Source: an uncultured Corynebacterium sp.
Lineage (GTDB): Bacteria; Actinomycetota; Actinomycetes; Mycobacteriales; Mycobacteriaceae
Direction of reading: 5' to 3'
Assembly: GCA_943913645.1 (NCBI GenBank)
Contig: CALTYZ010000003.1
Coordinates: 37,825 to 101,824 of the forward strand
DNA length: 64,000 bases
Shown: piece after piece, positions 1-64,000 of the stretch
Numbering within the stretch: position 1 is the stretch's first letter
How the letters are laid out: every line of letters begins with the position of its first letter
Made by a program: the position numbers and the translations under genes
The notes under the pieces: model-generated
What the model saw: only the letters and a program-made list of their open reading frames with translations
Database searches by the model: none
What the model was told of the DNA's origin: nothing

Positions 1-704
1 CCCCGGCGAAAATGACCACCACCAGACCAATTGCAACCCAGTTCGCTACCTTCGCGTATTGCTCAAGGACGAACACCACCGGCTCGCCGATCATCCACCC
101 CAGGCCGAAGTAGAGCAGGGACCATACGGTTTTGGAGATGAAGTCAAGCACCATGAATTTCCACAGCGGCATGCCAGTCATGCCCATGAGCACGAAAACC
201 ACGAACGCGATCGGCAGGGGAATTGGCACATAGGCCAAAAAGATGCCGAGCCACCCGAGGCGCAGTGCCCAGCCTTCAACTCGTGCGATGTTTTTGGCTG
301 CGCGCGGCGAGTTAGCAGCCTGTACGTCGAGGATGCCGCGCCCCCACAATTTGCCCGCCCACCAGTAGATCCAGTCAAACTTGATCGCCACAAGCGACCC
401 GATGAGTAGGTACAACCACCAATGCGGTGCTTGGCCCACGCCGGCAAGCGCCCCGGTTGAGGCCGCACCGACTCGTGAGCCGGTCAGTGCGAGCATGATC
501 GGCGGATCAAGACCTAGCAGCCAGGCGCGCAGCGGGATCATGGCCAGGCCGAATATCCCAACGAACCCGAACCAGCCGAGACACCAATAGTCTTGTCTGG
601 TGGGCTTGGAATTCCAGGGCAAGCTGGCGTCTTCCCACCACTCCTTTTCCACTGTGTCGGCCTCGGAGGCGCGCTCGGTCGGCTCCTGCGCGTTGTTCGT
701 CATA
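1..704 (-). CDS. DedA/VTT-family integral membrane protein (partial; C-terminal part continues beyond window start)
   Basis: Open minus-strand frame from ATG at 702-704 to window edge with no stop. Translation MTNNAQEPTE...GWLGIFLAYVPIPLPIAFVVFVLMGMTGMPLWKFMVLDFISKTVWSLLYFGLGWMIGEP is typical of the DedA/SNARE-associated (VTT) family. Absent from ORF track because it runs off the edge. Confidence 0.55.
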
Positions 705-739
705 GGTGATCAACCTAGTGCACGCGCACACGAACCGAG

Positions 740-2161
740 TTACAAGGTACGTGCGAGCAGCTGCTTGGCAGCATCGCGCGCCTGCGCAATGACTGCTGGC
801 ACCCCCACACCGCTGACCCAGGATCCAACTGCGGAAATGCCTTGAGGCAACTGCTCCATAACGGTGGAGACAGTGGCCAGGTGGTGTTCGTCATAACGCG
901 GCAGGCCGCCGAACCAACGCTGAACATAGATCTCTTCCAGCCCCTTGTCGCGGCCGTTGAAACCGGTGATGGTTTGCAGGTCATCAAGAGCCCAGTCAAC
1001 GAGGTCGTCCTCACTGGCTCGCAGGGCGATGTCCTCGCCGAAACGGCCGAAGCTGGCGCGCACCAACGCCCCGTCGCGACGAGCAAGGTGTGGCCATTTG
1101 CGCGATGAGAAGGTAAATGCCTTCGCGCGCACATCGGTCTGGCCCGCCGCGACGAGCACACCGGAGTTTTCTGGCAGTCCCTCATCGGTGGCAAAACGCA
1201 TGCCGACTACCGCCGAGTTAGCCAACTTCACTGTTGCCAGGGCGGCAGACGCCTCCGGTGCAACCTGTTTGCACAGCAGGGCGGCAGTCGGTGCCGGCAC
1301 AGCGACAACAACGTGGTCGTAAACACGCTCGCGCCCAGCTTCGTCGCGCTCGCCGCCTTTGAGTGTGAAACCTTCACCGTGGCGTGCAATGCCGGAGATG
1401 AACGCGTCAATGTAGATATCGGCACCGGATTGTTCCGCCAGGGCTTCGTAGAGTTCCTGGTAGCCGTCCCGAAACGCGTTGAACACTGCGCCTTGGCCGG
1501 TGGGAAGCTCAGCGCGCGCCTGCTCCAAGTTTCGCACCGCCACCGAGAGATGCACCGCCGCGCTTTCGCCTTCGGCTGCCCCATCCGCACTGGCGAGTCG
1601 GTCAAATTCGGCTGCAAGCTGCGGAATCGTTGCGCGCACACCGAGGTCATCCGCCGCACATGAGTACACCCCACCAAGCAAGGAGGTGACAAGCGTGTCG
1701 ACTACTTCGTCGCCGTAGCGTTCGCGCACAAGCGTGCCGACGTTCACGTCACCGCCCACAGTCCACGCAAATCCCGGCTGGCTGCCTTCGGCGTCTATAC
1801 GCGCCGCCGTTTCTGCTGACACGAGGTGCGCAACCGGCGCGGAAGACGCAGGAATCCCCATGATCCCGGCACGTGGCAGCGGCTCGCAGCGACCGTCCAC
1901 GTAGACCAGCGAGCCCAGCCCGGAGGGTTCCACCAACGAGTCCCCCAGCCCCAGCTCGGTGAAGAAAGCTACGGCGTCGGTTCGGCGTGCCATGAACGCC
2001 TCTGCACCCATGTCAGTCGGGCCTGCTTCAAACGGGACGGTGAGCAGTTTGCCGCCGACACGGTCGGTGGCCTCGAAAATGTCAACTGCGTGACCCGAGT
2101 CGCGCAGCTCATACGCGCAGGTCAGACCCGCTAGGCCGGCACCGATGATCGCTACTCGCAC
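740..2161 (-). CDS. hemY: protoporphyrinogen/coproporphyrinogen III oxidase, FAD-dependent (HemY/CgoX)
   Basis: 473 aa; N-terminal FAD Rossmann motif VAIIGAGLAGLTCAYEL (GxGxxG). Lies directly downstream of hemE as in actinobacterial hem clusters. GTG start. Confidence 0.8.
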   Translation of the reverse strand: MRVAIIGAGLAGLTCAYELRDSGHAVDIFEATDRVGGKLLTVPFEAGPTDMGAEAFMARRTDAVAFFTELGLGDSLVEPSGLGSLVYVDGRCEPLPRAGIMGIPASSAPVAHLVSAETAARIDAEGSQPGFAWTVGGDVNVGTLVRERYGDEVVDTLVTSLLGGVYSCAADDLGVRATIPQLAAEFDRLASADGAAEGESAAVHLSVAVRNLEQARAELPTGQGAVFNAFRDGYQELYEALAEQSGADIYIDAFISGIARHGEGFTLKGGERDEAGRERVYDHVVVAVPAPTAALLCKQVAPEASAALATVKLANSAVVGMRFATDEGLPENSGVLVAAGQTDVRAKAFTFSSRKWPHLARRDGALVRASFGRFGEDIALRASEDDLVDWALDDLQTITGFNGRDKGLEEIYVQRWFGGLPRYDEHHLATVSTVMEQLPQGISAVGSWVSGVGVPAVIAQARDAAKQLLARTL

Positions 2162-3223
2162 TTACGCCTCCTCGCTGAGATGCTCGTGGATGATGCGCAC
2201 TGCCTCGGTGATCGCGTCTGCGTCGGTGGTTGGCAGCACCCCGTGGCCCAGGTTGAAAATGTGCCCGGTTGCAGCACCGCTGGCGATGGCGCGCGCCGCC
2301 TCAGCCTTAATCCGAGTCACCTCGGCGCGCACCACCTCGGTCCCGGCGAACAACATTGCGGGATCCAAGTTGCCCTGCAGCACCCGCGGGGATGTAAAGC
2401 GCGTCGCAGCTATGTCGAGTGGCACACGCCAATCCACCCCCATCACTTCTGAGCCGGCCTCCGACATCGCGCCGAGTAGCTCTCCTGTGGTGACACCGAA
2501 ATGGATGCGGGGGATTTCTCCTGCCACGGATTCGAGGATCTGCGTGGAGTATGGCAGGACGTGGTCGCGGTAGTCGCGCTCAGTTAAAAATCCTGCCCAC
2601 GAGTCGAACAGTTGCATGGCATCAATGCCAGCGTCGACTTGTGTGCGCAAAAAAGCGGTGATGGTGGGCACGAGTTTTTCCATCAGTGCATGCCAGGTGT
2701 CCGGCTCTGCGTGCATCATGGCTTTTGTGCGCTCATGGTTTTTACTCGGCCCGCCTTCGATAAGGTAGCTAGCCAGGGTAAACGGCGCGCCGACAAAACC
2801 GATGAGCGCCTGCGTATCGGTGAGCTCCTCCAGGATGATCGCAATGCCTTGTGCAACCTCAGCCACGTCGTGGTCCAACACCGGCAGGGCGGCAACATCG
2901 CGCTGATCCCGCACGGGTTGCGCCACCACCGGGCCCTTACCAGGCACAATTCCTACCTCTATGCCTGCGGCTTTGAGCGGAACCACGATGTCAGAAAACA
3001 AAATCGCCGCGTCAACGTCGTGGCGGCGCACCGGCTGGAGGGTAATCTCGGCGAGCAGCTCGGGCATGAAGCACGACTCAAGCATGAGGATGCCCTCTCG
3101 CACCTGGCGGTACTCCGGCAGGGAGCGGCCCGCCTGGCGCATGAACCACACCGGGGTGCGCGACGGTGTGTGCCCGTGGGCGGCTGCGATGAACGGGGCG
3201 GTAGAAAGGTCGCGTCTAGTCAT
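2162..3223 (-). CDS. hemE: uroporphyrinogen decarboxylase
   Basis: Signature PVWFMRQAGRSLPEYR near N-terminus. Start trimmed to internal ATG (MTRRDLS..., cat at 3221-3223) matching family N-terminus; the longer track ORF to 3283 would overlap the upstream gene by 41 nt. Confidence 0.85.
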   Translation of the reverse strand: MTRRDLSTAPFIAAAHGHTPSRTPVWFMRQAGRSLPEYRQVREGILMLESCFMPELLAEITLQPVRRHDVDAAILFSDIVVPLKAAGIEVGIVPGKGPVVAQPVRDQRDVAALPVLDHDVAEVAQGIAIILEELTDTQALIGFVGAPFTLASYLIEGGPSKNHERTKAMMHAEPDTWHALMEKLVPTITAFLRTQVDAGIDAMQLFDSWAGFLTERDYRDHVLPYSTQILESVAGEIPRIHFGVTTGELLGAMSEAGSEVMGVDWRVPLDIAATRFTSPRVLQGNLDPAMLFAGTEVVRAEVTRIKAEAARAIASGAATGHIFNLGHGVLPTTDADAITEAVRIIHEHLSEEA

Positions 3224-3242
3224 GGTGTTCAACCCTACTGGC

Positions 3243-5852
3243 CTACTGGGGGAAACGGCGCGCACCCACTGAGCGGTATTCAATGATCAGCGAGCTGCCC
3301 AGCATGAGCAGTGTCGCCCCCATCGGCGGCAGCACTCCGGAGACAGCCAGGATCACCGCAACCACGTTGTATACCCCCGCGAACAGCATGTTGGTGTCGA
3401 TGATGCGGGAGACCCGCCGGCCGTGTTCGAGAAGCTGGGGTACGGCGGTGACGTCATCACGCATGAGCAGCGCATCGGCTGCCATCTCGGTGCGTTTGAA
3501 GCCCATGTCGAAGAACTCGTCTTCGGCGTAGAGCACCCCCACGTCTGCTACCGCGATGGTGTCCATCACTGAGGCGTTGCCCACCATGAGCACGTTCGCG
3601 CCCCGGGTGTGCAGTTGACGGACCGCGCCTGGTTTCTCCTGCGCGGTAATACCTGCCAGTACGGAGGTGATGCCTAACATGTCCGCGAACCGGCGGGCCA
3701 CGGGGTAGGTGTCGCGGGTGAGCATCACCGTGGTGGCCCCCATTGACTCCAGGCGGTCAATTGCGCTGATTGCGTCGAATTTAGCCGAGTCATGCAGGGT
3801 GATCACGCCGCGGTCTTTGCCCTTCCAGCGCACAATCACCGGCGTGCCACCGGTGGTGGCGGCAAGCGCCAACCGGCCGGTGAGCTGAGACAGGTTCGTC
3901 GGGCGCCACAGTTTTGCTTCCAAGCTAGTGGTTTGGTCTTCATCGGGGTCTTCAGACGCGGCGGAACGACGCACCACCACTTTTCCTTCGCAGCCACCAT
4001 CAGGAAGCATCTGCGCAGACTCCACTTCCACACGCCACGGCAGACCAAAGCCTTTCGCCTCGCGCGCGGCCTCAACAATGGCACGCGCCGCCGGGTGGTT
4101 GGAGTCAACAACGAGAGCCGCAGCCACCAGCAGCACAAAGTCTGTTTCCTCACCGCGGGCAGCGGTGACGGTTTCGACTGTCATTTCCGGCTCCACAATG
4201 GTGCCGACCCGGTTGAAGACCACCGTGTCCACGTCGTCGAGCCGTCGCAGCGCCGCGCCATCACGCACCAGGATTCCGTTGCGCGCCGCAGCCTCAATGC
4301 CATTGCGCGTAGCCAGTGCGGGAGAGATCGCCAACGCCACTGGTGCAACAACCGCCAAGATAGCCAGAGCGGTAGAAAATGCCGCGTTGTAGTCCCCAGT
4401 GAGCAACAGCCACATGGAAAAGTCCACAACCGCGATCACGTAGGCGGCGGGGATCAGCATGCTCGCGGATTTCGTGGAGAGCATCGTCGCCGCGTTCTGA
4501 CGTTTCGACGCATCCGATACCCACCTGCTCACCGCCGCCCAGTGCGTGGCGTGGCCGGTGCGTTGGGCACGAACTTTGACACTGCCGTGTTGGATGACCG
4601 AACCAGCCGCGACGTGATCGCCGACGGTAACCGCGGGGGTAAAGGGGGCGTCGATAAGCAAATGGCTCAAACGCGCGCTGCCGCCGACGACTTCCCCGTC
4701 AAGTGGAACGATGTCTCCGCGTCGCAGCTCAATGTCGTCTCCCCGGTTGATCTCTGACAAAGGCAGGATCTCTGGGCTTTGTTTGCCGCGCCGCATGACC
4801 CGATACGGCTGCTCGGACGCGGGGGTGACACGTTGCATGCGCCCCACGAGACTCTCGCCGATGCGTTTCGTGTTAGAACGTCCCACCAGCAGCAATAAAG
4901 TGACACCGCAGGCAACGTCGAGAAAGATTTCGACCTCGCTGCCGCGGCGCGTGGGCATCCACCCGCCGCTTGAGATCCACCCGATATCGCCTGCCGGAGT
5001 AAACAACAGTGCACCAACAGACCAGATGTAGGCGGCGAGGACTGCGATCGAGCTGGCACCATCAAGTGCGGACATGCCGCGACGCACCCCGCCCGCCATC
5101 GCACGGTGAAACGGCCACGCGCACCACAGCGCCACCGGGGTGGCAAGCGCGAAGCAGATCCACTGCCAGCCATCGAACTGCAATTCGGGCAGGTAGCTCA
5201 GCACAATCACCGGGATGGAAAACAACACGGCCACAGCAAGCCGGGCCGGGGTGACCAACTCACGCGAGGTGAAGAGCACGTCATTGTTGCTGGTCTCGCG
5301 CACGGTGCGGCGGGCGAACCCCGCCTCGCGCGCGGCGGTGAGGTCTTGCTTCGCGTGTTGGCGGCGGCGTCGAATCCGCCCGGACATGCCCCGGGTGCTG
5401 CGCCGCGGTGAGCGACGTTCAATGCCTTGGCGGCGAATCAGGTGCCGGCGCAGCGTCGACTCTGTCATCGTGGCGCGCACACCGAACTCGCCGATGACAT
5501 CCACCAGGCGCTGTGGGTCGAGTTCAACAGGGGCTGTGACCCACGCTGTGCAGGTGGTGTAGACGAAGTGGGCGGACACACCCGGAATGGCCTCAAGCGC
5601 GGCCTCGATCACGCCGAGCTGTGGGCCATCTTTGATCCCCTCTAAATCGAAGGCGTACGAGGCGTTGGAGCGAGTGTAGCCATCATCGCCGCTACCGGAG
5701 ATGCCGTCCGGGTTGATGCCGGCGGCCAGTGCCGCATCGCGCGCCTGGGAGATGGAAATCTCGAGCTCATCTGCTGCATCGGTTGCAGTAGTTGCCTTGA
5801 CACTGGGCTCATCGAACGTTTGTGACACCTCTTCCTCCACGGATTCGTTCAC
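3243..5852 (-). CDS. P1B-type (heavy-metal) P-type ATPase homologue with degenerate catalytic motifs (likely non-catalytic)
   Basis: 869 aa with overall P1B-ATPase architecture. It has an HMA-like N-terminal fold (GVSAHFVYTTCTAWVTAP) without a CxxC motif. The actuator-like region GDIVPLDGEVVGGSARL...VGDHVAAGSVIQHGSVKVRAQRTG is present. The TM6 CPC position reads APV (AVVAPVALAISPALATRNGIEAAARNGILVRDG). The phosphorylation motif DKTGT reads NRVGT (VDTVVFNRVGTIVEP). The hinge GDGxND reads GNASVMD. It is a single intact ORF. Confidence 0.6.
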   Translation of the reverse strand: MNESVEEEVSQTFDEPSVKATTATDAADELEISISQARDAALAAGINPDGISGSGDDGYTRSNASYAFDLEGIKDGPQLGVIEAALEAIPGVSAHFVYTTCTAWVTAPVELDPQRLVDVIGEFGVRATMTESTLRRHLIRRQGIERRSPRRSTRGMSGRIRRRRQHAKQDLTAAREAGFARRTVRETSNNDVLFTSRELVTPARLAVAVLFSIPVIVLSYLPELQFDGWQWICFALATPVALWCAWPFHRAMAGGVRRGMSALDGASSIAVLAAYIWSVGALLFTPAGDIGWISSGGWMPTRRGSEVEIFLDVACGVTLLLLVGRSNTKRIGESLVGRMQRVTPASEQPYRVMRRGKQSPEILPLSEINRGDDIELRRGDIVPLDGEVVGGSARLSHLLIDAPFTPAVTVGDHVAAGSVIQHGSVKVRAQRTGHATHWAAVSRWVSDASKRQNAATMLSTKSASMLIPAAYVIAVVDFSMWLLLTGDYNAAFSTALAILAVVAPVALAISPALATRNGIEAAARNGILVRDGAALRRLDDVDTVVFNRVGTIVEPEMTVETVTAARGEETDFVLLVAAALVVDSNHPAARAIVEAAREAKGFGLPWRVEVESAQMLPDGGCEGKVVVRRSAASEDPDEDQTTSLEAKLWRPTNLSQLTGRLALAATTGGTPVIVRWKGKDRGVITLHDSAKFDAISAIDRLESMGATTVMLTRDTYPVARRFADMLGITSVLAGITAQEKPGAVRQLHTRGANVLMVGNASVMDTIAVADVGVLYAEDEFFDMGFKRTEMAADALLMRDDVTAVPQLLEHGRRVSRIIDTNMLFAGVYNVVAVILAVSGVLPPMGATLLMLGSSLIIEYRSVGARRFPQ

Positions 5853-5856
5853 AGTT

Positions 5857-6351
5857 TTAGCTCACGCCACGCCAGGGGTTGCCGCTGCGCTCGTCGACAA
5901 AGGCGTTCGCCGCGGGGCGAAACAACGCGAAGATCGCAATGACAAGCAGCACAACGATGAAAATCGCAGCCCACGATGCAACCTGGACGAAAAACCCGGC
6001 AAAGTTCACAAACACGGCCAGGCCAACAAACAACCCTGCCCAGCGCCGAGCTAGTCGAGAACCCCGCTGAACATAGACGGCGCAGGCAGCCAAGCACAGC
6101 GCAAGCACGATGTTGCTGACAGCAACGATGCGCATATTGGTGCGAAACGACGCCGCCACCTGCGTATCCAGGGCTTCAGGGACTCCGGCTTGAAGCATCA
6201 GCAATGCCGTCAGCACCATCAGCACAGCGGCAATCATGATCAGCCAGTAGGCGACACGCAGCGCCGGCGGCCAGGTCGGCCCTACCGGCACCCTATGGCG
6301 ACGGTTCAAATCATTGCGATTTGGCACCATTGTTGGAAACATGCGCGCCAT
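5857..6351 (-). CDS. hypothetical integral membrane protein
   Basis: 164 aa, 4 predicted hydrophobic helices (IMIAAVLMVLTALLML, IVLALCLAACAVYV, FVGLAVFVNFAGFFV, IFIVVLLVIAIFALF); sits in hem cluster between hemB and hemE like conserved membrane genes in corynebacteria. Confidence 0.45.
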   Translation of the reverse strand: MARMFPTMVPNRNDLNRRHRVPVGPTWPPALRVAYWLIMIAAVLMVLTALLMLQAGVPEALDTQVAASFRTNMRIVAVSNIVLALCLAACAVYVQRGSRLARRWAGLFVGLAVFVNFAGFFVQVASWAAIFIVVLLVIAIFALFRPAANAFVDERSGNPWRGVS

Positions 6352-7001
6352 TAGCTGCCTCCAGGTGGGTTCGCCCCACCTGGCCGGTCATGTGAGCGGC
6401 CCTCAGGCGGGGCCGCCGCCTGCGCATACGCCACCGACTCCTTTTGGGAGGCGTAGAACACGCCAAGGACTCCCGCCACGGCAAGCATGATCTGGATGAT
6501 CCCGTCGAAGGCATAAAACGCCACCGGGATGGAGCTCGAAGCGGGCTGCGTCACAAACAGTGTCAGTGCCCGCAGCGCGAAAAAGATGGCAAAGATTTGC
6601 AGCAGACGCCGCGCGTTCGGTGCCCATTTTCGTTGCTTGGCCAGCGCATGAAGCGCAACCGCAAAGAGTGCGATCACCGCCAACTGGAGAAGCGCCATAA
6701 ACACCACTGACCCAATGAGACCGAGCGACATCATCGCATCAGTCAGGTCCTCACCGCGTGCTTTGGCGGCTGCGCGGGCTGATTCCTTCAGCGCCGCCGG
6801 GTCTAGCACCGTTGAGATCACGGTGAGGATTTGGTGCAGCAGTTCCCCGGCGATCATCACCACCCAGCAGGTGAGCATGTAGCGCACCGCTTCGGGCCGT
6901 TCGTTGTCAGAACCCTTGGGACCGTTGCTTGTTGACGTCTGCGTCGCAGCTGGTGCCACGTGACTGCCCGAATTCGGGTTCATTGGCGGCAAACTCACCA
7001 T
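6351..7001 (-). CDS. hypothetical integral membrane protein
   Basis: 216 aa, multiple hydrophobic helices (MLTCWVVMIAGELL, LGLIGSVVFMALLQLAVIALFAVALHAL, IFAIFFALRALTLFV, IIQIMLAVAGVLGVFY); stop/start overlap with the downstream membrane gene at 6351. Confidence 0.45.
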   Translation of the reverse strand: MVSLPPMNPNSGSHVAPAATQTSTSNGPKGSDNERPEAVRYMLTCWVVMIAGELLHQILTVISTVLDPAALKESARAAAKARGEDLTDAMMSLGLIGSVVFMALLQLAVIALFAVALHALAKQRKWAPNARRLLQIFAIFFALRALTLFVTQPASSSIPVAFYAFDGIIQIMLAVAGVLGVFYASQKESVAYAQAAAPPEGRSHDRPGGANPPGGS

Positions 7002-7025
7002 GTCCTCTCCTTCACAGCCCAGTCC

Positions 7026-8081
7026 TTAGAGCCCGGCGGACTCGCGTAGTGCGTTCGCCGCCTCGATGGCATAGTAGGTGAGAATTTGCTCGGCCCCGGC
7101 CCGTTTGATGGATATCAGTGCCTCCATCATTGCCTCGTGGAATTCGATCCAGCCGTTTTGGCCGGCGGCGACCAGCATGGCGTATTCGCCGGAGACCTGG
7201 TAGGCCGCAACAGGCACGGGCGAGAGTTCAGCGACTTGGTGCAGCACATCAAGGTATGGCAGGGCTGGTTTGACCATGACAAAATCTGCGCCTTCGTCGA
7301 TATCGAGCTGTGCTTCTAACAGCGATTCGCGCGTGTTTGCCGGGTCTTGTTGGTAGGTGCGGCGATCACCGGTGAGCGACGAGCCGACCGCGTCACGGAA
7401 CGGGCCGAAGAATTTGGAGGCGTACTTGGCGGAATACGCCATGATTGCCACGTCTGTGTAGCCGTTTGCGTCCAACGCCTCACGGATGAGACCGACTTGG
7501 CCGTCCATCATGCCTGATGGGCTGACAATGTGGGCGCCGGCTGCGGCCTGCGCAACCGCCATCGCACAGTAATGGCTCAGCGTGGCATCGTTGTCTACTT
7601 GTTCGCGTCCCCACCGGTCGGTGGTGAGCACACCGCAGTGGCCGTGGTCGGTGAACTCATCGAGGCAGGTATCTGCCATGATGAGCAGGTCATCGCCGAA
7701 CTCTTCTCGCAGTGCGCGCAGGTTGCGGTTGAGCACCCCGTCTTCATCTCGCGCCGGAGAGCCATCAGCGTCTTTGTCTTGCTCCAGCGGCACACCGAAC
7801 AGGTCCACGCAGCTCACCCCGGCCTCAAGGGCGCTGTGGCACATGGCCTTGAGGCTGTCCGTGGTGTGCTGGTACACCCCCGGCATCGAGGGGATCTCGC
7901 GGCGCTCGGTGATGCCATCGGCGACAAACAGCGGCAGGATGAAATCCGCCGGGTGCAGTCGTGTCTGTGCAGTCAGCTCACGTATGCGCAGGTTTTGGCG
8001 CAGGCGTCGGGGGCGGCGCGGCAAGCTCACACTGAGCTCAACCGCAGGGTCAGTATGGGGGTCAAAAGACATGCATCCCAT
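7026..8081 (-). CDS. hemB: porphobilinogen synthase (delta-aminolevulinate dehydratase)
   Basis: 351 aa; RRPRRLRQN...LPLFV N-terminal region, GVSCVDLFGVP, active-site Lys region FVMVKPALPYLDV. Start could alternatively be ATG at 8072 (MSFDPH...). Confidence 0.85.
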   Translation of the reverse strand: MGCMSFDPHTDPAVELSVSLPRRPRRLRQNLRIRELTAQTRLHPADFILPLFVADGITERREIPSMPGVYQHTTDSLKAMCHSALEAGVSCVDLFGVPLEQDKDADGSPARDEDGVLNRNLRALREEFGDDLLIMADTCLDEFTDHGHCGVLTTDRWGREQVDNDATLSHYCAMAVAQAAAGAHIVSPSGMMDGQVGLIREALDANGYTDVAIMAYSAKYASKFFGPFRDAVGSSLTGDRRTYQQDPANTRESLLEAQLDIDEGADFVMVKPALPYLDVLHQVAELSPVPVAAYQVSGEYAMLVAAGQNGWIEFHEAMMEALISIKRAGAEQILTYYAIEAANALRESAGL

Positions 8082-8092
8082 CTTAGGACCTG

Positions 8093-9853
8093 CTACTTTC
8101 CGGCCTCGCTGCCTGCTGCGGGCTTTCGCCGAGCGCGACGCTTCTTGCGCGGCGGGGGCAGTTGCCCGGCGGCACGCAGCTCTGCAACGTGGGCAGCTAA
8201 TGCGTCCACCAGCGAAGGCACATCGGCGACTTCTGGGATCACATCAACGCGCAACCCCTGCTCGCGCGCTTCTGCCGCCGCCATCGGGCCGATGCAGGCA
8301 ATGATGGTGCGCTGGTGTGGCTTGCCGGCAATACCAACCAGGTTTTTCACCGTGGATGCGGAGGTAAAGCACACCGCGTCGAAGCCGCCGGATTTGATCA
8401 TGTCGCGCACTTCCGGCGCCGGTGGGGCGGCGCGCACCGTGCGGTAGGCCACCACGTCGTCGACTTCCCAGCCCTTTTCAACCAGACCGTTGACTAACAC
8501 ATCGGTTCCTAAATCAGCGCGCGGCAACAACACGCGCGAGACTGGGTCGATATCCTCCACGTATTCCGGGAAGACCTCAACTAACCCGGCCGCGTTCTGT
8601 TTCGTACGGTGCGGCACTACTTCCGGGAACATGCCCCGGGCGCGCAGCGCATCGGCGGTTTTCTGGCCCACGGCGGCAAGGTGTACACCAGCAAAAGAGC
8701 GGGCATCAAGCCCGAGTTCTTCGAACTTGTCCCAGACCGCGTCCACAGCGTTGGTAGACGTAAACACGACCCACTGGTAGCGGCCCTCCACGATGCCTTT
8801 GATCGCGCGATCCATTTGCGCGGGGTTGCGCGGCGGTTCCATCGAGATGGTTGGCACTGAGTGTGGGATCGCCCCATACGCACCCAGCTGGGCATTCATT
8901 GACCCTGCTTGTTCTTTCGCGCGGGGCACGAGCACTCTCCAGCCGTAGAGCGGCCGGTTTTCCCACCACGAGTATTTCGCACGCTCATCAGGGACAGTGC
9001 CTAAGGTGACCACCAGTGAGCCGGACAGGTCCGCGTCAAGTTTGGCCACGGTTTCTAGTGTTGCGTCGAAGGTGCGCTGCAGCCTCGTTGTGCCATGGGT
9101 GGTCACCGTCACTGGTATTGCGCCGGCGAAACCGCGCTCCATGAGCTGGGTCGCCATGGTTTCAAGATGGGCTTGCACCGCTTGAAACACCAGCGGCTGC
9201 GGCGCGCCAGCTAGCTGGTCCCAGTCCACTGATTCGCTGGTCAAATCGGTTTCAGTGTATGTGGATCCAAGCGCGATACCTGCGAACGACGGCACCGTTG
9301 ACGGCAATGACATTCCTGGTACTACTTGAAATTCCAGCCCGGCTGCGGCCACGGCGGACACTTCTTCCATCACAGAGTCGCGCATCAGCGGGTTGCCGCA
9401 CACGAGCCGGATCACGTCTCCGTCGCCGCCTTCGCCGCGTTCGATCGCTGCGGCGGACTCCTGGAGGGCAGCTTCCAGCTTGTCGACGATCCCTTGCTCA
9501 CCTAATGCCACATCCTCAATCTCTGCGGCTGTGGGCGCTGCCGGGCGGGCCGGTTTGCGTCGTGCTCCTGCTTCTTTCGCTTCGGCGACCAGCGTCTCAT
9601 AGTCAGCGTTGGCCTGCTCCAGCTTCGATTTCGGCACCGGGAGTTGGGCCGCGATGACACTTCGGACCCCCTCAGAGACATCCGGATCAACCAGCGCGAT
9701 AGCATTGGACTCCAATACCTCACGCGCACGGATAGTAAGCAGATCAGGGTTGCCCGGGCCTGCACCGACGAAGATGATCTTTCCCGGCGGGCGCGTGTGG
9801 GGGGACCGCGTAGATGAGGGCAATGTCATGGAATGATCTTTTCTATGGCACAA
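8093..9853 (-). CDS. hemD: bifunctional uroporphyrinogen-III C-methyltransferase / uroporphyrinogen-III synthase (CobA-HemD fusion)
   Basis: 586 aa. N-terminal tetrapyrrole methylase signature IFVGAGPGNPDLLTIRAREVL; the C-terminal half is HemD-like. Fusion is typical of Corynebacterium and Mycobacterium. TTG start in track; alternative ATG at 9829. Confidence 0.8.
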   Translation of the reverse strand: MCHRKDHSMTLPSSTRSPHTRPPGKIIFVGAGPGNPDLLTIRAREVLESNAIALVDPDVSEGVRSVIAAQLPVPKSKLEQANADYETLVAEAKEAGARRKPARPAAPTAAEIEDVALGEQGIVDKLEAALQESAAAIERGEGGDGDVIRLVCGNPLMRDSVMEEVSAVAAAGLEFQVVPGMSLPSTVPSFAGIALGSTYTETDLTSESVDWDQLAGAPQPLVFQAVQAHLETMATQLMERGFAGAIPVTVTTHGTTRLQRTFDATLETVAKLDADLSGSLVVTLGTVPDERAKYSWWENRPLYGWRVLVPRAKEQAGSMNAQLGAYGAIPHSVPTISMEPPRNPAQMDRAIKGIVEGRYQWVVFTSTNAVDAVWDKFEELGLDARSFAGVHLAAVGQKTADALRARGMFPEVVPHRTKQNAAGLVEVFPEYVEDIDPVSRVLLPRADLGTDVLVNGLVEKGWEVDDVVAYRTVRAAPPAPEVRDMIKSGGFDAVCFTSASTVKNLVGIAGKPHQRTIIACIGPMAAAEAREQGLRVDVIPEVADVPSLVDALAAHVAELRAAGQLPPPRKKRRARRKPAAGSEAGK

Positions 9854-9947
9854 ATATGTAACCCGGCGGTTCTACACTGCGCCGGGAAAAGAATAACGAA
9901 TGGTATCTCCACCTTAGGGTGGAACTGCCTGGAAACAAAAACCAGAA

Positions 9948-10856
9948 TTAATTCATAAGCTCGGCTGCGCCGCTGCCCAGCAGCGCAGCCGCGACCTGCT
10001 GGCCAACCTCCACAGGGTTGTCACCTACCGCAGTTTCAACAATCTGTGCCGATCCATCCAGGGCGAAAACACCCCCGGTGAGCGTGATTACCTCATCAGT
10101 AATCTGCGCATATGCCGCCACAGGGGCGGTGCACCCGGCCTCGAGGGTGGCAAGGACTTGCCGCTCTGCTGTTGCCTGGGCGCTGGCGGTGGCATCTGCT
10201 AACCCATCAATCGCCGCACAGGTTTGCGCATCATCGGCGCGACATTCCACCGCAAGCGCGCCCTGCGCTGGGGCCGGCAGTACAGTCTCTGGTGCAAAGA
10301 CCTCTGTTGCGCGGTGCGCATAGCCGCCACGGCTCAACCCGGCGTACGCCAGCACAATGGCGTCGAGTTCACCGGCCTCAACGTAGCCCATCCGGGTTTC
10401 GATGTTGCCGCGCAGCGGGCGAATGTCAAGATCTGGGCGCAGCGCGCGCAGCTGGGAGATCCGCCGAGGTGCCGATGTGCCCACGCGGGCGCCTTGGGGC
10501 AATTGCGCAAGGGTGAGCCCATCGCGGGCGATGAGCGCGTCCCGGTGATCTTCACGCGGCGGAACAATCACATGAGCGCGTGGCTCTGCAGCGGTGGGCA
10601 AATCCTTGTAGGAGTGCACGGCAATATCGACATCCCCCCGAAACAACGCCTCACGCAGCGCCGAGGTAAAAACGCCAACGCCGATGCGCTCCACCGGGGC
10701 TTGCGAAAGGTCACCTGGGGTGGTCACTACTGTGAGTTCAGCTGCGTGCCCGGCGCGTCCGAGCGCATCTCGAACGTGGCCGGCTTGGGTGGTGGCGAGG
10801 TGAGATCCGCGGGTGCCAATCCGCAACATCATGCGCTCCTTTGTGCGGGGGTGCAA
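9948..10856 (-). CDS. hemC: hydroxymethylbilane synthase (porphobilinogen deaminase)
   Basis: [19 protein letters not shown]-terminal signature; cofactor-binding Cys in [12 protein letters not shown]. Confidence 0.85.
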
Positions 10857-10871
10857 GGGTCGGTGTGCAGT

Positions 10872-12194
10872 TTAGTGCAGCTCTTGTGGCAGCGGTAAGC
10901 GTTGTACGTCCACGGCTACCGAGGAGCGTCCAAGGCCGAAGAGTTCTTCAAGCACCATCTCCACACTGACTGTTTCGGAGGAGGCGGCAAGCTCTTTGAT
11001 CTTCACCGTTGGGGTATGCAGCAGCTTGTCGACGATGCGTTTGACGCTGCGGGAAACGAGCTCAAACTCCTCATCGCTCAGATCCGGAAGCTTTGCGCGC
11101 AGCTTGACAAGCTCCTGGTCTTGGACCTCGCTTGCGGTTTGGCGAAGTCTGGCAACTGCTGGTGCGACGTCGCGCATGCGCTGTTGTGAGCTAAACGCCT
11201 CGACTTCTTCGGTGACAATGGCTTGGGCCTGGCGCAGCGCAACCGATTCCGCATCCTCTTCGGCGTGTGTCGCGGCACGTTGGGCGTGCAGGTATTCGAT
11301 GTTGATCAGATGCACCCCGGGGTGGCGGGTGACCTCGTCTGCGATGTCACGCGGCAGTGAAAGGTCAATCAGGACGCCAGGCCCAGAAATGTCCTCGGCG
11401 GTAATGGTGAAGGTGCCTGCCGCAGTTGCGGAGACCGCGATGTCGGCACGCGCCAGTGCGCCGGCGCGAGCGTTGAAATCTACTACCTCTGCCGGTACCC
11501 CCGCCTCGCGGGAGTGTTCGGCCAGCCGTTCTGCTCGTGAGCGGGTCCGGTTGGCCACGATGAGTTTGTCCACCCCGCGTTTGCCGAGCTGGGTGGCGGC
11601 CAGTGAGCTCATCGCCCCGGCGCCTAAGATCAGCGCCGTCGTGCCCGTGAAATCCTTCCGCCCAAGTACAGCGAGCGCCTCATCCAGGGCGAAGCTGACC
11701 ATTGACCCTCCGGAATCATCGATCCCGGTTTCAGCATGCACCCGCTTGCCGGTGTGCAGTGCTGTCTGCGCTAAGGAGTGCAGGGCAGGCCCGACCGAGC
11801 CACGCTCTGTGGCGTCGATGTAGGAAGCGCGCACCTGACCAATGATCTGCTGCTCGCCCACCACCATGGAGTCCAACCCGGAGGCAACCGCGAACATGTG
11901 CTCAGCAGCCGCGTCAGCGTAGCGGACATAAAGGTAGGTTCTCAGCTCTGCCTCGGCAATGCCGGAAATATCGGCCAGGACCTCAAGGACCTCTTGCACC
12001 CCGGTGTGAAACGCGTTGGTCACGCAATAAATCTCGAGGCGGTTGCAGGTGGAGATGATCATGGCCTCACTAATGGAGGGCTGTTCAAGCAGCTCTTCTG
12101 TCGTCCGGTGCTGCACTGCATCGTCCATACTGAGACGTTCCAGCAGTGCAACGGGCGCCGAGCGATGGGACATTCCCACAACAAGTACGCTCAC
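10872..12194 (-). CDS. hemA: glutamyl-tRNA reductase
   Basis: MSVLVVGMSHRSAPVALLERL N-terminus; catalytic Cys motif STCNRLEIY; NADP-binding GAGAMSSLAA. Confidence 0.85.
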   Translation of the reverse strand: MSVLVVGMSHRSAPVALLERLSMDDAVQHRTTEELLEQPSISEAMIISTCNRLEIYCVTNAFHTGVQEVLEVLADISGIAEAELRTYLYVRYADAAAEHMFAVASGLDSMVVGEQQIIGQVRASYIDATERGSVGPALHSLAQTALHTGKRVHAETGIDDSGGSMVSFALDEALAVLGRKDFTGTTALILGAGAMSSLAATQLGKRGVDKLIVANRTRSRAERLAEHSREAGVPAEVVDFNARAGALARADIAVSATAAGTFTITAEDISGPGVLIDLSLPRDIADEVTRHPGVHLINIEYLHAQRAATHAEEDAESVALRQAQAIVTEEVEAFSSQQRMRDVAPAVARLRQTASEVQDQELVKLRAKLPDLSDEEFELVSRSVKRIVDKLLHTPTVKIKELAASSETVSVEMVLEELFGLGRSSVAVDVQRLPLPQELH

Positions 12195-12238
12195 GAAATC
12201 CTCCCATACAGCCGCACATCAAACTAAAGGATACCCCG

Positions 12239-12517
12239 CTATCGGGCAAGTTCGGACGCCAGTTGGGCATTGTCTACTTCCCAGCAGGCGAATTCCTCAC
12301 CGTCAATCACCACCACGGGCACCCGGTCGCCGAACTCTGCGGCTAGCTCCGGGTCCGCGTCGACGTCGACAAGCACAAGCTTCGCGCCATGCGTATCGAC
12401 GACAGGTTCTATCTGTTTGTGTACCCGCACGCACGATCCGCAGCCAGCACGAACCATGAGCTCGACGGTCTTGCGCACGGCGTGTGCAGTATCAACAGCG
12501 CCAACAGTGCCAACCAT
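12239..12517 (-). CDS. glutaredoxin-like (thioredoxin-fold) small protein
   Basis: CGSC CxxC motif followed by a thioredoxin-fold pattern (PVVVIDGEEF). It sits immediately upstream of hemA, as Rv0508 does in mycobacteria. True start probably internal (ATG at 12457, MVRAGCGSC...). Confidence 0.55.
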   Translation of the reverse strand: MVGTVGAVDTAHAVRKTVELMVRAGCGSCVRVHKQIEPVVDTHGAKLVLVDVDADPELAAEFGDRVPVVVIDGEEFACWEVDNAQLASELAR

Positions 12518-12541
12518 GCCCGCTCCTTTCCTCGCGGCAGT

Positions 12542-12576
12542 AGTACCCCGCCTACAGGGTGCGCATGCGGGGTACT
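12542..12576. promoter_or_regulatory. 10-bp perfect inverted repeat AGTACCCCGC-N15-GCGGGGTACT in the divergent promoter between the grx-like/hemA operon and the HAD hydrolase gene
   Basis: Arms at 12542-12551 and 12567-12576 are exact reverse complements; located in 113-nt divergent intergenic region. Confidence 0.3.
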
Positions 12577-12630
12577 ATGGCCTGGCCAATCCAACTACGC
12601 TAACACTTGACGAAAGGCGGGCGCGCGTAA

Positions 12631-13665
12631 ATGGCTGAGCCCAGTGAGCTCCTTGCCCAATGGTCCGTGTCGCATGGCAACCTGCGTCGGTTTTTTGAAG
12701 ATTTGGTGCTGCCCCCACTAGATGAACAAGCCCAGCGGGCTGCGGGTGAGGCAGCCGCAGCCGCCGCGATTGAAGAGACTTTTGGTATCAAGCTCGAAGA
12801 GTTTGCACTTGGGGTTGATTCCGTTGGCGGTGCGTTCGCCACCGCAGGCCGCCGAAAGCTGACCACGCCTGACCCGGCGGTACCTCAGGACGAGGGTGCG
12901 GCCGCATTCTTTGATGTGGATAACACCCTCATTCAGGGCTCCTCGCTCATCCTGCTTGCAGAGGAGCTGGCGAAGCGTCGTTTTATCACCCTGCGGGAAT
13001 TTTTACCCGCGCTGACGAAACAAATCCGCTTCCGTGTCTCCGGGTCCGAAAGCCCCGAAGACATCGCGGCCGGGCGCGAGCAGGCACTTGGGCTGGTGCG
13101 CGGCAAGTCGGTGGCAGAACTGCAGGCGCTGTGCAAGGACATTGTGGAGCGGCAGATGCTGGGCAAAGCCTACACATCCACAATCGACCTGGCCGCAATG
13201 CACATCGCTGCAGGCCAGCAGGTGTGGCTTGTGTCTGCCACCCCGGTGCAGATTGGTCAAGCGCTTGCAGAGCGCCTCGGGTTCACCGGCGCGCTCGGCA
13301 CCGTGGCTGAGGAGAAAAATGGGTTGTTCACCGGCCGGCTCGTCGGCGATATTCTTCACGGGCCCGGCAAGCAGCATGCAGTAGCGGCCCTTGCCGCGAT
13401 TCAGCGCCTTGATTTAGACAAATGCACCGCATACTCGGACAGCATCAACGATTTGCCGATGCTGGAGATGGTCGGCTCCCCGGTGGCTATTAACCCGGAC
13501 CGGGCGTTGCGCCGCCACGCCCAAGCACAGGGCTGGGCGATTCGAGATTACCGCTCAGTGCGACGCCTGGCGCGCTCCTACGCGCTGCCTGTGCTGGTTG
13601 CCGCAGGCATAGCCGGTGGCGCAACATGGGCTGCACGCCGTCGGCGGGGGTACCGGGCGGGGTAG
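12631..13665 (+). CDS. HAD-IB family hydrolase (SerB-like phosphatase domain)
   Basis: 344 aa; HAD motif I FFDVDNTLIQGSS (DxDxT), downstream HAD motifs (SATP..., AYSDSINDLPML); corresponds positionally to mycobacterial Rv0505c. Confidence 0.7.
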   Translation: MAEPSELLAQWSVSHGNLRRFFEDLVLPPLDEQAQRAAGEAAAAAAIEETFGIKLEEFALGVDSVGGAFATAGRRKLTTPDPAVPQDEGAAAFFDVDNTLIQGSSLILLAEELAKRRFITLREFLPALTKQIRFRVSGSESPEDIAAGREQALGLVRGKSVAELQALCKDIVERQMLGKAYTSTIDLAAMHIAAGQQVWLVSATPVQIGQALAERLGFTGALGTVAEEKNGLFTGRLVGDILHGPGKQHAVAALAAIQRLDLDKCTAYSDSINDLPMLEMVGSPVAINPDRALRRHAQAQGWAIRDYRSVRRLARSYALPVLVAAGIAGGATWAARRRRGYRAG

Positions 13666-13680
13666 ACCTCGCACCGTCAC

Positions 13681-13782
13681 CAAAGCGAAACGCTACTTGC
13701 CGAGTTTGCGGCGCTGCACACGAGTGCGCCGCAGCATCTTGCGGTGCTTCTTCTTCGACATGCGCTTGCGTCGCTTCTTGAT
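13681..13782 (-). CDS. 30S ribosomal protein bS22 (33 aa)
   Basis: Not in ORF track because it is under 60 aa. Minus-strand frame from TTG at 13780-13782 to TAG at 13681-13683 encodes [33 protein letters not shown]. This extremely basic 33-aa sequence matches the actinobacterial bS22 family (Rv0500B-like). Confidence 0.7.
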
Positions 13783-13924
13783 GACTGAACCCAATTCAGG
13801 TGCCTCATTTCACTCGTCTAATAGGTGCACGTTCGCTGGGCGGATGGCTGCGCAACCTGCGGATGCCCACAGCCACATTCCGCCAGCGGAATGGTCTTCA
13901 AGCATACAGCCCGCAAGGTGAGCA

Positions 13925-13967
13925 GCAAAAAATCCGGCGTCCCCGCAACAACGGGGAGACGCCGGAT
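13925..13967 (-). terminator. rho-independent terminator downstream of the BldC-like gene
   Basis: On minus strand: GC-rich hairpin (ATCCGGCGTCTCCCCG / CGGGGACGCCGGAT, one bulge) followed by a T6 run (plus-strand AAAAAA at 13927-13932). Confidence 0.5.
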
Positions 13968-14015
13968 CGCAGGCTTTGCGCGACAAGCGCGCTGCACGCG
14001 AGGCCGCTTCCCCGC

Positions 14016-14207
14016 TTACCCTACGTCGTAGACGGAGGATTCGAGATACTCGCTGACTGCAGTCTCGTTGACCCGGAACGAGCGCCCCACGCGCACTGCC
14101 GGCAGCTCCCCAGAGTGAACCAGACGGTACACCGTCATTTTGGAGACGCGCATGATCTCTGCAACCTCTGCAACAGTGAGGAACTTGCCTTTTTCTTCAT
14201 TAGCCAT
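14016..14207 (-). CDS. BldC-like small MerR-type HTH DNA-binding protein
   Basis: Start trimmed to ATG at 14205-14207 (MANEEKGKFLTVAEVAEIMRVSKMTVYRLVHSGELPAVRVGRSFRV...). Excisionase/MerR-type HTH. Conserved partner of proC in actinobacteria (Rv0500A-like). Confidence 0.7.
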   Translation of the reverse strand: MANEEKGKFLTVAEVAEIMRVSKMTVYRLVHSGELPAVRVGRSFRVNETAVSEYLESSVYDVG

Positions 14208-14329
14208 ATGTTTTAACCCTTCAGCACGTCTACGCGCTGTAGGCTTCCCCTCCCACAGGACGGACACGCACGTGCGTAAAACAGCCTAGCGTGAAAGGTG
14301 CGTCACGCGCGACTCAGGCTCACTAAAGT

Positions 14330-15160
14330 CTACGTTTGTGACGGTTGTTCATCATTGTCCAGCTCCTGCGCACGTCGCGCACAGGCACTCGTCGCCCGAT
14401 AAAACGCCCCCCGCAACCCGGACTCCTCCAACTCGCGAATCGCCGCCACCGTCGTCCCAGCTGGCGATGACACCTGCGCCCGCAACTCAGCCGGGCTCCC
14501 ACCGTTGGCAAGCATCACACCTGCGCCCGCAGCCGTAGCAGTGACCAGCTCAGCGGCGAGCTCGCGCGACAACCCAAGCGCCACACCAGCATCAACTAGT
14601 GCCTCAGCGACGAGGAAGAAGTACGCCGGGCCGGACCCAGACAAGGCAGTGACCGCATCCATTTGCGCCTCATCAACCTCAACCACCAGTCCCCCCGCGG
14701 CGAGCAGCGTGCGAACAGCATCGCGCTGCTCCTCTGCGACATAGCGGCCGAATGTCACAGCCAACACACCATTGCCCACCAACATGGGGGTGTTCGGCAT
14801 CACTCGAACAAGCGGTACACCAGCGGCCGGTACTGCCTCTTCAAGCGAGGCAAGCGTGACCCCAGCTGCCATCGAGATGATGACTGGGAGCTCATCGGCC
14901 CGATCGAGCTCTTCACCAATATGGGCGAGCACGTCCGCGACCTGCGCTGGCTTCACACACACCACGACCGCATCTGCGTCAGCCACCGCAGCACGATTGT
15001 CCTCCTCGACCCCTACCCCATAGGTTTCAGCCAGCGTTTGACGGCGCTCAACGCAGCGCGTCGTTGCAACGATTGCCTGCGGGGAAACACCTGATCTAAC
15101 CAGCCCAGCGATTAAGGCCTCACCAATGTTGCCGGCGCCAAGGATTGCGATTTTGTCCAT
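14330..15160 (-). CDS. proC: pyrroline-5-carboxylate reductase
   Basis: Start trimmed to ATG at 15158-15160 (MDKIAILGAGNIGEALIAGL..., NAD(P)-binding Rossmann). The 97-aa Cys/His-rich extension in the track ORF (to 15451) is a GC-rich artefact. Confidence 0.8.
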   Translation of the reverse strand: MDKIAILGAGNIGEALIAGLVRSGVSPQAIVATTRCVERRQTLAETYGVGVEEDNRAAVADADAVVVCVKPAQVADVLAHIGEELDRADELPVIISMAAGVTLASLEEAVPAAGVPLVRVMPNTPMLVGNGVLAVTFGRYVAEEQRDAVRTLLAAGGLVVEVDEAQMDAVTALSGSGPAYFFLVAEALVDAGVALGLSRELAAELVTATAAGAGVMLANGGSPAELRAQVSSPAGTTVAAIRELEESGLRGAFYRATSACARRAQELDNDEQPSQT

Positions 15161-15282
15161 GAGCGCTAAGCCTAGGCCAGCACGTGAAAAAGACACACCA
15201 AAAACCCCGCACAAAAAGGCCACACTGCATACCCGCGTTCCTGTGCGCGTGCAGTGTGGCCGTGTGTGTCGCGGCGCGACAC

Positions 15283-16380
15283 TTACAACAGCGCCGGACC
15301 AAACGTCGCCACAGCCGTGGCCAAGCCCGCCAGCGACATCGTCAACCCATCCCGCCCGGAACGCAGCGCGCCAACACCGGTGACAACAGCAGCTATGGCA
15401 GCAATGCTCAAACCGATCGCAATCCCTGTTCCAACGTGTGCCCACACCCACTGGAACAGCAAGAACACAAGGATTCCAAGGACGATACCGGCGAACACCA
15501 ACAGCACGAGCGCGATGGGGTTAACGGTTTCTTCCTGACTTGCGATGTGATCTGCAGATGCAGGTTTGGAAACGTTGTCCAGTCGACGCTCCACCGAGTT
15601 TGGATCCTGGCGCTCACCAGTACGCGCCGGGCGTGGCTGCGGTTCAAGCTTGGTGGCTGTCGCCCCCCCAACCTTTTCAAATGAACGCGTCTGCTCTTCC
15701 GAAGCCCGCGGCGCTGATTGCATGGTTACCCCATAGCGGCCGGCACCTTCATGCTCGAATGGTGTCGACGGCGCGCTACCAGGCACCGGGCCCGCACCTG
15801 CAGACAACGGGCGGTCAAGGTCGAGACCGCGGTCCGGGAACGGGTCCGCGTTTCGCAGGTATGGTTCGCGCAGCTGCGGCTCAACTGGGCGCCCGTCACG
15901 CAGTGGCTGCTCCGCACCGTGGTGGCGCAAGGTTGGGCCGGCGTCGAAACGCGATCCCGGAGCCCCCGTACGGGGCCGATCGGCACTCGGCGGGGTTGGT
16001 GAGGTTCGAGTCGGCGGCTGCGCCGGCTCTGCAGGCCGCTGCGGTGGCATTGATTCCGCTCGACGCCCCATTTTTGGGTTGTACTGCACCGCTGGATGTT
16101 GCGTCGTCGGAGCCGACGAGAACGGCGGCGCAGCCGGTGACGATGCCGTAGGAGGCAACGGACGCGACGCCGGTCCACCTGGAGTGTCGATCGGCATGGA
16201 GGAATGCCGCGGCTCAACTGGCCGGGCGTCGACCTTGCCGAATGAGCCGGTAATTTCCGCGACTGTTACACCGCCCTCGTCAAGGCTGCGGCGGCGACGA
16301 CGGCGCCTGCCAACGTCCGGGTTTTCCGCCTGGGCCCGGGCAAGGATTTCCGCAACTGTAAGTTGCTCTTCCTGGGACAT
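15283..16380 (-). CDS. proline-rich membrane protein (Rv0497-like)
   Basis: 365 aa. Low-complexity Pro/Ala/Arg-rich central region. C-terminal hydrophobic helices (IALVLLVFAGIVLGILVFLLF, IAIGLSIAAIAAVVTGVGAL). The ATG overlaps the ppx stop (TGATG), suggesting translational coupling. Confidence 0.5.
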   Translation of the reverse strand: MSQEEQLTVAEILARAQAENPDVGRRRRRRRSLDEGGVTVAEITGSFGKVDARPVEPRHSSMPIDTPGGPASRPLPPTASSPAAPPFSSAPTTQHPAVQYNPKMGRRAESMPPQRPAEPAQPPTRTSPTPPSADRPRTGAPGSRFDAGPTLRHHGAEQPLRDGRPVEPQLREPYLRNADPFPDRGLDLDRPLSAGAGPVPGSAPSTPFEHEGAGRYGVTMQSAPRASEEQTRSFEKVGGATATKLEPQPRPARTGERQDPNSVERRLDNVSKPASADHIASQEETVNPIALVLLVFAGIVLGILVFLLFQWVWAHVGTGIAIGLSIAAIAAVVTGVGALRSGRDGLTMSLAGLATAVATFGPALL

Positions 16381-17336
16381 CAGTCGTCCTCTCCTTCATT
16401 CATTCCTGGGGCGTGACCCTGGTCGATCCATTTTAAGATCACTCCTTCACGTAGCGCCCACGGACAGATCTCCAACTTATCAAGACTTAGCGCCCGCATC
16501 GCGGCTTCCGCCACAAGCGCGCCGGCAACGATCTGATGGGAACGGTCCGCGTTGATCCCCTCCAGCTCCGCCCGATCCGCGGCCGTCATCCGCGAAATAA
16601 AGGCGATGAGCTGGCGAAGCCCGGGAGCAGTCAGGGTGCGCTTGACATAGGGACCCGCAGATGATGGCGCTGCACCGGTCAGCCGCGCCAGGGAGCGAAA
16701 TGTTTTGGAAGTACCAACGGCAAGCCCTGCTTGCCCCATCGCTTTGAACTCTTCGGCAGGTTGAGCAAGCTCGGCGTCAATGAAGTCACGCAGTAGGTTG
16801 ATCTTCTTGCGCTCCGGTGGATCAGTGTCAAACCATTCGTGGGTCAAACGTCCTGCGCCCAGATCCAGCGACACCGCCAGGTCTGGGCTTTCTTCGGTAC
16901 CAGTTGACATTTCGAGCGAACCGCCGCCGATGTCAAGGTTGGTGATGCGTCCGGCAGACCAGCCATACCAACGACGCGCTGCTAAAAACGTCAACCGGGC
17001 TTCTTCTTCTCCAGATAACACCCGGAGGCGTACGTCGGTTTTCTTCTCTACGCGAGCGAGCACGTCATCAGCGTTCGCCGCAGAGCGAACCGCCGAGGTA
17101 GCAAACGCGAGAAACTCTTTGCATTTAAGGTTGTCCGCCAGATCGGCAGCCTCTTGCACAGCGTCAATGAGTTTGTCGACACCCTTGTGCTCAATGTTGC
17201 CTTTTTTATCAAGCAATTCCACAAGACGCAGGGGCTGCTTCCAGTCGGACATGGGTGTGGGCCGCCCGCCGCTGCGGGCGTCAACCGCCACCAAATGAAC
17301 GGTGTTGCTGCCTACATCCAGGACACCTAAACGCAC
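16380..17336 (-). CDS. ppx: Ppx/GppA-family exopolyphosphatase / guanosine pentaphosphate phosphohydrolase
   Basis: MRLGVLDVGSNTVHLVAVDA actin-like ATPase N-terminal motif; 318 aa typical of actinobacterial Ppx (Rv0496-like). Confidence 0.75.
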   Translation of the reverse strand: MRLGVLDVGSNTVHLVAVDARSGGRPTPMSDWKQPLRLVELLDKKGNIEHKGVDKLIDAVQEAADLADNLKCKEFLAFATSAVRSAANADDVLARVEKKTDVRLRVLSGEEEARLTFLAARRWYGWSAGRITNLDIGGGSLEMSTGTEESPDLAVSLDLGAGRLTHEWFDTDPPERKKINLLRDFIDAELAQPAEEFKAMGQAGLAVGTSKTFRSLARLTGAAPSSAGPYVKRTLTAPGLRQLIAFISRMTAADRAELEGINADRSHQIVAGALVAEAAMRALSLDKLEICPWALREGVILKWIDQGHAPGMNEGEDD

Positions 17337-17369
17337 ACTGCCAGCGTAACGGGTCTACGGTACCAAGGT

Positions 17370-18305
17370 GTGAATCAACCAGCCCCAAACCCGATTTTTC
17401 TTGGATTCCCAGCAGACTCCCCTGCGGGCCGGTCCATCACCGCGGGGCGTGAGGTGGCGCCTGACTTCCCGCGGGAATGGTTCGAATTCATCCACCCAGA
17501 AGACCCACACCACTATTTCTCTATTGATTTAACCTGGGCCGAATCGACCTGGTCGTGCCGGTTCGGCACCCCGCAGTGCCTTGGCATCAACGAAGTGTTT
17601 TCAGTGGTGGGGTGCTGTATTCATGGGGCGTATTTGTCAGATGAATTTGACCGGGATGACCTCTATAACGCAGTCGCTGCGATGCCGGCTAGGTACTGGC
17701 AGCTCCGCCCCGCTGAGGTGGATTCTTATCTCGCCAACGCTGATCCAACCCAGCTCGAGCCCTGGCTGGAGTGGGACGACACCGACACCGACACCGACAC
17801 CGAAGAAGATGACGGCCCCCACTTCAAAACGAAAGTCGTAGATGGTGCCTGCATCTTCGCCAACCGCACCGGCGCGACTACTGGCCCAGGGTGTGCGCTG
17901 CACCAGTGGGCAGTCGCTGATGGGCGCCCACTGGTCGGTTCAAAACCAGAAGTGTGTTGGCAGGTACCATTTTCCCGGGAGGATTCCTGGCAAGAGCGCC
18001 CGGACGGCCAAGAAATCCTGCGCACCACAATCGGTGAGTACGACCGACGTCAGTGGGGCGGCGGCGGGGAGGACTTCGACTGGTGGTGCACCGGCGACCC
18101 CACGTGCCACACACCCAGTTCGCGTATCGACGCCACCGCCCAGCCCCTGTGGCGCTCCATGCAAGACGAACTGATCGCCCTCATTGGGCAAAAACCCTAC
18201 GAGGTACTCGCCCGCCATTGCGCGGCGCGTCAATTGCTTCCTGCCAAGGCAAAAGCGACCCACCCGGCCACAGCTGCCGCGCGCGGTCAGGCCTCGAATT
18301 TATAG
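17370..18305 (+). CDS. conserved actinobacterial Cys-rich hypothetical protein (Rv0495c-like)
   Basis: 311 aa with many Cys and Trp residues. Contains an acidic DTDTDTDTEEDD low-complexity tract. Divergent from ppx, as in mycobacteria. Real start may be internal. Confidence 0.45.
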   Translation: MNQPAPNPIFLGFPADSPAGRSITAGREVAPDFPREWFEFIHPEDPHHYFSIDLTWAESTWSCRFGTPQCLGINEVFSVVGCCIHGAYLSDEFDRDDLYNAVAAMPARYWQLRPAEVDSYLANADPTQLEPWLEWDDTDTDTDTEEDDGPHFKTKVVDGACIFANRTGATTGPGCALHQWAVADGRPLVGSKPEVCWQVPFSREDSWQERPDGQEILRTTIGEYDRRQWGGGGEDFDWWCTGDPTCHTPSSRIDATAQPLWRSMQDELIALIGQKPYEVLARHCAARQLLPAKAKATHPATAAARGQASNL

Positions 18306-18976
18306 CCCAGGCCGCGCACCGTGATCAGCTGTTGGGGCCGGGAAGGCTCCTGTTCAATTTTGGTTCGCAGCCGTTTGACATGTACATCGAGCGTTTTGGT
18401 GTCTCCGACATAGTCGGCTCCCCAAATTCGGTCAATCAATTGCCCACGGGTGAGCACGCGGCCGGCGTTGCGCATGAGATACTCCAGCAGATCAAACTCT
18501 TTGAGTGGCATGGCCACCGGTTGCCCGTCAACAAGCACAGTGTGGCGCTCCACGTCCATGCGAACGCGCCCGCCTTCTAAAATCTGCTCGCCGGACTCCT
18601 CAACCTCGTCTACCTCGGGGCCTCGGCGCAGCACCGCCCGGATGCGCGCGATCAGTTCGCGGGTGGAGTACGGCTTGGTCACATAATCATCGGCGCCGAG
18701 TTCAAGGCCAACGACCTTGTCTATCTCAGAGTCGCGTGCGGTGACCATGATGATCGGCACATCTGACTCGGCGCGCAGCTTGCGGCAAACATCCGTGCCA
18801 CTCATCCCCGGCAGCATCAGGTCAAGCAGGACCAGGTCAACATGGTCATCGTTGAACTGCTCAAGGGCGCTCGGACCATCGGCGGCGAGCAAGGTGTCAA
18901 AACCTTCTTTTTGCAGCAAGTATGCCAGCGGCTCGGCTAAAGACTCTTCGTCTTCAACGATGAGAATGGTCGCCAT
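18287..18976 (-). CDS. regX3: OmpR-family two-component response regulator (RegX3-like)
   Basis: Receiver domain MATILIVEDEESL..., phospho-acceptor region LVLLDLMLPGMSG, C-terminal winged-helix (LTRGQLIDRIWG...VHVKRLRTKIE). Confidence 0.8.
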   Translation of the reverse strand: MATILIVEDEESLAEPLAYLLQKEGFDTLLAADGPSALEQFNDDHVDLVLLDLMLPGMSGTDVCRKLRAESDVPIIMVTARDSEIDKVVGLELGADDYVTKPYSTRELIARIRAVLRRGPEVDEVEESGEQILEGGRVRMDVERHTVLVDGQPVAMPLKEFDLLEYLMRNAGRVLTRGQLIDRIWGADYVGDTKTLDVHVKRLRTKIEQEPSRPQQLITVRGLGYKFEA

Positions 18977-18985
18977 GGTCTGATC

Positions 18986-20227
18986 CTAATCCTTCCTGCG
19001 AGCAGCTATCTTCCGCAAACCTCGCTGCACATCAACGCTGTCGTCGTGCCCCGCCACATCCGCCCCGCTTTCTCGCGCAGGTAGTTGCGCACTGTGGTGA
19101 ATCGGCAACTCGATGGTAAAGGTTGACCCAGTCCCGGGACGGGACCAAAGCTTGATATTACCGCCGTGGTTTGCCACGACATGTTTGACAATGGCAAGGC
19201 CTAACCCGGTCCCGCCTGTAGAGCGCGAGCGAGCCTTATCTACCCGGTAAAACCGCTCAAAGACGCGCTTTTGGTCTTCTGGGGCGATCCCGATGCCACG
19301 GTCAGTCACGCGCACCAGCACCACGTCATCGCGCACCACCTTCTGCGAAATGCTCACCGGCTGGCCATCGGGTGAATAGCTAATGGCATTGCTGACCAGG
19401 TTTGACACTGCGGCGGTGAGCAGGGATTTATCCCCCATGACCTGAAGTCCGCTCGGAGCACCCCGGGTCAGCGTGATGTCGCGGTTTTCAGCAGTCACGT
19501 GGTTGCGCGCCACTGCATCATCAATCACCTCATCAATCGATACCGGCGCCATCTCCGGGAGCGCTTCGGCACCTTGGAGTTTCGAAAGGCTAATCAAGTC
19601 CGTGATCATCTCGCCCATGCGGTGGGATTCTTTAAGCAGTTTTTGGCCAAAGTGCTCAACAAGTGCTTCATCACCCGGTTCTTGCAGCAACGCTTCCGCC
19701 AGCAGCGCCATCCCACCGACCGGGGTTTTCAGTTCGTGTGAGACGTTGGCCACGAAGTCGCGGCGCGCCGCCTCCATGCGCACATTCTCGGATTCGTCAC
19801 TGGCGTATGCAATGACATAGGAGTGGTGCGTCAAGGCGAGGGGTTTAATCACCACCCGCACATTTTTAATCCGGCTTCCCGTCGTGCGCCGAGGCAGGTC
19901 AAGCTCGATGACGTGGGATTCAAGATCAGTGAATGCGGCCTGGGCAGTTTCCCACACCTGCGGGTTGACGGTGCGATCATGCACGATCGACATGTCATGC
20001 GCCCGCGGGTTGGACATGAGTACTCGCCCGCCCCGGTTGAAGATAGCAATACCGGTTGGTGAGCCTTGCACCGCCAAATTCAGCAGCTCACTGACAGTGC
20101 TGACCCGGCTTTCTACCGGGCTGTCGTATTCCCGGTTGCGGTCGCGCCACTGCACAAACCGCCCAACCAGCGGCACAGCAATGGCCGCTGCGGCAACGCC
20201 GAGGAAAAACGCGAGAACCGGAGACAC
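18986..20227 (-). CDS. senX3: sensor histidine kinase (SenX3-like)
   Basis: N-terminal TM helix; H-box FVANVSHELKTPVGG; G-box GTGLGLAIVKH; immediately upstream of regX3 (9-nt gap). Confidence 0.8.
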   Translation of the reverse strand: MSPVLAFFLGVAAAAIAVPLVGRFVQWRDRNREYDSPVESRVSTVSELLNLAVQGSPTGIAIFNRGGRVLMSNPRAHDMSIVHDRTVNPQVWETAQAAFTDLESHVIELDLPRRTTGSRIKNVRVVIKPLALTHHSYVIAYASDESENVRMEAARRDFVANVSHELKTPVGGMALLAEALLQEPGDEALVEHFGQKLLKESHRMGEMITDLISLSKLQGAEALPEMAPVSIDEVIDDAVARNHVTAENRDITLTRGAPSGLQVMGDKSLLTAAVSNLVSNAISYSPDGQPVSISQKVVRDDVVLVRVTDRGIGIAPEDQKRVFERFYRVDKARSRSTGGTGLGLAIVKHVVANHGGNIKLWSRPGTGSTFTIELPIHHSAQLPARESGADVAGHDDSVDVQRGLRKIAARRKD

Positions 20228-20247
20228 GCTTGGTGCTCAGCCCGGGG

Positions 20248-20994
20248 TTATTTCTGGCCCTGGTTCGCCACAGCAACCGCAGCTGCTTCGGCTGCTTCCG
20301 GGTCCAGGTAGGTGCCGCCGGGGTTGAGTACCCCGCCGTGATCGTCCAACTCATAGACCAGGGGCATCCCGGTGGGAATATTCAGACCCGCGATGTCCTC
20401 GTCCGAAATATTGTCCAGGTATTTCACCAGGGCGCGCAAAGAGTTACCGTGCGCTGCGATCATGACATTTTTGCCGGCCATCGCGGCTGGGGCGATGACG
20501 TCAATGTAGTACGGCAGGAAACGATCCACCACATCCTTGAGGCACTCGGTGCGCGGCACCTGCGGCAAGAATGCGTAGCGCTGGTCATTTGTCTGCGCGT
20601 ACTCGTTATCTACGTCAATCTCCGGTGGCGGCGTGTCGTAGGAGCGCCGCCAGGTCATGAACTGCTCTTCGCCGAACTCTTCGCGAATCTCAGCCTTGTT
20701 CAGCCCCTGCAGCTTTCCGTAGTGGCGTTCGTTGAGGCGCCAGTTGCGCTCAACAGGAATCCAGTGCCGGTCGGCCGCATTCAGCGCGATGTTCGCCGTA
20801 CGAATCGCGCGGCGCAACAGCGAGGTGAAAACCACATCCGGGAGCAGGTCTTTTTCCACCATCAGCTTGCCCGCATTCACGGCTTCTTGCTCACCCTGCT
20901 CAGTGAGGTCAACATCGACCCAGCCAGTGAATTGGTTCGACTTATTCCAGTTGCTCTGACCGTGTCGGACGAGAATCAGCTTTCCTTTTGCCAT
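20248..20994 (-). CDS. gpmA: 2,3-bisphosphoglycerate-dependent phosphoglycerate mutase
   Basis: Start trimmed to ATG at 20992-20994 with AGGGG Shine-Dalgarno; [17 protein letters not shown] (RHG histidine phosphatase motif). Confidence 0.85.
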
Positions 20995-21078
20995 ACCCCT
21001 AAGCATGCCACGGTTACAACCCCACCGTTGAGCTTCTCAGCCCTGCTCACCCCCTCAATTGTGGGGTCTGGCGCAAGG

Positions 21079-22341
21079 TTAGGAACCGCCCGCCCGGCGC
21101 GGACCGGCTCCAGGAACATAGCCGTGCAGGGTGTCGGCGTACACCTCGCGCAGCTCAGCGGCGGAGGTTGCCCAGCTGAACTGGGATGCGTGGGCAGTGG
21201 CGGCCTGGGCCATGGACAGGCGCAGGGTGTCGTCGATAAGCAACTGTTCAATCGCATCGACCCAGGCATTGGTGTCATGACTGGTGACGAGTACTCCGGT
21301 CTCCCCATCGGAGATGGCAAGGGGCAACCCCCCGACTCTGGCGGCGATCACAGGTGTGCCGGTGGCTTGCGCTTCGATGGCCACCAGCCCGAAGCTTTCG
21401 TTGTAGCTGGGCACGGCGACAAGGTCAGCGGCTTGGTAGATGCTCACCAATTCCTGGGGTGGCCGGGGCCCGAGGAAGCGGCAGATGTGCGCAATGCCCT
21501 CCTGCCTTGCAATATCGCGGTAGTGCTCCACACTGGCACCGGTGCCTGAGGCACCGCCGCACATGATGACCCGCAGCGCAGCATCCACATGTGCGCGGCG
21601 CACAAGCTCGCCCATGGCGCGGAGCACGACTTGCGGGCCTTTGAAATCTTGCATCCTGCCGACGAACGCCACCACCTTGGCGTGTACGGGGATGCCGAGT
21701 GCGCGCCGTGCCAGCTCGGTATTGCGGTTCGTTCCCGGCGTGAACAGGGCAACATCAGCACCTGGGCGAACAACGGAGATTTTGCTCGGATCGACATCGT
21801 AGAACCGCGCGAGCTGCTTCGTTTCATCGTCGGTATTGACCACAAGCCGGGTGGCGTTGTCAACTAACTGCTGTTCGCAGATGCGCCGCGCTTCACTTTC
21901 GGTGTTATCAGTGCCGTACGCATTTTTCACCGCTGCCCAGGTGTGTCCTGTGTGCACGAGCGGCACCCCCGCCAGGTCCGCCAACAGCCACCCGACCTGC
22001 CCGGAAAGCCAGTAGTGGGAGTGAATCAGCGCGTATTCTTCCCCGTGGGCGCGTGTGAACTGCACCACTCCCCCACTGAATGCGGCCAGCTGGGTTGGTA
22101 GTTCTTCTTTCTCCAGACCTTCAAACGGGCCGGCGACGATATTGATCACTCGGTAGCCGGGTTCGACCTCAACGATCTCGCCTTGGCTCGGCCGCGTCGC
22201 CCGGGTGAACACATCAACGGCGACTCCGCTGCGGGCGAGTTGGCGCGCTATGTTGTGAACGTAGACGTTCATCCCGCCCGCATCCCCTGTTCCCGGCTGC
22301 TCGAGAGGGGATGTGTGCATGGAGATCATGGCAACGCGCAT
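21079..22341 (-). CDS. mshA: D-inositol-3-phosphate glycosyltransferase (mycothiol biosynthesis, GT4)
   Basis: 420 aa GT-B/GT4 fold; N-terminal [28 protein letters not shown]; C-terminal [18 protein letters not shown]; position next to gpm/senX3 matches Rv0486. Confidence 0.8.
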
Positions 22342-22396
22342 GCGCCAACACTAGCGTGCTTGACAGCTTGACGACGCCCACCCTGCCAGGCCGCGT

Positions 22397-24262
22397 TTAG
22401 GACATGTCGAGCGCATGCTTGTGCCAGGAGGAGAAATCCTCCGCCACCGATGCCGCCAGCCGCCGGTATGCCGTCAGTGTTGGACGCGCCAGGCACTCCA
22501 TCTCCACGACCGCCCCTTCGGCCAAGTGGCGGTCGTAGGGAATCTGGTGCACAGCGCGGGTCCGTGCCCGGAAGTGCTCCTCAATGGGCTCCATGTCTAC
22601 CATCGGTTTTCCTGGCGCCGCGGCGGAGATGACCACCACCGAGTTCGCCGCTAACTGCTCATAGCCATGCAGCGACAGCCAATCCAATGTGGCGGACGCC
22701 GCCTGTGCGCCGTCGAGCGCGGGCGAGGTGACCAGCACCAGCGTATTGGCCAAATCAAGCACACCCGCCATCGCAGAGTGCATCAAGCCGGTGCCGCAAT
22801 CAGTGAGGATCACATTGTAGTGGTGCTGCAGGATGTCGATGGCGCGGCGGTAATCCTGCTCACTGAACGCCTCGGAGACTGCCGGGTCACGTTCACTGCC
22901 AATCACCTCGAGGCGCGAACTTGCCTGGTTGGTAAACGCACGTACCTCGGGGTAGCGCGTGGTGTCCTCGGCGTTGAGCAGGTCTCGGATTGTCGCCGGA
23001 CCCGGCGCGGCCGCGCGCTGGGCGAGCGTGCCTAAGTCCGGGTTTGCGTCAATGGCAATCACGCGGTCGCCACGCTCAGCTGCGAACACCCCGCCGAGCG
23101 CAACGGTGGTGGTTGTCTTGCCGACACCGCCTTTAAGTGACATCACGGCGATGCGGTAATCCCCACGCAGCGGCGCACGAACCGCCTCAAGGAGGCGCTC
23201 TTCTTCCTGCTCGCTCGCGGATCCGCCTGGGTTCACACGCCCACCCGACATCGTGTGGACCATCCTGCGCCACCCCTTCTTCGGAGGCGTTTTCACCGGG
23301 TTGATCAAGTTCGACTCATCAATCGCCTGCGGTGCCAGTAGCCCATGCTCCGCCGACGCTGCCCGCGGTGGCACCTCAGAGCGCACAGCGGGCAGGTCTG
23401 ATCGGCCCTCGCCTCGGGGTTCAACCCTGTGTCCAGCTGGTGCAGTTGGGGTGCTGATGTCCCCGGTGTCGGCAGCAGGTGTGGGCGAAATCGGGCTGTC
23501 TGAAACGGGGTCGTCTGAATCGACGCTCTTTGAAACAGGGCTGTCTGGGGGTGGTGCAATCGGGGGGACGGCGAGCCTTGGCGCGCCGGGCACAGTCGAA
23601 CTGCCCTGTGTCTCGCTGGTTTGCGATCCGAACTGAGCAGTCAGTTTCGTGGCATCTCGATTCGCTTGGTCTTTGTGGCGCGACGCGGCGTGGCGTGTGA
23701 CGGTGTCACGTTTGGGCGTGTTGCGCTTGACGTTGTCATGCTGCTGGCCCCAGTCCTCAAAACTGCGGTACACATTCGCGATGATTTCATCATCACTGAG
23801 CTGCTCTTTTGTGCCTCCAGAAGCCGCGTCCGTGGTGGTCGATTTAGCTGTGTCGGCTGCGTCGGTAGTGTCGGTAGTGTCGGTCGCGGCGTTTGTCTGT
23901 GTGGAGCTGCGCGGTTGCGTCGACTGCTGCCAGGATTGCGCATAGTTCAGCGTCTCGAGCTCCGATTCCAGCAATCCTTTGTTCTCCGCCTGTGGCTCAA
24001 CCGAGGGGGCCTCCGGGGTCGAATCGTGTCGCTGCTGCGGTTGCGTGGCACCCAGGTGTTGCGTGTGGCTGTTTGGCTGGAGTTTGCCGTCGTGAATGAT
24101 CACGTTTTGGCTGGCTTTTGGCTCTTCCTGCGCGGCTGGTTGCGCACTGGCCAAGTAGCCGACCGTGCCTTGGTCGAGTACGGCTTTGACCGCCTCCGCC
24201 GGGGCAGAATTAACCCTCAGCCAAGGGGAACTATTCGGTTGTGAGCCCTTGTTATCGTTCAT
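22397..24262 (-). CDS. ParA/MinD-like P-loop ATPase with ~350-aa disordered Thr/Asp/Pro/Ser-rich N-terminal region
   Basis: C-terminal ~260 aa has the deviant Walker A IAVMSLKGGVGKTTTTVALG and MinD/ParA-like architecture. The N-terminal half is low complexity with TDTTDTTDAADTAKSTTTD repeats. Confidence 0.55.
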   Translation of the reverse strand: MNDNKGSQPNSSPWLRVNSAPAEAVKAVLDQGTVGYLASAQPAAQEEPKASQNVIIHDGKLQPNSHTQHLGATQPQQRHDSTPEAPSVEPQAENKGLLESELETLNYAQSWQQSTQPRSSTQTNAATDTTDTTDAADTAKSTTTDAASGGTKEQLSDDEIIANVYRSFEDWGQQHDNVKRNTPKRDTVTRHAASRHKDQANRDATKLTAQFGSQTSETQGSSTVPGAPRLAVPPIAPPPDSPVSKSVDSDDPVSDSPISPTPAADTGDISTPTAPAGHRVEPRGEGRSDLPAVRSEVPPRAASAEHGLLAPQAIDESNLINPVKTPPKKGWRRMVHTMSGGRVNPGGSASEQEEERLLEAVRAPLRGDYRIAVMSLKGGVGKTTTTVALGGVFAAERGDRVIAIDANPDLGTLAQRAAAPGPATIRDLLNAEDTTRYPEVRAFTNQASSRLEVIGSERDPAVSEAFSEQDYRRAIDILQHHYNVILTDCGTGLMHSAMAGVLDLANTLVLVTSPALDGAQAASATLDWLSLHGYEQLAANSVVVISAAAPGKPMVDMEPIEEHFRARTRAVHQIPYDRHLAEGAVVEMECLARPTLTAYRRLAASVAEDFSSWHKHALDMS

Positions 24263-24618
24263 TTCAGCTCCTTGGCACTGTTCATACCGGTGAATCTCAA
24301 CGTCCAGCCTCTACCTCGACCGCCCAACGCGTCGCAAGAGAGGCACACGCACAGGCACATATCAGCGAATAAACAGACTATTCGATTACACACGCCAAGA
24401 AAAGTCGTATTTCTTTTATATATGGCATGGATATGCCACCACCTGTCCCACCTGCACCATTGACAGAAAACCTCAGGATTGAAGTGTCTCCCAGCCGGCA
24501 AAACGCGAGCGAGAACAAGCGCAAAACACGCGACTCCCCATAAACCTACGGTTGCGTAAGTTATAGTGTGTGAAGTTTTTTACCTAGAAAGCACTTCCCC
24601 GCAAGCTGAGGAGATCCC

Positions 24619-26313
24619 ATGGGAGCGTTTGAGAATAAGGCCTGGATTCAGCACTACGCTGACTGGACCGACCCCTACCCAGAGCTGGGCGATGACACAC
24701 TCGTCAGCCTTTTCAATGACGCAGTAGCGAATGCACCCAAGCGCGCCGCCACCTGGTTCATGGGCAAAACGCTCACCTACGCCCAGGTCGATGAAAAAGC
24801 CACGCAGCTTGCCTCCGCATTGACCGACCTCGGCGTACGCCAGGGCGACCGGGTTGCCATCGCACTGCCCAACTGCCCGCAACACGTCATCGCCATCACC
24901 GCACTGCTGCGCATCGGCGCGGTGGTGGTGGAACACAACCCGCTCTACACCGCCTACGAACTCAAAAGCCAGTTTCTTGACCACGGTGCCAAAGTGGCCA
25001 TCGTCTTTGACCGCGAGGCGCACACCTTCCTCAGCCTGCAACACGACACCGGGCTGGAAACCATCATCACCGTCAACATGATCGATGAAATGCCACGAAC
25101 TTTGAAAGCAGCACTTGCCTTACCGCTGCCACCAATAAGCAAAAAACGTGCAGAGTTATCCCGCCCCGCACCTGGCACACTCAGCTGGAACGATCTACTC
25201 AAGCGCGCTAGTGCTCCAGTTGCAGCACCCATCATCACCCAAGATGACACAGCGTTTATTCTCTACACCTCCGGCACCACCGGTGAACCCAAAGGCGCAC
25301 CGCTGACCCACCGCAACGTCATCGCCGTGTTGAAAGGCGGGCTGACCTGGCTAGAAAACTGGGGTGCTACAGAAGAAAAAGTGCTCGCCGTACTGCCACT
25401 TTTCCACATCTACGGACTGACGCTCAACTACGGGCTGCCCCTGACGGTTGCCGGTCAGATTGTGCTGGTGCCGGCACCGAAACCGGAGCTGTACCAAAGC
25501 GCGATCAAAAAAACTCGTCCAACGCTTTTGCCTGGTGTGCCCACCTTGTACGAGCGCATCACCGACTGGGCCATAGCAAGCGGGGTGGATCTGTCATCTA
25601 TCCACTCTTCGGTGTCTGGTGCAGCCACGCTTCCCGCCTCCACCATCGAAAAATGGGAGCGCGCCACCGGCGGGCGGCTCATTGAAGGCTACGGCTTGAC
25701 CGAAACTGCGCCCATCCTCGCCGGCAACCCGCTCGACGGTAACCGACGCCCAGGCTACATTGGCCTGCCGTTTCCAAACACAGAAATTCGCATCGCCAAC
25801 CCCGACAACCCGGCACAGACCATGCCAGATGGCGAGCCGGGAGAACTTCTTGCCCGCGGACCGCAGGTGTTTTCCGGCTACCTCAACAAACCAGAAGCGA
25901 ATCAGCGCGCCTTCTACCAAGACTGGTTCCGCACCGGCGATATGGCGGTAATGGAAGAAGACGGGTTCATCCGCCTGGTGGCGCGAATCAAGGAGATCAT
26001 CATCACCGGAGGCTTCAACGTTTACCCCGACGAGGTGGAAGAAGTCATGCGCGCACACCCGGATATCACCGACATCGCAGTCGTGGGCCGACCGCGTGAC
26101 GACGGCTCCGAAGACGTCGTTGCCTGCGTCACACTTCGCGACGGCGCCGCTCTTGACCCAGAGGGAATGAAAGATTTCGCTCGCCAGCGGCTGACCCGCT
26201 ACAAGGTGCCGCGGACCTTCTACCACTTCGAAGAATTACAGCGGGATCAAACCGGAAAGATACGGCGTCGAGAAGTTCGCGACAGCTTGCTCAACGACCT
26301 TACGCAACCGTAA
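24619..26313 (+). CDS. fadD: long-chain fatty-acid--CoA ligase (AMP-dependent synthetase, FadD family)
   Basis: 564 aa; AMP-binding signature ILYTSGTTGEPKGAPLTHRN; GAGGAG Shine-Dalgarno before ATG. Confidence 0.8.
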   Translation: MGAFENKAWIQHYADWTDPYPELGDDTLVSLFNDAVANAPKRAATWFMGKTLTYAQVDEKATQLASALTDLGVRQGDRVAIALPNCPQHVIAITALLRIGAVVVEHNPLYTAYELKSQFLDHGAKVAIVFDREAHTFLSLQHDTGLETIITVNMIDEMPRTLKAALALPLPPISKKRAELSRPAPGTLSWNDLLKRASAPVAAPIITQDDTAFILYTSGTTGEPKGAPLTHRNVIAVLKGGLTWLENWGATEEKVLAVLPLFHIYGLTLNYGLPLTVAGQIVLVPAPKPELYQSAIKKTRPTLLPGVPTLYERITDWAIASGVDLSSIHSSVSGAATLPASTIEKWERATGGRLIEGYGLTETAPILAGNPLDGNRRPGYIGLPFPNTEIRIANPDNPAQTMPDGEPGELLARGPQVFSGYLNKPEANQRAFYQDWFRTGDMAVMEEDGFIRLVARIKEIIITGGFNVYPDEVEEVMRAHPDITDIAVVGRPRDDGSEDVVACVTLRDGAALDPEGMKDFARQRLTRYKVPRTFYHFEELQRDQTGKIRRREVRDSLLNDLTQP

Positions 26314-26333
26314 GGAAGCGTAAGGTAGGGCCC

Positions 26334-28073
26334 ATGCTCAACGAGTCTGCGACCCACCAGCCCGGCGCCGCATCCGAAAAGCCCTGGCTGCGCTACTACC
26401 CTGAGTGGACCGCACCCTCCCTCGAGTACGGCATGATGACGCTGCCGCAACTCTATGAGGACAACCTCGCACGCAACGCGGAGAAAACCGCGACCAGGTT
26501 CTTCGGCCACACCAAGACATATCGTGAGCTAGACCGGGATGTGCACCGCGCGGCGGCCGGGCTCAAAGCTTTCGGCGTGCGCCCAGGCGACCGAGTAGCG
26601 ATCATGCTGCCAAACTGCCCACAGCATGTCGCGGCGTACTACGCCATCCACCTCATCGGCGGCGTCGTGGTAGAACACAACCCGCTCTACACCCCCAACG
26701 AGCTGCGCCCACAGTTCAAAGACCACGGTGCCCGCATTGCGATCGTCTGGGACAAAGTCGCCGACACACTCGAGCAGATCCGCTCCGACTGCGCGCTGGA
26801 GACCGTGATCAGTGTCAACATGACAAAAGCAATGCCACCACTGCAACGGCTGGCCCTCAAAATCCCGTTTGGCAAGCTACGCGAAGCCCGTGATGCGCTC
26901 ACCGGGCCCGCGAAAAACAGCGTGCCGTGGGAAGCCCTCATCAGCACCGCAATCGGCGGCGACGGCAGCGATATTGTCACCCCAGAAGAAATCACCCCCG
27001 ATTCGCAGGCGCTGATCCTGTACACCTCCGGCACAACTGGTTTTCCGAAAGGGGCAGTACTCAGCCACACCAACCTCATTGCCAACCCGCGCCAAGGCCG
27101 CGCATGGGTAAAGCAGTTACAAGAAGACAATCAGCGCATGCTGGCCACCTTGCCGTTCTTTCATGCCTACGGCCTGACGTTCTCCCTGACCCTCATGGTG
27201 CTCATCGGCAGTGAATCAGTACTGCTGCCCGCACCGAAAATGAATCTGGTGATGGATGCGTTAAAGAAGTACCCGCCCTCATTCGTCCCAGGTGTGCCCA
27301 CCGTGTTTGAGCGCATCGTGCAGGCAGCAAAGAAGGACAACGTGGATCTGTCCGGCATCGAGGTCGGGTTTTCAGGCGCCTCATCGTTGCCTGCCCACGT
27401 CATTGAGGAGTGGGAGCAGGTCACTGGCGGCCACCTCATCGAAGGCTATGGGCTCACCGAAGCCTCACCGATCCTCATCGGCAACCCCCAGTCAGCAGAT
27501 CGCCGCCCCGGCTACATCGGCATTCCGTTCCCGGATACAGACATCCGCATCGCTAACCCCGACAACCTCGATGAGGACATGCCCTATGGTGAGGCGGGCG
27601 AAATCCTGGCCCGCGGGCCACAGGTTTTCCAGGGCTACCTCAACAACCCAGAGGCCACCGAAAAGGTCTTCCACAACGGCTGGTTCCGCACCGGTGACAT
27701 GGCGGTGATGGAAGAAGACGGGTTCATCCGGCTAGTCTCGCGCATCAAAGAGCTCATTATTACCGGTGGATTCAACGTCTACCCCGCTGAGGTGGAAGAA
27801 GTCATGCGCCGCCACCGCGACGTTGTTGACGTCGCCGTTGTTGGGCGCCCCCGCACCGACGGCTCTGAAGATGTCGTCGCGTGCGTCGTGCTTGAAGACG
27901 GCGCCGCACTCGACCCAGATGGACTCAAAGACTTCGCCCGCGAAAACCTCACCCGCTACAAAGTCCCGCGCACCTTCTACCACTTCGAAGAACTCGAGCG
28001 CGACCAGATGGGCAAAGTGCGCCGCCGTGAAGTCCGCGACGCGCTCCTTGCCCGCCTCGCGGAAAGCTCATAG
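26334..28073 (+). CDS. fadD: long-chain fatty-acid--CoA ligase (FadD family), tandem paralogue
   Basis: 579 aa; ILYTSGTTGFPKGAVLSHTN; collinear similarity to the upstream FadD across full length (e.g. GGFNVYP(D/A)EVEEVMR, RYKVPRTFYHFEEL shared). Confidence 0.8.
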   Translation: MLNESATHQPGAASEKPWLRYYPEWTAPSLEYGMMTLPQLYEDNLARNAEKTATRFFGHTKTYRELDRDVHRAAAGLKAFGVRPGDRVAIMLPNCPQHVAAYYAIHLIGGVVVEHNPLYTPNELRPQFKDHGARIAIVWDKVADTLEQIRSDCALETVISVNMTKAMPPLQRLALKIPFGKLREARDALTGPAKNSVPWEALISTAIGGDGSDIVTPEEITPDSQALILYTSGTTGFPKGAVLSHTNLIANPRQGRAWVKQLQEDNQRMLATLPFFHAYGLTFSLTLMVLIGSESVLLPAPKMNLVMDALKKYPPSFVPGVPTVFERIVQAAKKDNVDLSGIEVGFSGASSLPAHVIEEWEQVTGGHLIEGYGLTEASPILIGNPQSADRRPGYIGIPFPDTDIRIANPDNLDEDMPYGEAGEILARGPQVFQGYLNNPEATEKVFHNGWFRTGDMAVMEEDGFIRLVSRIKELIITGGFNVYPAEVEEVMRRHRDVVDVAVVGRPRTDGSEDVVACVVLEDGAALDPDGLKDFARENLTRYKVPRTFYHFEELERDQMGKVRRREVRDALLARLAESS

Positions 28074-28191
28074 CGAGTTCGAGTCGCTACCTGACTATCC
28101 CGTTGCCGCCGATTGCTGGTTGGGTTGGGATTCTCGGGCCAATACAGGCGCTTGCCGGTAACAATTGAAAAATGAAAGGATTCATTCTCCG

Positions 28192-28956
28192 GTGATCCAA
28201 CTTCAATCATTGAGCAAAACTTACCGGGTCCGGGGACGCGCAGTGCATGCGCTAGATAACGTTTCCGCACAATTGCCAGAAGGCATCACCACCCTGATAG
28301 GCGCTAACGGTAGCGGCAAATCAACGCTCATTCGTGTGCTGTGCACCCTGGAAGCCGCCGACGGGGGATCTTTTTCGGTCGATGGTGAGCGCATTGAGGG
28401 CAAAACGCGCGATGCTTATCGTCAGCGAATCGGCTACGTACCACAAGACGTCCGATTCATCTCAACGATGAGCTGCAGCGACGCCCTTGCCTACGCGGGA
28501 TGGGTAGCGGGAATGAGCCGCAGTGAGTATCGCGCTCGGATCCCCGAGGTTCTTGCTGAAGTTGGATTGCCGGAGGTTGCAAATGCTCGCGTGGGGTCCT
28601 TATCTGGTGGCCAAAACCGCCGGATCGGGATCGCCGCTGCCTTGATGCATCGTCCGGACGTTATCTACTTCGATGAGCCGACGGCCGGGTTAGACCCACA
28701 AGCTCGATTTGAAGTTCGAAACCTCATTCGCAGCGTTGGCGAGCGCGCGACCGTGGTCATCTCTACTCACCTGACAGACGACGTGGATTCCCTAGCTGAC
28801 CACGTCATCGCTTTGCACACAGGGCGGGTCGCATTCGAAGGCAGCTGGCAGCAACTACAGCAGCATGCTGGTCCCGCGACGCACAGCAGTGACCCCCTGG
28901 AAGAGGCACTGGCAGTTATCGCTCAATCTCCAGCTCCAGATGAGGTAGGGATATGA
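28192..28956 (+). CDS. ABC transporter ATP-binding protein
   Basis: Walker A GANGSGKST, signature LSGGQNRR, Walker B VIYFDEPTAGLD. Start placed at in-frame GTG 28192 preceded by GAAAGGA; the track's TTG at 28165 is an alternative. Confidence 0.7.
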   Translation: MIQLQSLSKTYRVRGRAVHALDNVSAQLPEGITTLIGANGSGKSTLIRVLCTLEAADGGSFSVDGERIEGKTRDAYRQRIGYVPQDVRFISTMSCSDALAYAGWVAGMSRSEYRARIPEVLAEVGLPEVANARVGSLSGGQNRRIGIAAALMHRPDVIYFDEPTAGLDPQARFEVRNLIRSVGERATVVISTHLTDDVDSLADHVIALHTGRVAFEGSWQQLQQHAGPATHSSDPLEEALAVIAQSPAPDEVGI

Positions 28957-30269
28957 TTGCAAGACGTCTCGGGTCACCAGCAATGCCTATCCTCGGGGCA
29001 ATCGTGCTTGTCGCCTCGGTAGTCGCCTCACTGTGGTTCGGCGTCGCCGATATTGGTGTGGTCTACATGCGCTGGCCTGATCTTGCCTATCGCTTACGAG
29101 CTATCACCACTATTGCCGCATTCGGGGTCGGTGCGGTTTCCGCTTACAATGCAGCTGCACTTTCCGCGCAGGGCCTTTTCACAGCCTCATCCCTTGGCAA
29201 ATATCCGCTCGCCCGACAGCTCGTTCATGTGGCACTCACCGTGGCGTTGCTCACGCTCGCCGCGATTCTGCTTGGTTATTCACCCGCGGTAGTCACCGCG
29301 GCGTTCCAAACTCAAACCTTTCCTCTTGCCTTCGTGGGCGCTGTCGCATCACTTGCCTTCTTTCTCGTCACAATTGCAGCGGTCTCTGCATTGCTCGGAG
29401 TCGCGCTGCGCAAGGTGCACCCCTTGATCGCCTCCGTGATCGCACTGTTGTTCAGCTACTTCGTAGCTGCCTTCGCAGCGAACGAGACGACAGCTTGGGC
29501 GGTATTTCCCATTAACCAAATTACCGGACTGCACAGTGTTCTCTTCGAAGATAAGAACGCTCTAGCCGCAGCGATCGTCACGTTGCTCGTCGCAAGCATC
29601 CTCCTGCTCACCCTCGCCGCGATCGCCAACGTACTCACGACAAGCCCCTCACCAGCAAAACTGGCAGTCCGAAGCGCCGGTATCGTCGCGGCAGTGGGTC
29701 TTGCCGCTTTTGGCCAGAGCATGGCGGGGGGTTTAGAAAAGACTGATGATGATCGTTGCAGAGAGAGTGGCGGTGGCTCGGTAATTTGCGTCGATGCGTC
29801 AGATGAGCCGGGGCTGCAAATGGCCATTGATGATCTCGATGCAATTGACTCGTTCACGCCGGTTCACGCTCAACCTACGCAGTTCGCAGAGATGCAGTCG
29901 TATCGCTTCAGGGACCCGTCCTACCAAGCTATCGAAATGCAGAGCCCGAACCGGCGAATTGATGTGAGCGAGCGGGTACTTGAGAACCTGGGTCTAGCTT
30001 CCTGCACCGACCCACTTTCTGAAGGCGCCAAAGTTATCGACCGCGTAGGTGTCTACGTGGTAAAACAGACTGGCACCTATTCGCACCTCGTCGCTAAAAA
30101 CGGCGCGTTTTACTACGCCGCTGACGAAGCGGGCAACACATTCGTACCCGAAGACGAGCTGTCGAAGCTGCCGCCCGACGTCGCAAACGAGCGGATTGCA
30201 GCCAATATCGATGCCATCACACACTGCCAGGGCACCTTCGAAATGCTCGGTGTCCCGGCCCCGCAATAA
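28953..30269 (+). CDS. membrane protein (putative ABC-associated permease) with C-terminal extracytoplasmic domain
   Basis: 438 aa. The N-terminal ~270 aa have 6+ hydrophobic helices. The C-terminal ~170 aa are hydrophilic with Cys pairs. A 4-nt ATGA overlap with the ABC ATPase implies an operon. Confidence 0.5.
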   Translation: MIARRLGSPAMPILGAIVLVASVVASLWFGVADIGVVYMRWPDLAYRLRAITTIAAFGVGAVSAYNAAALSAQGLFTASSLGKYPLARQLVHVALTVALLTLAAILLGYSPAVVTAAFQTQTFPLAFVGAVASLAFFLVTIAAVSALLGVALRKVHPLIASVIALLFSYFVAAFAANETTAWAVFPINQITGLHSVLFEDKNALAAAIVTLLVASILLLTLAAIANVLTTSPSPAKLAVRSAGIVAAVGLAAFGQSMAGGLEKTDDDRCRESGGGSVICVDASDEPGLQMAIDDLDAIDSFTPVHAQPTQFAEMQSYRFRDPSYQAIEMQSPNRRIDVSERVLENLGLASCTDPLSEGAKVIDRVGVYVVKQTGTYSHLVAKNGAFYYAADEAGNTFVPEDELSKLPPDVANERIAANIDAITHCQGTFEMLGVPAPQ

Positions 30270-30278
30270 AGAATTGAG

Positions 30279-30950
30279 TTGCTAGTGCCACTTCGCAGTC
30301 TGTGCCGGGCAACCCCCTGGATGCTCATCGGCGTGCTCACCCTAGGTTGCCTGCCCGCGATTCGCGTGATCAGGGGGATCCGGTTCACCATCGCAGGTCC
30401 CCCAGACGATCCGAACATCATTGTCGCGAATGAGGTTGTCTGTGTGCTCTACGCCATCTGCGTGGCCGCGCTCATTGCCCCGACCATGCCTGAAATTGAC
30501 CTGCGGCGGCCGCGGGCGAAGAGGCTCGCCGCTACGCGGCTGGTGATCGCTGCAGCCTGCGTTCTAATCGTGTCCGGCTTCGCGGCACGCCAGCTCAACC
30601 TCGCCTACTTTGCGGAAGCGGGCACATCGAGCACAGCTCCAGAAAGCGAGCTGCTCATCAACAACAGCATGCTTGTTTTCGGGATCGCTACGGTAGCCAT
30701 CACCCTGCTTGGCAAACTCCGGGGTATTCCGCTGGCGCTACTGTCATGGGTCATCGGGATTGCGCCGCTCGTTTTCTTCTATGACATCAACCTCTGGCCG
30801 TTTGCCGCACTCCGCGGGGACGGGCCATGGTGCTCATGGCCGCACATCGCTGTCACCCTGCTCGTGCTCATGATCGCGCTGGCAATCCAATTTCGCACCG
30901 CCGGCGTCGGATCGTGGGCGCTAGCGGCAGAACGCTCAGAACAGCGTTAG
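30279..30950 (+). CDS. hypothetical integral membrane protein
   Basis: 223 aa, 5-6 hydrophobic helices; 9 nt downstream of previous gene. Confidence 0.4.
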   Translation: MLVPLRSLCRATPWMLIGVLTLGCLPAIRVIRGIRFTIAGPPDDPNIIVANEVVCVLYAICVAALIAPTMPEIDLRRPRAKRLAATRLVIAAACVLIVSGFAARQLNLAYFAEAGTSSTAPESELLINNSMLVFGIATVAITLLGKLRGIPLALLSWVIGIAPLVFFYDINLWPFAALRGDGPWCSWPHIAVTLLVLMIALAIQFRTAGVGSWALAAERSEQR

Positions 30951-30965
30951 CAAGCCACTCGGTCG

Positions 30966-31976
30966 CTACAACCCCACCCACACAGGCTCAGGCACGAGCT
31001 CAACGCCGAATCGCTTGTTGACGCCCCCCTGTACCTCCCGCGCCAACGCCACAATATCGCTGGCCGCGGCAGTGCCCCGGTTGGTCAAGGCGAGGGTGTG
31101 CTTTGTCGAAAGGCGTGCTGGTGCGCCCTCACCAGGAAAGCCCCGCGGGAACCCGGCGCGCTCAATCAACCACGCGGCCGAAAGCTTCACCGGTGCATCC
31201 GGCTCGCTGCCCTGGGGGAAACGGGGCATGCCCTCCTCCCCCACCAAAGACTCCACCTCGTCTGCTTTGGCGGCTGAGACCACAGGGTTAGTGAAAAACG
31301 AGCCGGCGGACCAGGTGTCATAGTCCGCGTCATCGAGCACCATCCCCTTAGCCCGGCGTGTGGCCAACACGGACTCGCGTGCCTCAGCCAGGGAGACCTG
31401 GTTGCCACCCAGGTGGCGCAGCGGGATTGACAGCTCAGTTTCTGTCAGTTGCAGTTCCAGCTCGAGCACGACCGCGCGGGAGGTGAACTTCAAATTGGAG
31501 TAGCGGTAGGCTAACTCCAGGGCCTCGGCAGGCACCCACTCATCTGCACCGGTTTCCCGGTTGAATAACCGGACGCGGGTAAGCACGTCGGAGATTTCTG
31601 ATCCGTAGGCGCCGACGTTTTGCACCGGTGTGGCACCTGCAGACCCCGGAATGCCTGAGAGCGCCTCAATGCCGCCCAGTCCGTGCTCCACCGCGAACGC
31701 AACCACGTCATCCCACGGGGTGCCGGCTGCGATGCGGAGGGTTGTAGCGTCGATAAGCGAAATGCCCTCATTTCGCACGAGCACGGCGGTGAGATCAAGC
31801 GGGCCATCGGCAACGACTAAGTTCGAGCCACCGCCAACAACCAGCAGCGGGGCACCATCGGCGTCAAGGCGAGCGACAGTCTCGGCGAGATGTTCAGCGC
31901 TTTCGCAGGTCACGGACGCGGCAGGTGTGCCGCCGACGCGCAAAGTGGTGAGGGAGGTGAAAGATGAATCATGCAC
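30966..31976 (-). CDS. murB: UDP-N-acetylenolpyruvoylglucosamine reductase
   Basis: 336 aa; FAD-binding PCMH-type N-terminus SLTTLRVGGTPA...LLVVGGGSNLVVAD; C-terminal MurB domain. Confidence 0.8.
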   Translation of the reverse strand: MHDSSFTSLTTLRVGGTPAASVTCESAEHLAETVARLDADGAPLLVVGGGSNLVVADGPLDLTAVLVRNEGISLIDATTLRIAAGTPWDDVVAFAVEHGLGGIEALSGIPGSAGATPVQNVGAYGSEISDVLTRVRLFNRETGADEWVPAEALELAYRYSNLKFTSRAVVLELELQLTETELSIPLRHLGGNQVSLAEARESVLATRRAKGMVLDDADYDTWSAGSFFTNPVVSAAKADEVESLVGEEGMPRFPQGSEPDAPVKLSAAWLIERAGFPRGFPGEGAPARLSTKHTLALTNRGTAAASDIVALAREVQGGVNKRFGVELVPEPVWVGL

Positions 31977-32000
31977 CTATGCCACGGTAGTCTGTTCACC

Positions 32001-32492
32001 ATGACTGCACGTAGCGAAACTACTGTCACGATTGCTCACCCGGTGGAAAAAGTGGCCCAGGCCTACGCCACCAAGGAGTACTGGGAGCACGTGGCGGCCA
32101 CCCTGTCTCCGGAGCCTGGCCAGCTGCACGAGTTCGCCGGCAACACAATAACCCTGTTTGAGATTTTGCCGAAGTCGATCCTGCCTGAGGCCGCGCAGGC
32201 GATGATTTCGCAGGATTTGAAGCTCAAGCGCGTTGTCACCATCGGGGAGGTCACAGATGGTGCGGCCGACCACTCATTTACCGGGGATGTGAAAGGCACA
32301 CCCGTGGATTTTTCGGGCGAGATCACGATGCGCGGTGATGGGGACGTGACCACCCTTGACTATGACAATGAAGTCAAGGTGGACATCCCGTTCATGGGTG
32401 CCGCACTTGAGCCGAAGGTAGCTGAGGCGTTGGAAGAGATTGTGGCCAACGAAGCGAAACTCACTGAGCAGTGGATCACTGACAATCTGTAG
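32001..32492 (+). CDS. SRPBCC/DUF2505-like small protein
   Basis: Start at internal ATG 32001 (MTARSETTVTIAHPVEKVAQAYATKEYWEHV...); Bet v1-like pattern; divergent from murB. Confidence 0.4.
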   Translation: MTARSETTVTIAHPVEKVAQAYATKEYWEHVAATLSPEPGQLHEFAGNTITLFEILPKSILPEAAQAMISQDLKLKRVVTIGEVTDGAADHSFTGDVKGTPVDFSGEITMRGDGDVTTLDYDNEVKVDIPFMGAALEPKVAEALEEIVANEAKLTEQWITDNL

Positions 32493-32540
32493 GACGAGCT
32501 CCCAGCCACGGAGGCTGCACACGACCACCCTGGTGGCCGA

Positions 32541-33377
32541 TTGGGAGCTAGTTTGCTCAGCCGTACACTAGGGGGCATGAAAACAGCGTGGAAGGTCATC
32601 GTCGGTGTGTTCGCGGCGCTCCTTGTACTCCTGGTGATTGCTGAGGTGGGAATCCGCATCTTCCTGGCAAACCAGGTCACCTCCGAGTTTGAGGCCGCCC
32701 CTGCGGCAAGCTCAACTAGCGAGGCGAAGCCAAACGTCTCATTTGGCCCGCAACCGGTCACACTCGGTTTGCTTAGCGGCGCATTACCACACATGACGCT
32801 GACCACACCATCCACCCTGGTGGTCAACGGCGAGGAAGCGATCGGCAACCCGGCGGCAACCGTGCACCTTGACCGCGTCCACGTAACCGGAAGTGACCCG
32901 GTCGCCGAATCATTTGAGCTCACCACCGAACTACCCAACGACTTCCTGCGCGTCATGCTCAATCAAGCAATCGAGCAGCAAATTGGGAACGACGGTCTGT
33001 TCAGTAACCTCATTTCGGTCTCTGAGGTGAGCGCGAATGATGCGCAAGGCACCGTCACCATCATGTTCAGCGGCGGCGCGGCCGGCATTGAGTTGCGGCC
33101 CATCAATGTAAACGGCCAAGTGTCGTTTGAGGCGGAAAACACGAAACTGTTCGGCTTCGATCTGCCCGGCGGGGTGACTGAATCACTCAGCGAAGCGCTG
33201 GCAGAGGGCATGCGCCAGGATGTGGTCGGTGAAATGCAGGTTCGCAACATCACCGTCATCCCAGGCGGATTGGAGTTGACCATGGGCGGCGAAAACGTCA
33301 ATTTCACCGAACTGCAGCGCCAGCTCCAGGGCCAACCCCAGCTCCTGGGGCAGGAGGAGCTCCAGGGCGCAGCCTAA
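32541..33377 (+). CDS. LmeA-like (DUF2993) membrane-anchored lipid-binding protein
   Basis: N-terminal TM anchor KVIVGVFAALLVLLVIAEV followed by a hydrophilic beta-rich domain with repeated V..G motifs typical of the LmeA family. Confidence 0.45.
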   Translation: MGASLLSRTLGGMKTAWKVIVGVFAALLVLLVIAEVGIRIFLANQVTSEFEAAPAASSTSEAKPNVSFGPQPVTLGLLSGALPHMTLTTPSTLVVNGEEAIGNPAATVHLDRVHVTGSDPVAESFELTTELPNDFLRVMLNQAIEQQIGNDGLFSNLISVSEVSANDAQGTVTIMFSGGAAGIELRPINVNGQVSFEAENTKLFGFDLPGGVTESLSEALAEGMRQDVVGEMQVRNITVIPGGLELTMGGENVNFTELQRQLQGQPQLLGQEELQGAA

Positions 33378-33378
33378 G

Positions 33379-33693
33379 CTACCAGCCGAAATTGCCCCGC
33401 AAAATATTGTTGATCTGCGGCCGGACATCGAAGAAATAGATGCCCACGGCAACCGCACCGAACCAGGCGATAAATCTTAAGCCCAACAGCAGCGCAACCG
33501 CTGAAACAGCCAGGATGGCTATCCAGCCCATCTTGGACAACCTGCCCGCCGCGTCAAACGCATCAGGGCGAGTCGTGGCTACCATCACCACACCTGCGAT
33601 TGCGGCCAGTCCCACGAGCATGAACAGCAGCTGCCCAGCGTAGCTGGGGATGCGCATGATCATGCTGATTTGTTCCACAGCAGCCGAACTCAT
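33379..33693 (-). CDS. small membrane protein (DUF2516-like)
   Basis: 104 aa, three hydrophobic helices; last gene of a four-gene minus-strand operon with overlapping junctions. Confidence 0.4.
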   Translation of the reverse strand: MSSAAVEQISMIMRIPSYAGQLLFMLVGLAAIAGVVMVATTRPDAFDAAGRLSKMGWIAILAVSAVALLLGLRFIAWFGAVAVGIYFFDVRPQINNILRGNFGW

Positions 33694-34253
33694 GGCTTCT
33701 CAGCCGTGTCCGTGTCCGTGCTTACAACCTCACCGTCGATGACATCATCACCGTGTTTCGTCTCAGCATCACCGGCGAACTGCTTCTGCACTCGGTCAAC
33801 CAGATCATCAAAGCGAGAACGCAGCTCGCTAATGGTGTTGTCTACTCCGCTGGTGTCAACCTTGTCCATGCGGTCGTTGAACGAAGAGCGGATATCGGTG
33901 ATCGTGCTGTTCAACTTCGCCTTCGCGTCCTCGGTGAACTTCAGGTCCCGCTCGCGCAGCGAGTTGAAGACTTTCTCCGCCTCGTTGGTGAAGTTGGACG
34001 CAACCGAGCGGACTTCCCCCTCGGTGGTGGCGGCGTTCATGGTTTGACGCGCACTGTCAGACGCATTCTTGAACCGTTCCGGCAGACCCTCGGCGAACTT
34101 GCCGATCGCCGCGCCGATCGCAGAGCCGGCGGCCAAAATTGCATCGCCTGCTTCACGCAGGTTCGCGCGTGCTTCCTGCGCCTCCGGGTTTGGCTGATTG
34201 GACTGTGCGTCAGTCTTCGGCGTGTCTTCATGCTTTGGGGTGTGGTCGGACAT
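33690..34253 (-). CDS. hypothetical coiled-coil protein
   Basis: 187 aa, hydrophilic, Ala/Glu-rich predicted helical; 4-nt overlap with downstream gene. Confidence 0.35.
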   Translation of the reverse strand: MSDHTPKHEDTPKTDAQSNQPNPEAQEARANLREAGDAILAAGSAIGAAIGKFAEGLPERFKNASDSARQTMNAATTEGEVRSVASNFTNEAEKVFNSLRERDLKFTEDAKAKLNSTITDIRSSFNDRMDKVDTSGVDNTISELRSRFDDLVDRVQKQFAGDAETKHGDDVIDGEVVSTDTDTAEKP

Positions 34254-34284
34254 AGCCGCCTCCTTGAAAATTCTGCGATAAGCG

Positions 34285-35604
34285 TTATGAGAAGAACAAG
34301 ATCTGAGAGACAGTGTAAATAACTAATCCCGCCAGCGCACCGACGATCGTCCCGTTGAGCCGAATGAACTGCAGATCCTTGCCCACCATCAGCTCAATTT
34401 TCTCGCTCGCCTCGTTGCCATCCCAGCGTTGAATGGTCTCCGAAATGATGCCAACAATCTGCCCGGCACCATTCTCGGCCGCGAATAGCGTCACCTTGCG
34501 CAAGCGTTCTTCGGCCTCACGGCGAACCTGGGCGTCGTCGACAAGCTTGTGGCCCCAATCTGAGGCCGCAGAGGTGATCTTCATCCGCAGGGTTGAAGTA
34601 GGATCCGACGCAGCGTCGACAACCAGCTGCCCAAATCGCTCCCACATGCCTGATGCCACACCCGCGACAGCATTTGAACCCATAATGTCTGCCTTGAGCT
34701 GTTCTACCCGAGTGATCGTCTCCCCATCAAACTGCAAATCCTGGGAGAACTGGTAGATGGTGCGGCGAATCGCGCGACGGGCCTCATGCTCAGGGTTGGT
34801 GTCTACCTCGCGCATGAAATCCACCAGTTCCTTGTACACCCGCTCCCCCACTAGCTCTTTGGCGAATTTCGGTGCCCATGTCGGCATTCGCTCATCAATC
34901 ATGCTGATGATGCTGTCTTCCATCCCGCGCAGCTTTTTACGCGCCCACACCACCACGTCGTCCACGAGCGGTTCAACATGACCATCTGCGATGAAGCCCT
35001 CAAGTAACCGACCCGCCGGCGGACCCCAAATCGGCTCTGCGGCCTTGCTCACCACATACGTGTCAATGAACTCCTCTGCCTGCTGCGGGTCAATGTTGCG
35101 GATAAGCCGCACAGCGAAGCTGCCCACCTCTTCACTCACCCGCTGCGCATTCGCCGGTTGAGACAACCACGCTCCCAGGCGTTGCGGGATGCCAGCCTCC
35201 ATCACCTTGTCTGTGATCGTGCGGGCGTTGAGGAAGTTTTCGCTGACGAATTCGCTCAGCGCATCAGCGACTTGATCCTTCTTATTCGGGATGATCGCCG
35301 TGTGCGGAATCGGAATACCCATCGGGTATTTGAACAGCGCTGTCACAGCGAACCAGTCCGCGAGCCCACCGACCATCCCGGCCTCTGCTGCAGCACGCAC
35401 AAACCCCACCCATGCGGGTGCTGTGCCCTGGGATTGCCACCAGGAGCAGGTGAGAAAAATCACCGCCATCAACGCAAGCAAACTGGTCACTGCAATTTTG
35501 TGAGTTCGCAGTACTGCGCGCCGTTGCGCCTCATTGCTTGGCGACGGCATCACCTGATTACTCATACCCACGATTAAATCAGGCGTCGTCGACACAAACG
35601 CCAC
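34285..35604 (-). CDS. DUF445-family membrane protein
   Basis: 439 aa; N-terminal TM helix then large helical domain, C-terminal TM (IVGALAGLVIYTVSQILFF); family resemblance to DUF445. Confidence 0.45.
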   Translation of the reverse strand: MAFVSTTPDLIVGMSNQVMPSPSNEAQRRAVLRTHKIAVTSLLALMAVIFLTCSWWQSQGTAPAWVGFVRAAAEAGMVGGLADWFAVTALFKYPMGIPIPHTAIIPNKKDQVADALSEFVSENFLNARTITDKVMEAGIPQRLGAWLSQPANAQRVSEEVGSFAVRLIRNIDPQQAEEFIDTYVVSKAAEPIWGPPAGRLLEGFIADGHVEPLVDDVVVWARKKLRGMEDSIISMIDERMPTWAPKFAKELVGERVYKELVDFMREVDTNPEHEARRAIRRTIYQFSQDLQFDGETITRVEQLKADIMGSNAVAGVASGMWERFGQLVVDAASDPTSTLRMKITSAASDWGHKLVDDAQVRREAEERLRKVTLFAAENGAGQIVGIISETIQRWDGNEASEKIELMVGKDLQFIRLNGTIVGALAGLVIYTVSQILFFS

Positions 35605-36680
35605 TAACGGTTCAGCGGGCGTGACCTCCAGGTAAACGGCTGATCTACAAGCGTGGTCCCCAGCAGCTGCCGCGTTAATATGAGTGGCTCGCCCTGCTGC
35701 GGCACAAGAGTATGGGCGGCAGCGCCGTCACCGCTCGGTTTACTCTCAAGCGCAAACTCAAGCGTTTCGACGACCGGCCCACGCGGCGCAGCGTTCACCT
35801 TGTCATCCGTCATCGGCGAGGTGAGCTGGAGGATCACGCCCCCATCCCGCAGGGTGTAGAAACCGAACTGCAAATCGCCGTTGACCCGACGCAGCGTGGC
35901 GAACCCGTGGAAGTCACCCGCAGGTGTTTCGCCTTCCACGTTGTAGAAACTGCCCGCCTCGATGCCATCGTAGGAGCCGAAGGCGATGGTTGACCACCTG
36001 GTGTCGTCGACAAGCTGGGCGTTGGGCGGAATGCTGCCGCCGGTGACCGCGTACACACCCGATAACGCACTGCCTTCGCGGTCAAGCGCGCGTGGAATCC
36101 CACTGACCATTGCGTAGCCCGCCCCGCCGAGCGCAACGACCGTCACCAGCGCGGGAAAGAACCGGGTGAACCGGTGGATACGCTCACTGGTGATGATTTG
36201 CGGCACCTGCAGCTGCTCAGTTGGTTTACCCACCACAAAGCGCCCCAGGCGAGGCAGCCACGGTGCGAGAATGGCCAAAAAGATTAGTGCCTGCAGCGCC
36301 GAGAGGTCCTTGACGGGGACATCGAACGTCATGTTGAGCAGCCACACCACCCCCAGGCTAAGAAAGCCAATCAGACCGCCAATCCACGCGGTACGCCGCC
36401 ACAGCACCAACACACCCGCGATGAACTCCACCAGCCCCGCCAAAAACTGGACGACTGGTGAGAACCCCATGAAGGTCCACAAAAGCCCCATCGGAGATTT
36501 CTCGCCGAGCGTGATCAAAAGCTCCGGATAATCGGGTTGACCCATTTGCCCCAACCCGAGTTTCGCAAGCGCGTAGGGCATCACCATCGCGAACACGAGC
36601 ATGCGGGCGAGCCAGTGCAGAAACCACCCGATGCGCGCTGCTGTTGAGGGTGCGGGGTTCGTGTCCACAGAAGTACTCAT
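35604..36680 (-). CDS. DoxX-like membrane protein with C-terminal extracytoplasmic domain
   Basis: 358 aa. The N-terminal ~150 aa have four hydrophobic helices with a DoxX-like pattern (WFLHWLARMLVFAMVMPYALAKLGLGQ). The C-terminal region is soluble. It overlaps the downstream gene by 1 nt. Confidence 0.45.
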   Translation of the reverse strand: MSTSVDTNPAPSTAARIGWFLHWLARMLVFAMVMPYALAKLGLGQMGQPDYPELLITLGEKSPMGLLWTFMGFSPVVQFLAGLVEFIAGVLVLWRRTAWIGGLIGFLSLGVVWLLNMTFDVPVKDLSALQALIFLAILAPWLPRLGRFVVGKPTEQLQVPQIITSERIHRFTRFFPALVTVVALGGAGYAMVSGIPRALDREGSALSGVYAVTGGSIPPNAQLVDDTRWSTIAFGSYDGIEAGSFYNVEGETPAGDFHGFATLRRVNGDLQFGFYTLRDGGVILQLTSPMTDDKVNAAPRGPVVETLEFALESKPSGDGAAAHTLVPQQGEPLILTRQLLGTTLVDQPFTWRSRPLNR

Positions 36681-36795
36681 GCAGGCGAGTTTATCTTTGC
36701 TGGTAAGACTTCACCGCCTGAGTGGAACCAAAAAATCTCCCAGCCTAACCATGCGGCAAGACTGAGAGATTGGTGGGTACCGTGCGGCGTCGCGG

Positions 36796-37167
36796 TTAGT
36801 TTCTGCGACCGGTCTGCTTCCGGTAATTCTTGTAGTCGCGCCGACCAAGTGAAACTAGGGCGAACCCAATGATCAAGCACACCACCAGACAGATGGCACC
36901 AAGGATCATCAAAATGTTCGATGCGTCCTGAGATTGCGCACCCCAGCCAACGAAGTGAGCACCAATGCCCCACACCAGGATGCCAAGGCCGAACAGGGAC
37001 GCCAGAATAAAGCCCATGGCCACCCAGGTGGAGTGGCGCGCCAGCGAGGAGTGCGGGGCACCCAGCGAGACCGGATCGTAACCCTCAATGTAAGCGTCAT
37101 GAATTTGGGTCTGGTAGCCGGGGAACGACTCCGACTGGATGTCTGCTACCGCTTCATGGGAAGCCAT
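36796..37167 (-). CDS. small integral membrane protein
   Basis: 123 aa, two long hydrophobic helices; precedes sdhB region. Confidence 0.4.
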   Translation of the reverse strand: MASHEAVADIQSESFPGYQTQIHDAYIEGYDPVSLGAPHSSLARHSTWVAMGFILASLFGLGILVWGIGAHFVGWGAQSQDASNILMILGAICLVVCLIIGFALVSLGRRDYKNYRKQTGRRN

Positions 37168-37231
37168 GGCTGATTCCTTTCTTCAGCGTAACTCTACGGT
37201 CACTATACCCAGCTGCTACCGGGCTCGTTGG

Positions 37232-37981
37232 TTAGTTGTCCCCACCGCGGAAAGCCGCACGGGCACGCTCGGCGTTAATCGCCCCGACCGCGTCAAGCGG
37301 GATACCGGCCGGGCACACGTCCGCGCATTCGCCGTACAAAGAGCAGTGCCCAAAGTTGGTTTCTAACTCGTCGACCATGTTGCGGGCGCGCCGTGCACGT
37401 TCTTGCTGGCCCAACGGAAGCAGTTTCAAATGCTTCAGCTTCGCACCGGTAAACAGGTGTGCGGCACCATTCGGGCAGGCCGCAACACACGCGCCACAGC
37501 CAATGCAGGCAGCGTAGTCAAGCGCGAGCTCCGCGTCGCGGTGATTGACGTGCAGCGTGTCCGCATCCGGGGCGGTACCTGCGTTGACGGAAACGTAGCC
37601 ACCCTGCTGCATGACGCGATCAAGCGCGGAGCGATCCACAGCCAAGTCTTTGATCACCGGAAACGCGCCGGAACGAAATGGCTCAATCTTCAGCGTGGCA
37701 CCGTCTTTGTAGTTGAACAGGCGCTGCAGGCAGGCGGTGGTGTTCTGCCCTGCCCCGTGCGGGCGGCCGTTGACGGTCAAACCGCAGGTGCCGCAGATGC
37801 CCTCACGACAGTCATGTGCAAAGGTAAACGGCTCTTTGCCTGCCTCGACGTACATGTTGTTGACGTGATCGAGCAGCTCCAGAATCGACATTTGCTCCAC
37901 TGCGTCGTCGACCTGAACGGTTTCAAAGTGCCCGGCAGTATCGGGTCCGGCTTGACGCCAGATCTCAAGGGTGAGTTTCAT
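37232..37981 (-). CDS. sdhB: succinate dehydrogenase iron-sulfur subunit
   Basis: Start trimmed to ATG 37979-37981 (MKLTLEIWRQ...). Fe-S Cys clusters are CREGICGTCGLTVNG (2Fe-2S), CIGCGACVAACP (4Fe-4S) and CSLYGECADVCPAGI (3Fe-4S). ATG overlaps the sdhA stop as TAATG. Confidence 0.85.
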   Translation of the reverse strand: MKLTLEIWRQAGPDTAGHFETVQVDDAVEQMSILELLDHVNNMYVEAGKEPFTFAHDCREGICGTCGLTVNGRPHGAGQNTTACLQRLFNYKDGATLKIEPFRSGAFPVIKDLAVDRSALDRVMQQGGYVSVNAGTAPDADTLHVNHRDAELALDYAACIGCGACVAACPNGAAHLFTGAKLKHLKLLPLGQQERARRARNMVDELETNFGHCSLYGECADVCPAGIPLDAVGAINAERARAAFRGGDN

Positions 37982-40065
37982 TACTTGTAGTTCCTTGCCT
38001 GAAGCGGGATCGAATCGAAGTACAGGGGTTCTGCGTGGCGGATAAACTCGCGCTCGCCGGCCGGCTCCCATGCCGACACGAAGCACCAGTTCTCGTCATC
38101 GCGCTTCGCCTCACCATCATCGGTGAGGTGATCCATACGGTAGTGAGCACCGCATGATTCGTCGCGGTCGAGGGCGTCAACGCACATCAGCTCGCCTAAG
38201 TTGATGTAGTCCACCAGGCGGATGGCCGCCTCGAGGGTTTGGTTCATATCGTTCGGCGAGCCCGGGATAGACAGGTTGCGCCAGACGTCCTCACGCAGGG
38301 CGCGGATCCTCTCAATGCCCTCCTGCAGGCCTTCGACAGTGCGCGACACACCACAGAACTCGTACAGGATGGCGCCGAGCTGCTCGTGGTAGTGCTCCGG
38401 ACCGTGCGGTTCCGGGCCCTCGATGCGCATGAGCCGCTCGATCAAGTCTTGGGTGCGAGTCACCGCCTCGTTGACCTCTGGTGCCTCCAGCGACAGAACT
38501 TCTTCACCGAGGTGGTTGGCCAGATAGTTCGGGATGGTGAACGGGAGCGTGAACCAGCCATCCACCGACGCCGACAGCAGCGAGTTAGCACCCAGGCGGT
38601 TCGCACCGTGGTAGGTCCACGAGCACTCACCTGCGGCGAACAAACCGTCAATTGAGGTCATCTCATTGAAGTCGGTCCACAGCCCACCCATGGTGAAGTG
38701 AACAGTCGGGGCGATGCGCATCGGTGACTTGTACGGGTCATCGCCAGTGGAGTCCTCGTACATCTCAAACAGGTTGGAATAGCGCTCGCGGATGGTGTCT
38801 TCACCGAGGCGCTCGATTGCGTCGGTGAAGTCCAGGTATGCGGAGTTATGCAGCGGGCCAACACCATAGCCAGCGTTGAGCTGCTGAGAGATCGCGCGCG
38901 AGGCGACGTCGCGCGGCACCAGGTTACCGAAGGCCGGGTAACGGCGCTCCAAGAAGTAATCGCGCTCCTCTTCCGGAATGGCATTCGGGTCGCGGTCATC
39001 GCCTTTTTCTTTCGGCGTCCAAATTCGGCCATCATTACGCAGCGACTCTGACATCAGCGTGGTCTTTGCCTGCCACTTCGCGTTGACCGGCAGGCCGGTC
39101 GGGTGGAACTGCACGAAGCAGGGCGAGGCAAGGTACGCGCCGCGCTCATAGGCACGCATGATCGCCGAGGCGTTGGAGTTCTTCGCCAGCGTCGTCTTGT
39201 GGTACACGTTGCCGTACCCGCCGGTCGCGAGAATCACAGCGTGGCCGGTAAACGGTGTGATCGCACCATCGATGAGGTTACGGGTGACAATGCCTTTGCA
39301 CCGCTTCTTGCCGTTTTCCTCGGTGATGATGAGATCCATCAGGTCGTTGTGGGTGAAGATCTCCACATTGCCCAGGTGAATCTGGCGCTGCAGCGCGGAT
39401 GCAGTCGACAACTGCAGCTGCTGGCCTGTTTGGCCGCGGGTGTAGTAGGTGCGAGACACTTGCACACCGCCAAACGAGCGGGTTGCTAGGGTACCGCCGT
39501 ATTCGCGGGCAAATGGCGCACCGATTGCGTTCATATGGTCGATGACGCGGACCGATTCGACGGCCAGGCGCCAGCAGTCCGACTCGCGGCAGCGGTAGTC
39601 GCCGCCCTTGACGGTGTCTTTAACGTGACGGTAGGCGCCGTCATTGTCGACCTTCTTGCCGCGGGCGGAGTTAACACCACCCTGGGCCGCAATGGAGTGC
39701 GCGCGACGCGGGGCGTCATGGTAGGTGAAAACCTTGACGTTGTAGCCCAGCTCACCGAGTGCAGCTGCGGCGGCACCGCCCGAAAGGCCGGTGCCGACCA
39801 CCAGCACCGTGAACTTGCGGCGGTTGAGTGGGGAGACCAGGTTCATGTGGTCTTTTTGCCATTCCCACATGTCGCGCATCCGCACTTCATCGCGGTTCGG
39901 TTCGGATGTGGAAAGGATCTCACCCAGCGTCACACCAGCAACGGAGGATTGCGGCTGGCGGAACGCAGCCTGGACGGCTGCCCCCTTGGCCGCAGCCGTG
40001 GTGTCCTGTTTTGCGTTCTTATCAGAGCCGGAAGCGCCCTTGCCCGTGTTAATTGAGGTAGTCAT
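37981..40065 (-). CDS. sdhA: succinate dehydrogenase flavoprotein subunit (actinobacterial long form)
   Basis: 694 aa; FAD Rossmann VLVVGTGLSGGAAAAAL; covalent-FAD His motif RAHSIAAQGG; catalytic region conserved. Confidence 0.85.
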   Translation of the reverse strand: MTTSINTGKGASGSDKNAKQDTTAAAKGAAVQAAFRQPQSSVAGVTLGEILSTSEPNRDEVRMRDMWEWQKDHMNLVSPLNRRKFTVLVVGTGLSGGAAAAALGELGYNVKVFTYHDAPRRAHSIAAQGGVNSARGKKVDNDGAYRHVKDTVKGGDYRCRESDCWRLAVESVRVIDHMNAIGAPFAREYGGTLATRSFGGVQVSRTYYTRGQTGQQLQLSTASALQRQIHLGNVEIFTHNDLMDLIITEENGKKRCKGIVTRNLIDGAITPFTGHAVILATGGYGNVYHKTTLAKNSNASAIMRAYERGAYLASPCFVQFHPTGLPVNAKWQAKTTLMSESLRNDGRIWTPKEKGDDRDPNAIPEEERDYFLERRYPAFGNLVPRDVASRAISQQLNAGYGVGPLHNSAYLDFTDAIERLGEDTIRERYSNLFEMYEDSTGDDPYKSPMRIAPTVHFTMGGLWTDFNEMTSIDGLFAAGECSWTYHGANRLGANSLLSASVDGWFTLPFTIPNYLANHLGEEVLSLEAPEVNEAVTRTQDLIERLMRIEGPEPHGPEHYHEQLGAILYEFCGVSRTVEGLQEGIERIRALREDVWRNLSIPGSPNDMNQTLEAAIRLVDYINLGELMCVDALDRDESCGAHYRMDHLTDDGEAKRDDENWCFVSAWEPAGEREFIRHAEPLYFDSIPLQARNYK

Positions 40066-40086
40066 TGATGTTTCTCCTAATCAGCG

Positions 40087-40860
40087 TTAGCGCGAGAATT
40101 CCGGCACCCAGCCGAGTGCAATGGCGATCGGCAACACGATGTTGCCCACGACAACAATGAACGGCAGTACGTACGCCAACAGCACCATCAGACCACGACC
40201 CCGCTCGCCGAGCCAGCCTAAGTCGGAGACTGCAAGGTACACGCCGTGGGTCAGGTGCAGTGCGAGCGCGAGCATGGCCAAGACATAGAACAGGGTCACA
40301 AACCAGCGCTCTGGGGCGAAGGTTGCCAGCAGGTTGTCACGCACTGCACCGTGCACGAACTCGTTCGATGCCACGACCTCACCGATGGTCAAGTCAAGCA
40401 GGTGGAAGATGATGAACAGCAGCAGAATAACGCCGGTAGCCAGCATCCAACGCGTAGCGGTGGACTGCCAGCCGCCCATGAGGTTAGTGCGCTTGAATTT
40501 GCCGCGTGAGCGTGCTGACCGGCCGTGGAGGACGAACGCACCCCAGACGTGCAGCACGAGGCAAGCCAGCAGCACAATGCGGAGAATCCAGAGGAATCCC
40601 TCACGTGGGAAGAGTGGTTCACCCATGGTGCGAAGGAACTCGCCGTATTCATCGATCGGTGCGACACCGTTCGGGTTGAGCGGCATGAAGATCTTCAGGT
40701 TGCCCACCATGTGACCAAGCACGAACAGGCCGAAAATGAGGCCGGTAATGGCCATGGTGAGTTTTACGGCCCAAGTAGGAAATGACGGCCGCGCGCGCAG
40801 CGGCGCTTCGTTGATTTTTCCGTGACGAATGGAATCACGTTCTGCGTTTTGTACAGTCAT
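40087..40860 (-). CDS. sdhC: succinate dehydrogenase cytochrome b membrane subunit
   Basis: 257 aa; five TM helices with conserved His residues; first gene of sdhC-sdhA-sdhB operon, no separate sdhD (Corynebacterium-type). Confidence 0.7.
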   Translation of the reverse strand: MTVQNAERDSIRHGKINEAPLRARPSFPTWAVKLTMAITGLIFGLFVLGHMVGNLKIFMPLNPNGVAPIDEYGEFLRTMGEPLFPREGFLWILRIVLLACLVLHVWGAFVLHGRSARSRGKFKRTNLMGGWQSTATRWMLATGVILLLFIIFHLLDLTIGEVVASNEFVHGAVRDNLLATFAPERWFVTLFYVLAMLALALHLTHGVYLAVSDLGWLGERGRGLMVLLAYVLPFIVVVGNIVLPIAIALGWVPEFSR

Positions 40861-41180
40861 GGCACCTCCAGTGTTGCTTTCACTTTAAGGAACGCGCCCG
40901 GTGTCCACATAGTTGGGTACCCAGGCAGTCTCACGCGTTCAGCCCCGCTCACCCACACTCGTGGGGTGTCGGTTCCGCCTCACGGCGCGTAATCGGCGGA
41001 TAGTTGACACCACGCACACTAAATGTGATTTACACCACCGTGAATTGACGGCCGGGCAAAGTCCACCCCCCTTACCCCGTTGGGTGTCATCCTTTCGTTG
41101 GTAAGTCCGTACTAACCTCGGCGTTTGCATGCGCCATCAGCACCGACCGCAGTTGGCGGTTCTTATGTATCGTGGGGCGC

Positions 41181-41645
41181 ATGTCTGATACCACAACCTC
41201 AAATTCAGCTACCCGCCAGATCGATGCTCCAGCTAAGGAGATCTTCGATATTCTTTCCAACCCTCAGCGTCACGCCGAGACCGACGGCTCTGGCATGGTC
41301 CAATCCGCCGATCACGGTGAGCGCATCAAAAATGTCGGCGATACGTTCACCATGAACATGACCAAGGAAGACGGCGACTACCAGACCCTCAACGAGGTGT
41401 TCGCCTTCCAAGAAGACCGAGTTATTGGCTGGAAGAATGTGGAAAATACCACCGCACAGGTGAAGGTTGGCGCGAAGTGGCTGTATGAGCTCGAACCCAT
41501 CGACGCAGATAACACACAGGTTACTTTGACCTACCAGCGCGATGAGATCGAATTGGACAACGTACGCAAACTATCGGAGAAGTTCGACGACGACTTCTTG
41601 GCAAAGTCCCTCGACTCCCTCGCCAAGGCCGTCTCCGGGAGCTAA
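41181..41645 (+). CDS. SRPBCC-superfamily (polyketide cyclase/START-like) protein
   Basis: ~154 aa; Bet v1-like pattern; start taken at ATG 41181 (MSDTTTSNS...), track GTG 41172 alternative. Confidence 0.45.
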   Translation: MSDTTTSNSATRQIDAPAKEIFDILSNPQRHAETDGSGMVQSADHGERIKNVGDTFTMNMTKEDGDYQTLNEVFAFQEDRVIGWKNVENTTAQVKVGAKWLYELEPIDADNTQVTLTYQRDEIELDNVRKLSEKFDDDFLAKSLDSLAKAVSGS

Positions 41646-41662
41646 TCACTTAGCGACGAAAC

Positions 41663-41702
41663 AAAAGGTGCCGCCCCTATCCGGGGACGGCACCTTTTGT
41701 TT
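41663..41702. terminator. bidirectional rho-independent terminator between SRPBCC gene (+) and lpd (-)
   Basis: AAAAGGTGCCGCCCC-TATCC-GGGGACGGCACCTTTTGTTTG: 11-bp perfect stem plus extension, A-run on one side and T-run on the other, between convergent genes. Confidence 0.6.
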
Positions 41703-41744
41703 GCACTGTGCTGCTTTTGCACTGCGCAAGCACAGGCGGCATGC

Positions 41745-43163
41745 CTACAGGTTGATCATGTGCCCTTCAACACCGTGCGCAATCTCTTTGAGCACCTCAG
41801 ACAATGTCGGGTGAATATGGATTGAGCGCGCAATTTCGGCAGCAGTCAGGTCGAAGCGCTGCGCAAGCACAACCTCCGGCATCAGCTCGGAGACATGCGC
41901 GCCAACAAGGTGGCAGCCCAGGATCTCACCGAACTCGGCGTCAGCGACAAGCTTGCCAAAACCAGCGGTTTCGTTCAGGCCGACCGCCTTGCCGTTGGCG
42001 GTGAATGGGAAGGTTGCCACCTTGATATCGCGGTCTGGCCACTTCTCCTTCGCCTGCTCCTCGGTGTAGCCCATGGAGGCGACCTGCGGGTTGCAGAATG
42101 TGGCACGCGGCGTCATCAAGTAGTCCTCGATCTCGAGTGTTTCCGCATCGGCGATCGTTTCCGCGGCGATGATGCCTTGTGCCTCTGCAACGTGCGCGAG
42201 CTGGAGTTTTGCAGTGACATCACCAATCGCATAAATGTGCTCAACGTTGGTGCGCATCCGCTCATCGATGGCGATTGCACCGCGGTCTGTGAGCTCAACA
42301 CCGACGTTCTCAAGGCCAAAGCCCTCAACGCGGGGTGCGAACCCGACTGAGATCATGACGCGGTCAACGGTGAGCGTTTCTGTTTGGTCAGAGCCGTTTT
42401 TCTTGATGTCCACCTCGACGGAGTCACCGTTGTCGCGCACTGCCGTGGTGGCGTGGCCGGTGAGTAGCTTCACGCCGAGCTTCTTGTAACGCTTCGCGAT
42501 CTCCTTGGAGACATCCTTGTCTTCATTCGGGAGCACCCGATCCATGTATTCCACCACGGTGACATCCACCCCGTAGTTCGACAAGACGTAGGCGAACTCC
42601 ATGCCGATCGCCCCAGCACCAACGATGACCATCTTTTCGGGGGCCTCAGGGTTGAGGATCTGCTCTTCGTAGGAGACTACGTTTTCTGAAAGTTCAATGC
42701 CCGGCAGGGTACGCACGACAGATCCGGTGGCGATGATGCAGTCGTCGAAAGTGACGACCTTGCCCTTGTCGTCGCCTTCGGTGATCTCGATGGTGGAGGC
42801 GTCTTTGAATGAACCCAGGCCGTGGATCTCCTGGATCTTGTTCTTCTTCATCAAGTAGTGCACGCCACCAACAATCTTGTCGGAGACCTGCCGGGAACGT
42901 CGGTGCGCATCCGAATAATCAAACTCGACATCGCCTTTAATGCCGAAGCTTTTCGCTTCATGGTTGAAAATCTCGGCGACCTCGGCGTTTTTAATCAGCG
43001 CCTTCGAGGGAATACAGCCCACATTAAGGCACACACCGCCCCAGTACTGCTTCTCTACTACAGCCACCTTCTTACCCAGCTGAGCTGCACGGATAGCGGC
43101 AACGTAGCCACCGGGGCCCGCACCAAGGACAACAACGTCAAAATGTTCGTTACTCACGCTCAA
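41745..43163 (-). CDS. lpd: dihydrolipoyl dehydrogenase
   Basis: 472 aa; FAD motif [22 protein letters not shown]; redox-active disulfide [15 protein letters not shown]; C-terminal dimerisation HP motif region. Confidence 0.85.
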
Positions 43164-43312
43164 TAGGATACGTGCGTTCTCAGGTTTCGGCCGCCGTGTT
43201 CACGCGTGTTCACCCGTGTTCGCCCCTGCCCACCCGCATACGCGCGCAAATCTGGCAAGATATACCAAGCGAATTGATCTTGAACTGTTCTTTCACGAAA
43301 GCGACTTGACGT

Positions 43313-44767
43313 ATGAAACTCACACGCCCAGCTATCGCTGCAGTGGCCGCCGTGGCTATCGCCGCAGGCGCAATTCCCGTTGCTATTCAGTACAACACGG
43401 TAGCGAACACAGTATCTGCTGCTAACACGAGCACGACTGAAAACGCAGCTGGCGCCACTGATATGCGCGCAGCCGCGATGAACGGTGCCCAATCCGAGGT
43501 GACCAGCACCCTACCGGCCAACCCAGGCATCGCCCCAGAGCGTGCCGAGCTTGCGAATGCGGCGGCTGCAGAGCCGAACGCAACCGCAGACGAACCGGCA
43601 GTGAAGCCGGGCGAAGCAGGTGCCTCCGTTCCGGACGGTGACCTCGAGGGGCTTGCGGAAGTAGTTGATGAGGCGCTGAACGAGGACGCCACCGAAGCAG
43701 ACCTGCACAACATGCCACAGGTCGATGCTGGTGCGACAAGGGCCACACCAGATAACGTCAAGCCGCTGACGCAAACCCCGAAGGACTACCAGGGTCTGGA
43801 CCAGGGCTGGGTGGAGTGGATTCAAAAGATCCGCGGCGGTGAGGCACTGACCGTGCATTCCGCGTCCATGGGTCGCGATATTCCCCTCGCTGTGATCCGC
43901 GCCCAGGATGCGTCCGGCAAGTTTCTGGAGGGAGCACCGACCTACTACCTGCTCAATGGTGCGGGCGGATCAGAGCAGAACACTGACTGGATCATGCAGG
44001 CCTTCAACGAGGTCAAGCAGCTGTTTGAAAATGAGCCGGTCAACGTTGTCATCCCGATGGAGGGCGCATTTTCCTACTACGTCGACTGGTTGACAGAGCC
44101 CGAGCAGAACAAGTACTTCCACGGCAAACAGTTGTGGTCGACGTTCCTTGGCACCGAGCTACCTAATTCAATCGAGCCGTACATGCAGGCTAACGACAAA
44201 CGTGCCGTGTCAGGCTTTTCCATGTCCGCCACGTCTTCACTGCTGCTTGCTGAGCACAACCCGGGACGCTACGCGGCGGTGGGGTCTTTCTCAGGGTGTG
44301 CTGCCACGTCAACGCCGCTGCCGTCGTTCTTTGTCGGTTTGACGGTGAACCGTGGTTCTGCCGGCAAGGGCAACATCACACCGAACAACCTGTGGGGACC
44401 TACCGGTTCTGAGTACAACCGGTACAACGACGCACTGGTGATGGCGCAACACCTGCGCGGCACGAAGATCTACCTCTCCTCTGGCACCGGGTTGGCTAGC
44501 GAATCTGACATGGCCGGCTACCTCCAAAACGTCCGCAATATGACGTCGAGTGAGGCCCTGGCGAACGCTGCAACACTGCAGATTGAGGGCGGGGCGATTG
44601 AGGCGGCCATGAATGCCTGCTCACATGACCTCAACGCCAAGCTCAACGCGCTGAGTATTCCGGTGACGTTTAATCAGCGGCCGACCGGCACGCACTCCTG
44701 GCCGCTGTGGAAAGATGACCTGCAGGTTTCCTGGCAGCAGGTCATCAAACCTGCACTGGGGCTGTAA
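43313..44767 (+). CDS. mycolyltransferase (Ag85/PS1-like esterase, corynomycolyl transferase)
   Basis: 484 aa; signal peptide MKLTRPAIAAVAAVAIAAGA; long Ala/Thr-rich linker then esterase domain with YYLLNGAGGSEQNTDWI and serine motif GFSMSATSSLLLA. Confidence 0.7.
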   Translation: MKLTRPAIAAVAAVAIAAGAIPVAIQYNTVANTVSAANTSTTENAAGATDMRAAAMNGAQSEVTSTLPANPGIAPERAELANAAAAEPNATADEPAVKPGEAGASVPDGDLEGLAEVVDEALNEDATEADLHNMPQVDAGATRATPDNVKPLTQTPKDYQGLDQGWVEWIQKIRGGEALTVHSASMGRDIPLAVIRAQDASGKFLEGAPTYYLLNGAGGSEQNTDWIMQAFNEVKQLFENEPVNVVIPMEGAFSYYVDWLTEPEQNKYFHGKQLWSTFLGTELPNSIEPYMQANDKRAVSGFSMSATSSLLLAEHNPGRYAAVGSFSGCAATSTPLPSFFVGLTVNRGSAGKGNITPNNLWGPTGSEYNRYNDALVMAQHLRGTKIYLSSGTGLASESDMAGYLQNVRNMTSSEALANAATLQIEGGAIEAAMNACSHDLNAKLNALSIPVTFNQRPTGTHSWPLWKDDLQVSWQQVIKPALGL

Positions 44768-44790
44768 AGCAGAAGCCTGACGGTCTTGGG

Positions 44791-44901
44791 CTAGAACAAT
44801 CCGAGGCCGTAGGCCAGCGCCGATGAGGTTGAAGACCCTTGGTGAATCAGTGCGCCAAGCACAGTGTTGATCTGCAGCTGAAGGTGCTCGAAGAGATTCA
44901 T
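44791..44901 (-). CDS. candidate small ORF (36 aa) between the two mycolyltransferase genes
   Basis: ATG at 44899-44901 preceded by AAGGA Shine-Dalgarno (cacgaaAAGGAtaaccattATG) on the minus strand. It encodes MNLFEHLQLQINTVLGALIHQGSSTSSALAYGLGLF. GC is lower than the neighbours. No homology recognised. Confidence 0.25.
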   Translation of the reverse strand: MNLFEHLQLQINTVLGALIHQGSSTSSALAYGLGLF

Positions 44902-45007
44902 AATGGTTATCCTTTTCGTGTAGTCACCCCTGTGGGGGATGAGCGTCTGGCGGGTTAGCCGTGGTGCAGCGCTTTTCAGCTGCACCCCTGCCGTAATATA
45001 GCCAATT

Positions 45008-46156
45008 ATGAGCATAAAGCGATTGATTGCGGTTTTTGTGACGGCCGCTGCAGCATCCTCGATCGCCGCCGGTCACTTTCCCGAAGCCAGCGCCGCTAAC
45101 GTCACCGCCGCCCAGGTTGCCGGGCAAACCCCGGTGGGCACCGTGAAAGCATGGGATGCCCCGTCCTCGCCACCACGCGTTGTCAACACCGGTGAGCCAC
45201 AGGAGTGGGTGCGCCAAGTTGACCACAAGAACGTGCTTTCCTACCTGGTCTACTCCCCTTCGATGAATCGGGATATTCCGATCGCTGTGTTGCCTGCAAC
45301 GGATGCTGCGGGCAACCGCGTAGCCCAAGCCCCGATCATTTACCTACTCAATGGGGCTGGAAGTGCGGAGCAGAACCAGGATTGGATACGGCAGGCCAAT
45401 GTGCGGGACTTCTTCGCCGGCAAGGGTGTCAACGTTGTCATCCCGCAAGCTGGCGCGTTTTCTTACTACACCGACTGGGTGGATTCGACCGTTCGCTCCC
45501 CGTATGTCAACGGCCCGCAGAAATGGGAGACCTTTTTAACAAAGGAGCTTCCCGGCCCCATCGAGCGCACACTCAACGCCGATAATCGTCGCGCCATCGT
45601 TGGGTTTTCTATGTCGGGGACATCCTCACTTGTGCTGCCTACTCACCAGCCTGGGTTCTACGACGCTGCGGCGTCGCTCTCCGGCTGCGCAGCAACATCG
45701 TCGCCTCACGGGTATACCTACGCGCGCCTTACCGTGAACCGGGCGGGCTACGGTGATTTCCGCACCGTCACCCCGGAGCGCATGTGGGGCCCGATGGGCG
45801 GACCGTATAACCGTTGGAATGACGCGTTGGTGAACGCCGAGAAACTGCGCGGCACGCAGCTCTACATTTCGTCTGCCACGGGTCTCGCCGGGCGCGCCGA
45901 CCAAGTCAGCTACCTCACCGGGGTGGGCCTGCCGGAGCTTACTGCCCAGCTCACTGCTGCACAGCTGCAGGTTGAGGGTGGGCTCATCGAGGCGGCGATC
46001 AACCAGTGCAACCATGATCTGCGCGCCAAGCTCAACGGGCTGAATATCCCCGCCCACTACGACTTCCGCGAGGCCGGCACCCACTCGTGGCCCTACTGGC
46101 GCGAAGCACTCGGTCGCGCCTGGCAGGCGACCCTCGCCCCAGCACTGGGCCTCTAA
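45008..46156 (+). CDS. mycolyltransferase (Ag85/PS1-like esterase), tandem paralogue
   Basis: 382 aa. Signal peptide MSIKRLIAVFVTAAAASSIAA. Same domain landmarks as the upstream paralogue (IYLLNGAGSAEQNQDWI, GFSMSGTSSLVL, C-terminal NQCNHDLRAKLNGLNIP vs NACSHDLNAKLNALSIP). Confidence 0.75.
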   Translation: MSIKRLIAVFVTAAAASSIAAGHFPEASAANVTAAQVAGQTPVGTVKAWDAPSSPPRVVNTGEPQEWVRQVDHKNVLSYLVYSPSMNRDIPIAVLPATDAAGNRVAQAPIIYLLNGAGSAEQNQDWIRQANVRDFFAGKGVNVVIPQAGAFSYYTDWVDSTVRSPYVNGPQKWETFLTKELPGPIERTLNADNRRAIVGFSMSGTSSLVLPTHQPGFYDAAASLSGCAATSSPHGYTYARLTVNRAGYGDFRTVTPERMWGPMGGPYNRWNDALVNAEKLRGTQLYISSATGLAGRADQVSYLTGVGLPELTAQLTAAQLQVEGGLIEAAINQCNHDLRAKLNGLNIPAHYDFREAGTHSWPYWREALGRAWQATLAPALGL

Positions 46157-46199
46157 AAGCTTCGCCTGCTTGACGACGTCTGTGCAAAGGTGGGGTAGC

Positions 46200-47285
46200 T
46201 CAGCCCGCCGCTAGGAACTGAACTCTGGCGCGAAGCCGATCGGAATGAGCATAGATTTCTTCAGCCCCGCCTGGCAGGTCGTAGGCTATTTCTTCCCGCT
46301 CGGGGGTGAAGATAATGATGCGGGGGACCTGCCTATCAAATTGCAGTCGAGCAATCGTTTTCCGGTTGTTGTCTTTGTACAGAATCGCACAGTAACTTTT
46401 CGCATCCCGCATAACGACATCCGAGGCCGGTACCTCTGAGCAGCAGATCGCGCGAACGATCCCGAACGCTTCAATCTCCTCGTCAGTGGTGACGATGCCG
46501 TGGCTGTCGACCTCGGTCGCCAGCTCAGCGGTGTCAACATCTGCCGGATCGGCGTCACCCGCGGGGTCTTCGAGGTCTTGGGCAGACCGGAGCCGACGAT
46601 TCACCTCGTCACGCAGATATTGATTCATGGCAGTGTGGGTTAGCTCAGTAAACTTTTCCAAGTTTTGCGCGGTCATGCGTTGTGCCGTAACCCGACTGGA
46701 GATCAAGCGTACGAGATCCTGGCTCGGGGTTTTAAACTCAGCAGCGATCTCTCGGCGCAGAGCAGCTACGTACTTCAGCTCCTCAGCCATGGCGAGCAAC
46801 GTTGTTGGATCGAAGTGAGGTTTCGTCATCTTCTCCAAGTTCGGTAATGCTCGCGAATCGACGTTGCTTAAGTCCAAGATGAGGAATGGCTGCTCATCCA
46901 TCCGGTTGGCTCGGTCAAGCTGCGTATAAAATTGATAGACTTCCCCGTTTGTAAGAATTGCAAATTCCGTGTCAGTGACGTTGAAGTAGCGCACCAGCTG
47001 GCTGGCATGGTTGAGGTCCAGCGGAGAGCCGATCCGCTTGCATTCAATGAGGAAACGAAAGTCTTCTCCCTGCTTGATCGCAAAATCGACCTTTTCCCCC
47101 TTTTTCGTACCAACGTCCGCCGTATATTCGGGGATGACTTCACGAGGGTCAGTGACGTCATAGCCAAGAATCTCCGAAATAAAGGGGATGATGAACGCAG
47201 TTTTTGTTGCCTCCTCAGTTTCAATAATCGGTTTGAGGTCTCTTACTTTGCGCGCGAGGTTTGCAACGGCTTGATCCAGACTCAC
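46200..47285 (-). CDS. standalone HsdR_N-type PD-(D/E)xK nuclease-domain protein
   Basis: 361 aa. The N-terminal 110 aa match the type I restriction R-subunit N-terminal domain pattern (EEATKTAFIIPFISEILGY...KVDFAI...FLIECKRIG; D...E-x-K nuclease core). The C-terminal ~200 aa are acidic/helical. GC content is visibly lower than the flanks and an AT-rich region lies upstream. Confidence 0.55.
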   Translation of the reverse strand: MSLDQAVANLARKVRDLKPIIETEEATKTAFIIPFISEILGYDVTDPREVIPEYTADVGTKKGEKVDFAIKQGEDFRFLIECKRIGSPLDLNHASQLVRYFNVTDTEFAILTNGEVYQFYTQLDRANRMDEQPFLILDLSNVDSRALPNLEKMTKPHFDPTTLLAMAEELKYVAALRREIAAEFKTPSQDLVRLISSRVTAQRMTAQNLEKFTELTHTAMNQYLRDEVNRRLRSAQDLEDPAGDADPADVDTAELATEVDSHGIVTTDEEIEAFGIVRAICCSEVPASDVVMRDAKSYCAILYKDNNRKTIARLQFDRQVPRIIIFTPEREEIAYDLPGGAEEIYAHSDRLRARVQFLAAG

Positions 47286-47406
47286 GTGACCCCTCCTAAT
47301 GGGCGACAGGCTCGAATATCAAAATTAGCTTAAATACTAGACAATTAATCTAATTTAGCTGTGATTTCATTGAAAGTCGGGACCCTTTTTCCTCAACAGA
47401 TACTCG

Positions 47407-47428
47407 AGGGTTGTCCGCGCGGCGGACA
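47407..47428. repeat. 22-bp motif AGGGTTGTCCGCGCGGCGGACA (contains 17-bp palindrome TGTCCGC-GCG-GCGGACA), copy 1
   Basis: Exact 22/22 identity with 60359-60380; located in divergent promoter region between HsdR_N-like gene and flippase-like gene. Confidence 0.5.
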
Positions 47429-47546
47429 TTCGCGGACACAGGCGAACTTCCGCACGAACCTGGAGGGTGCCAGCCCAGGGCGAACTACACTGTGTTGTCG
47501 TTATGACGAATCTTGACGCACGAGCGCTGGTGGGCGCGCGGCGGGA

Positions 47547-48770
47547 GTGGCCGTGAAGAACCTCTCGCTTGCGACGCTGTTTTCGGCGTTGGCCGGATTC
47601 GTCCTCATGTGGGTGGCCGGGTGGGCTCTTGATGTGGAGACGGAGTACCGCTACTTCACTGCGTATTGGGGCTTGTTCTTCGCCGCAACGGGAGTGATTG
47701 ACGGTATTACCCACGAGACCACCCGCGCGGTTGCCTCTGCACGCGAAACTGGGGCGCGTGGCACAGCAAGCCCGTGGCGATTTGGTGCTGTGGTAGCTAC
47801 CGCGATTGTGTTTGTGGTGATCGGGGTTGGGTTTTGGGTCATGGTCAAACTCGTCCCCATGTCACCCGCGCCAGCCACCAGCCTATTGGTGTTTGGCCTG
47901 ATCAGTTACGTCTTTCAAGCCGCCCTGTCAGGGATTCTCAGCGGCGCACAACTGTGGAATCAGTACGCCGGGTTGGTTGCGCTGGACTCTGGTGTGCGTT
48001 TGGGGTTGGCGTTGCTTGCTTGGGTGCTTGGGTGGGGGTTGTCTGCGTTCTTGTTGATCACGGTCGCAGGGGCGGCAAGTTGGCTTGCCATTTTAGGCAC
48101 ATCGCGGGAGGCGCGGGAGAAGATCCGGGTCGCGCTTGACGTAAACCGGGAAGCGTTTACCCGACGGGTGTGTTCAGCAATGGTGGCATCTGGCGCCTCC
48201 GCGGCACTGATCACTGGGTTTCCTACCGCTGTGTCTGCGGCTTTCCCAGATGGGGACGCACAGCTTTCTGTCATCATCAGCGCAATTAACAACGCGGTGA
48301 TGCTCACCCGCGCCCCGGTGTTGGTGCCATTGCAGCGGTTTCAGTCGGCGTTGGTGGTGCGGTTCGTGGAACAGCGAAAGCGCATCTACCAGGCGCTGCT
48401 TGGTCCTGTGGTGGGCGTGATGGGCTTAGGGGTGATCGGTTTTGTCGCGGCGTGGGTCTTCGGGCCGTTGATTTTGCGGCTTGCCTTCAAGCCGGAATTA
48501 TTCGTCGGCGGACTCATCTTGGGGCTTTTGACTTTTGCTTCGGCCTTCATGGGCACGCTCATGATCACCGGCGTGGCGGTGCTCGCGCTCGACCAACATC
48601 GGTGGTACGTGGCTGGCTGGGTCACCGCATCCGTAGTGGCGTTCGCACTGCTTTTCTTCGGCCCCTGGGGAGTGGTGCGCTCGGTGGTTCTAGCGTTGTT
48701 CGCAGGCCCCTTGGCGGGGGCGATCGTGCACGTCATCGGGCTGTCGCGGGCAAAAGCAGGGGCAGCATAA
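47547..48770 (+). CDS. polytopic membrane protein, putative polysaccharide/lipid-linked oligosaccharide flippase (MOP/Wzx-like)
   Basis: 407 aa, ~12 hydrophobic helices, hydrophilic loop around REAREKIRVALDVNREAF mid-protein; sits upstream of rml and GT2 genes. Family assignment by topology only. Confidence 0.4.
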   Translation: MAVKNLSLATLFSALAGFVLMWVAGWALDVETEYRYFTAYWGLFFAATGVIDGITHETTRAVASARETGARGTASPWRFGAVVATAIVFVVIGVGFWVMVKLVPMSPAPATSLLVFGLISYVFQAALSGILSGAQLWNQYAGLVALDSGVRLGLALLAWVLGWGLSAFLLITVAGAASWLAILGTSREAREKIRVALDVNREAFTRRVCSAMVASGASAALITGFPTAVSAAFPDGDAQLSVIISAINNAVMLTRAPVLVPLQRFQSALVVRFVEQRKRIYQALLGPVVGVMGLGVIGFVAAWVFGPLILRLAFKPELFVGGLILGLLTFASAFMGTLMITGVAVLALDQHRWYVAGWVTASVVAFALLFFGPWGVVRSVVLALFAGPLAGAIVHVIGLSRAKAGAA

Positions 48771-48832
48771 CACTCAGCTTCCCACATGCATAACACATGT
48801 GGGATGTAGGTGTTATGTTGAGTGTTATGTTG
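48766..48832. promoter_or_regulatory. iteron-like cluster of four ATAACAC/GTGTTAT motifs with nested inverted repeats at the 5' end of the AlbA_2 ATPase gene
   Basis: Sequence cagcATAACACtcagcttCCCACATGcATAACACATGTGGGatgtagGTGTTATgttgaGTGTTATgttg. Two direct and two inverted copies of a 7-mer are present. There is a 9-bp perfect hairpin (TCCCACATG/CATGTGGGA). Outer 10-bp inverted repeat is ATAACACTCA/TGAGTGTTAT. Tandem 11-mer GTGTTATGTTG occurs twice. Coordinates +/-1. Confidence 0.35.
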
Positions 48833-50260
48833 CCGGATGAGTTAAAACTGTTGATCGATCAATTGCGGATCGTCGGAGCTGAGCAGCAGCGCGTCGAGGC
48901 AAAAACCGGGGTCGGCAAATCCGTGCTCGAAACACTTAGTGCGTTTTCTAACCAGGGCGGAGGGGTCATCCTCGTAGGCATCAGCGAGGAAAACGGATTC
49001 ACGCCCATTCCCGGTTTCGATGCCCACGCAGCGCGTGACGCGCTCGTCTCGCGCTGCGATCAGCTGACCCCAGCAGTGCGGCCAGACATGGAAGTAGTCA
49101 GCTTCGAGGGCCAATCAGTCCTCGTGGCCCAGGTCGAGGAACTAGAGAACCTGGAAAAACCGTGTTACATCACCGCGCGTGGCCAGTACAACGGAAGTTA
49201 CGCCCGTACTGGCGACAGTGATGTGAAGTTGACTCGCTACGAAGTCGACCGCCTGATTGAGCAGCGAACTCAGCCACGATGGGATCTAGAACCGATCCAA
49301 GACGCATCTGAAAGCGACTTGGATAGCGGCGTTCTTAACGCGTATCTCGATGAGCAACGAGCACGGCGACCCAAAACGTTTGAAGATGACCTCTCGGCCG
49401 CTCTGACCCGCTTGCGGATTCTGCGAGACGGCAGCCCGACACTCGCCGCCATCCTAGCGATGGGCGACTACCCCCAACAGTTCTTCCCCCGGTTGACAGT
49501 CACATTCGCGCTGTATCCAGGGACAGGAAAGGGAGATGTGATCCAGGGGGTGCGTCTGCTGGACAGTCAACGCTTGAATGGCGCCATTCCGGAGCTCGTC
49601 GAAACGGGTGTTCGGCTCGTAGAAAATAACATGCGCACAGCTGGTCTTATTGACGACGTATTCCGGCGCGATCTACCCGACTATCCCCGGGTCGCTGTGC
49701 GTGAGGCGTTGGTTAACGCACTGATGCACCGAGATTACTCACCGGCGGCGCTCGGCACCTCTGTCCAGATTGACATGTTCGTAGACCGATTGGTGATCAC
49801 CAACCCGGGCGGGCTCTACGGAGGTGTAACTACGCAGAACCTCGGCGACCCCGGTGCAAGCTCCACCCGCAACCAGCAACTGGCAACCTTCCTTGAAGAT
49901 CTGCGGTATCCCACCGGTGGCCCAGTAGCAGAAAACCGAGGCACTGGCATCGCAGTCATGAATCGGGCAGCCACGGAGGCGCTTATGCCACCGCCCGAGT
50001 TTACGAACAGCCTCACCCACTTCTCCGTGACATTCTGGAAACGTAAGGTTGCAGTCACCGAGAAACACGAAACGGCCTACCAAAAGGTCGCGCGGCTCGT
50101 GGAGGAAAAAGCCTCTTGGTCGACGACCGAGCTTGTCCGCGCAACAGATCTGAGCCGCACTGCCGTGCAACGTGCATTGAACCAACTCGTCGCCGATAGG
50201 ATCGTGGAGAAAACCGAACCCGATAGGAGCCCCAAGCAGCGTTACCGGCTACGCAAATAG
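48797..50260 (+). CDS. AlbA_2 (Schlafen-like divergent AAA) domain ATP-binding protein with C-terminal HATPase_c_4-like and wHTH regions
   Basis: 487 aa. The N-terminus has LLIDQLRIVGAEQQRVEAKTGVGKSVLETLSAFSNQGGGVILVGISEENG, typical of the AlbA_2/putative DNA-binding domain. A mid region has the HATPase_c_4-like REALVNALMHRDY. The C-terminus is basic and HTH-like (ELVRATDLSRTAVQRALNQLV). True start probably ATG near 48827 (MLPDELK...). Confidence 0.5.
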   Translation: MWDVGVMLSVMLPDELKLLIDQLRIVGAEQQRVEAKTGVGKSVLETLSAFSNQGGGVILVGISEENGFTPIPGFDAHAARDALVSRCDQLTPAVRPDMEVVSFEGQSVLVAQVEELENLEKPCYITARGQYNGSYARTGDSDVKLTRYEVDRLIEQRTQPRWDLEPIQDASESDLDSGVLNAYLDEQRARRPKTFEDDLSAALTRLRILRDGSPTLAAILAMGDYPQQFFPRLTVTFALYPGTGKGDVIQGVRLLDSQRLNGAIPELVETGVRLVENNMRTAGLIDDVFRRDLPDYPRVAVREALVNALMHRDYSPAALGTSVQIDMFVDRLVITNPGGLYGGVTTQNLGDPGASSTRNQQLATFLEDLRYPTGGPVAENRGTGIAVMNRAATEALMPPPEFTNSLTHFSVTFWKRKVAVTEKHETAYQKVARLVEEKASWSTTELVRATDLSRTAVQRALNQLVADRIVEKTEPDRSPKQRYRLRK

Positions 50261-51295
<1,035 letters not shown>

Positions 51296-51322
51296 CTAGC
51301 GCCCGCAGATACCCTGGAACGC

Positions 51323-52651
51323 ATGCGCGAGACCCCTATTGATGGCCTCATCGTCTACGACTTGAGCCTGCACGAGGACAACCGTGGCTGGTTCAAGGAA
51401 AATTGGGCGGGCCAGCATCTGACACCGAAGCAAAATAACGTCAGCCTCAATACGCACGCCGGCACGACCCGCGGGATGCACGCGGAGCCGTGGGATAAGT
51501 GGGTTTCGGTAGCAACCGGCAAGGTCTACGGCGCGTGGGTGGATATGCGCGCAGGCTCTCCCACCTTTGGCGCGACTTTCGGCGTTGAAATCACCCCCGC
51601 CACCGCGGTGTTCGTGCCGCGCGGGGTGGCTAACGGCTTTCAAACGCTGGAGGACAACACCGCCTACATCTACTTGGTGAACCAGCGCTACAACCCGAAT
51701 GGCACCTACGCGTTTTGCTCCTACAAGGAAATTGAATGGCCGCTTGCCCCAACGCAGCTTTCCAGTGCCGACAAGAAGCACCCGATGCTTGTCGACGCAA
51801 CCCCCGTCGCCCCGCGCAAAATCCTTGTCACGGGGGCACACGGCCAGCTCGGGCGCGCGCTGCAGCAGGTGTGGGACGAACATGAGGCAGATTTTTTCGG
51901 CCACGAGGAGTTCGATATCACCAACATCCCAAAGCTGGATTTCTCGCAGTACTGGGCGATTGTGAACTGCGCCGCCTATAACGACGTCAACGGTGCCACA
52001 ACCAATCGGGCTACCGCGTGGGCCACGAACGCGACGGCCCCGGCTGATCTTGCCGCCATTGCCAACGAGCACGACCTGACTTTGGTGCATGTCTCCTCCG
52101 ACTATATTTTCGACGGCACTCGTCAGCTGCACTCTGAGGATGAGCCTCCCAGCCCGCTGAGTGCTTACGGTGCTTCAAAGGCGGCAGGTGATACGGCGGC
52201 GCAGGTGGCTCACAAGCACTATGTGGTGCGCACTGCCTGGGTGTTCGGGGATGGCTCGAATTTCATGGAGACCATGGCGCGCCTTGCGGAAAAGGGTGTG
52301 CAGCCACACGTGGTCAGTGACCAGCGGGGACGGCCAACCTGGGCTGAGGACCTGGCCAAGGGCATTGCTCACCTGCTGGCAACCGGCGCTGCGTACGGCG
52401 TGTACAACCTCACCTCCGAAGGGGACCCGGTTGGTCGCAATGAGATCGCGATGGCGGTCTATATCGGGATGGGGAAAGATCCCTCCGACGTGCACCCTGT
52501 GACTTCTGCGCAGTACGCCGAACTGGTTGGGCCTGAAGCACCGCGGCCGGCGGAATCTACGTTAGACCTGGCGAAAATCACCGCCGCCGGCTTCACTCCT
52601 ACCAACTGGCGAGCTGCTTTGGCGTTCTACCTCGACGGGCGCGCGAGGTAG
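51323..52651 (+). CDS. rmlC: bifunctional dTDP-4-dehydrorhamnose 3,5-epimerase / dTDP-4-dehydrorhamnose reductase (RmlC-RmlD fusion)
   Basis: The N-terminal ~180 aa form the RmlC cupin (LSLHEDNRGWFKENW). The C-terminal ~260 aa are RmlD (KILVTGAHGQLGRAL Rossmann, YGASKAAGD YxxxK). Confidence 0.8.
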   Translation: MRETPIDGLIVYDLSLHEDNRGWFKENWAGQHLTPKQNNVSLNTHAGTTRGMHAEPWDKWVSVATGKVYGAWVDMRAGSPTFGATFGVEITPATAVFVPRGVANGFQTLEDNTAYIYLVNQRYNPNGTYAFCSYKEIEWPLAPTQLSSADKKHPMLVDATPVAPRKILVTGAHGQLGRALQQVWDEHEADFFGHEEFDITNIPKLDFSQYWAIVNCAAYNDVNGATTNRATAWATNATAPADLAAIANEHDLTLVHVSSDYIFDGTRQLHSEDEPPSPLSAYGASKAAGDTAAQVAHKHYVVRTAWVFGDGSNFMETMARLAEKGVQPHVVSDQRGRPTWAEDLAKGIAHLLATGAAYGVYNLTSEGDPVGRNEIAMAVYIGMGKDPSDVHPVTSAQYAELVGPEAPRPAESTLDLAKITAAGFTPTNWRAALAFYLDGRAR

Positions 52652-52667
52652 CTACACTGACTGACTC

Positions 52668-53534
52668 ATGAAGGGCATCATCCTCGCAGGCGGTTCGGGT
52701 ACCCGGCTGTATCCGATTACCAAGGGCATCTCGAAGCAGCTGATGCCGATTTATGACAAGCCGATGGTGTTCTACCCGCTGACTACCCTGATGAGTGCGG
52801 GCATCCGCGAGATTCTTGTGATTACCACGCCTGAAGATAGGCCCGCCTTTGAGCGTTTGCTTGGCGACGGCGCACCCTTGGGCATTTCCATCGAGTACGC
52901 CACCCAACCCTCTCCGGACGGGTTAGCGCAGGCGTTTTTGATTGGTGAGCAGTTCATCGGCTCTGATTCGGTTGCTTTGGTGCTGGGCGACAACATCTTT
53001 GACGGCACTGAACTGACCCGCCTGCTCGGCGAAACCCAGGGGGAGACAACAGGCGGCACGATCTTCGCCTATGAGGTCTCTGACCCGCAGCGCTACGGTG
53101 TGGTGGAGTTCGACCACACCGGCACCGCACTGTCCATTGAGGAAAAACCAGCCCAGCCGAAGTCGAACTTCGCGGTTGTCGGCCTGTATTTCTATGACAA
53201 CCAGGTGGTCGATATTGCCAAAGGCATCGCTCCGAGTGATCGCGGTGAGCTGGAGATCACCTCGGTCAATGACGCGTATCTGCGCCAGGGCCGGCTGAAA
53301 GTACACCGCTTGCGCCGCGGGGATGTGTGGCTAGATACCGGCACAATTGACTCAATGAGTGAGGCAAGCTCCTACGTTGAGGTGATCCAAAAGCGCACCG
53401 GTACGATCATTGGCTCGCCTGAGGTGGCGGCGTTTCGGCAGGGTTTCATTGACGCTGAGGCGCTCGAGCGGCTGGCGGAGCCGATGATGAAGTCCGGCTA
53501 CGGGCGCTACCTTGTTGATGCTGCGCGAGACTAA
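52668..53534 (+). CDS. rmlA: glucose-1-phosphate thymidylyltransferase
   Basis: [33 protein letters not shown] signature N-terminus; 288 aa. Confidence 0.85.
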
Positions 53535-53546
53535 CCAGGGAGAATC

Positions 53547-54356
53547 ATGAGCACTATCGCTGTTTTGATGAGCGTGTACCGCGGCACCGACCCGGTTGAA
53601 CTCACAGTCGCGCTTGACTCGTTGGACGCACAGACTCGGCCAGCCGATGACGTCTTGGTGGTGATGGATGGGCCGGTGCCGCAGCGTGTTGCGGATGTGG
53701 TTGCAAGCTACGTCGATACGCACGAGCATGCCCGGGTGCTCAAGCTGGAGGAAAATGTCGGTCTTGGGCGCGCCTGCAACGCTGGCTTGGAGACGATCAC
53801 GACCACCTATGTTGCCCGCCTGGACTCGGACGACGCGGCAAAACCACAGCGCTTTGCGGAGCAGCTGGCCTATTTGGAGGCCCACCCGCATGTGGCGGCA
53901 TTGGGCACTGCGGTGGAGGAGTTTGAGCACACGCCAGGCGACGGGGGCCGAATCCGTGCACTCCCGGAGGATCCGAACCGGTACGTGAAGATAAATTCAC
54001 CGCTCAACCACCCTTCGGTGATGTTTCGCACTGCGGCGGTCAAAGCCGTTGGCGGGTATCAGCACGTGCAGTTCATGGAGGATTATGACTTGTGGGCCCG
54101 ACTCATTGCGGCTGGGCACACCCTGGCAAATTTGTCTGCGCCGCTGACGTATTTCCGGGTGAGCGACGATCAGCTACGTCGGCGCTCGAGTGCACAGACC
54201 CGCCAGGCGGAGCGGGTCATGCAGCGCAATTTGGTCGCCTACGGTTTGGTCTCGCGACCGCGCGCAGTGTTGAACCTGGCCGCACGCAACGCTTATCGCG
54301 CGCTGCCAATGGGGTTGACGAAGCGCGTTTACTCGCGCCTTTTCCATCGCGGATAA
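53547..54356 (+). CDS. family 2 glycosyltransferase
   Basis: 269 aa; GT-A fold N-terminus IAVLMSVYRG..., DxD motif ARLDSDDAA; 12 nt after rmlA. Confidence 0.65.
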   Translation: MSTIAVLMSVYRGTDPVELTVALDSLDAQTRPADDVLVVMDGPVPQRVADVVASYVDTHEHARVLKLEENVGLGRACNAGLETITTTYVARLDSDDAAKPQRFAEQLAYLEAHPHVAALGTAVEEFEHTPGDGGRIRALPEDPNRYVKINSPLNHPSVMFRTAAVKAVGGYQHVQFMEDYDLWARLIAAGHTLANLSAPLTYFRVSDDQLRRRSSAQTRQAERVMQRNLVAYGLVSRPRAVLNLAARNAYRALPMGLTKRVYSRLFHRG

Positions 54357-54381
54357 ACGCACGGGGGTAACGTAGTTCCAG

Positions 54382-55089
54382 ATGGACGCGACGCGGGCTA
54401 ATCCGAACTTCAGTGACACCTGGCTGATCATTCCTTGCTACAACGAGGGCCAGGTGATTCATGATGTCATCACTCACGCGCTGGCTACTTTCCCGAACAT
54501 TGTGGCGGTCAACGACGGCTCGGCGGATAATTCCGCTGAGGCGATCCGCAGTTCCGGCGCCCACCTGGTCAACCACCCGGTCAACTTAGGCCAGGGGGCG
54601 GCAATTCAAACCGGTGTGGAGTATGCCCGTGCCCAACCTGGCGCGCGCTACTTCGCCACCTTCGACGCCGACGGCCAACACCAGGTCAAAGATGTGGTGG
54701 CAATGGTGCAGCGGTTGCGTCACGAGCCCGTCGATATCATCGTGGGCACGCGTTTTGCTGGCCAGGAGAATTCGCAGGTGCCATGGATTAAGCGGGTGGT
54801 GCTCAAGACGGTGGTGCTGCTGTCTCCGCGCACCCGGCGCCTGGGGCTTTCTGATGCGCACAACGGGCTGCGCGTGTTCAACAAAAAAGTAGCCGATGAG
54901 ATGGATATCCGTATGAATGGCATGTCCCACGCGTCTGAGATTGTGACCATGATTGACCAGAAGGAGTGGCGGGTTGCGGAGCAGCCCGTGGATATCCTTT
55001 ACACCGATTACTCAATGAGCAAGGGGCAATCCCTGATCAACGGGGTGAACATCCTGGCTGACGGTTTTGTGGCCCGCAGGCTGAAGTGA
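54382..55089 (+). CDS. family 2 glycosyltransferase, polyprenyl-phosphate sugar transferase type (GtrB/DPM1-like)
   Basis: 235 aa; WLIIPCYNEGQVIHDVI N-terminus; DxD FDADGQH; no C-terminal TM as in short GtrB-like enzymes that pair with a small membrane partner. Confidence 0.6.
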   Translation: MDATRANPNFSDTWLIIPCYNEGQVIHDVITHALATFPNIVAVNDGSADNSAEAIRSSGAHLVNHPVNLGQGAAIQTGVEYARAQPGARYFATFDADGQHQVKDVVAMVQRLRHEPVDIIVGTRFAGQENSQVPWIKRVVLKTVVLLSPRTRRLGLSDAHNGLRVFNKKVADEMDIRMNGMSHASEIVTMIDQKEWRVAEQPVDILYTDYSMSKGQSLINGVNILADGFVARRLK

Positions 55090-55105
55090 CCCGAGGGAGA
55101 CGTAA

Positions 55106-55444
55106 GTGATTCAGCTCGTCCTGATCATCGCCACGATAGCGCTGGCGCTGTACTTCTTTGTCAACCGCAAAAAGGCTAACGCGAAAGCGTGGGTCAAGAT
55201 TGGTTTTGTGGTGCTCATCGTCGCGGCGTTGTGGGCGATTTTACGACCTGATGACGTCACAGTGGTGGCCAATTGGCTCGGCGTTGACCGCGGCACGGAT
55301 TTGATGCTGTACGTGCTCATCGTCGCGTTCTTCTTTACCACTGTTTCCACCTGGACGCGCTTTCGCGAACAGGAGCTACGCTACGCGCGTCTTGCTCGTG
55401 CGGTGGCAATCCAGAACGCGGAGGCCCCCACCCACCGTGGCTAG
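55106..55444 (+). CDS. small membrane protein, DUF2304-like partner of the preceding GT2
   Basis: 112 aa, three hydrophobic helices; GTG start with GGGAGA Shine-Dalgarno; gene pairing GT2+small membrane protein is characteristic. Confidence 0.45.
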   Translation: MIQLVLIIATIALALYFFVNRKKANAKAWVKIGFVVLIVAALWAILRPDDVTVVANWLGVDRGTDLMLYVLIVAFFFTTVSTWTRFREQELRYARLARAVAIQNAEAPTHRG

Positions 55445-56277
55445 GAGTTGGCGATCACAGTGGCCACGTGTTCGTGGCCACGCTGGTTGACGTGGATGGG
55501 CAGGTTGCCGGGCCCGCCGTAGAAATCCACCAGGCCGGCCCACATCCGCGCATGATCCGGCGCGCACATGCTGTTGTGCCATGTCGACGGTTTCAGGTCG
55601 AGGAATTCTGTGCCGGTGGCGCGAGCGAGGTCAACCTGGCCCCACTGGGCGGTGTCTTCCCACTCCTGCACTGCAGCAAACGGGGTGGTGTCTGAGATGT
55701 TCGGGGCGATATGGAACAGGCACACATTGCCATTGGCGGTGATCTTCGGGTAGCCCACGATTTGAATGCGCGCGTTCGGGGCGGCGGCTTTGATCCGGTT
55801 GATGTGCGGCACCATCGCGGCAACGAAGTCGCGGCGGAATGCAGCTCGGTCGCGGCCGTCTGGGTGGTAGGTGTCGTTGAATCCGGTGGAGATGATCACA
55901 CGGGCGGTGTGAGGGTTGAGTCCACCGTCATTGACCGCACGGGTGACCTGGGAGGCGAATTGGGGGCCTTTTTGGATTGATACGGTGCCTGTGCAGGAGT
56001 AGTCCCAGGCAGGCAAGCCCAGTTTGCCGGCGGCGCGTTTACCCCAGTTTGTCGGCGAGGTTGGGCACCAGGTGGCTATGTTTGATGAGCCGCGCGCGTC
56101 TAGCCCGAGTTTGCCGGCCGCCCATTGTGGGGCGTTGGGGTCTGAGACAACCGAGTCGCCGAGGATGACCATGTTTCGCTGCTGTGCTTGTGCGGTGGGT
56201 GCAGCAACCAGTGCGAGAGCTGTCATACATGTGGCGAAGATTGCAGTCAGTTGACTGCGAGTTACAAAAGCGCGCAT
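55441..56277 (-). CDS. secreted SGNH/GDSL-family hydrolase (esterase/lipase-like)
   Basis: Signal peptide (TAIFATCMTALALVAAPTAQA), GDS block MVILGDSVVS, four Cys; 278 aa. Confidence 0.5.
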   Translation of the reverse strand: MRAFVTRSQLTAIFATCMTALALVAAPTAQAQQRNMVILGDSVVSDPNAPQWAAGKLGLDARGSSNIATWCPTSPTNWGKRAAGKLGLPAWDYSCTGTVSIQKGPQFASQVTRAVNDGGLNPHTARVIISTGFNDTYHPDGRDRAAFRRDFVAAMVPHINRIKAAAPNARIQIVGYPKITANGNVCLFHIAPNISDTTPFAAVQEWEDTAQWGQVDLARATGTEFLDLKPSTWHNSMCAPDHARMWAGLVDFYGGPGNLPIHVNQRGHEHVATVIANS

Positions 56278-56437
56278 AATATTCCTTTTGTATACTAAAC
56301 TTTTACATAATGGATTTCTTATTGATTTAGTTTGGTCGACTGAAGTGCTCAGCTTCGGCGGCAGTACAAACCATCACACACGAAACATACGTGACGTAGG
56401 TCCCTTACGTTACATGTAGACGAGAGTAGGTTCCATC

Positions 56438-58084
56438 ATGCGCCCCACACATAACCCAATCTTTCTCGGTAAATCATTCATCCGTTTTGCCCGCGCCATC
56501 AACCGCGCCGGCATCTTGAACTCTGAGGGCAACCTGCGCGCTGCCCTCATAGGGGTACCAAACCTGGCGCGCTACCGGTTCACCCCCGCTCGCGCGATTG
56601 AACAAGGCGCGGCGATAGCACCCGACCACACCGCACTTATCGACGACAACGGCACCATGTCCTACCACCAGCTTCGCCAACAATCCCGCAGGCTGGCGAA
56701 ATGGCTGCTTGCCGTCCAACAAGATCGCGGGCTCGACGCATTGCGCATTGGTGTCATGGCACGCAACAGCCGCGGCATCATCCTCCCCCTCGGTACGAAG
56801 GGCTACACCGGTGGTCATATTTTCCTGCTCAACATCGGCTCATCCCCCGAGCAGCTCGACGGCACCTTTCAAGAAAACGACATCAACATCTTGTTCATTG
56901 ATGACGAATTCGCTGACCGCCTTCCTGACAACCTGGAAGGCATCACCGTGGTTCGCGCTTTTACAGACGAGCAACGAGAAGGGTTATCGATTGCAGACAT
57001 CGTGAGCCAGCCGGACGTCGATACGCAACTGCCCCTTTTCCCGAAACACGGCAACTTCGTGCTGATGTCATCTGGTACCACCGGCATCCCGAAGGGCATC
57101 ATCCGCTCAGAACCCCGAATACCACTCGTGACCGCTGGCTACCTCGAAGCAATCCCGTGGCGCGCCGGGGACGTAGTACAACTCTCCGCCTCAATTTTTC
57201 ACACCTGGGGCTGGTCCGCGCTGCAGATGGCACTGGCAACACGCAGCACCATTATCACCAGCCGCGTCTTCGACCCGAAGGTGTGCTACCAGCAAATCCA
57301 GGAGTATCGATGCGACGGGCTCATCTCATCGCCAATCTTTTTCAAGCAAATGCTTGACCTTGACAACAACGAAGAATTTGATACCTCGAGCCTGCGCTAC
57401 CTCGCCACAGCCGGCAATGTGGTCACTCCCCCACTTTTGCGCCGCACCACTGAGCGCTTCGGCCCAATCCTGGCCAACATCTACGGCTCAACCGAACTCG
57501 CTCTCGCGGCAGCGGCATCACCCGAACAGATGCAGGCCGACCCGACCAGCGTCGGACGCGTCGTCCCGGGCACCATCCTGCGCATCTATAACGACGATGA
57601 TCAACCGGTACCCGCCGGTGAATCCGGCCGCATCTTCCTCTACAACGAGTCAGCGCTGAAAGGCTACACCAACCCGAACACTCCGATGGTCACTATCGAC
57701 GGGCTCATTGACATCGGTGACCGTGGCTACCTCGACGAAGACGGGTTCTTACATGTCCAGTCCCGCAGCGATGACATGATCATCGTCGGCGGTGAAAACG
57801 TTCACCCACAGTCCGTCACTGAGGTACTTGAAGACATGCCTGGCATCCACGACCTATTCGCCTACGGCGTCGACGACACCGACACCTTCAAACGCATCGC
57901 CGTGTGGATCGTGCGCAACAAGGGCGTAGACGGGCAGAGCCTGACCGCCAGCGCGATCCGGGATTGGGTGCGCGAACGCCTTGCTGACCACTCCATCCCC
58001 CGCGACGTCCACTTCATCGAAGAACTGCCGCGCAATGCGGTAGGTAAGGTAGTGCCGAGGCTGCTGCCGGGCGTAAGGGTCTAG
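56438..58084 (+). CDS. AMP-dependent synthetase/ligase (acyl-CoA synthetase family)
   Basis: 548 aa; AMP-binding motif VLMSSGTTGIPKGI; downstream YGSTE and C-terminal GxxGRxD-like region (IGDRGYLDEDG); AT-rich promoter upstream. Confidence 0.7.
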   Translation: MRPTHNPIFLGKSFIRFARAINRAGILNSEGNLRAALIGVPNLARYRFTPARAIEQGAAIAPDHTALIDDNGTMSYHQLRQQSRRLAKWLLAVQQDRGLDALRIGVMARNSRGIILPLGTKGYTGGHIFLLNIGSSPEQLDGTFQENDINILFIDDEFADRLPDNLEGITVVRAFTDEQREGLSIADIVSQPDVDTQLPLFPKHGNFVLMSSGTTGIPKGIIRSEPRIPLVTAGYLEAIPWRAGDVVQLSASIFHTWGWSALQMALATRSTIITSRVFDPKVCYQQIQEYRCDGLISSPIFFKQMLDLDNNEEFDTSSLRYLATAGNVVTPPLLRRTTERFGPILANIYGSTELALAAAASPEQMQADPTSVGRVVPGTILRIYNDDDQPVPAGESGRIFLYNESALKGYTNPNTPMVTIDGLIDIGDRGYLDEDGFLHVQSRSDDMIIVGGENVHPQSVTEVLEDMPGIHDLFAYGVDDTDTFKRIAVWIVRNKGVDGQSLTASAIRDWVRERLADHSIPRDVHFIEELPRNAVGKVVPRLLPGVRV

Positions 58085-58092
58085 CCCACCCC

Positions 58093-58545
58093 ATGCATTT
58101 TTCACCCAAATTCCTGCGCCGCTTCATGTTCCTGTGGCCACCGTTTCTCGGCGCCGGCATCCACGTCGCCGAATTCGCCGACGACGGCTCCCGCATCGTG
58201 GTCACCCACCGACCCCGATTGCTCACCCAAAACGCGTTGGGCACAGCGTTCGGCGGCACCATCATGGCGATGACGGACCCGTTTTACATGCTCGCCTCCA
58301 TGGCCCGGCTCGGCAAGGGGTACATGATTTGGGACGCCGGCGCGGAAGTCAAGTTTGTCAAACCAGGCCGCGGTCGCATCACTGCAGTCATCGAAATTGA
58401 CAACGCCACCTATGACCTCATCCAAGCCAAGACAGCCGACGGGTCAAAATACTTCCATTGGTTTGCAACCGAGGTCACCGACGAACACGGCGATGTCGTC
58501 GCCCACGTCCGGCGGCGGGTGTACTACCGGCGCCGGCAGGCTTAG
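58093..58545 (+). CDS. hotdog-fold protein (DUF4442 / PaaI-like thioesterase family)
   Basis: 150 aa; pattern ...VTHRPRLLTQNALGTAFGGTIMAMTDPFYMLASMA... typical of DUF4442 hotdog proteins; starts 8 nt after the ligase stop. Confidence 0.45.
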   Translation: MHFSPKFLRRFMFLWPPFLGAGIHVAEFADDGSRIVVTHRPRLLTQNALGTAFGGTIMAMTDPFYMLASMARLGKGYMIWDAGAEVKFVKPGRGRITAVIEIDNATYDLIQAKTADGSKYFHWFATEVTDEHGDVVAHVRRRVYYRRRQA

Positions 58546-59162
58546 TACCCGCGCCGGATCCACTCCTCGAGGTGCGGTGCTTCCGCCCCGATCGTGGTGT
58601 GGTCACCGTGACCGGTGTACACCGTGGTTTCCGCCGGCAAATCCAGCACTGACTTCTGCAGGGAGTCAATGATGGTGTTGAAGGAAGAAAAGGAGCGCCC
58701 CGTTGCACCCGGCCCACCCTGGAAGAGCGTGTCACCAGAAAAGAGGACGTCGCCTTCCTGCGCGTAGAGCACCACGGAGCCCGGCGAGTGACCCGGAGTG
58801 GAGAAGACCTTCAGGTCAGTGCCGGCGATCTGGAAAGTCTTACCATCTTCGAGCGGAAGGTAGTAGCAGTTCGGGTTCTCACGCTGCCAGAGGAAACCGT
58901 CGGTGGGGTGCAAATACACCGGGGCGTTGACAAGCTTTGAAAGCTCTGGTGCTGCATCGATGTGGTCGGAGTGCCCGTGGGTGGCAATGATGCCTTTGAC
59001 GCGCCGGGAACCGACCGCATCCGCGATGGCCTTCGCGTCGTGGGCGGCGTCGATGATGTAGACCTCCGAATCGTCGCCGACAATCCAGACGTTGTTGTCC
59101 ACCTCCCACTGCCCGCCGTCAAGTTTGAACAAGCCCGAGGTAACTACATTGTCAATACGCAC
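58542..59162 (-). CDS. MBL-fold metallo-hydrolase (glyoxalase II-like)
   Basis: HxHxDH motif IATHGHSDHIDAAP; 206 aa; adjacent downstream of mscR as for Rv2260 next to Rv2259. Confidence 0.7.
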   Translation of the reverse strand: MRIDNVVTSGLFKLDGGQWEVDNNVWIVGDDSEVYIIDAAHDAKAIADAVGSRRVKGIIATHGHSDHIDAAPELSKLVNAPVYLHPTDGFLWQRENPNCYYLPLEDGKTFQIAGTDLKVFSTPGHSPGSVVLYAQEGDVLFSGDTLFQGGPGATGRSFSSFNTIIDSLQKSVLDLPAETTVYTGHGDHTTIGAEAPHLEEWIRRGY

Positions 59163-60260
59163 TTAGAACTCCACCACGCTTCGTAGGACGTCGCCACGCT
59201 TCATCTTCGCAAATGCGGCTTCCACATCACCAATCCCGATTCGTTCAGAGACGAACTCCCCCAGCGGAACGCGCCCCTGCAGGTGCAGATCCACGTAGGT
59301 TGGGAAGTCGCGTTCCGGCAGACAATCGCCGTACCACGCCGGCTTAATGGAACCACCGCGGGCGTACATGTCGATGGCGGGGATATCGACGTGGTCAGTC
59401 TGGTTGGGCACACCGACCATGACCATCCGCCCAGCAAGGTCGCGGGAATAGAAAGCAAGACGCCAAGTTGGCTGGATCCCCACCGCGTCAATAGTCACAT
59501 CAGCACCGAAGCCGCCGGTTAACTCGCGGACCTTATCAATTACCTCATCTTCGCTCATGTCTTTTGAGCAGATGGAAGCCGTCGCACCGAAGGTCTTCGT
59601 CGCTGCGTCGCACTTGCGCTCATCCACATCCACTGCAATCACCGTCGTCGCCCCTGCCAGCACAGCACCGGCAATCGCTGCGAGACCGACCCCGCCCAAA
59701 CCGAACACGGCAACGGAATCACCGCGCTGGACCTCTCCAGTGTTCACTGCCGCGCCAAGACCAGCCATAATGCCGCAGCCCAGCAGGCCAGCAGCCGCCG
59801 AGTCTTCCTCCGGGTTGACCTTGGTGCACTGAAGTTCATGAACGAGGGTTTCCTCAGCAAAGGAGCCGATGCCAAGCGCAGGGGTAAGTGCGGTGCCATC
59901 TTCAAGCGTCATGGCCTCGGAGGCGTTGTGCGTATTGAAGCAGTTCTTCGCATCGCCCTTGCGGCACGCGCGACACTCACCGCACACAGCGCGCCAGTTC
60001 AACACGACGAAATCACCAACCTCAACATGGGAGACCTCAGAGCCGACCTGGTCTACTACCCCCGCGGTCTCATGACCAAGCAGGAACGGAAACTCGTCTG
60101 CGATATCACCGTCGCGGTATGCAAGATCCGTGTGGCAGACACCAGTGGCCTGCACCTTGACAACTACATCGTGAGGACCGGGTGCGGGGATGACGATGTT
60201 GACAACCTCAACATCAGCCCCCTTCGACCGGGCAATGACACCTTTCACCGTTTTGCTCAT
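59163..60260 (-). CDS. mscR: mycothiol-dependent formaldehyde dehydrogenase / S-nitrosomycothiol reductase (class III Zn-ADH)
   Basis: Start trimmed to ATG 60258-60260 ([19 protein letters not shown]...). Zn-ADH signatures are [15 protein letters not shown] and the structural Zn Cys cluster [18 protein letters not shown] motif is [10 protein letters not shown]. Confidence 0.8.
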
Positions 60261-60358
60261 GCCCTCCAACCTAGAAGCGCGCGATGATGTTTGCCACATG
60301 CTCGTGGTGACGGTGGTTCACGTGGCGTGCTATGCCTTGAACCTTCAACATGCACTTC

Positions 60359-60380
60359 AGGGTTGTCCGCGCGGCGGACA
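60359..60380. repeat. 22-bp motif AGGGTTGTCCGCGCGGCGGACA, copy 2
   Basis: Identical to 47407-47428; in divergent promoter region between mscR and the HNH endonuclease gene. Confidence 0.5.
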
Positions 60381-60516
60381 AAGTTCGCACGCAGGTTTGA
60401 ACAATAGAAACTATACATCCACTGAAGTCTGCAAACTTTCCGAAAATCGCCCTTGCGTTCGAAATTACATTCGTTTATTGTGCATATAAACCGTTCGTTC
60501 ACACACAAGGCCCACC

Positions 60517-61842
60517 ATGACCATCGCACTCGCAACCCCGCCCAACTCTGACGCGCACGCGATCGCCGAGAGCATTCGACATCTGCACCGCATGTCAAAC
60601 ACTACCCGTGCCCAACTTCTAGGAGCTATCGCACGCTTCGATGACTTAGGTCTCGCAGCCAACTTCGGCGCCACCAGCACCGCCAGCTGGCTCGCACGCG
60701 ACCTGCACCTAAGCCACAGCACGGCATACGAGTACACCAACGTCGCCCGTGCGCTACAACGTTTTCCGGAGTTAAACACCGCGTTCACCAAGGGCGAGCT
60801 TGACTACACGACCGTTCGCTACCTCACGAGATACCTCACCGAAGAGAACGAATCCGAACTAGTAGACCTCGCAATTAACGTCTGTTTCGCCGAACTTCAG
60901 CGAGCCCTTGCAGGCCTAGATACCGATACCGACAAAGATCCCGATGAGCCGTTTTTCACCGTTTACCGCCGCGCTGATGGCATGGTGGTCGGCGAATTCT
61001 GCCTCCCTGCCGTCATCGGTGAACAACTGCACGCCGCACTCAAACTGGCACACCAGGCCAACTATGACCTTGATGAACATCCAGATGAAGCCGATGGCGC
61101 AGACGACACATGCACGGTTGGCACCAAGCCAGCACACCCGCTGGGCGCCCACCCAGATATTGCAGAAGTCTGCCCCGGCACACAAACCCACCCAGCACGA
61201 CCCACCACCAAATTGAGCATGAAACGGGTACTCAATCCCCCATCCCGTTATGGCCCGCCTCTCAAGGACGACATGTATGCAGCTTTTATCAGCATGATCA
61301 CCATGGTGCGCACGAACCCCACACGGCCTGTCCGTAGCCCCGGCGCTGACATCACCATCATGCTCACCGAAGATGGTAAAGCGTGGATGCCCACGAACCC
61401 GCAAGCACCCTCGCGGGTCCTACAAAACTATGTCGCCAATGCGACTGTGCGTGCCCATCTACTCGACGGCCAGGGGCTTACCCTTCACGTCGGGCGCTCT
61501 CAACGCTTTGCTACGGACGGGCAAATACGTGCACTACTAGCAGTGTGGGGCCACCAGTGCGCCATGCCTGGCTGCGCACATAGCCGGTTTATCGAAATCC
61601 ACCACATGCATGACTGGGCCGATGGCGGCACCACCGACCTGGACAACCTCATACCACTCTGTTCCAGCTGTCACTCCAAGGTGAGCCACGGCCTCGCGCA
61701 CATCGAGCGCCACGGACCTAACATCGAGTTCATCTTCCTCGACGGATCTCGCTACATTTCGCGCAACCGCGGGCTACCCACCGTTGCTAGCCCAGCACCG
61801 GTGGTGGTTAACCAAGGCCCAAACCTCAGCTTTGATGACTGA
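60517..61842 (+). CDS. DUF222-HNH endonuclease family protein (13E12-repeat-type)
   Basis: 441 aa. N-terminal DUF222-like helical region. C-terminal HNH motif is WGHQCAMPGCAHSRFIEIHHMHDWADGGTTDLDNLIPLCSSCHSKV. Confidence 0.7.
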   Translation: MTIALATPPNSDAHAIAESIRHLHRMSNTTRAQLLGAIARFDDLGLAANFGATSTASWLARDLHLSHSTAYEYTNVARALQRFPELNTAFTKGELDYTTVRYLTRYLTEENESELVDLAINVCFAELQRALAGLDTDTDKDPDEPFFTVYRRADGMVVGEFCLPAVIGEQLHAALKLAHQANYDLDEHPDEADGADDTCTVGTKPAHPLGAHPDIAEVCPGTQTHPARPTTKLSMKRVLNPPSRYGPPLKDDMYAAFISMITMVRTNPTRPVRSPGADITIMLTEDGKAWMPTNPQAPSRVLQNYVANATVRAHLLDGQGLTLHVGRSQRFATDGQIRALLAVWGHQCAMPGCAHSRFIEIHHMHDWADGGTTDLDNLIPLCSSCHSKVSHGLAHIERHGPNIEFIFLDGSRYISRNRGLPTVASPAPVVVNQGPNLSFDD

Positions 61843-61859
61843 TACTAAATAATTTGCGG

Positions 61860-61932
61860 AGCCACCTGCGAGAATCGAACTCGCGACCTTCTCATTACGA
61901 GTGAGATGCTCTACCGACTGAGCTAAGGTGGC
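61860..61932 (-). tRNA. tRNA-Thr (anticodon CGT)
   Basis: Minus-strand 73-nt cloverleaf GCCACCT-TA-GCTC-AGTCGGTA-GAGC-A-TCTCA-CTCGTAA-TGAGA-AGGTC-GCGAG-TTCGATT-CTCGC-AGGTGGC-T. Anticodon loop CTCGTAA gives CGT. CCA is not encoded. Confidence 0.85.
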
Positions 61933-62003
61933 CGGCCGCGCAAACAGGCGCGATCCGGTTACACAGCTTAACTCACCTGCCGGTTAGTAAAGAAACGCCC
62001 AGC

Positions 62004-63227
62004 TTAAGTAACGTCGCACGCCTTGCGCAGGTGGCCGATCATCCCGTTGAACGCCACCGCCGGGGCGACCTGTTGGTGAAGGCGTTCACGGCACTGAGCA
62101 ATGGCATCCTGACAGGCGACAAGGCCGGTTTGGTTGACACGGTCAGCGATCTCTTGGGCAAGTCCTGCAAAATCCGGGTGGGTCAGCGGCACCTGCGCCC
62201 CGGACTGCACCACCAACGCATCGCGATACACCCCGGCTAAATCAACGAGGACCAGATCGAACACGTCACGCTTGCGTCGAGTACCGCGGGCTTTTTGCTG
62301 CGCCTCCAGCGCTTTGACCGCCGCGGACACCCCGGCGGTAGCTTTCGCGGCACCTTTGCCTTTCGCGCCGACACCAAAGGAGCGTTCGAGTTTCGCGCGC
62401 TCCTCGGCATCCGCATCGGCGTAGTCAGCCACCGATTCTTTCTCAATCCGTTTCACCAGCGCACCAGCGGCCTGAAACGCCTGCGCACCAAAAAACACCT
62501 GTTCGGCCAGGTGGATAGCACTAGCGCGACGAATCTGAATCGCCTCATTGCGCACCAACAGACGCGCTCGCCCCATGTGGCGCAGGGACGTCACCGCAGC
62601 CAGGCGCGCATGATCCTCGGTGGCGTGCTCCTCAGCCATCAGCACGCGCACCACCTCCTCCTCAGACGGGGCGGGGATATACAGGTGGCGGCAACGCGAC
62701 CGCAAGGTTTGAGAAATGTCGCGCGGGTCTGTTGAAGGTGCGCACAACACAATCACGGTGCCTTCTGGAGGTTCCTCCACGGTCTTCAACAACGCATCGG
62801 CAGCCTCTTCGGTGAGGCGATCGGCGTTTTCGATGATGATGATGCGGTGTGAGGCGATCGTCGATAAGCGAGCTGCTTTTGCCACAATCTCAGCACGCAC
62901 AAGATTGGCAGAAATCGTGAGCTCCTGGGGCACCACATGCACCACATCAGTATGGTGCCCAGCAAGCGCGTCCAGGCACCCCTTGCACCGCCCGCAGCCG
63001 ATGACCTCAGTGTCCTCGCATACCAGCGCCGCCGCGAAAGCAAGCGCCGCGTTGGAACGGCCTGAGCCCGGCGGGCCAGTGAACAGCCACGAATGTGCGC
63101 AGGCGCGCGGATCAGTACCAGGCACGCCACGCGCGGCGGCAGCAGCTGCCAAAATGGTGTCGCGCACCTTCGGGGTATCGGCGAGGCGTTCGCTCACGCT
63201 CCGCGGGCTGGCACTGTGAGTGATCAC
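62004..63227 (-). CDS. holB: DNA polymerase III subunit delta'
   Basis: 407 aa. Walker A FTGPPGSGRSNAA. Zinc module is CGRCKGC. Clamp-loader SRC-like motif is TLRSRCRH. Neighbourhood (tRNA-Thr, divergent membrane cyclase) matches Rv3644c. GTG start. Confidence 0.75.
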   Translation of the reverse strand: MITHSASPRSVSERLADTPKVRDTILAAAAAARGVPGTDPRACAHSWLFTGPPGSGRSNAALAFAAALVCEDTEVIGCGRCKGCLDALAGHHTDVVHVVPQELTISANLVRAEIVAKAARLSTIASHRIIIIENADRLTEEAADALLKTVEEPPEGTVIVLCAPSTDPRDISQTLRSRCRHLYIPAPSEEEVVRVLMAEEHATEDHARLAAVTSLRHMGRARLLVRNEAIQIRRASAIHLAEQVFFGAQAFQAAGALVKRIEKESVADYADADAEERAKLERSFGVGAKGKGAAKATAGVSAAVKALEAQQKARGTRRKRDVFDLVLVDLAGVYRDALVVQSGAQVPLTHPDFAGLAQEIADRVNQTGLVACQDAIAQCRERLHQQVAPAVAFNGMIGHLRKACDVT

Positions 63228-63264
63228 GCTGTCCCAGCATAATCGGACGCTAAGGTATTACAGC

Positions 63265-64000
63265 ATGGAACGACTCCGGCAAGGGTTGAAGTGGCTGCGG
63301 GGCACATCGTGGCCTCTCTACGCCGCAACCGTGCTGGGCACAAACGTGGTGGGCGCGCTCGCGATCATGCTCTTCGTCCGCTATTTCATTCCCGTCCCTG
63401 ATGTGGACCAGCTCACGCTGCAACATATGGGTTTGGGCATTGTGGGGTTAGGCTACGCCGGTTTTGCCGTGCTTGTGGGGGTGGTGGCCACCCTTTTACT
63501 GTTCCGGCCGGTGCTGGAGTGGCAGCTGGAACCAGATGGGCACGACCCGAACATGGTGCGCAACCTGGTGCTTCGCCTGCCGGTGTTGCAGACCCTCATT
63601 GTGGTGGCGGTGTGGTTGATCGGCATCGCGATTATTACTATCGCCGCGCTGCAGATCAGTTGGCAGCTCGCCACCGTAATTTGCGTGGCCACGTTGCTGG
63701 CCTGTTTCGTTGTCGCGGTCTTGACCTACCTGCAGGCTGAGCGGCTGGTGCGACCGATTGCCGCGTCCGCGCTGGCACGCCGGTTTGAAGATTCCACCCT
63801 GGAGCCGCCGATCAAACTGCGGTTGTACATGACGTGGCTGACCACCTCGGGTGTGCCGCTGCTCGGGGTGCTGTTGCTGTTCATCGCACAAGCGCTCGGG
63901 TTTTTCACCCAGACCGCGGGTGAGCTCATCCCGGCGGTGATCGCACTGACCGCCACGGCACTGGTCACCGGCACGATAGGCACCGCCTTTGCCATCATGA
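63265..64000 (+). CDS. polytopic membrane protein, probable N-terminal 6TM domain of a membrane-anchored adenylate/guanylate cyclase (partial, continues beyond window)
   Basis: ATG at 63265. Open frame to window end with 6 hydrophobic helices (PLYAATVLGTNVVGALAIMLFV, GLGIVGLGYAGFAVLVGVVATLLLF, etc). Divergent from holB, as Rv3645 is. Catalytic domain not in window, so the call is by synteny and topology. Confidence 0.4.
   Translation, partial: MERLRQGLKWLRGTSWPLYAATVLGTNVVGALAIMLFVRYFIPVPDVDQLTLQHMGLGIVGLGYAGFAVLVGVVATLLLFRPVLEWQLEPDGHDPNMVRNLVLRLPVLQTLIVVAVWLIGIAIITIAALQISWQLATVICVATLLACFVVAVLTYLQAERLVRPIAASALARRFEDSTLEPPIKLRLYMTWLTTSGVPLLGVLLLFIAQALGFFTQTAGELIPAVIALTATALVTGTIGTAFAIM

What the first reader, a model, noticed from the sequence alone, without database searches (positions are those of the whole stretch)
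3243..5852. Intact P1B-type ATPase homologue with every catalytic motif degenerate, embedded in the heme biosynthesis operon
The 869-aa ORF is collinear with CopA/CtpA-type heavy-metal pumps but has lost each residue needed for the P-type catalytic cycle. The HMA-like N-terminal domain has no CxxC. The TM6 CPC position reads APV. The phosphorylated Asp motif DKTGT reads NRVGT. The GDGxND hinge reads GNASVMD. Yet it is a single uninterrupted frame, so it is maintained as a protein rather than a decaying pseudogene. It sits between hemB plus two membrane genes and hemE-hemY, in the same transcriptional direction and overlapping or abutting its neighbours. A pseudo-ATPase retained in a tetrapyrrole operon suggests a non-transport role, for example a membrane scaffold or a heme or metal sensing partner for the heme enzymes.
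Basis: partly seen in the sequence, partly recalled or inferred. Interest (0 to 1): 0.65.

Follow-up and report, generated by a model that had tools for sequence, protein, structure and literature searches.

The report
Dead copper pump in heme operon
A full-length relative of bacterial copper-exporting pumps has lost every residue needed to pump, yet natural selection keeps it intact inside the heme-synthesis gene cluster of all Corynebacterium species examined, so it must now do some other, still unknown, job.

Summary
Window 3243-5852 (minus strand) encodes an 869-aa protein with the complete architecture of a P1B-1 (CopA-type) Cu+-ATPase. It has an HMA-fold N-domain, 8 TM helices and A, P and N domains (AF2 pLDDT 85; best PDB match CopA/ATP7B). 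The catalytic set is gone:
- DKTGT reads NRVGT.
- TGE is absent.
- TGD reads TRD.
- GDGxND reads GNASVMD.
- CPC reads APV.
- CxxC is absent.

This is not strain-specific decay. About 130 orthologues from about 48 named Corynebacterium species or strains (43-97% identity) share the same replacements (N547, R548 and R713 invariant). They form one clade, separated by a wide score gap from canonical actinobacterial CopA. dN/dS is 0.06-0.09 for close pairs, as low as for the neighbouring hem enzymes. The position hemB, two 4-TM genes, this gene was seen in all 15 related loci examined. In C. glutamicum the positional equivalent, cg0515, lies in a 14-gene primary transcript running from hemD to ccsB.

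It is therefore an ancient, selected pseudo-P-type ATPase, annotated in databases as an active pump and not discussed in any paper I could find. Its function is inferred only. Most likely it is a non-pumping membrane partner in heme or cytochrome biogenesis.

The parts
3243..5852 (-). Pseudo-P1B-ATPase CDS, 869 aa (GTG start; true start possibly a few codons downstream)
5724..5786 (-). N-terminal helix (residues 23-43) specific to this family (A37, A40, A41, G45 conserved; canonical pumps have a gap here)
5463..5666 (-). HMA-fold domain without cysteines (residues 63-130); G72-x-x-D75-x-x-Q78 replaces GMTCxxC (5619-5639)
   Evidence: Pfam HMA not detected
5253..5462 (-). Arg-rich linker (residues 131-200), an insertion relative to canonical CopA, low pLDDT, with conserved R136, R175, G178, L193, T195
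4848..5252 (-). Helices MA, MB, M1, M2 (residues 201-335). Entry-site Met is L263. M2 reads F-L-D312-V-A-C315-G, with a Cys invariant in the family where canonical pumps have Ala
4533..4847 (-). Actuator (A) domain, residues 336-440. The TGE loop is lost and variable (LIDAPFT, 4638-4658). Least conserved domain
4278..4532 (-). Helices M3-M4. A503-P504-V505 (4338-4346) replaces CPC; P504 is invariant and the helix is still broken there
4200..4214 (-). N547-R548-V549-G550-T551 in place of the phosphorylation motif DKTGT
3453..4277 (-). P and N domains (residues 526-800). SNHP 584-587 (4092-4103) is kept. TRD 712-714 (3711-3719) replaces TGD. K740 (3633-3635) is kept. GNASVMD 758-764 (3561-3581) replaces GDGxND. 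Family-specific LWRP at 648-651
3246..3452 (-). Helices M5-M6. Y828-N829 (3366-3371) and M850..S853-S854 (3291-3305) are retained. Family-specific E858 (3279-3281)
5857..6351 (-). 164-aa 4-TM protein immediately upstream (4-nt gap), no family assignment
6351..7001 (-). 216-aa 4-TM protein, 1-nt overlap with the next gene, no family assignment
7026..8081 (-). hemB (ALAD)
2162..3223 (-). hemE (URO-D); probable start is ATG 3223, 19 nt after the pseudo-ATPase stop codon
740..2161 (-). hemY/CgoX-type oxidase
3232..3237 (-). TAGGGT, a -10-like hexamer 8 nt before the hemE ATG (possible leaderless hemE promoter; consensus match only)
   Evidence: analogy to C. glutamicum data

Best explanation
Shown (about 0.9 confidence). 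The gene encodes a structurally intact but catalytically dead descendant of an actinobacterial P1B-1 Cu+-ATPase. It arose once at or near the base of the genus Corynebacterium and has been kept under purifying selection ever since. It cannot run the P-type cycle, for these reasons:
- The phosphorylated Asp is Asn.
- The Mg2+/phosphate ligands of TGD and GDGxND are gone.
- The dephosphorylation loop TGE is gone.
- The Cu+ ligands are gone: CPC in M4, the entry Met/Glu/Asp, and the HMA CxxC.

Inferred (about 0.4 confidence). It works as a non-pumping membrane protein of the hem/ccs transcription unit, locked in one E1-like conformation. The former phosphate pocket is filled by fixed Asn/Arg/Arg/Lys/Asp side chains. 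It acts together with the two small 4-TM proteins encoded just upstream, as a scaffold or post-translational regulator of heme or cytochrome biogenesis. This role is comparable to that of the membrane protein HemX in the Bacillus hemAXCDBL operon. The still-constrained cytoplasmic headpiece and the cysteine-free HMA domain would serve as protein- or ligand-binding surfaces.
For: - Fold and collinearity with CopA.
- Loss of each catalytic residue, by three alignment methods.
- The same replacements fixed in 60-126 orthologues.
- Monophyly, with a score gap from at least 872 bits (family) to at most 446 bits (canonical).
- All 67 non-Corynebacterium relatives fetched are canonical.
- dN/dS 0.06-0.09 for close pairs, with all domains constrained, including P+N at 0.03-0.10.
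- 73 positions are at least 92% conserved in the family but different in canonical pumps, many of them Arg around the P-site. The N-domain is more conserved than in active pumps (0.66 against 0.57).
- hemB, two TM genes, then this gene in all 15 related loci examined, including the deep-branching C. otitidis.
- In species without adjacent hemE/hemY the gene still lies next to ccsX-ccdA-resB-ccsB.
- The 14-gene primary operon cg0510-cg0524 in C. glutamicum: PMC3890552.
- HemX as a precedent for an operon-encoded membrane regulator of heme synthesis: PMC10991733.
Against: - There are no functional data of any kind.
- Corynebacterium genomes are highly syntenic (my own knowledge), so conserved adjacency may be inheritance rather than coupling.
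- In C. glutamicum hemE has its own leaderless, HrrA-repressed promoter. cg0515 is absent from the HrrA and DtxR target and expression tables that I could search.
- cg0515 was equated with this gene by position and size only, not by sequence.
- The two small TM proteins belong to no known family, and their physical association is untested.
- No heme- or porphyrin-binding motif was identified.
- Retention of YN, M..SS, D312 and P504 in the membrane could mean that a ligand site, and so some transport-like activity, survives.
Confidence: 0.4

Rival explanations
1. It still moves or binds a small ligand without ATP. The membrane domain would work as a facilitator, channel or binding site for a metal ion or a tetrapyrrole, using a remodelled site (Y828, N829, M850, S854, D312, the gained C315, E858). 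The headpiece would be only a lid or regulator.
For: - P504, Y828, N829, M850 and S854 are retained at 88-100%.
- C315 is gained and invariant in M2, one turn from the exit-site acidic residue D312.
- E858 and T847 are gained in M6.
- The TM segments are as conserved as in active pumps and have low dN/dS.
Against: - Both thiolates of the central Cu+ site are lost, as are all three entry-site residues (M to L263, E to x328, D to T460).
- To my knowledge no P-type ATPase is known to transport without phosphorylation.
- C. otitidis has also lost N829, M850 and SS yet keeps the gene.
Confidence: 0.2
2. It is a pseudo-subunit that regulates an active Cu+-ATPase paralogue or copper handling in general, as many pseudoenzymes regulate their active relatives. 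Its place in the hem cluster would then be historical accident.
For: - It descends from Cu+-ATPases.
- In C. glutamicum copper excess induces cg0518-cg0524, the distal part of the same primary operon.
Against: - All copper ligands are lost in both the HMA and the TM domains.
- cg0515 is not among the genes induced at least 3-fold by copper in Table 1 of PMC3140484.
- No active ATPase gene lies nearby in the window.
- There is no evidence of heteromerisation.
Confidence: 0.15
3. It is still an active pump that uses non-canonical residues.
For: It has an intact fold. K740, D714, T551 and G550 are retained, as is the first Asp of GDGxND in most orthologues.
Against: - The defining acyl-phosphate Asp is Asn in all main-lineage orthologues examined; only C. 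otitidis keeps Asp.
- No alternative acidic residue is conserved at the site.
- TGE is absent and variable.
- The Mg2+ ligands N and D of GDGxND are lost.
Confidence: 0.02
4. It is a decaying pseudogene or a chance ORF in GC-rich DNA.
For: A GC content of about 63% favours long spurious ORFs.
Against: - HMM and PDB matches at 1e-23 to 1e-48.
- Uninterrupted orthologues in about 48 named species or strains.
- dN/dS of 0.06.
- A confident AF2 model.
Confidence: 0.01

Closest known systems
Actinobacterial and other P1B-1 Cu+-ATPases (CopA, CtpA/CtpB-type; structures 3RFU Legionella CopA, 7R0G Archaeoglobus CopA, ATP7B)
   Same: - Same domain order and fold: HMA, MA-MB, M1-M2, A, M3-M4, P/N, M5-M6.
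- 28-34% identity.
- P1B-1 signature residues YN (M5) and M..SS (M6) are kept, as are the Pro of CPC, the HP of SEHP, and the Lys and the Asp of TGD.
   Different: - Lacks the phosphorylated Asp, TGE, the Gly of TGD, the N and D of GDGxND, both Cys of CPC, the entry Met/Glu/Asp and the HMA CxxC.
- Carries an extra N-terminal helix, a roughly 60-aa Arg-rich linker and about 70 family-specific fixed residues.
- Scores below the NCBIfam cut-off.
N-terminal 'degenerate P-type ATPase' halves of M. tuberculosis CtpH and CtpI (noted from AlphaFold models in the review PMC13460109)
   Same: A degenerate P-type ATPase module retained in a member of the Mycobacteriales.
   Different: Those modules are P2-type and fused to a functional ATPase half in one polypeptide. 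This protein is a free-standing P1B-type protein with no active partner domain. The relationship was not tested here.
HemX of the Bacillota hemAXCDBL operon
   Same: An integral membrane protein encoded inside an early heme-biosynthesis operon, with a regulatory rather than enzymatic role: it controls GtrR/HemA levels (PMC10991733). This is a functional analogy only.
   Different: There is no homology. To my knowledge HemX is a CcsA-like protein. No regulatory effect is known for the Corynebacterium protein.
Cysteine-free HMA domains used as protein-binding modules (for example the integrated HMA domains of rice NLR receptors Pik/RGA5)
   Same: The modelled N-domain matches these structures as well as metal-binding HMAs. 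They show that the fold can work without CxxC.
   Different: They are unrelated in context and organism. Binding partners here are unknown.
Sporadic degenerate CopA copies (for example P0148/P0290 from an environmental actinobacterium: MARSGT, CPT, no TGE or GDGxND)
   Same: An independent loss of the same catalytic motifs in an otherwise full-length CopA.
   Different: There are only two sequences, whose nearest relatives at 50% identity are normal pumps. They keep TGD, share no family-specific residues with this protein, and their context is unknown. Whether selection maintains them is not known.

Membership tests
P-type ATPase (as an enzyme) | Phosphorylatable Asp in DKTGT | tested here: not met
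   N547 aligns to the Asp in phmmer against 3RFU, MAFFT against 80 canonical pumps, and the Pfam profile. Asn is invariant in 60-64 orthologues.
P-type ATPase (as an enzyme) | TGE dephosphorylation loop in the A domain | tested here: not met
   The aligned stretch is LIDAPF, variable and gapped across the family.
P-type ATPase (as an enzyme) | TGD and GDGxND (Mg2+/phosphate coordination) | tested here: not met
   T-R713-D with Arg invariant. GNASVMD here and GDxSV in most orthologues; the N and second D are lost.
P-type ATPase (as an enzyme) | ATP binding by the N domain (E...HP, GxG, G-N) | tested here: inconclusive
   HP is kept (84% and 97%). The Glu and the second Gly are not conserved. 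The G-N position aligns differently. Binding itself cannot be tested here.
P-type ATPase superfamily (as a fold or homologue) | A, P and N domains plus the TM core | tested here: met
   Pfam PF00122 4e-23 and PF00702 6.5e-12. The AF2 model matches CopA/ATP7B at Foldseek E 1e-33 to 1e-37, TM up to 0.82.
P1B-1 (Cu+) subgroup | CPC in M4 | tested here: not met
   APV; only the Pro is kept.
P1B-1 (Cu+) subgroup | YN in M5 and MxxSS in M6 | tested here: met
   Y828 100%, N829 95%, M850 95%, S853 72%, S854 88% in the family. Lost in C. otitidis.
P1B-1 (Cu+) subgroup | Eight TM helices (MA, MB, M1-M6) | tested here: met
   AF2 helices at 202-220, 229-258, 265-284, 311-331, 466-485, 488-524 (kinked at 502-503), 803-838 and 843-865.
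P1B-1 (Cu+) subgroup | N-terminal HMA domain with CxxC | tested here: not met
   The HMA fold is present but there is no Cys: GMTCxxC reads GIKDGPQ. The Pfam HMA profile is silent.
P1B-1 (Cu+) subgroup | Curated model score (TIGR01525 / TIGR01511) | tested here: not met
   273.8 bits against a cut-off of 346.25, and 201.8 bits against a cut-off of 397.
Pseudoenzyme (selected, non-catalytic homologue of an enzyme) | Catalytic residues missing AND purifying selection with conservation of the altered residues | tested here: met
   dN/dS 0.056 and 0.085 for close pairs, 0.14-0.33 for deep pairs. N547, R548 and R713 are invariant.
Pseudogene | Frameshifts or stops, dN/dS near 1, patchy distribution | tested here: not met
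   Intact in the window and in all 15 related loci (one search found no stop codons). dN/dS is well below 1. Present in every Corynebacterium locus fetched.
hem/ccs transcription unit of Corynebacterium | Same strand, short gaps, conserved position | tested here: met
   Gaps of 4 nt upstream and 19 nt downstream. hemB, TM, TM, then this gene in all 15 related loci.
hem/ccs transcription unit of Corynebacterium | Co-transcription | not testable with these tools
   Published RNA-seq in C. glutamicum lists the primary operon cg0510-...-cg0515-cg0516-...-cg0524, with internal TSSs for cg0515 and hemE. cg0515 was matched by position and size only.

The most novel reading that the evidence does not exclude
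The P-type ATPase fold has been exapted in Corynebacterium into a dedicated, non-hydrolysing component of heme or cytochrome assembly. The dead pump and the two 4-TM proteins upstream would form a membrane complex. That complex would bind a tetrapyrrole intermediate or a metal, through the Arg-lined former phosphate pocket or the remodelled TM/M2 Cys site. It would then hand the ligand on between the cytosolic hem enzymes, membrane-bound CgoX and the cytochrome c maturation system, or gate that transfer. This would be the first free-standing pseudo-P-type ATPase with an assigned cellular role.
Probability: 0.2. Interest if true: 0.8.

Novelty: new variant of a known kind. Interest (0 to 1): 0.6.

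Why it matters
P-type ATPases are defined by their aspartyl-phosphate cycle. A whole clade that has discarded the cycle yet is conserved for the lifetime of a genus is unusual. I found no description of a free-standing one. A pseudoenzyme review among the hits contains no mention of P-type ATPases. The only precedent retrieved is a remark on the fused N-terminal halves of CtpH and CtpI.

The genus includes C. diphtheriae and the industrial heme and porphyrin producer C. glutamicum. An uncharacterised membrane protein transcribed with hemD-hemB-hemE-hemY-hemL and the cytochrome c maturation genes is therefore an obvious knockout target.

Databases currently call these proteins 'heavy metal translocating P-type ATPase' or 'copper-exporting ATPase'. 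That is almost certainly wrong, and it inflates counts of metal pumps in Corynebacterium genomes.

Tried and rejected
- Pfam HMA on the N-terminus: no hit even at E<=10. The fold was shown by AF2 and Foldseek instead.
- Family assignment of the two small TM proteins: only scattered, inconsistent sub-threshold Pfam hits across 8-10 orthologues, including one Tmemb_14 hit at E=0.018. I treated these as noise.
- Rfam scan and promoter/terminator scan of 1-14 kb: no RNA families, no sigma-70-type promoters, and only weak intragenic terminator-like sites.
- Literature: no paper text holds cg0515 or NCgl0419. One search on cg numbers returned only human CpG probe IDs. Searches on pseudoenzyme, P-type and DKTGT terms found no description of this family.
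- HrrA and DtxR supplements do not list cg0513-cg0515.
- P0148 was examined as a possible distant family member and rejected. Its nearest relatives are canonical pumps at 50% identity, and it shares none of the family-specific residues.
- Jonesia locus L018 has a canonical CopA about 4 kb from hemC-D-B-L. A divergent regulator-like gene lies between them, so I took this as coincidence.
- The mapping 'adenine-pocket G-N becomes W649-R650' appeared in one alignment but not in another. I dropped it as a claim.
- The AFDB fold search, meant to find the C. glutamicum or C. diphtheriae orthologues by name, was not available.
- A second genome-contig scan, meant to test presence in outgroup genera and in every Corynebacterium species, was not possible.
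Full report
**What is there.** On the minus strand of the window, ORF 3243-5852 encodes 869 aa. Pfam finds an E1-E2_ATPase actuator/TM region (residues 351-525, E=4e-23) and a HAD-type Hydrolase domain (542-771, E=6.5e-12). NCBIfam's heavy-metal P-type ATPase model TIGR01525 matches end to end (284-861) but scores only 273.8 bits against a cut-off of 346. The closest solved structure by sequence is Legionella CopA 3RFU (E=8e-48), collinear over residues 202-849.

An AlphaFold2 model built on 60 orthologues is confident (pLDDT 85, pTM 0.73). It shows eight TM helices, with M4 still broken at residues 502-503, and complete A, P and N domains. Foldseek places it with CopA, ATP7B, ZntA and CadA. 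It is closest to E1-state conformers (7R0G TM 0.82, 7XUN 0.74).

**Motif check.** Three independent alignments agree on placement: phmmer against 3RFU, MAFFT against 80 canonical actinobacterial CopA, and the Pfam coordinates.
- DKTGT is N547-R-V-G-T.
- CPC is A503-P-V.
- TGE falls in a gapped, non-conserved 'LIDAPF'.
- TGD is T-R713-D.
- GDGVND is G758-N-A-S-V-M-D.
- Also lost are the Cu+ entry residues (Met to L263; the M2 Glu and M3 Asp to T328 and T460) and the Gly after CPC (A508).
- Retained are P504, H586-P587 of SEHP, D714, K740, N821, Y828-N829 and M850/S853/S854. The latter residues are the P1B-1 signature and identify the ancestor as a Cu+ pump.

The N-terminal domain (63-130) is not detected by the Pfam HMA profile. 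It nevertheless aligns to the HMA of canonical relatives, with GMTCxxC replaced by GIKDGPQ. It has the beta-alpha-beta-beta-alpha-beta topology.

**Not a local decay.**
- The 120 best database homologues (43-97% identity) are all Corynebacterium. One is labelled Staphylococcus chromogenes and is probably a contaminant contig.
- Their motif columns read FNR[VLM]G[TA], [AG]P[VTPA], [TS]RD, YN and M..SS.
- In a 60-sequence alignment F546, N547, R548, G550, R713, D714 and K740 are invariant.
- A profile search of 1.84 billion representatives finds about 12 full-length clusters at 872 bits or more. Next comes the C. otitidis orthologue (530 bits), and then canonical pumps at 446 bits or less.
- All 67 non-Corynebacterium relatives fetched from genomes carry DKTGT, CPC, TGE and GDGxND. 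All but six also show a CxxC in the stretch scanned.
- A neighbour-joining tree groups 22 of 22 family members in one clade on a long stem.
- C. otitidis keeps Asp (LDRSGAL) but has lost Lys, Thr, CPC, TGE, YN (now YH) and MxxSS. The degeneration was therefore stepwise.
- A separate degenerate CopA (P0148: MARSGT, CPT) is an unrelated, sporadic case.

**Selection.** Against a 97%-identical relative from a public sequencing run (L083), the gene shows 149 nucleotide but only 22 amino-acid differences. That gives dN/dS of 0.056, compared with 0.04-0.16 for hemD, hemB, the 216-aa TM gene, hemE and hemY. The 164-aa TM gene differs at only 1 nt and is uninformative. A second close pair gives 0.085 and deeper pairs give 0.14-0.33. 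Every domain, including the cytoplasmic P+N headpiece, is constrained.

Compared with active pumps, the A domain is relaxed (mean column conservation 0.56 against 0.71). The N domain is at least as conserved (0.66 against 0.57). In all, 73 positions are at least 92% conserved in the family but different in active pumps. They include W104, C315, D373, K426, W444, R516, E520, R524, R530, R536, L-W-R-P 648-651, Y716, R721, R745, T847 and E858. This is the pattern of a protein that has acquired new constraints, not one that is drifting.

**Context.** The gene order on the minus strand is:
- hemA (12194-10872)
- hemC (10856-9948)
- hemD/cobA fusion (9853-8093)
- hemB (8081-7026)
- a 216-aa 4-TM protein (7001-6351)
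- a 164-aa 4-TM protein (6351-5857)
- the pseudo-ATPase (5852-3243)
- hemE (3223-2162)
- hemY (2161-740)

Around the gene the gaps are 4 nt upstream and 19 nt downstream. The arrangement hemB, TM, TM, pseudo-ATPase is found in all 13 Corynebacterium genome loci fetched, in C. otitidis and in L083. hemE-hemY follow directly or within about 3 kb in ten of these 15 loci. They do not follow in five loci of the urealyticum/macclintockiae-like group. In C. macclintockiae (L012) the gene is followed, after one opposite-strand gene, by ccsX-, ccdA-, resB- and ccsB-sized ORFs (named by analogy to L081). The two small TM proteins have no consistent family assignment.

Published RNA-seq of C. glutamicum lists a 14-gene primary operon, cg0510-cg0511-cg0512(hemB)-cg0513-cg0514-cg0515-cg0516(hemE)-cg0517-cg0518-...-cg0524(ccsB). 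It has an internal TSS for cg0515 (53-nt leader, GTG start) and a leaderless TSS for hemE (PMC3890552). cg0515 spans about 2.75 kb between cg0514 and hemE, so it is the positional equivalent. I could not check its sequence. HrrA binds at the hemE TSS and represses it (PMC7337898). cg0513-cg0515 do not appear in the HrrA or DtxR tables I could search. In this window a TAGGGT hexamer lies 8 nt before the hemE ATG, just after the pseudo-ATPase stop. This is compatible with the same leaderless arrangement, but it is a consensus match only.

**How it most likely works.** Shown: the protein cannot be phosphorylated at the canonical site, cannot coordinate the catalytic Mg2+, has no dephosphorylation loop and has no thiolate Cu+ ligands. 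It is not a copper pump and almost certainly not an ATPase.

Inferred: the fixed Asn/Arg/Arg (547, 548, 713), with the retained D714 and K740 and several extra arginines nearby, either form a self-satisfying polar network that locks the P domain, or form an anion-binding pocket. The cysteine-free HMA domain, the new N-terminal helix and the Arg-rich linker are candidate interaction surfaces. The gene is co-transcribed with heme-synthesis and cytochrome c maturation genes and is inseparable from two small membrane proteins. My best guess (about 0.4) is therefore a non-pumping membrane scaffold or regulator of heme or cytochrome biogenesis. This is functionally analogous to HemX in the Bacillus hemAXCDBL operon.

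The rivals are:
- an ATP-independent ligand-binding or transport role of the remodelled TM site (0.2);
- regulation of an active Cu-ATPase or of copper handling, with the hem linkage being historical (0.15);
- residual catalysis (0.02);
- a pseudogene or chance ORF (0.01).

**Comparison with the known.** The protein is a homologue, but not a functional member, of the P1B-1 Cu+-ATPases. It meets the fold, topology, YN and MxxSS criteria. It fails on DKTGT, TGE, TGD, GDGxND, CPC, CxxC and the curated model cut-offs. The only published precedent I retrieved for a degenerate P-type module is a remark that M. tuberculosis CtpH and CtpI have an N-terminal degenerate P-type ATPase half fused to an active one (PMC13460109). 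No searched paper mentions cg0515 or NCgl0419, or a P-type ATPase-like gene in the Corynebacterium hem cluster. Source databases name these proteins as active metal pumps or as 'HAD family hydrolase'.

**Verdict.** The reading 'selected pseudo-ATPase' is supported and the specific role is open. I rate it a new variant of a known kind, namely a genus-wide, free-standing pseudo-P1B-ATPase clade. Interest is 0.6. It is surprising to a P-type ATPase specialist and is directly testable by a knockout in C. glutamicum, but it has no functional evidence yet.

Noticed in passing
window 5857-7001 (-): Two small 4-TM proteins (216 aa and 164 aa) overlap by 1 nt (ATGA). A pair of this kind lies between hemB and the pseudo-ATPase in every locus where ORFs could be resolved. 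They match no Pfam or NCBIfam family; only scattered sub-threshold hits were found.
   Followed up: partly
window 3232-3237 (-): A TAGGGT hexamer (Corynebacterium -10-like, TAnnnT) lies 8 nt upstream of the hemE ATG at 3223, just after the pseudo-ATPase stop codon. C. glutamicum hemE is transcribed leaderless from its own HrrA-controlled promoter.
   Followed up: partly
window 8093-9853 (-): hemD is a fusion of a TP_methylase (cobA/SUMT-like) domain and a HEM4 (uroporphyrinogen-III synthase) domain, 586 aa. The same fusion occurs in L081 and L083.
   Followed up: no
window 1-703 (-), runs off the window edge: The gene after hemY here is a DedA/VTT-domain membrane protein (PF09335 in the near-identical locus L083). 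It is not hemL, which follows hemY in C. otitidis and C. glutamicum.
   Followed up: no
L081 9001-11367 (C. otitidis, protein P0133): The deep-branching orthologue keeps the Asp (LDRSGAL). It has lost Lys, Thr, CPC, TGE, K740 (now R), YN (now YH) and MxxSS. The order of motif loss therefore differed between lineages.
   Followed up: partly
proteins P0148 and P0290 (metagenomic, Logan/JGI): An independent degenerate CopA (MARSGT, CPT, no TGE or GDGxND, TGD kept) from an environmental actinobacterium. Its nearest relatives at 50% identity are normal pumps.
   Followed up: partly
protein P0115: A typical family member (FNRVGTL) is deposited as 'HAD family hydrolase [Staphylococcus chromogenes]' on a 288-kb contig. 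This is probably a mislabelled or contaminant Corynebacterium assembly.
   Followed up: no
L018 (Jonesia quinghaiensis) 446-10004: A canonical CopA (DKTGT, CPC) lies about 4 kb downstream of hemC-hemD-hemB-hemL, separated from them by a divergent regulator-like gene. This is probably coincidence, but it is the only non-Corynebacterium locus with an ATPase near hem genes.
   Followed up: partly
window 12631-13665 (+): A HAD-family hydrolase gene lies upstream of hemA, transcribed divergently from it. The same arrangement is seen in C. otitidis (L081 218-1291).
   Followed up: no

What the first reader, a model, noticed from the sequence alone, without database searches (positions are those of the whole stretch)
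48766..50260. AlbA_2/Schlafen-like ATPase gene fronted by an iteron-like array of ATAACAC motifs and nested hairpins
The array spans the stop codon of the flippase-like gene and the annotated 5' end of the AlbA_2 ORF. It has four copies of a 7-mer, two as ATAACAC then two as GTGTTAT. There is a perfect 9-bp hairpin TCCCACATG-N7-CATGTGGGA and an outer 10-bp inverted repeat ATAACACTCA/TGAGTGTTAT. The 11-mer GTGTTATGTTG occurs as a tandem duplication. This is unusually AT-rich and structured for this genome. It looks like an operator or iteron array, possibly autoregulatory for the downstream AlbA_2 DNA-binding ATPase, or a recombination or att-like site marking the insertion of this gene between the flippase and rmlB. 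The annotated start (MWDVGVMLSVMLPDE) overlaps the motifs, so the real start is probably the third ATG.
Basis: seen in the sequence. Interest (0 to 1): 0.6.

Follow-up and report, generated by a model that had tools for sequence, protein, structure and literature searches.

The report
Binding-site array guarding a bacterial Schlafen gene
The repeat cluster in front of this Corynebacterium gene is real: it is one copy of a conserved, palindromic array of short, evenly spaced DNA boxes that travels with this family of Schlafen-nuclease/ATPase/DNA-binding genes across many Actinobacteria, and it is most likely the protein's own docking and self-repression site.

Summary
Window 48761-48834 is a 74-bp imperfect palindrome. 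It holds six CWTMMCAC boxes, three forward and three reverse, spaced 10-12 bp apart. They include the only four CATAACAC copies in 64 kb.

The gene encodes a SLFN_AlbA_2 + GHKL ATPase + winged-helix protein ("Schlatpase-HTH"), the commonest prokaryotic Schlafen architecture, whose function is unknown. Its start is the third ATG (48827), which lies inside the last box. A -10-like TATGTT sits 7 nt upstream, suggesting a leaderless mRNA.

Relatives gave the main result:
- In 34 of 80 homologous loci (0 of 237 controls), near-identical arrays flank the gene on both sides. These loci span Corynebacterium, Schaalia, Brevibacterium, Bifidobacterium, Collinsella and others.
- In other clades the two arrays flank the promoter instead.
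- The box sequence changes with the recognition helix of the winged-helix domain.
- The arrays occur nowhere else in about 0.9 Mb of related loci.
- Neighbouring genes are unrelated between loci.
- In Corynebacterium the cassette occupies two different junctions of the rml operon. One relative keeps a gene-less "solo" array that is an exact upstream/downstream chimera.

Best reading: a cognate multi-site operator that autorepresses the gene and also marks the unit of gene gain or loss. This window has lost the downstream copy. Protein binding is inferred, not shown.

The parts
48761..48834 (.). 74-bp imperfect palindromic array, the cis-element. It holds six boxes of consensus CWTMMCAC: 48766 CATAACAC, 48778 CTTCCCAC, 48789 CATAACAC (forward); 48799 GTGGGATG, 48810 GTGTTATG, 48822 GTGTTATG (reverse). 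Start-to-start spacing is 12, 11, 10, 11, 12 bp.
   Evidence: The same box order (A-B-A | B'-A'-A') is seen in L003 and L103. Homologous arrays are listed.
48780..48804 (.). Inner perfect 9-bp inverted repeat TCCCACATG / CATGTGGGA with a 7-nt loop. It corresponds to the central box pair (CTTCCCAC / GTGGGA) plus the third forward box in the loop.
   Evidence: (I5).
48814..48819 (+). -10-like hexamer TATGTT (TAnnnT) inside the fifth box, 7 nt upstream of ATG 48827. It is a predicted leaderless promoter element.
   Evidence: Read from the sequence. The same geometry (TATGTT, TAAGTT or TATGCT, then 6-7 nt, then ATG) is present in L002, L003, L005, L009, L011, L063, L090, L101, L161 and L201. The consensus sigma-70 scan found no canonical promoter, so this is an inference.
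48827..50260 (+). Schlatpase-wHTH gene, 477 aa from the third ATG. It has an N-terminal SLFN_AlbA_2 nuclease-type domain with an intact E-x4-E-x-K motif (AEQQRVEAK), a GHKL ATPase domain (HATPase_c_4) and a C-terminal winged helix (recognition helix about residues 444-456, RTAVQRALNQLVA).
   Evidence: Pfam. Homologue lengths. N-terminal alignment. AlphaFold model with pLDDT 79 and wHTH secondary structure. Foldseek hits to 3LMM, human SLFN5/11/12/14, SAMD9, PDK/HisK and MarR. Motif definition from PMC13056530.
48797..48826 (+). In-frame upstream ATGs (48797, 48815) that extend the mechanical ORF. They are a by-product of the 12-bp (4-codon) box period and are not the likely start.
   Evidence: P0001 was called from 48815 (481 aa); most homologues are 477 aa.
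47547..48770 (+). Upstream polytopic membrane-protein gene (407 aa, no family assigned). Its reading frame runs 6 codons into the inserted DNA and stops at TAA in box 1.
   Evidence: C-terminal comparison with L003 and L002.
50258..50284 (+). 27-bp stretch (the TAG stop plus a 24-bp spacer) up to rmlB (ATG 50285), where relatives carry the second, downstream array. That array is absent here. The sequence TAGCTG...GGTA.AGTA...ATGGAA resembles the native membrane-gene/rmlB spacer of L003.

Best explanation
The 74-bp array is the cognate cis-element of the gene next to it. It is a multi-site, dyad-symmetric operator made of 8-10-bp boxes set about one helical turn apart.

It is most likely bound cooperatively by oligomers of the encoded Schlafen-nuclease/GHKL-ATPase/winged-helix protein through its C-terminal winged helix. 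The last two boxes supply the -10 element and the start codon of a leaderless mRNA, so occupancy would shut off the gene's own transcription. That would keep a potentially toxic Schlafen-type RNase at a low level.

In the family at large a module has two such arrays. They bracket either the whole gene or its promoter, which fits DNA bridging or looping by an ATP-driven tetramer. The two arrays are direct repeats, so recombination between them deletes the gene plus one array, and possibly inserts it. This explains solo arrays and the different positions of the cassette. The window's species has kept only the promoter-proximal array.

Shown: the anatomy, the conservation, the exclusive linkage to the gene, the co-variation of box and recognition helix, and the chimeric solo array.
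Inferred: binding by the protein, autorepression, the leaderless start and looping.
For: (1) The motif cluster is real and non-random.

(2) Linkage. Homologues at 55-70% identity in other Corynebacterium carry the same kind of array at the same place relative to the ATG. In 34 of 80 homologous loci the upstream and downstream flanks share a 60-120-bp array with alignment score >=50, against 0 of 237 control comparisons (maximum 33). Two of the 34 (L006, L047) are a different kind of repeat.

(3) Specificity. Array sequences hit nothing else in about 0.9 Mb of related loci apart from two sites 300-350 bp upstream of the gene. There is no other cluster in the 64-kb window. In the metagenome scan, 13 of the 16 contigs with GC >=0.59 and three or more boxes had the gene adjacent; the other three are gene-less arrays.

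(4) Box families track winged-helix recognition-helix families: LSRTAVQ with CTTCCCAC/CATAACAC, xSxKTxRxY with ACT(A/T)GGGA, IPRSTxTY with CTTGCTAAC, and SLxGxRR with AACAC.

(5) Phasing. Of 173 adjacent same-orientation box spacings, 102 are 11-12 bp and 39 are 8 bp, the latter typically alternating with 12.

(6) Promoter overlap. The ATG is part of the last box and a TAnnnT lies 6-7 nt upstream in many relatives. In Olsenella, Rothia and Arcanobacterium the two arrays flank a TATAAT-like -10.

(7) No conserved partner gene. 119 neighbouring proteins gave 113 Pfam families and no recurrent recombinase.

(8) The protein has a C-terminal winged helix and a GHKL domain. In the related SLFN-pAgo, the GHKL domain drives ATP-dependent tetramerisation (preprint 10.64898/2026.05.29.728809).

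(9) The solo array in L103 equals the left part of the upstream array joined to the right part of the downstream array.

(10) Palindrome mismatches show no bias toward RNA-compatible pairs: G-U 51 against A-C 61 (p = 0.40), plus 211 other non-complementary pairs.
Against: - No binding, transcript-start or expression data exist.
- The -10 call is a weak TAnnnT match, and the sigma-70 consensus scan found nothing here.
- Box/helix co-variation is confounded by shared ancestry.
- CTTCCCAC and CATAACAC boxes coexist with nearly identical recognition helices, so the recognition code is not resolved. The AlbA_2 domain, rather than the winged helix, could be the DNA reader.
- The role of the second array is unexplained by simple autorepression.
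- About half of the more distant homologues show no clear array by my criteria.
- The strict 8-mer array score did not separate weak arrays from background: a score of 2 occurred in 27% of controls.
Confidence: 0.6

Rival explanations
1. The arrays are primarily the ends or attachment sites of a small mobile cassette. The gene plus its arrays moves by recombination or transposition at the arrays, and the protein or a host enzyme acts on them. Regulation would be secondary.
For: - Direct-repeat arrays bracket the gene in many genera.
- Genomic contexts are unrelated between loci.
- The cassette sits at two different junctions of the Corynebacterium rml operon.
- Gene-less solo or paired arrays exist (L103, L152, L174), and the L103 solo array is an exact upstream/downstream chimera.
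- Forward boxes carry TAA and reverse boxes carry ATG, so an insertion is tolerated inside operons.
Against: - No integrase or transposase is linked.
- No convincing target-site duplication was found; there is only a possible 3-bp CTA.
- In Rothia, Olsenella and Arcanobacterium both arrays lie upstream and flank the promoter, not the gene.
- In Collinsella, orthologous arrays are more alike between species (87-88%) than the two arrays within one genome (81%). This means long-term vertical retention, not recent movement.
- Deletion between 45-70-bp direct repeats needs only host homologous recombination.
Confidence: 0.15
2. The element works as RNA or single-stranded DNA. It would be a long hairpin that terminates or insulates transcription from the upstream membrane gene, masks the start codon in read-through transcripts, or serves as a structured decoy or antitoxin for the Schlafen RNase (type III toxin-antitoxin-like).
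For: - The predicted fold is strong: -42.6 kcal/mol, z = -5.4, with 0 of 200 shuffles as stable.
- It lies directly at the 3' end of the upstream gene.
- In relatives the second copy starts at the stop codon of the Schlafen gene.
- The ATG at 48827 lies in the 3' arm of the stem.
Against: - There is no T-run after the stem, and the terminator scan did not call it.
- No Rfam family matches; the only hits are sub-threshold miRNA-like hairpins.
- Palindrome mismatches are not biased toward G-U (51 against 61 A-C, p = 0.40), and most are other non-complementary pairs.
- Conservation is in phased boxes, not in stem geometry.
- The repeats are 11-12 bp and inverted, unlike the direct ~36-nt ToxI-type repeats.
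Confidence: 0.1
3. It is a generic genome-wide repeat (REP/MITE-like) or a chance cluster with no specific relation to the gene.
For: It is short, palindromic and intergenic, as REP elements are. A few relatives carry other repeat types near the gene (L006 GC-rich hairpin, L047 64-bp repeat).
Against: - There is no second copy in the 64-kb window.
- No copies lie away from the gene in about 0.9 Mb of related loci.
- Linkage to the gene is maintained across genera and contexts.
Confidence: 0.03

Closest known systems
Multi-site autoregulatory operators with looping (for example the gal, deo and lac repressor systems, or MarR-family autorepression)
   Same: Dyad-symmetric sites for a helix-turn-helix protein overlap that protein's own promoter. 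There are two separated operator clusters per unit. The regulator is oligomeric (a tetramer is expected from the GHKL domain).
   Different: Each operator here is an array of 4-10 phased boxes, not one dyad. The second array usually lies beyond the 3' end of the gene. The 'repressor' carries a Schlafen nuclease and a GHKL ATPase. No regulon beyond the gene itself is seen.
Plasmid iterons flanking rep genes (P1 incC/incA, F ori2/incC)
   Same: Clusters of short, helically phased repeats lie on both sides of the gene whose product is thought to bind them. Handcuffing or bridging between clusters is a precedent for two-array logic.
   Different: True iterons are 17-22-bp direct repeats at a replication origin and are bound by a Rep initiator. 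Here the boxes are 8-10 bp and arranged forward-then-reverse, the locus is chromosomal, the protein is not a Rep family member, and no origin features are present.
Prokaryotic Schlafen defence proteins (pSlfn; SLFN-pAgo 'Schlatpase' proteins)
   Same: The protein shares the SLFN_AlbA_2 nuclease domain with the (E/D)x4ExK motif and the GHKL ATPase supradomain. Sensor-effector logic is proposed for the family (PMC13056530; 10.64898/2026.05.29.728809).
   Different: Here the third domain is a winged helix rather than Argonaute, Ig-like or DUF262. Per PMC13056530, only the DUF262 and Ig-like fusions among the constructs tested gave protection, so the HisKinase (GHKL) fusions tested did not. Neither paper, as far as I searched them, mentions flanking repeat arrays.
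Integron attC sites and solo LTRs
   Same: An imperfect palindrome of 60-120 bp delimits a single-gene cassette. The sequence is variable but the structure is conserved. A gene-less remnant is left by recombination between flanking direct repeats.
   Different: There is no IntI integrase, attI or cassette array, and the RYYYAAC/GTTRRRY cores are not matched exactly. The cassette has its own promoter. The arrays are made of phased boxes. There is no evidence of single-strand recombination.

Membership tests
Schlatpase-HTH (pSlfn-HisKinase-HTH) protein family | N-terminal SLFN_AlbA_2 domain with catalytic (E/D)x4(E/D)xK motif | tested here: met
   Pfam PF04326, E = 6.6e-14. AEQQRVEAK is present; E24 and K26 are invariant in 18 homologues. 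Foldseek hits to SLFN5/11/12/14 and SAMD9.
Schlatpase-HTH (pSlfn-HisKinase-HTH) protein family | GHKL-type ATPase domain (HATPase_c_4, PF13749) following the SLFN domain | tested here: met
   PF13749, E = 2.4e-24, full-length profile match. Foldseek hits to PDK and histidine-kinase folds. PADLOC matches only the Schlatpase part of a pAgo model.
Schlatpase-HTH (pSlfn-HisKinase-HTH) protein family | C-terminal helix-turn-helix / winged-helix domain | tested here: met
   MarR_2 and HTH_IclR hits just below the Pfam cut-offs. PDB sequence hit to AdcR. Model shows H-H-H plus a beta-hairpin at residues 417-475 and matches MarR folds.
Autoregulatory operator of the adjacent gene | Sites overlap the gene's own promoter or transcription start | tested here: inconclusive
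   A TAnnnT lies 7 nt before ATG 48827 and the ATG is inside the last box, a geometry conserved in relatives. In other clades the arrays flank a TATAAT-like element. The consensus scan found no canonical promoter, and there are no transcript data.
Autoregulatory operator of the adjacent gene | Sites are bound by the gene's product | not testable with these tools
   Indirect support only: exclusive linkage and co-variation of box and recognition helix.
Plasmid-type iterons | Tandem direct repeats of about 17-22 bp at a replication origin, next to a Rep initiator gene | tested here: not met
   The boxes are 8-10 bp, three forward then three reverse. The protein has no Rep domain. The setting is chromosomal, within the rml operon.
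Intrinsic (Rho-independent) terminator | GC-rich stem-loop followed by a T-run | tested here: not met
   The terminator scan did not list it. The sequence after the stem is GCCGGATGAG.
Genome-wide REP/MITE-type repeat | Many dispersed copies unlinked to a particular gene | tested here: not met
   There is no other copy in the 64-kb window and none away from the gene in about 0.9 Mb of related loci. Complete genomes were not available.
Integron attC site | R''/L'' and L'/R' core sites (RYYYAAC ... GTTRRRY) in an imperfect palindrome at the 3' end of a promoterless cassette, with an IntI integrase or cassette array nearby | tested here: not met
   GCATAAC and GTTATGT each match 6 of 7 core positions by eye. 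No integrase lies among the genes at 43.3-55.1 kb or among 119 neighbours in relatives. The cassette carries its own start and promoter-like element.
Type III toxin-antitoxin (ToxIN-like) RNA repeats | Tandem direct repeats (about 36 nt) transcribed upstream of an endoribonuclease gene | tested here: not met
   The repeats are inverted half-arrays of 11-12-bp period. There is no strand bias in pairing mismatches and no Rfam match.

The most novel reading that the evidence does not exclude
Schlatpase-HTH genes are self-contained, DNA-tethered effector modules. The two flanking arrays would be more than operators: they would be a docking platform that holds the Schlafen RNase in an inactive, DNA-bound oligomer, so that DNA acts as the 'antitoxin' or anchor. 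ATP-driven reorganisation or displacement, for example during infection, DNA damage or loss of the locus, would release an active tRNA-cleaving tetramer. The same arrays would make the gene an excisable and insertable cassette. This would assign a ligand and a control logic to the commonest, still uncharacterised class of prokaryotic Schlafens.
Probability: 0.15. Interest if true: 0.85.

Novelty: new variant of a known kind. Interest (0 to 1): 0.66.

Why it matters
Schlafen-GHKL-HTH proteins are reported as the most frequent prokaryotic Schlafen architecture: 19% of pSlfn proteins in PMC13056530, and more than 90% of Schlatpase proteins with C-terminal tails in 10.64898/2026.05.29.728809. No function, ligand or trigger is known for them.

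This analysis predicts a specific DNA ligand, encoded next to each gene, that co-varies with the winged-helix domain. That makes the family directly testable by EMSA, footprinting, ChIP and reporter fusions. It also offers ready-made orthogonal protein/site pairs.

The two-array rule and the chimeric solo array suggest how such single-gene modules are controlled, and how they are lost or moved without a linked recombinase.

For annotation, it corrects the start codon. It also explains why gene callers produce N-terminal extensions: the 12-bp box period places ATGs in frame.

Tried and rejected
- Exact-protein look-up of the 487-aa ORF and of P0039 found nothing.
- The sigma-70 and terminator consensus scan gave no call at the array.
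- Rfam returned only sub-threshold miRNA-like hairpin noise. No tRNA gene lies within 40-56 kb that could serve as an att site.
- PADLOC and NCBIfam gave no defence-system or named-family membership beyond partial domain hits.
- A strict 8-mer array score (at most 1 mismatch) was too noisy at score 2, reached by 27% of controls. It was informative only at score >=3: 24 of 83 upstream regions and 15 of 82 downstream regions, against 0 of 164 controls. I relied instead on upstream-versus-downstream alignment with controls.
Most hits were low-GC chance inverted repeats, and only the high-GC multi-box hits were informative.
- Viral-contig scans for tandem boxes, testing whether phage DNA carries the target sites, gave one chance hit and one unrelated direct-repeat cluster, neither with the gene.
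- Plasmid and phage protein searches found only distant homologues (at most 37% identity). These included one embedded in a BREX operon with no intergenic space, which was not comparable. An Acetoanaerobium homologue is flanked by a different ~110-nt inverted-repeat element. I do not count that as the same architecture.
- The search for target-site duplications at the rmlCD|rmlA and membrane-gene|rmlB junctions gave only a doubtful 3-bp CTA.
- I considered a functional tie to rhamnose biosynthesis and set it aside. Only the Corynebacterium clade has the rml context.
Full report
**1. Observation**

- ATAACAC lies at 48767 and 48790.
- GTGTTAT lies at 48810 and 48822.
- The perfect hairpin is TCCCACATG (48780-88) / CATGTGGGA (48796-804) with a 7-nt loop.
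- The outer inverted repeat is ATAACACTCA / TGAGTGTTAT (48767-76 / 48819-28).
- GTGTTATGTTG occurs twice with period 12 (48810-20, 48822-32).

The whole of 48761-48834 is a 74-nt imperfect palindrome with 37-nt arms, 76% complementary.

The 8-mer CATAACAC occurs four times in the 64-kb window, all within these 64 bp. With the degenerate box CWTMMCAC the array resolves into six boxes, three forward (48766, 48778, 48789) and three reverse (48799, 48810, 48822). Their spacing is 12, 11, 10, 11, 12 bp. The other 14 matches in the window are scattered singletons.

GC is 0.459 against 0.601 for the window, in the lowest 1.8% of 74-nt windows. As a single strand it folds at -42.6 kcal/mol, z = -5.4.

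The stop codon TAA (48768-70) of the upstream gene lies in box 1. That upstream protein is a polytopic membrane protein with no family assignment, so 'flippase' is unverified.

**2. The gene**

The ORF from 48797 is 487 aa. It carries SLFN_AlbA_2, HATPase_c_4 and a weak MarR/IclR-type HTH.

Homologues are mostly 477 aa and align from the third ATG, 48827. The upstream in-frame ATGs arise because the 12-bp box period equals four codons.

An AlphaFold model (pLDDT 79) shows a C-terminal winged helix whose recognition helix is at about residues 444-456. Foldseek hits are C. diphtheriae DIP2311 (3LMM), the nuclease domains of human SLFN5/11/12/14 and SAMD9, PDK/histidine-kinase GHKL folds, and MarR.

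The catalytic E-x4-E-x-K motif defined for Schlafens (PMC13056530) is present as AEQQRVEAK. E24 and K26 are invariant in 18 homologues.

This is the 'Schlatpase' supradomain plus HTH described in a 2026 preprint (10.64898/2026.05.29.728809), and the 'pSlfn-HisKinase-HTH' class of PMC13056530. Both sources report it as very common and functionally uncharacterised. In PMC13056530 only the DUF262 and Ig-like fusions gave phage protection, so the HisKinase-type constructs tested did not.

PADLOC and NCBIfam give no membership beyond domain-level hits.

**3. Relatives: the array is part of the gene's module**

The organism is a Corynebacterium.

In Corynebacterium sp. CNCTC7651 (L002, 70% identity) the gene lies at the same junction, membrane gene | rmlB. 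It has a similar array upstream and a second, near-identical array starting at its stop codon.

In C. mucifaciens (L003, 66%) the gene lies at a different junction, rmlCD | rmlA, and is again flanked by two arrays. There the membrane gene is followed directly by rmlB.

A scan of one genome per species with a protein alignment gave 80 loci.
- In 34 of 80 loci the upstream and downstream flanks share a 60-120-bp segment with alignment score >=50. None of 237 control comparisons did so; the control maximum was 33.
- 32 of the 34 are arrays of short boxes arranged forward-then-reverse. They occur in Schaalia, Brevibacterium, Actinomycetaceae, Propioniciclava, Actinotignum, Bifidobacterium, Collinsella and other Coriobacteriia. 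L006 and L047 carry a different kind of repeat.
- The box differs by lineage: CTTCCCAC, CTTACCAC, CTTTCCAC, CTTAACAC/G, CTTATTCAC, CTTCACAC, CATAACAC, ACTTGGGA, CCTAGGAA, CTTGCTAA and others.
- The box families track families of the winged-helix recognition helix. Shared ancestry confounds this.
- Of 173 spacings between adjacent same-orientation boxes, 102 are 11-12 bp and 39 are 8 bp, the latter typically alternating with 12.
- More distant homologues often keep only an upstream dyad or array.
- In Rothia, Olsenella and Arcanobacterium both arrays lie upstream and bracket a TATAAT-like element.

The recurrent rule is therefore two arrays per module. The window, which has no second copy, is a derived state.

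**4. Specificity and context**

Array sequences match nothing else in about 0.9 Mb of related loci, apart from two sites about 300-350 bp upstream of the gene.

Immediate neighbours are unrelated between loci. 119 proteins gave 113 Pfam families, none recurring more than three times, and no linked recombinase. Only the close Corynebacterium loci have rml genes nearby.

A metagenome scan for CATAACAC-N(8-38)-GTGTTATGTTG returned many low-GC chance inverted repeats. Of the 16 contigs with GC >=0.59 and three or more boxes, 13 carry the gene next to the array. Nine of the 13 have the cassette at rmlCD | rmlA (L101, L106, L108, L118, L134, L161, L185, L201, L202), three from the window's own species have it at membrane gene | rmlB, and L090 has no rml context. 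The remaining three contigs are gene-less arrays.

L103 has a single array between rmlCD and rmlA. Alignment shows that its left flank and left part equal the upstream array of L106/L108. Its right part and right flank equal their downstream array. That is the product expected of recombination between the two direct-repeat arrays. Read the other way, it could be the target for insertion of a circle carrying the gene plus one array.

L152 and L174 carry two arrays 45 bp apart with no gene.

In Collinsella, orthologous arrays are 87-88% identical between species, but the two arrays within one genome are only 81% identical. The gene DNA is 96% identical. Both arrays are therefore retained independently over time rather than homogenised or recently duplicated.

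**5. DNA site or RNA hairpin?**

Across 45 non-redundant arrays, non-complementary positions of the palindromes are G-U 51, A-C 61 (binomial p = 0.40) and other non-complementary pairs 211. There is no coding-strand bias of the kind expected for a selected RNA stem.

No T-run follows the stem and the terminator scan does not call it. Rfam has no match.

Conservation lies in phased boxes rather than in stem geometry. These points favour a double-stranded protein-binding array. They do not exclude an additional role of the hairpin in read-through transcripts.

**6. Promoter and start**

In the window and many relatives the start ATG is the last three bases of the final box (GTGTT|ATG). A TAnnnT hexamer (TATGTT, TAAGTT or TATGCT) lies 6-7 nt upstream. 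This is the geometry of a leaderless actinobacterial promoter, which is an inference from general knowledge of Corynebacterium and Mycobacterium promoters.

A sub-clade (L106, L108, L134, L185, L202) instead has a short leader with a purine-rich ribosome-binding site. It places the N-terminus at the same aligned position, which supports 48827 as the start.

Binding to the reverse half-array would therefore occlude the promoter and start.

**7. Most likely mechanism**

The array is the cognate operator of the Schlatpase-wHTH protein. Oligomers bind cooperatively along one face of the DNA, on two opposed half-arrays, and repress the gene's own promoter. The GHKL domain of the related SLFN-pAgo drives ATP-dependent tetramerisation.

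The second array, normally present, suggests bridging or looping. The array pair also defines the unit of gene loss or gain by recombination.

Binding, repression and looping are all inferred. My confidence in the overall statement is about 0.6. My confidence that the array is a specific, conserved cis-element of this gene family is about 0.9.

**8. Comparison with the known, and novelty**

It works like multi-operator autorepression. It superficially resembles iteron clusters flanking rep genes, but it fails the defining iteron tests: repeat length, direct orientation, an origin, and a Rep protein.

It is not an intrinsic terminator, a REP/MITE element, an attC site or a ToxI-type repeat by the features tested.

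The two recent Schlafen papers I could search do not mention such arrays. Other literature searches turned up nothing on them either. My library is limited to open-access papers and bioRxiv.

I rate it a new variant of a known kind. The principle is ordinary (a DNA-binding protein with sites at its own gene). The conserved two-array, phased, palindromic architecture appears undescribed, and it is attached to the most common and still uncharacterised class of bacterial Schlafens. It also has a presence/absence polymorphism whose breakpoints lie in the arrays.

**9. Limits**

- There are no complete genomes, so genome-wide copy number is untested.
- The reason for the rml-operon location in Corynebacterium is unexplained.
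- The function of the protein itself is unknown.

Noticed in passing
window 46200-47285 (- strand) and 46200-47420: A 361-aa protein with only a type I restriction HsdR N-terminal (HSDR_N) domain lies in a low-GC patch (GC 0.43-0.53, against 0.60 for the window). The patch is just upstream of the membrane gene. It is present in contigs of the window's species (L001, L126) but absent from L002 and L003, which suggests a separate small acquired insertion.
   Followed up: partly
window 48747-48770; L003 3600-3640; L002 5880-5945: The membrane-protein gene reads a few codons past the conserved C-terminal GL(S/T/A)R into the inserted DNA and stops at the TAA of box 1. In relatives without the cassette at this junction it stops right after GLTR. 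Forward boxes carry TAA and reverse boxes carry ATG, so the array stops incoming ORFs and offers outgoing start codons on either strand.
   Followed up: partly
L103 7859-7922; L152 1938-2085; L174 4607-4750: Gene-less arrays occur in Corynebacterium-like metagenome contigs. One is a solo array at rmlCD|rmlA that is an exact chimera of the upstream and downstream arrays of relatives. Another is a pair of arrays 45 bp apart with no gene between them, found as the same locus in two contigs.
   Followed up: yes
L003, L101, L106, L108, L118, L134, L161, L185, L201, L202 versus window, L002, L126, L153, L199: In Corynebacterium the cassette sits inside the dTDP-rhamnose (rml) operon at two different junctions: rmlCD|rmlA in most lineages, and membrane gene|rmlB in the window's species and CNCTC7651. 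Why the rml operon is the recurrent home is unexplained. Downstream arrays contain -10-like elements that could drive rmlA or rmlB.
   Followed up: partly
L047 about 1-65 and about 1950-2015 (-201 and +173 relative to the gene): A perfect 64-bp AT-rich direct repeat (TTATATTTAGGGAACATTTTTGATATTTTATTTGCAAAAAGTTCCCTATAAATTGCTGGTTTTA) brackets the homologous gene in a Senegalimassilia MAG contig. It is a different kind of repeat from the box arrays and could be att-like.
   Followed up: no
L204 1208-1335 and 3042-3167 (Acetoanaerobium noterae, 32% identical homologue): An inverted-repeat element of about 110 nt with AATCAAGAGGGAC / GTCCCTCATGGTTGATT boxes occurs on both sides of a Firmicute homologue. 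This hints that flanking by paired structured repeats may extend beyond Actinobacteria. It could also be an unrelated genomic repeat.
   Followed up: partly
L006 4756-4874 and 6473-6590: In L006, a Propionibacteriaceae MAG contig, a GC-rich hairpin repeat of about 118 bp, of a different type, lies on both sides of the gene. A box array (CTTCCCAC type) is also present directly upstream of the ATG in both L006 and L008.
   Followed up: no
L002 10039-10479: Corynebacterium sp. CNCTC7651 has an extra 146-aa Thr/Ala/Pro-rich ORF, with a hydrophobic segment near each end, inserted between rmlCD and rmlA. This is the junction that holds the Schlafen cassette in other species.
   Followed up: no
window 51323-52651: rmlC and rmlD are fused into one 442-aa ORF carrying the dTDP_sugar_isom and RmlD_sub_bind domains. 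The same fusion is seen in the related Corynebacterium loci.
   Followed up: no
L205 (Azotobacter salinestris plasmid, NZ_CP045303.1 149021-150484): A distant homologue (25% identity), annotated as an HTH-domain protein, sits between brxC and pglX inside a BREX-1 operon with no intergenic space. Some family members are therefore embedded components of defence operons rather than stand-alone array-flanked modules.
   Followed up: no
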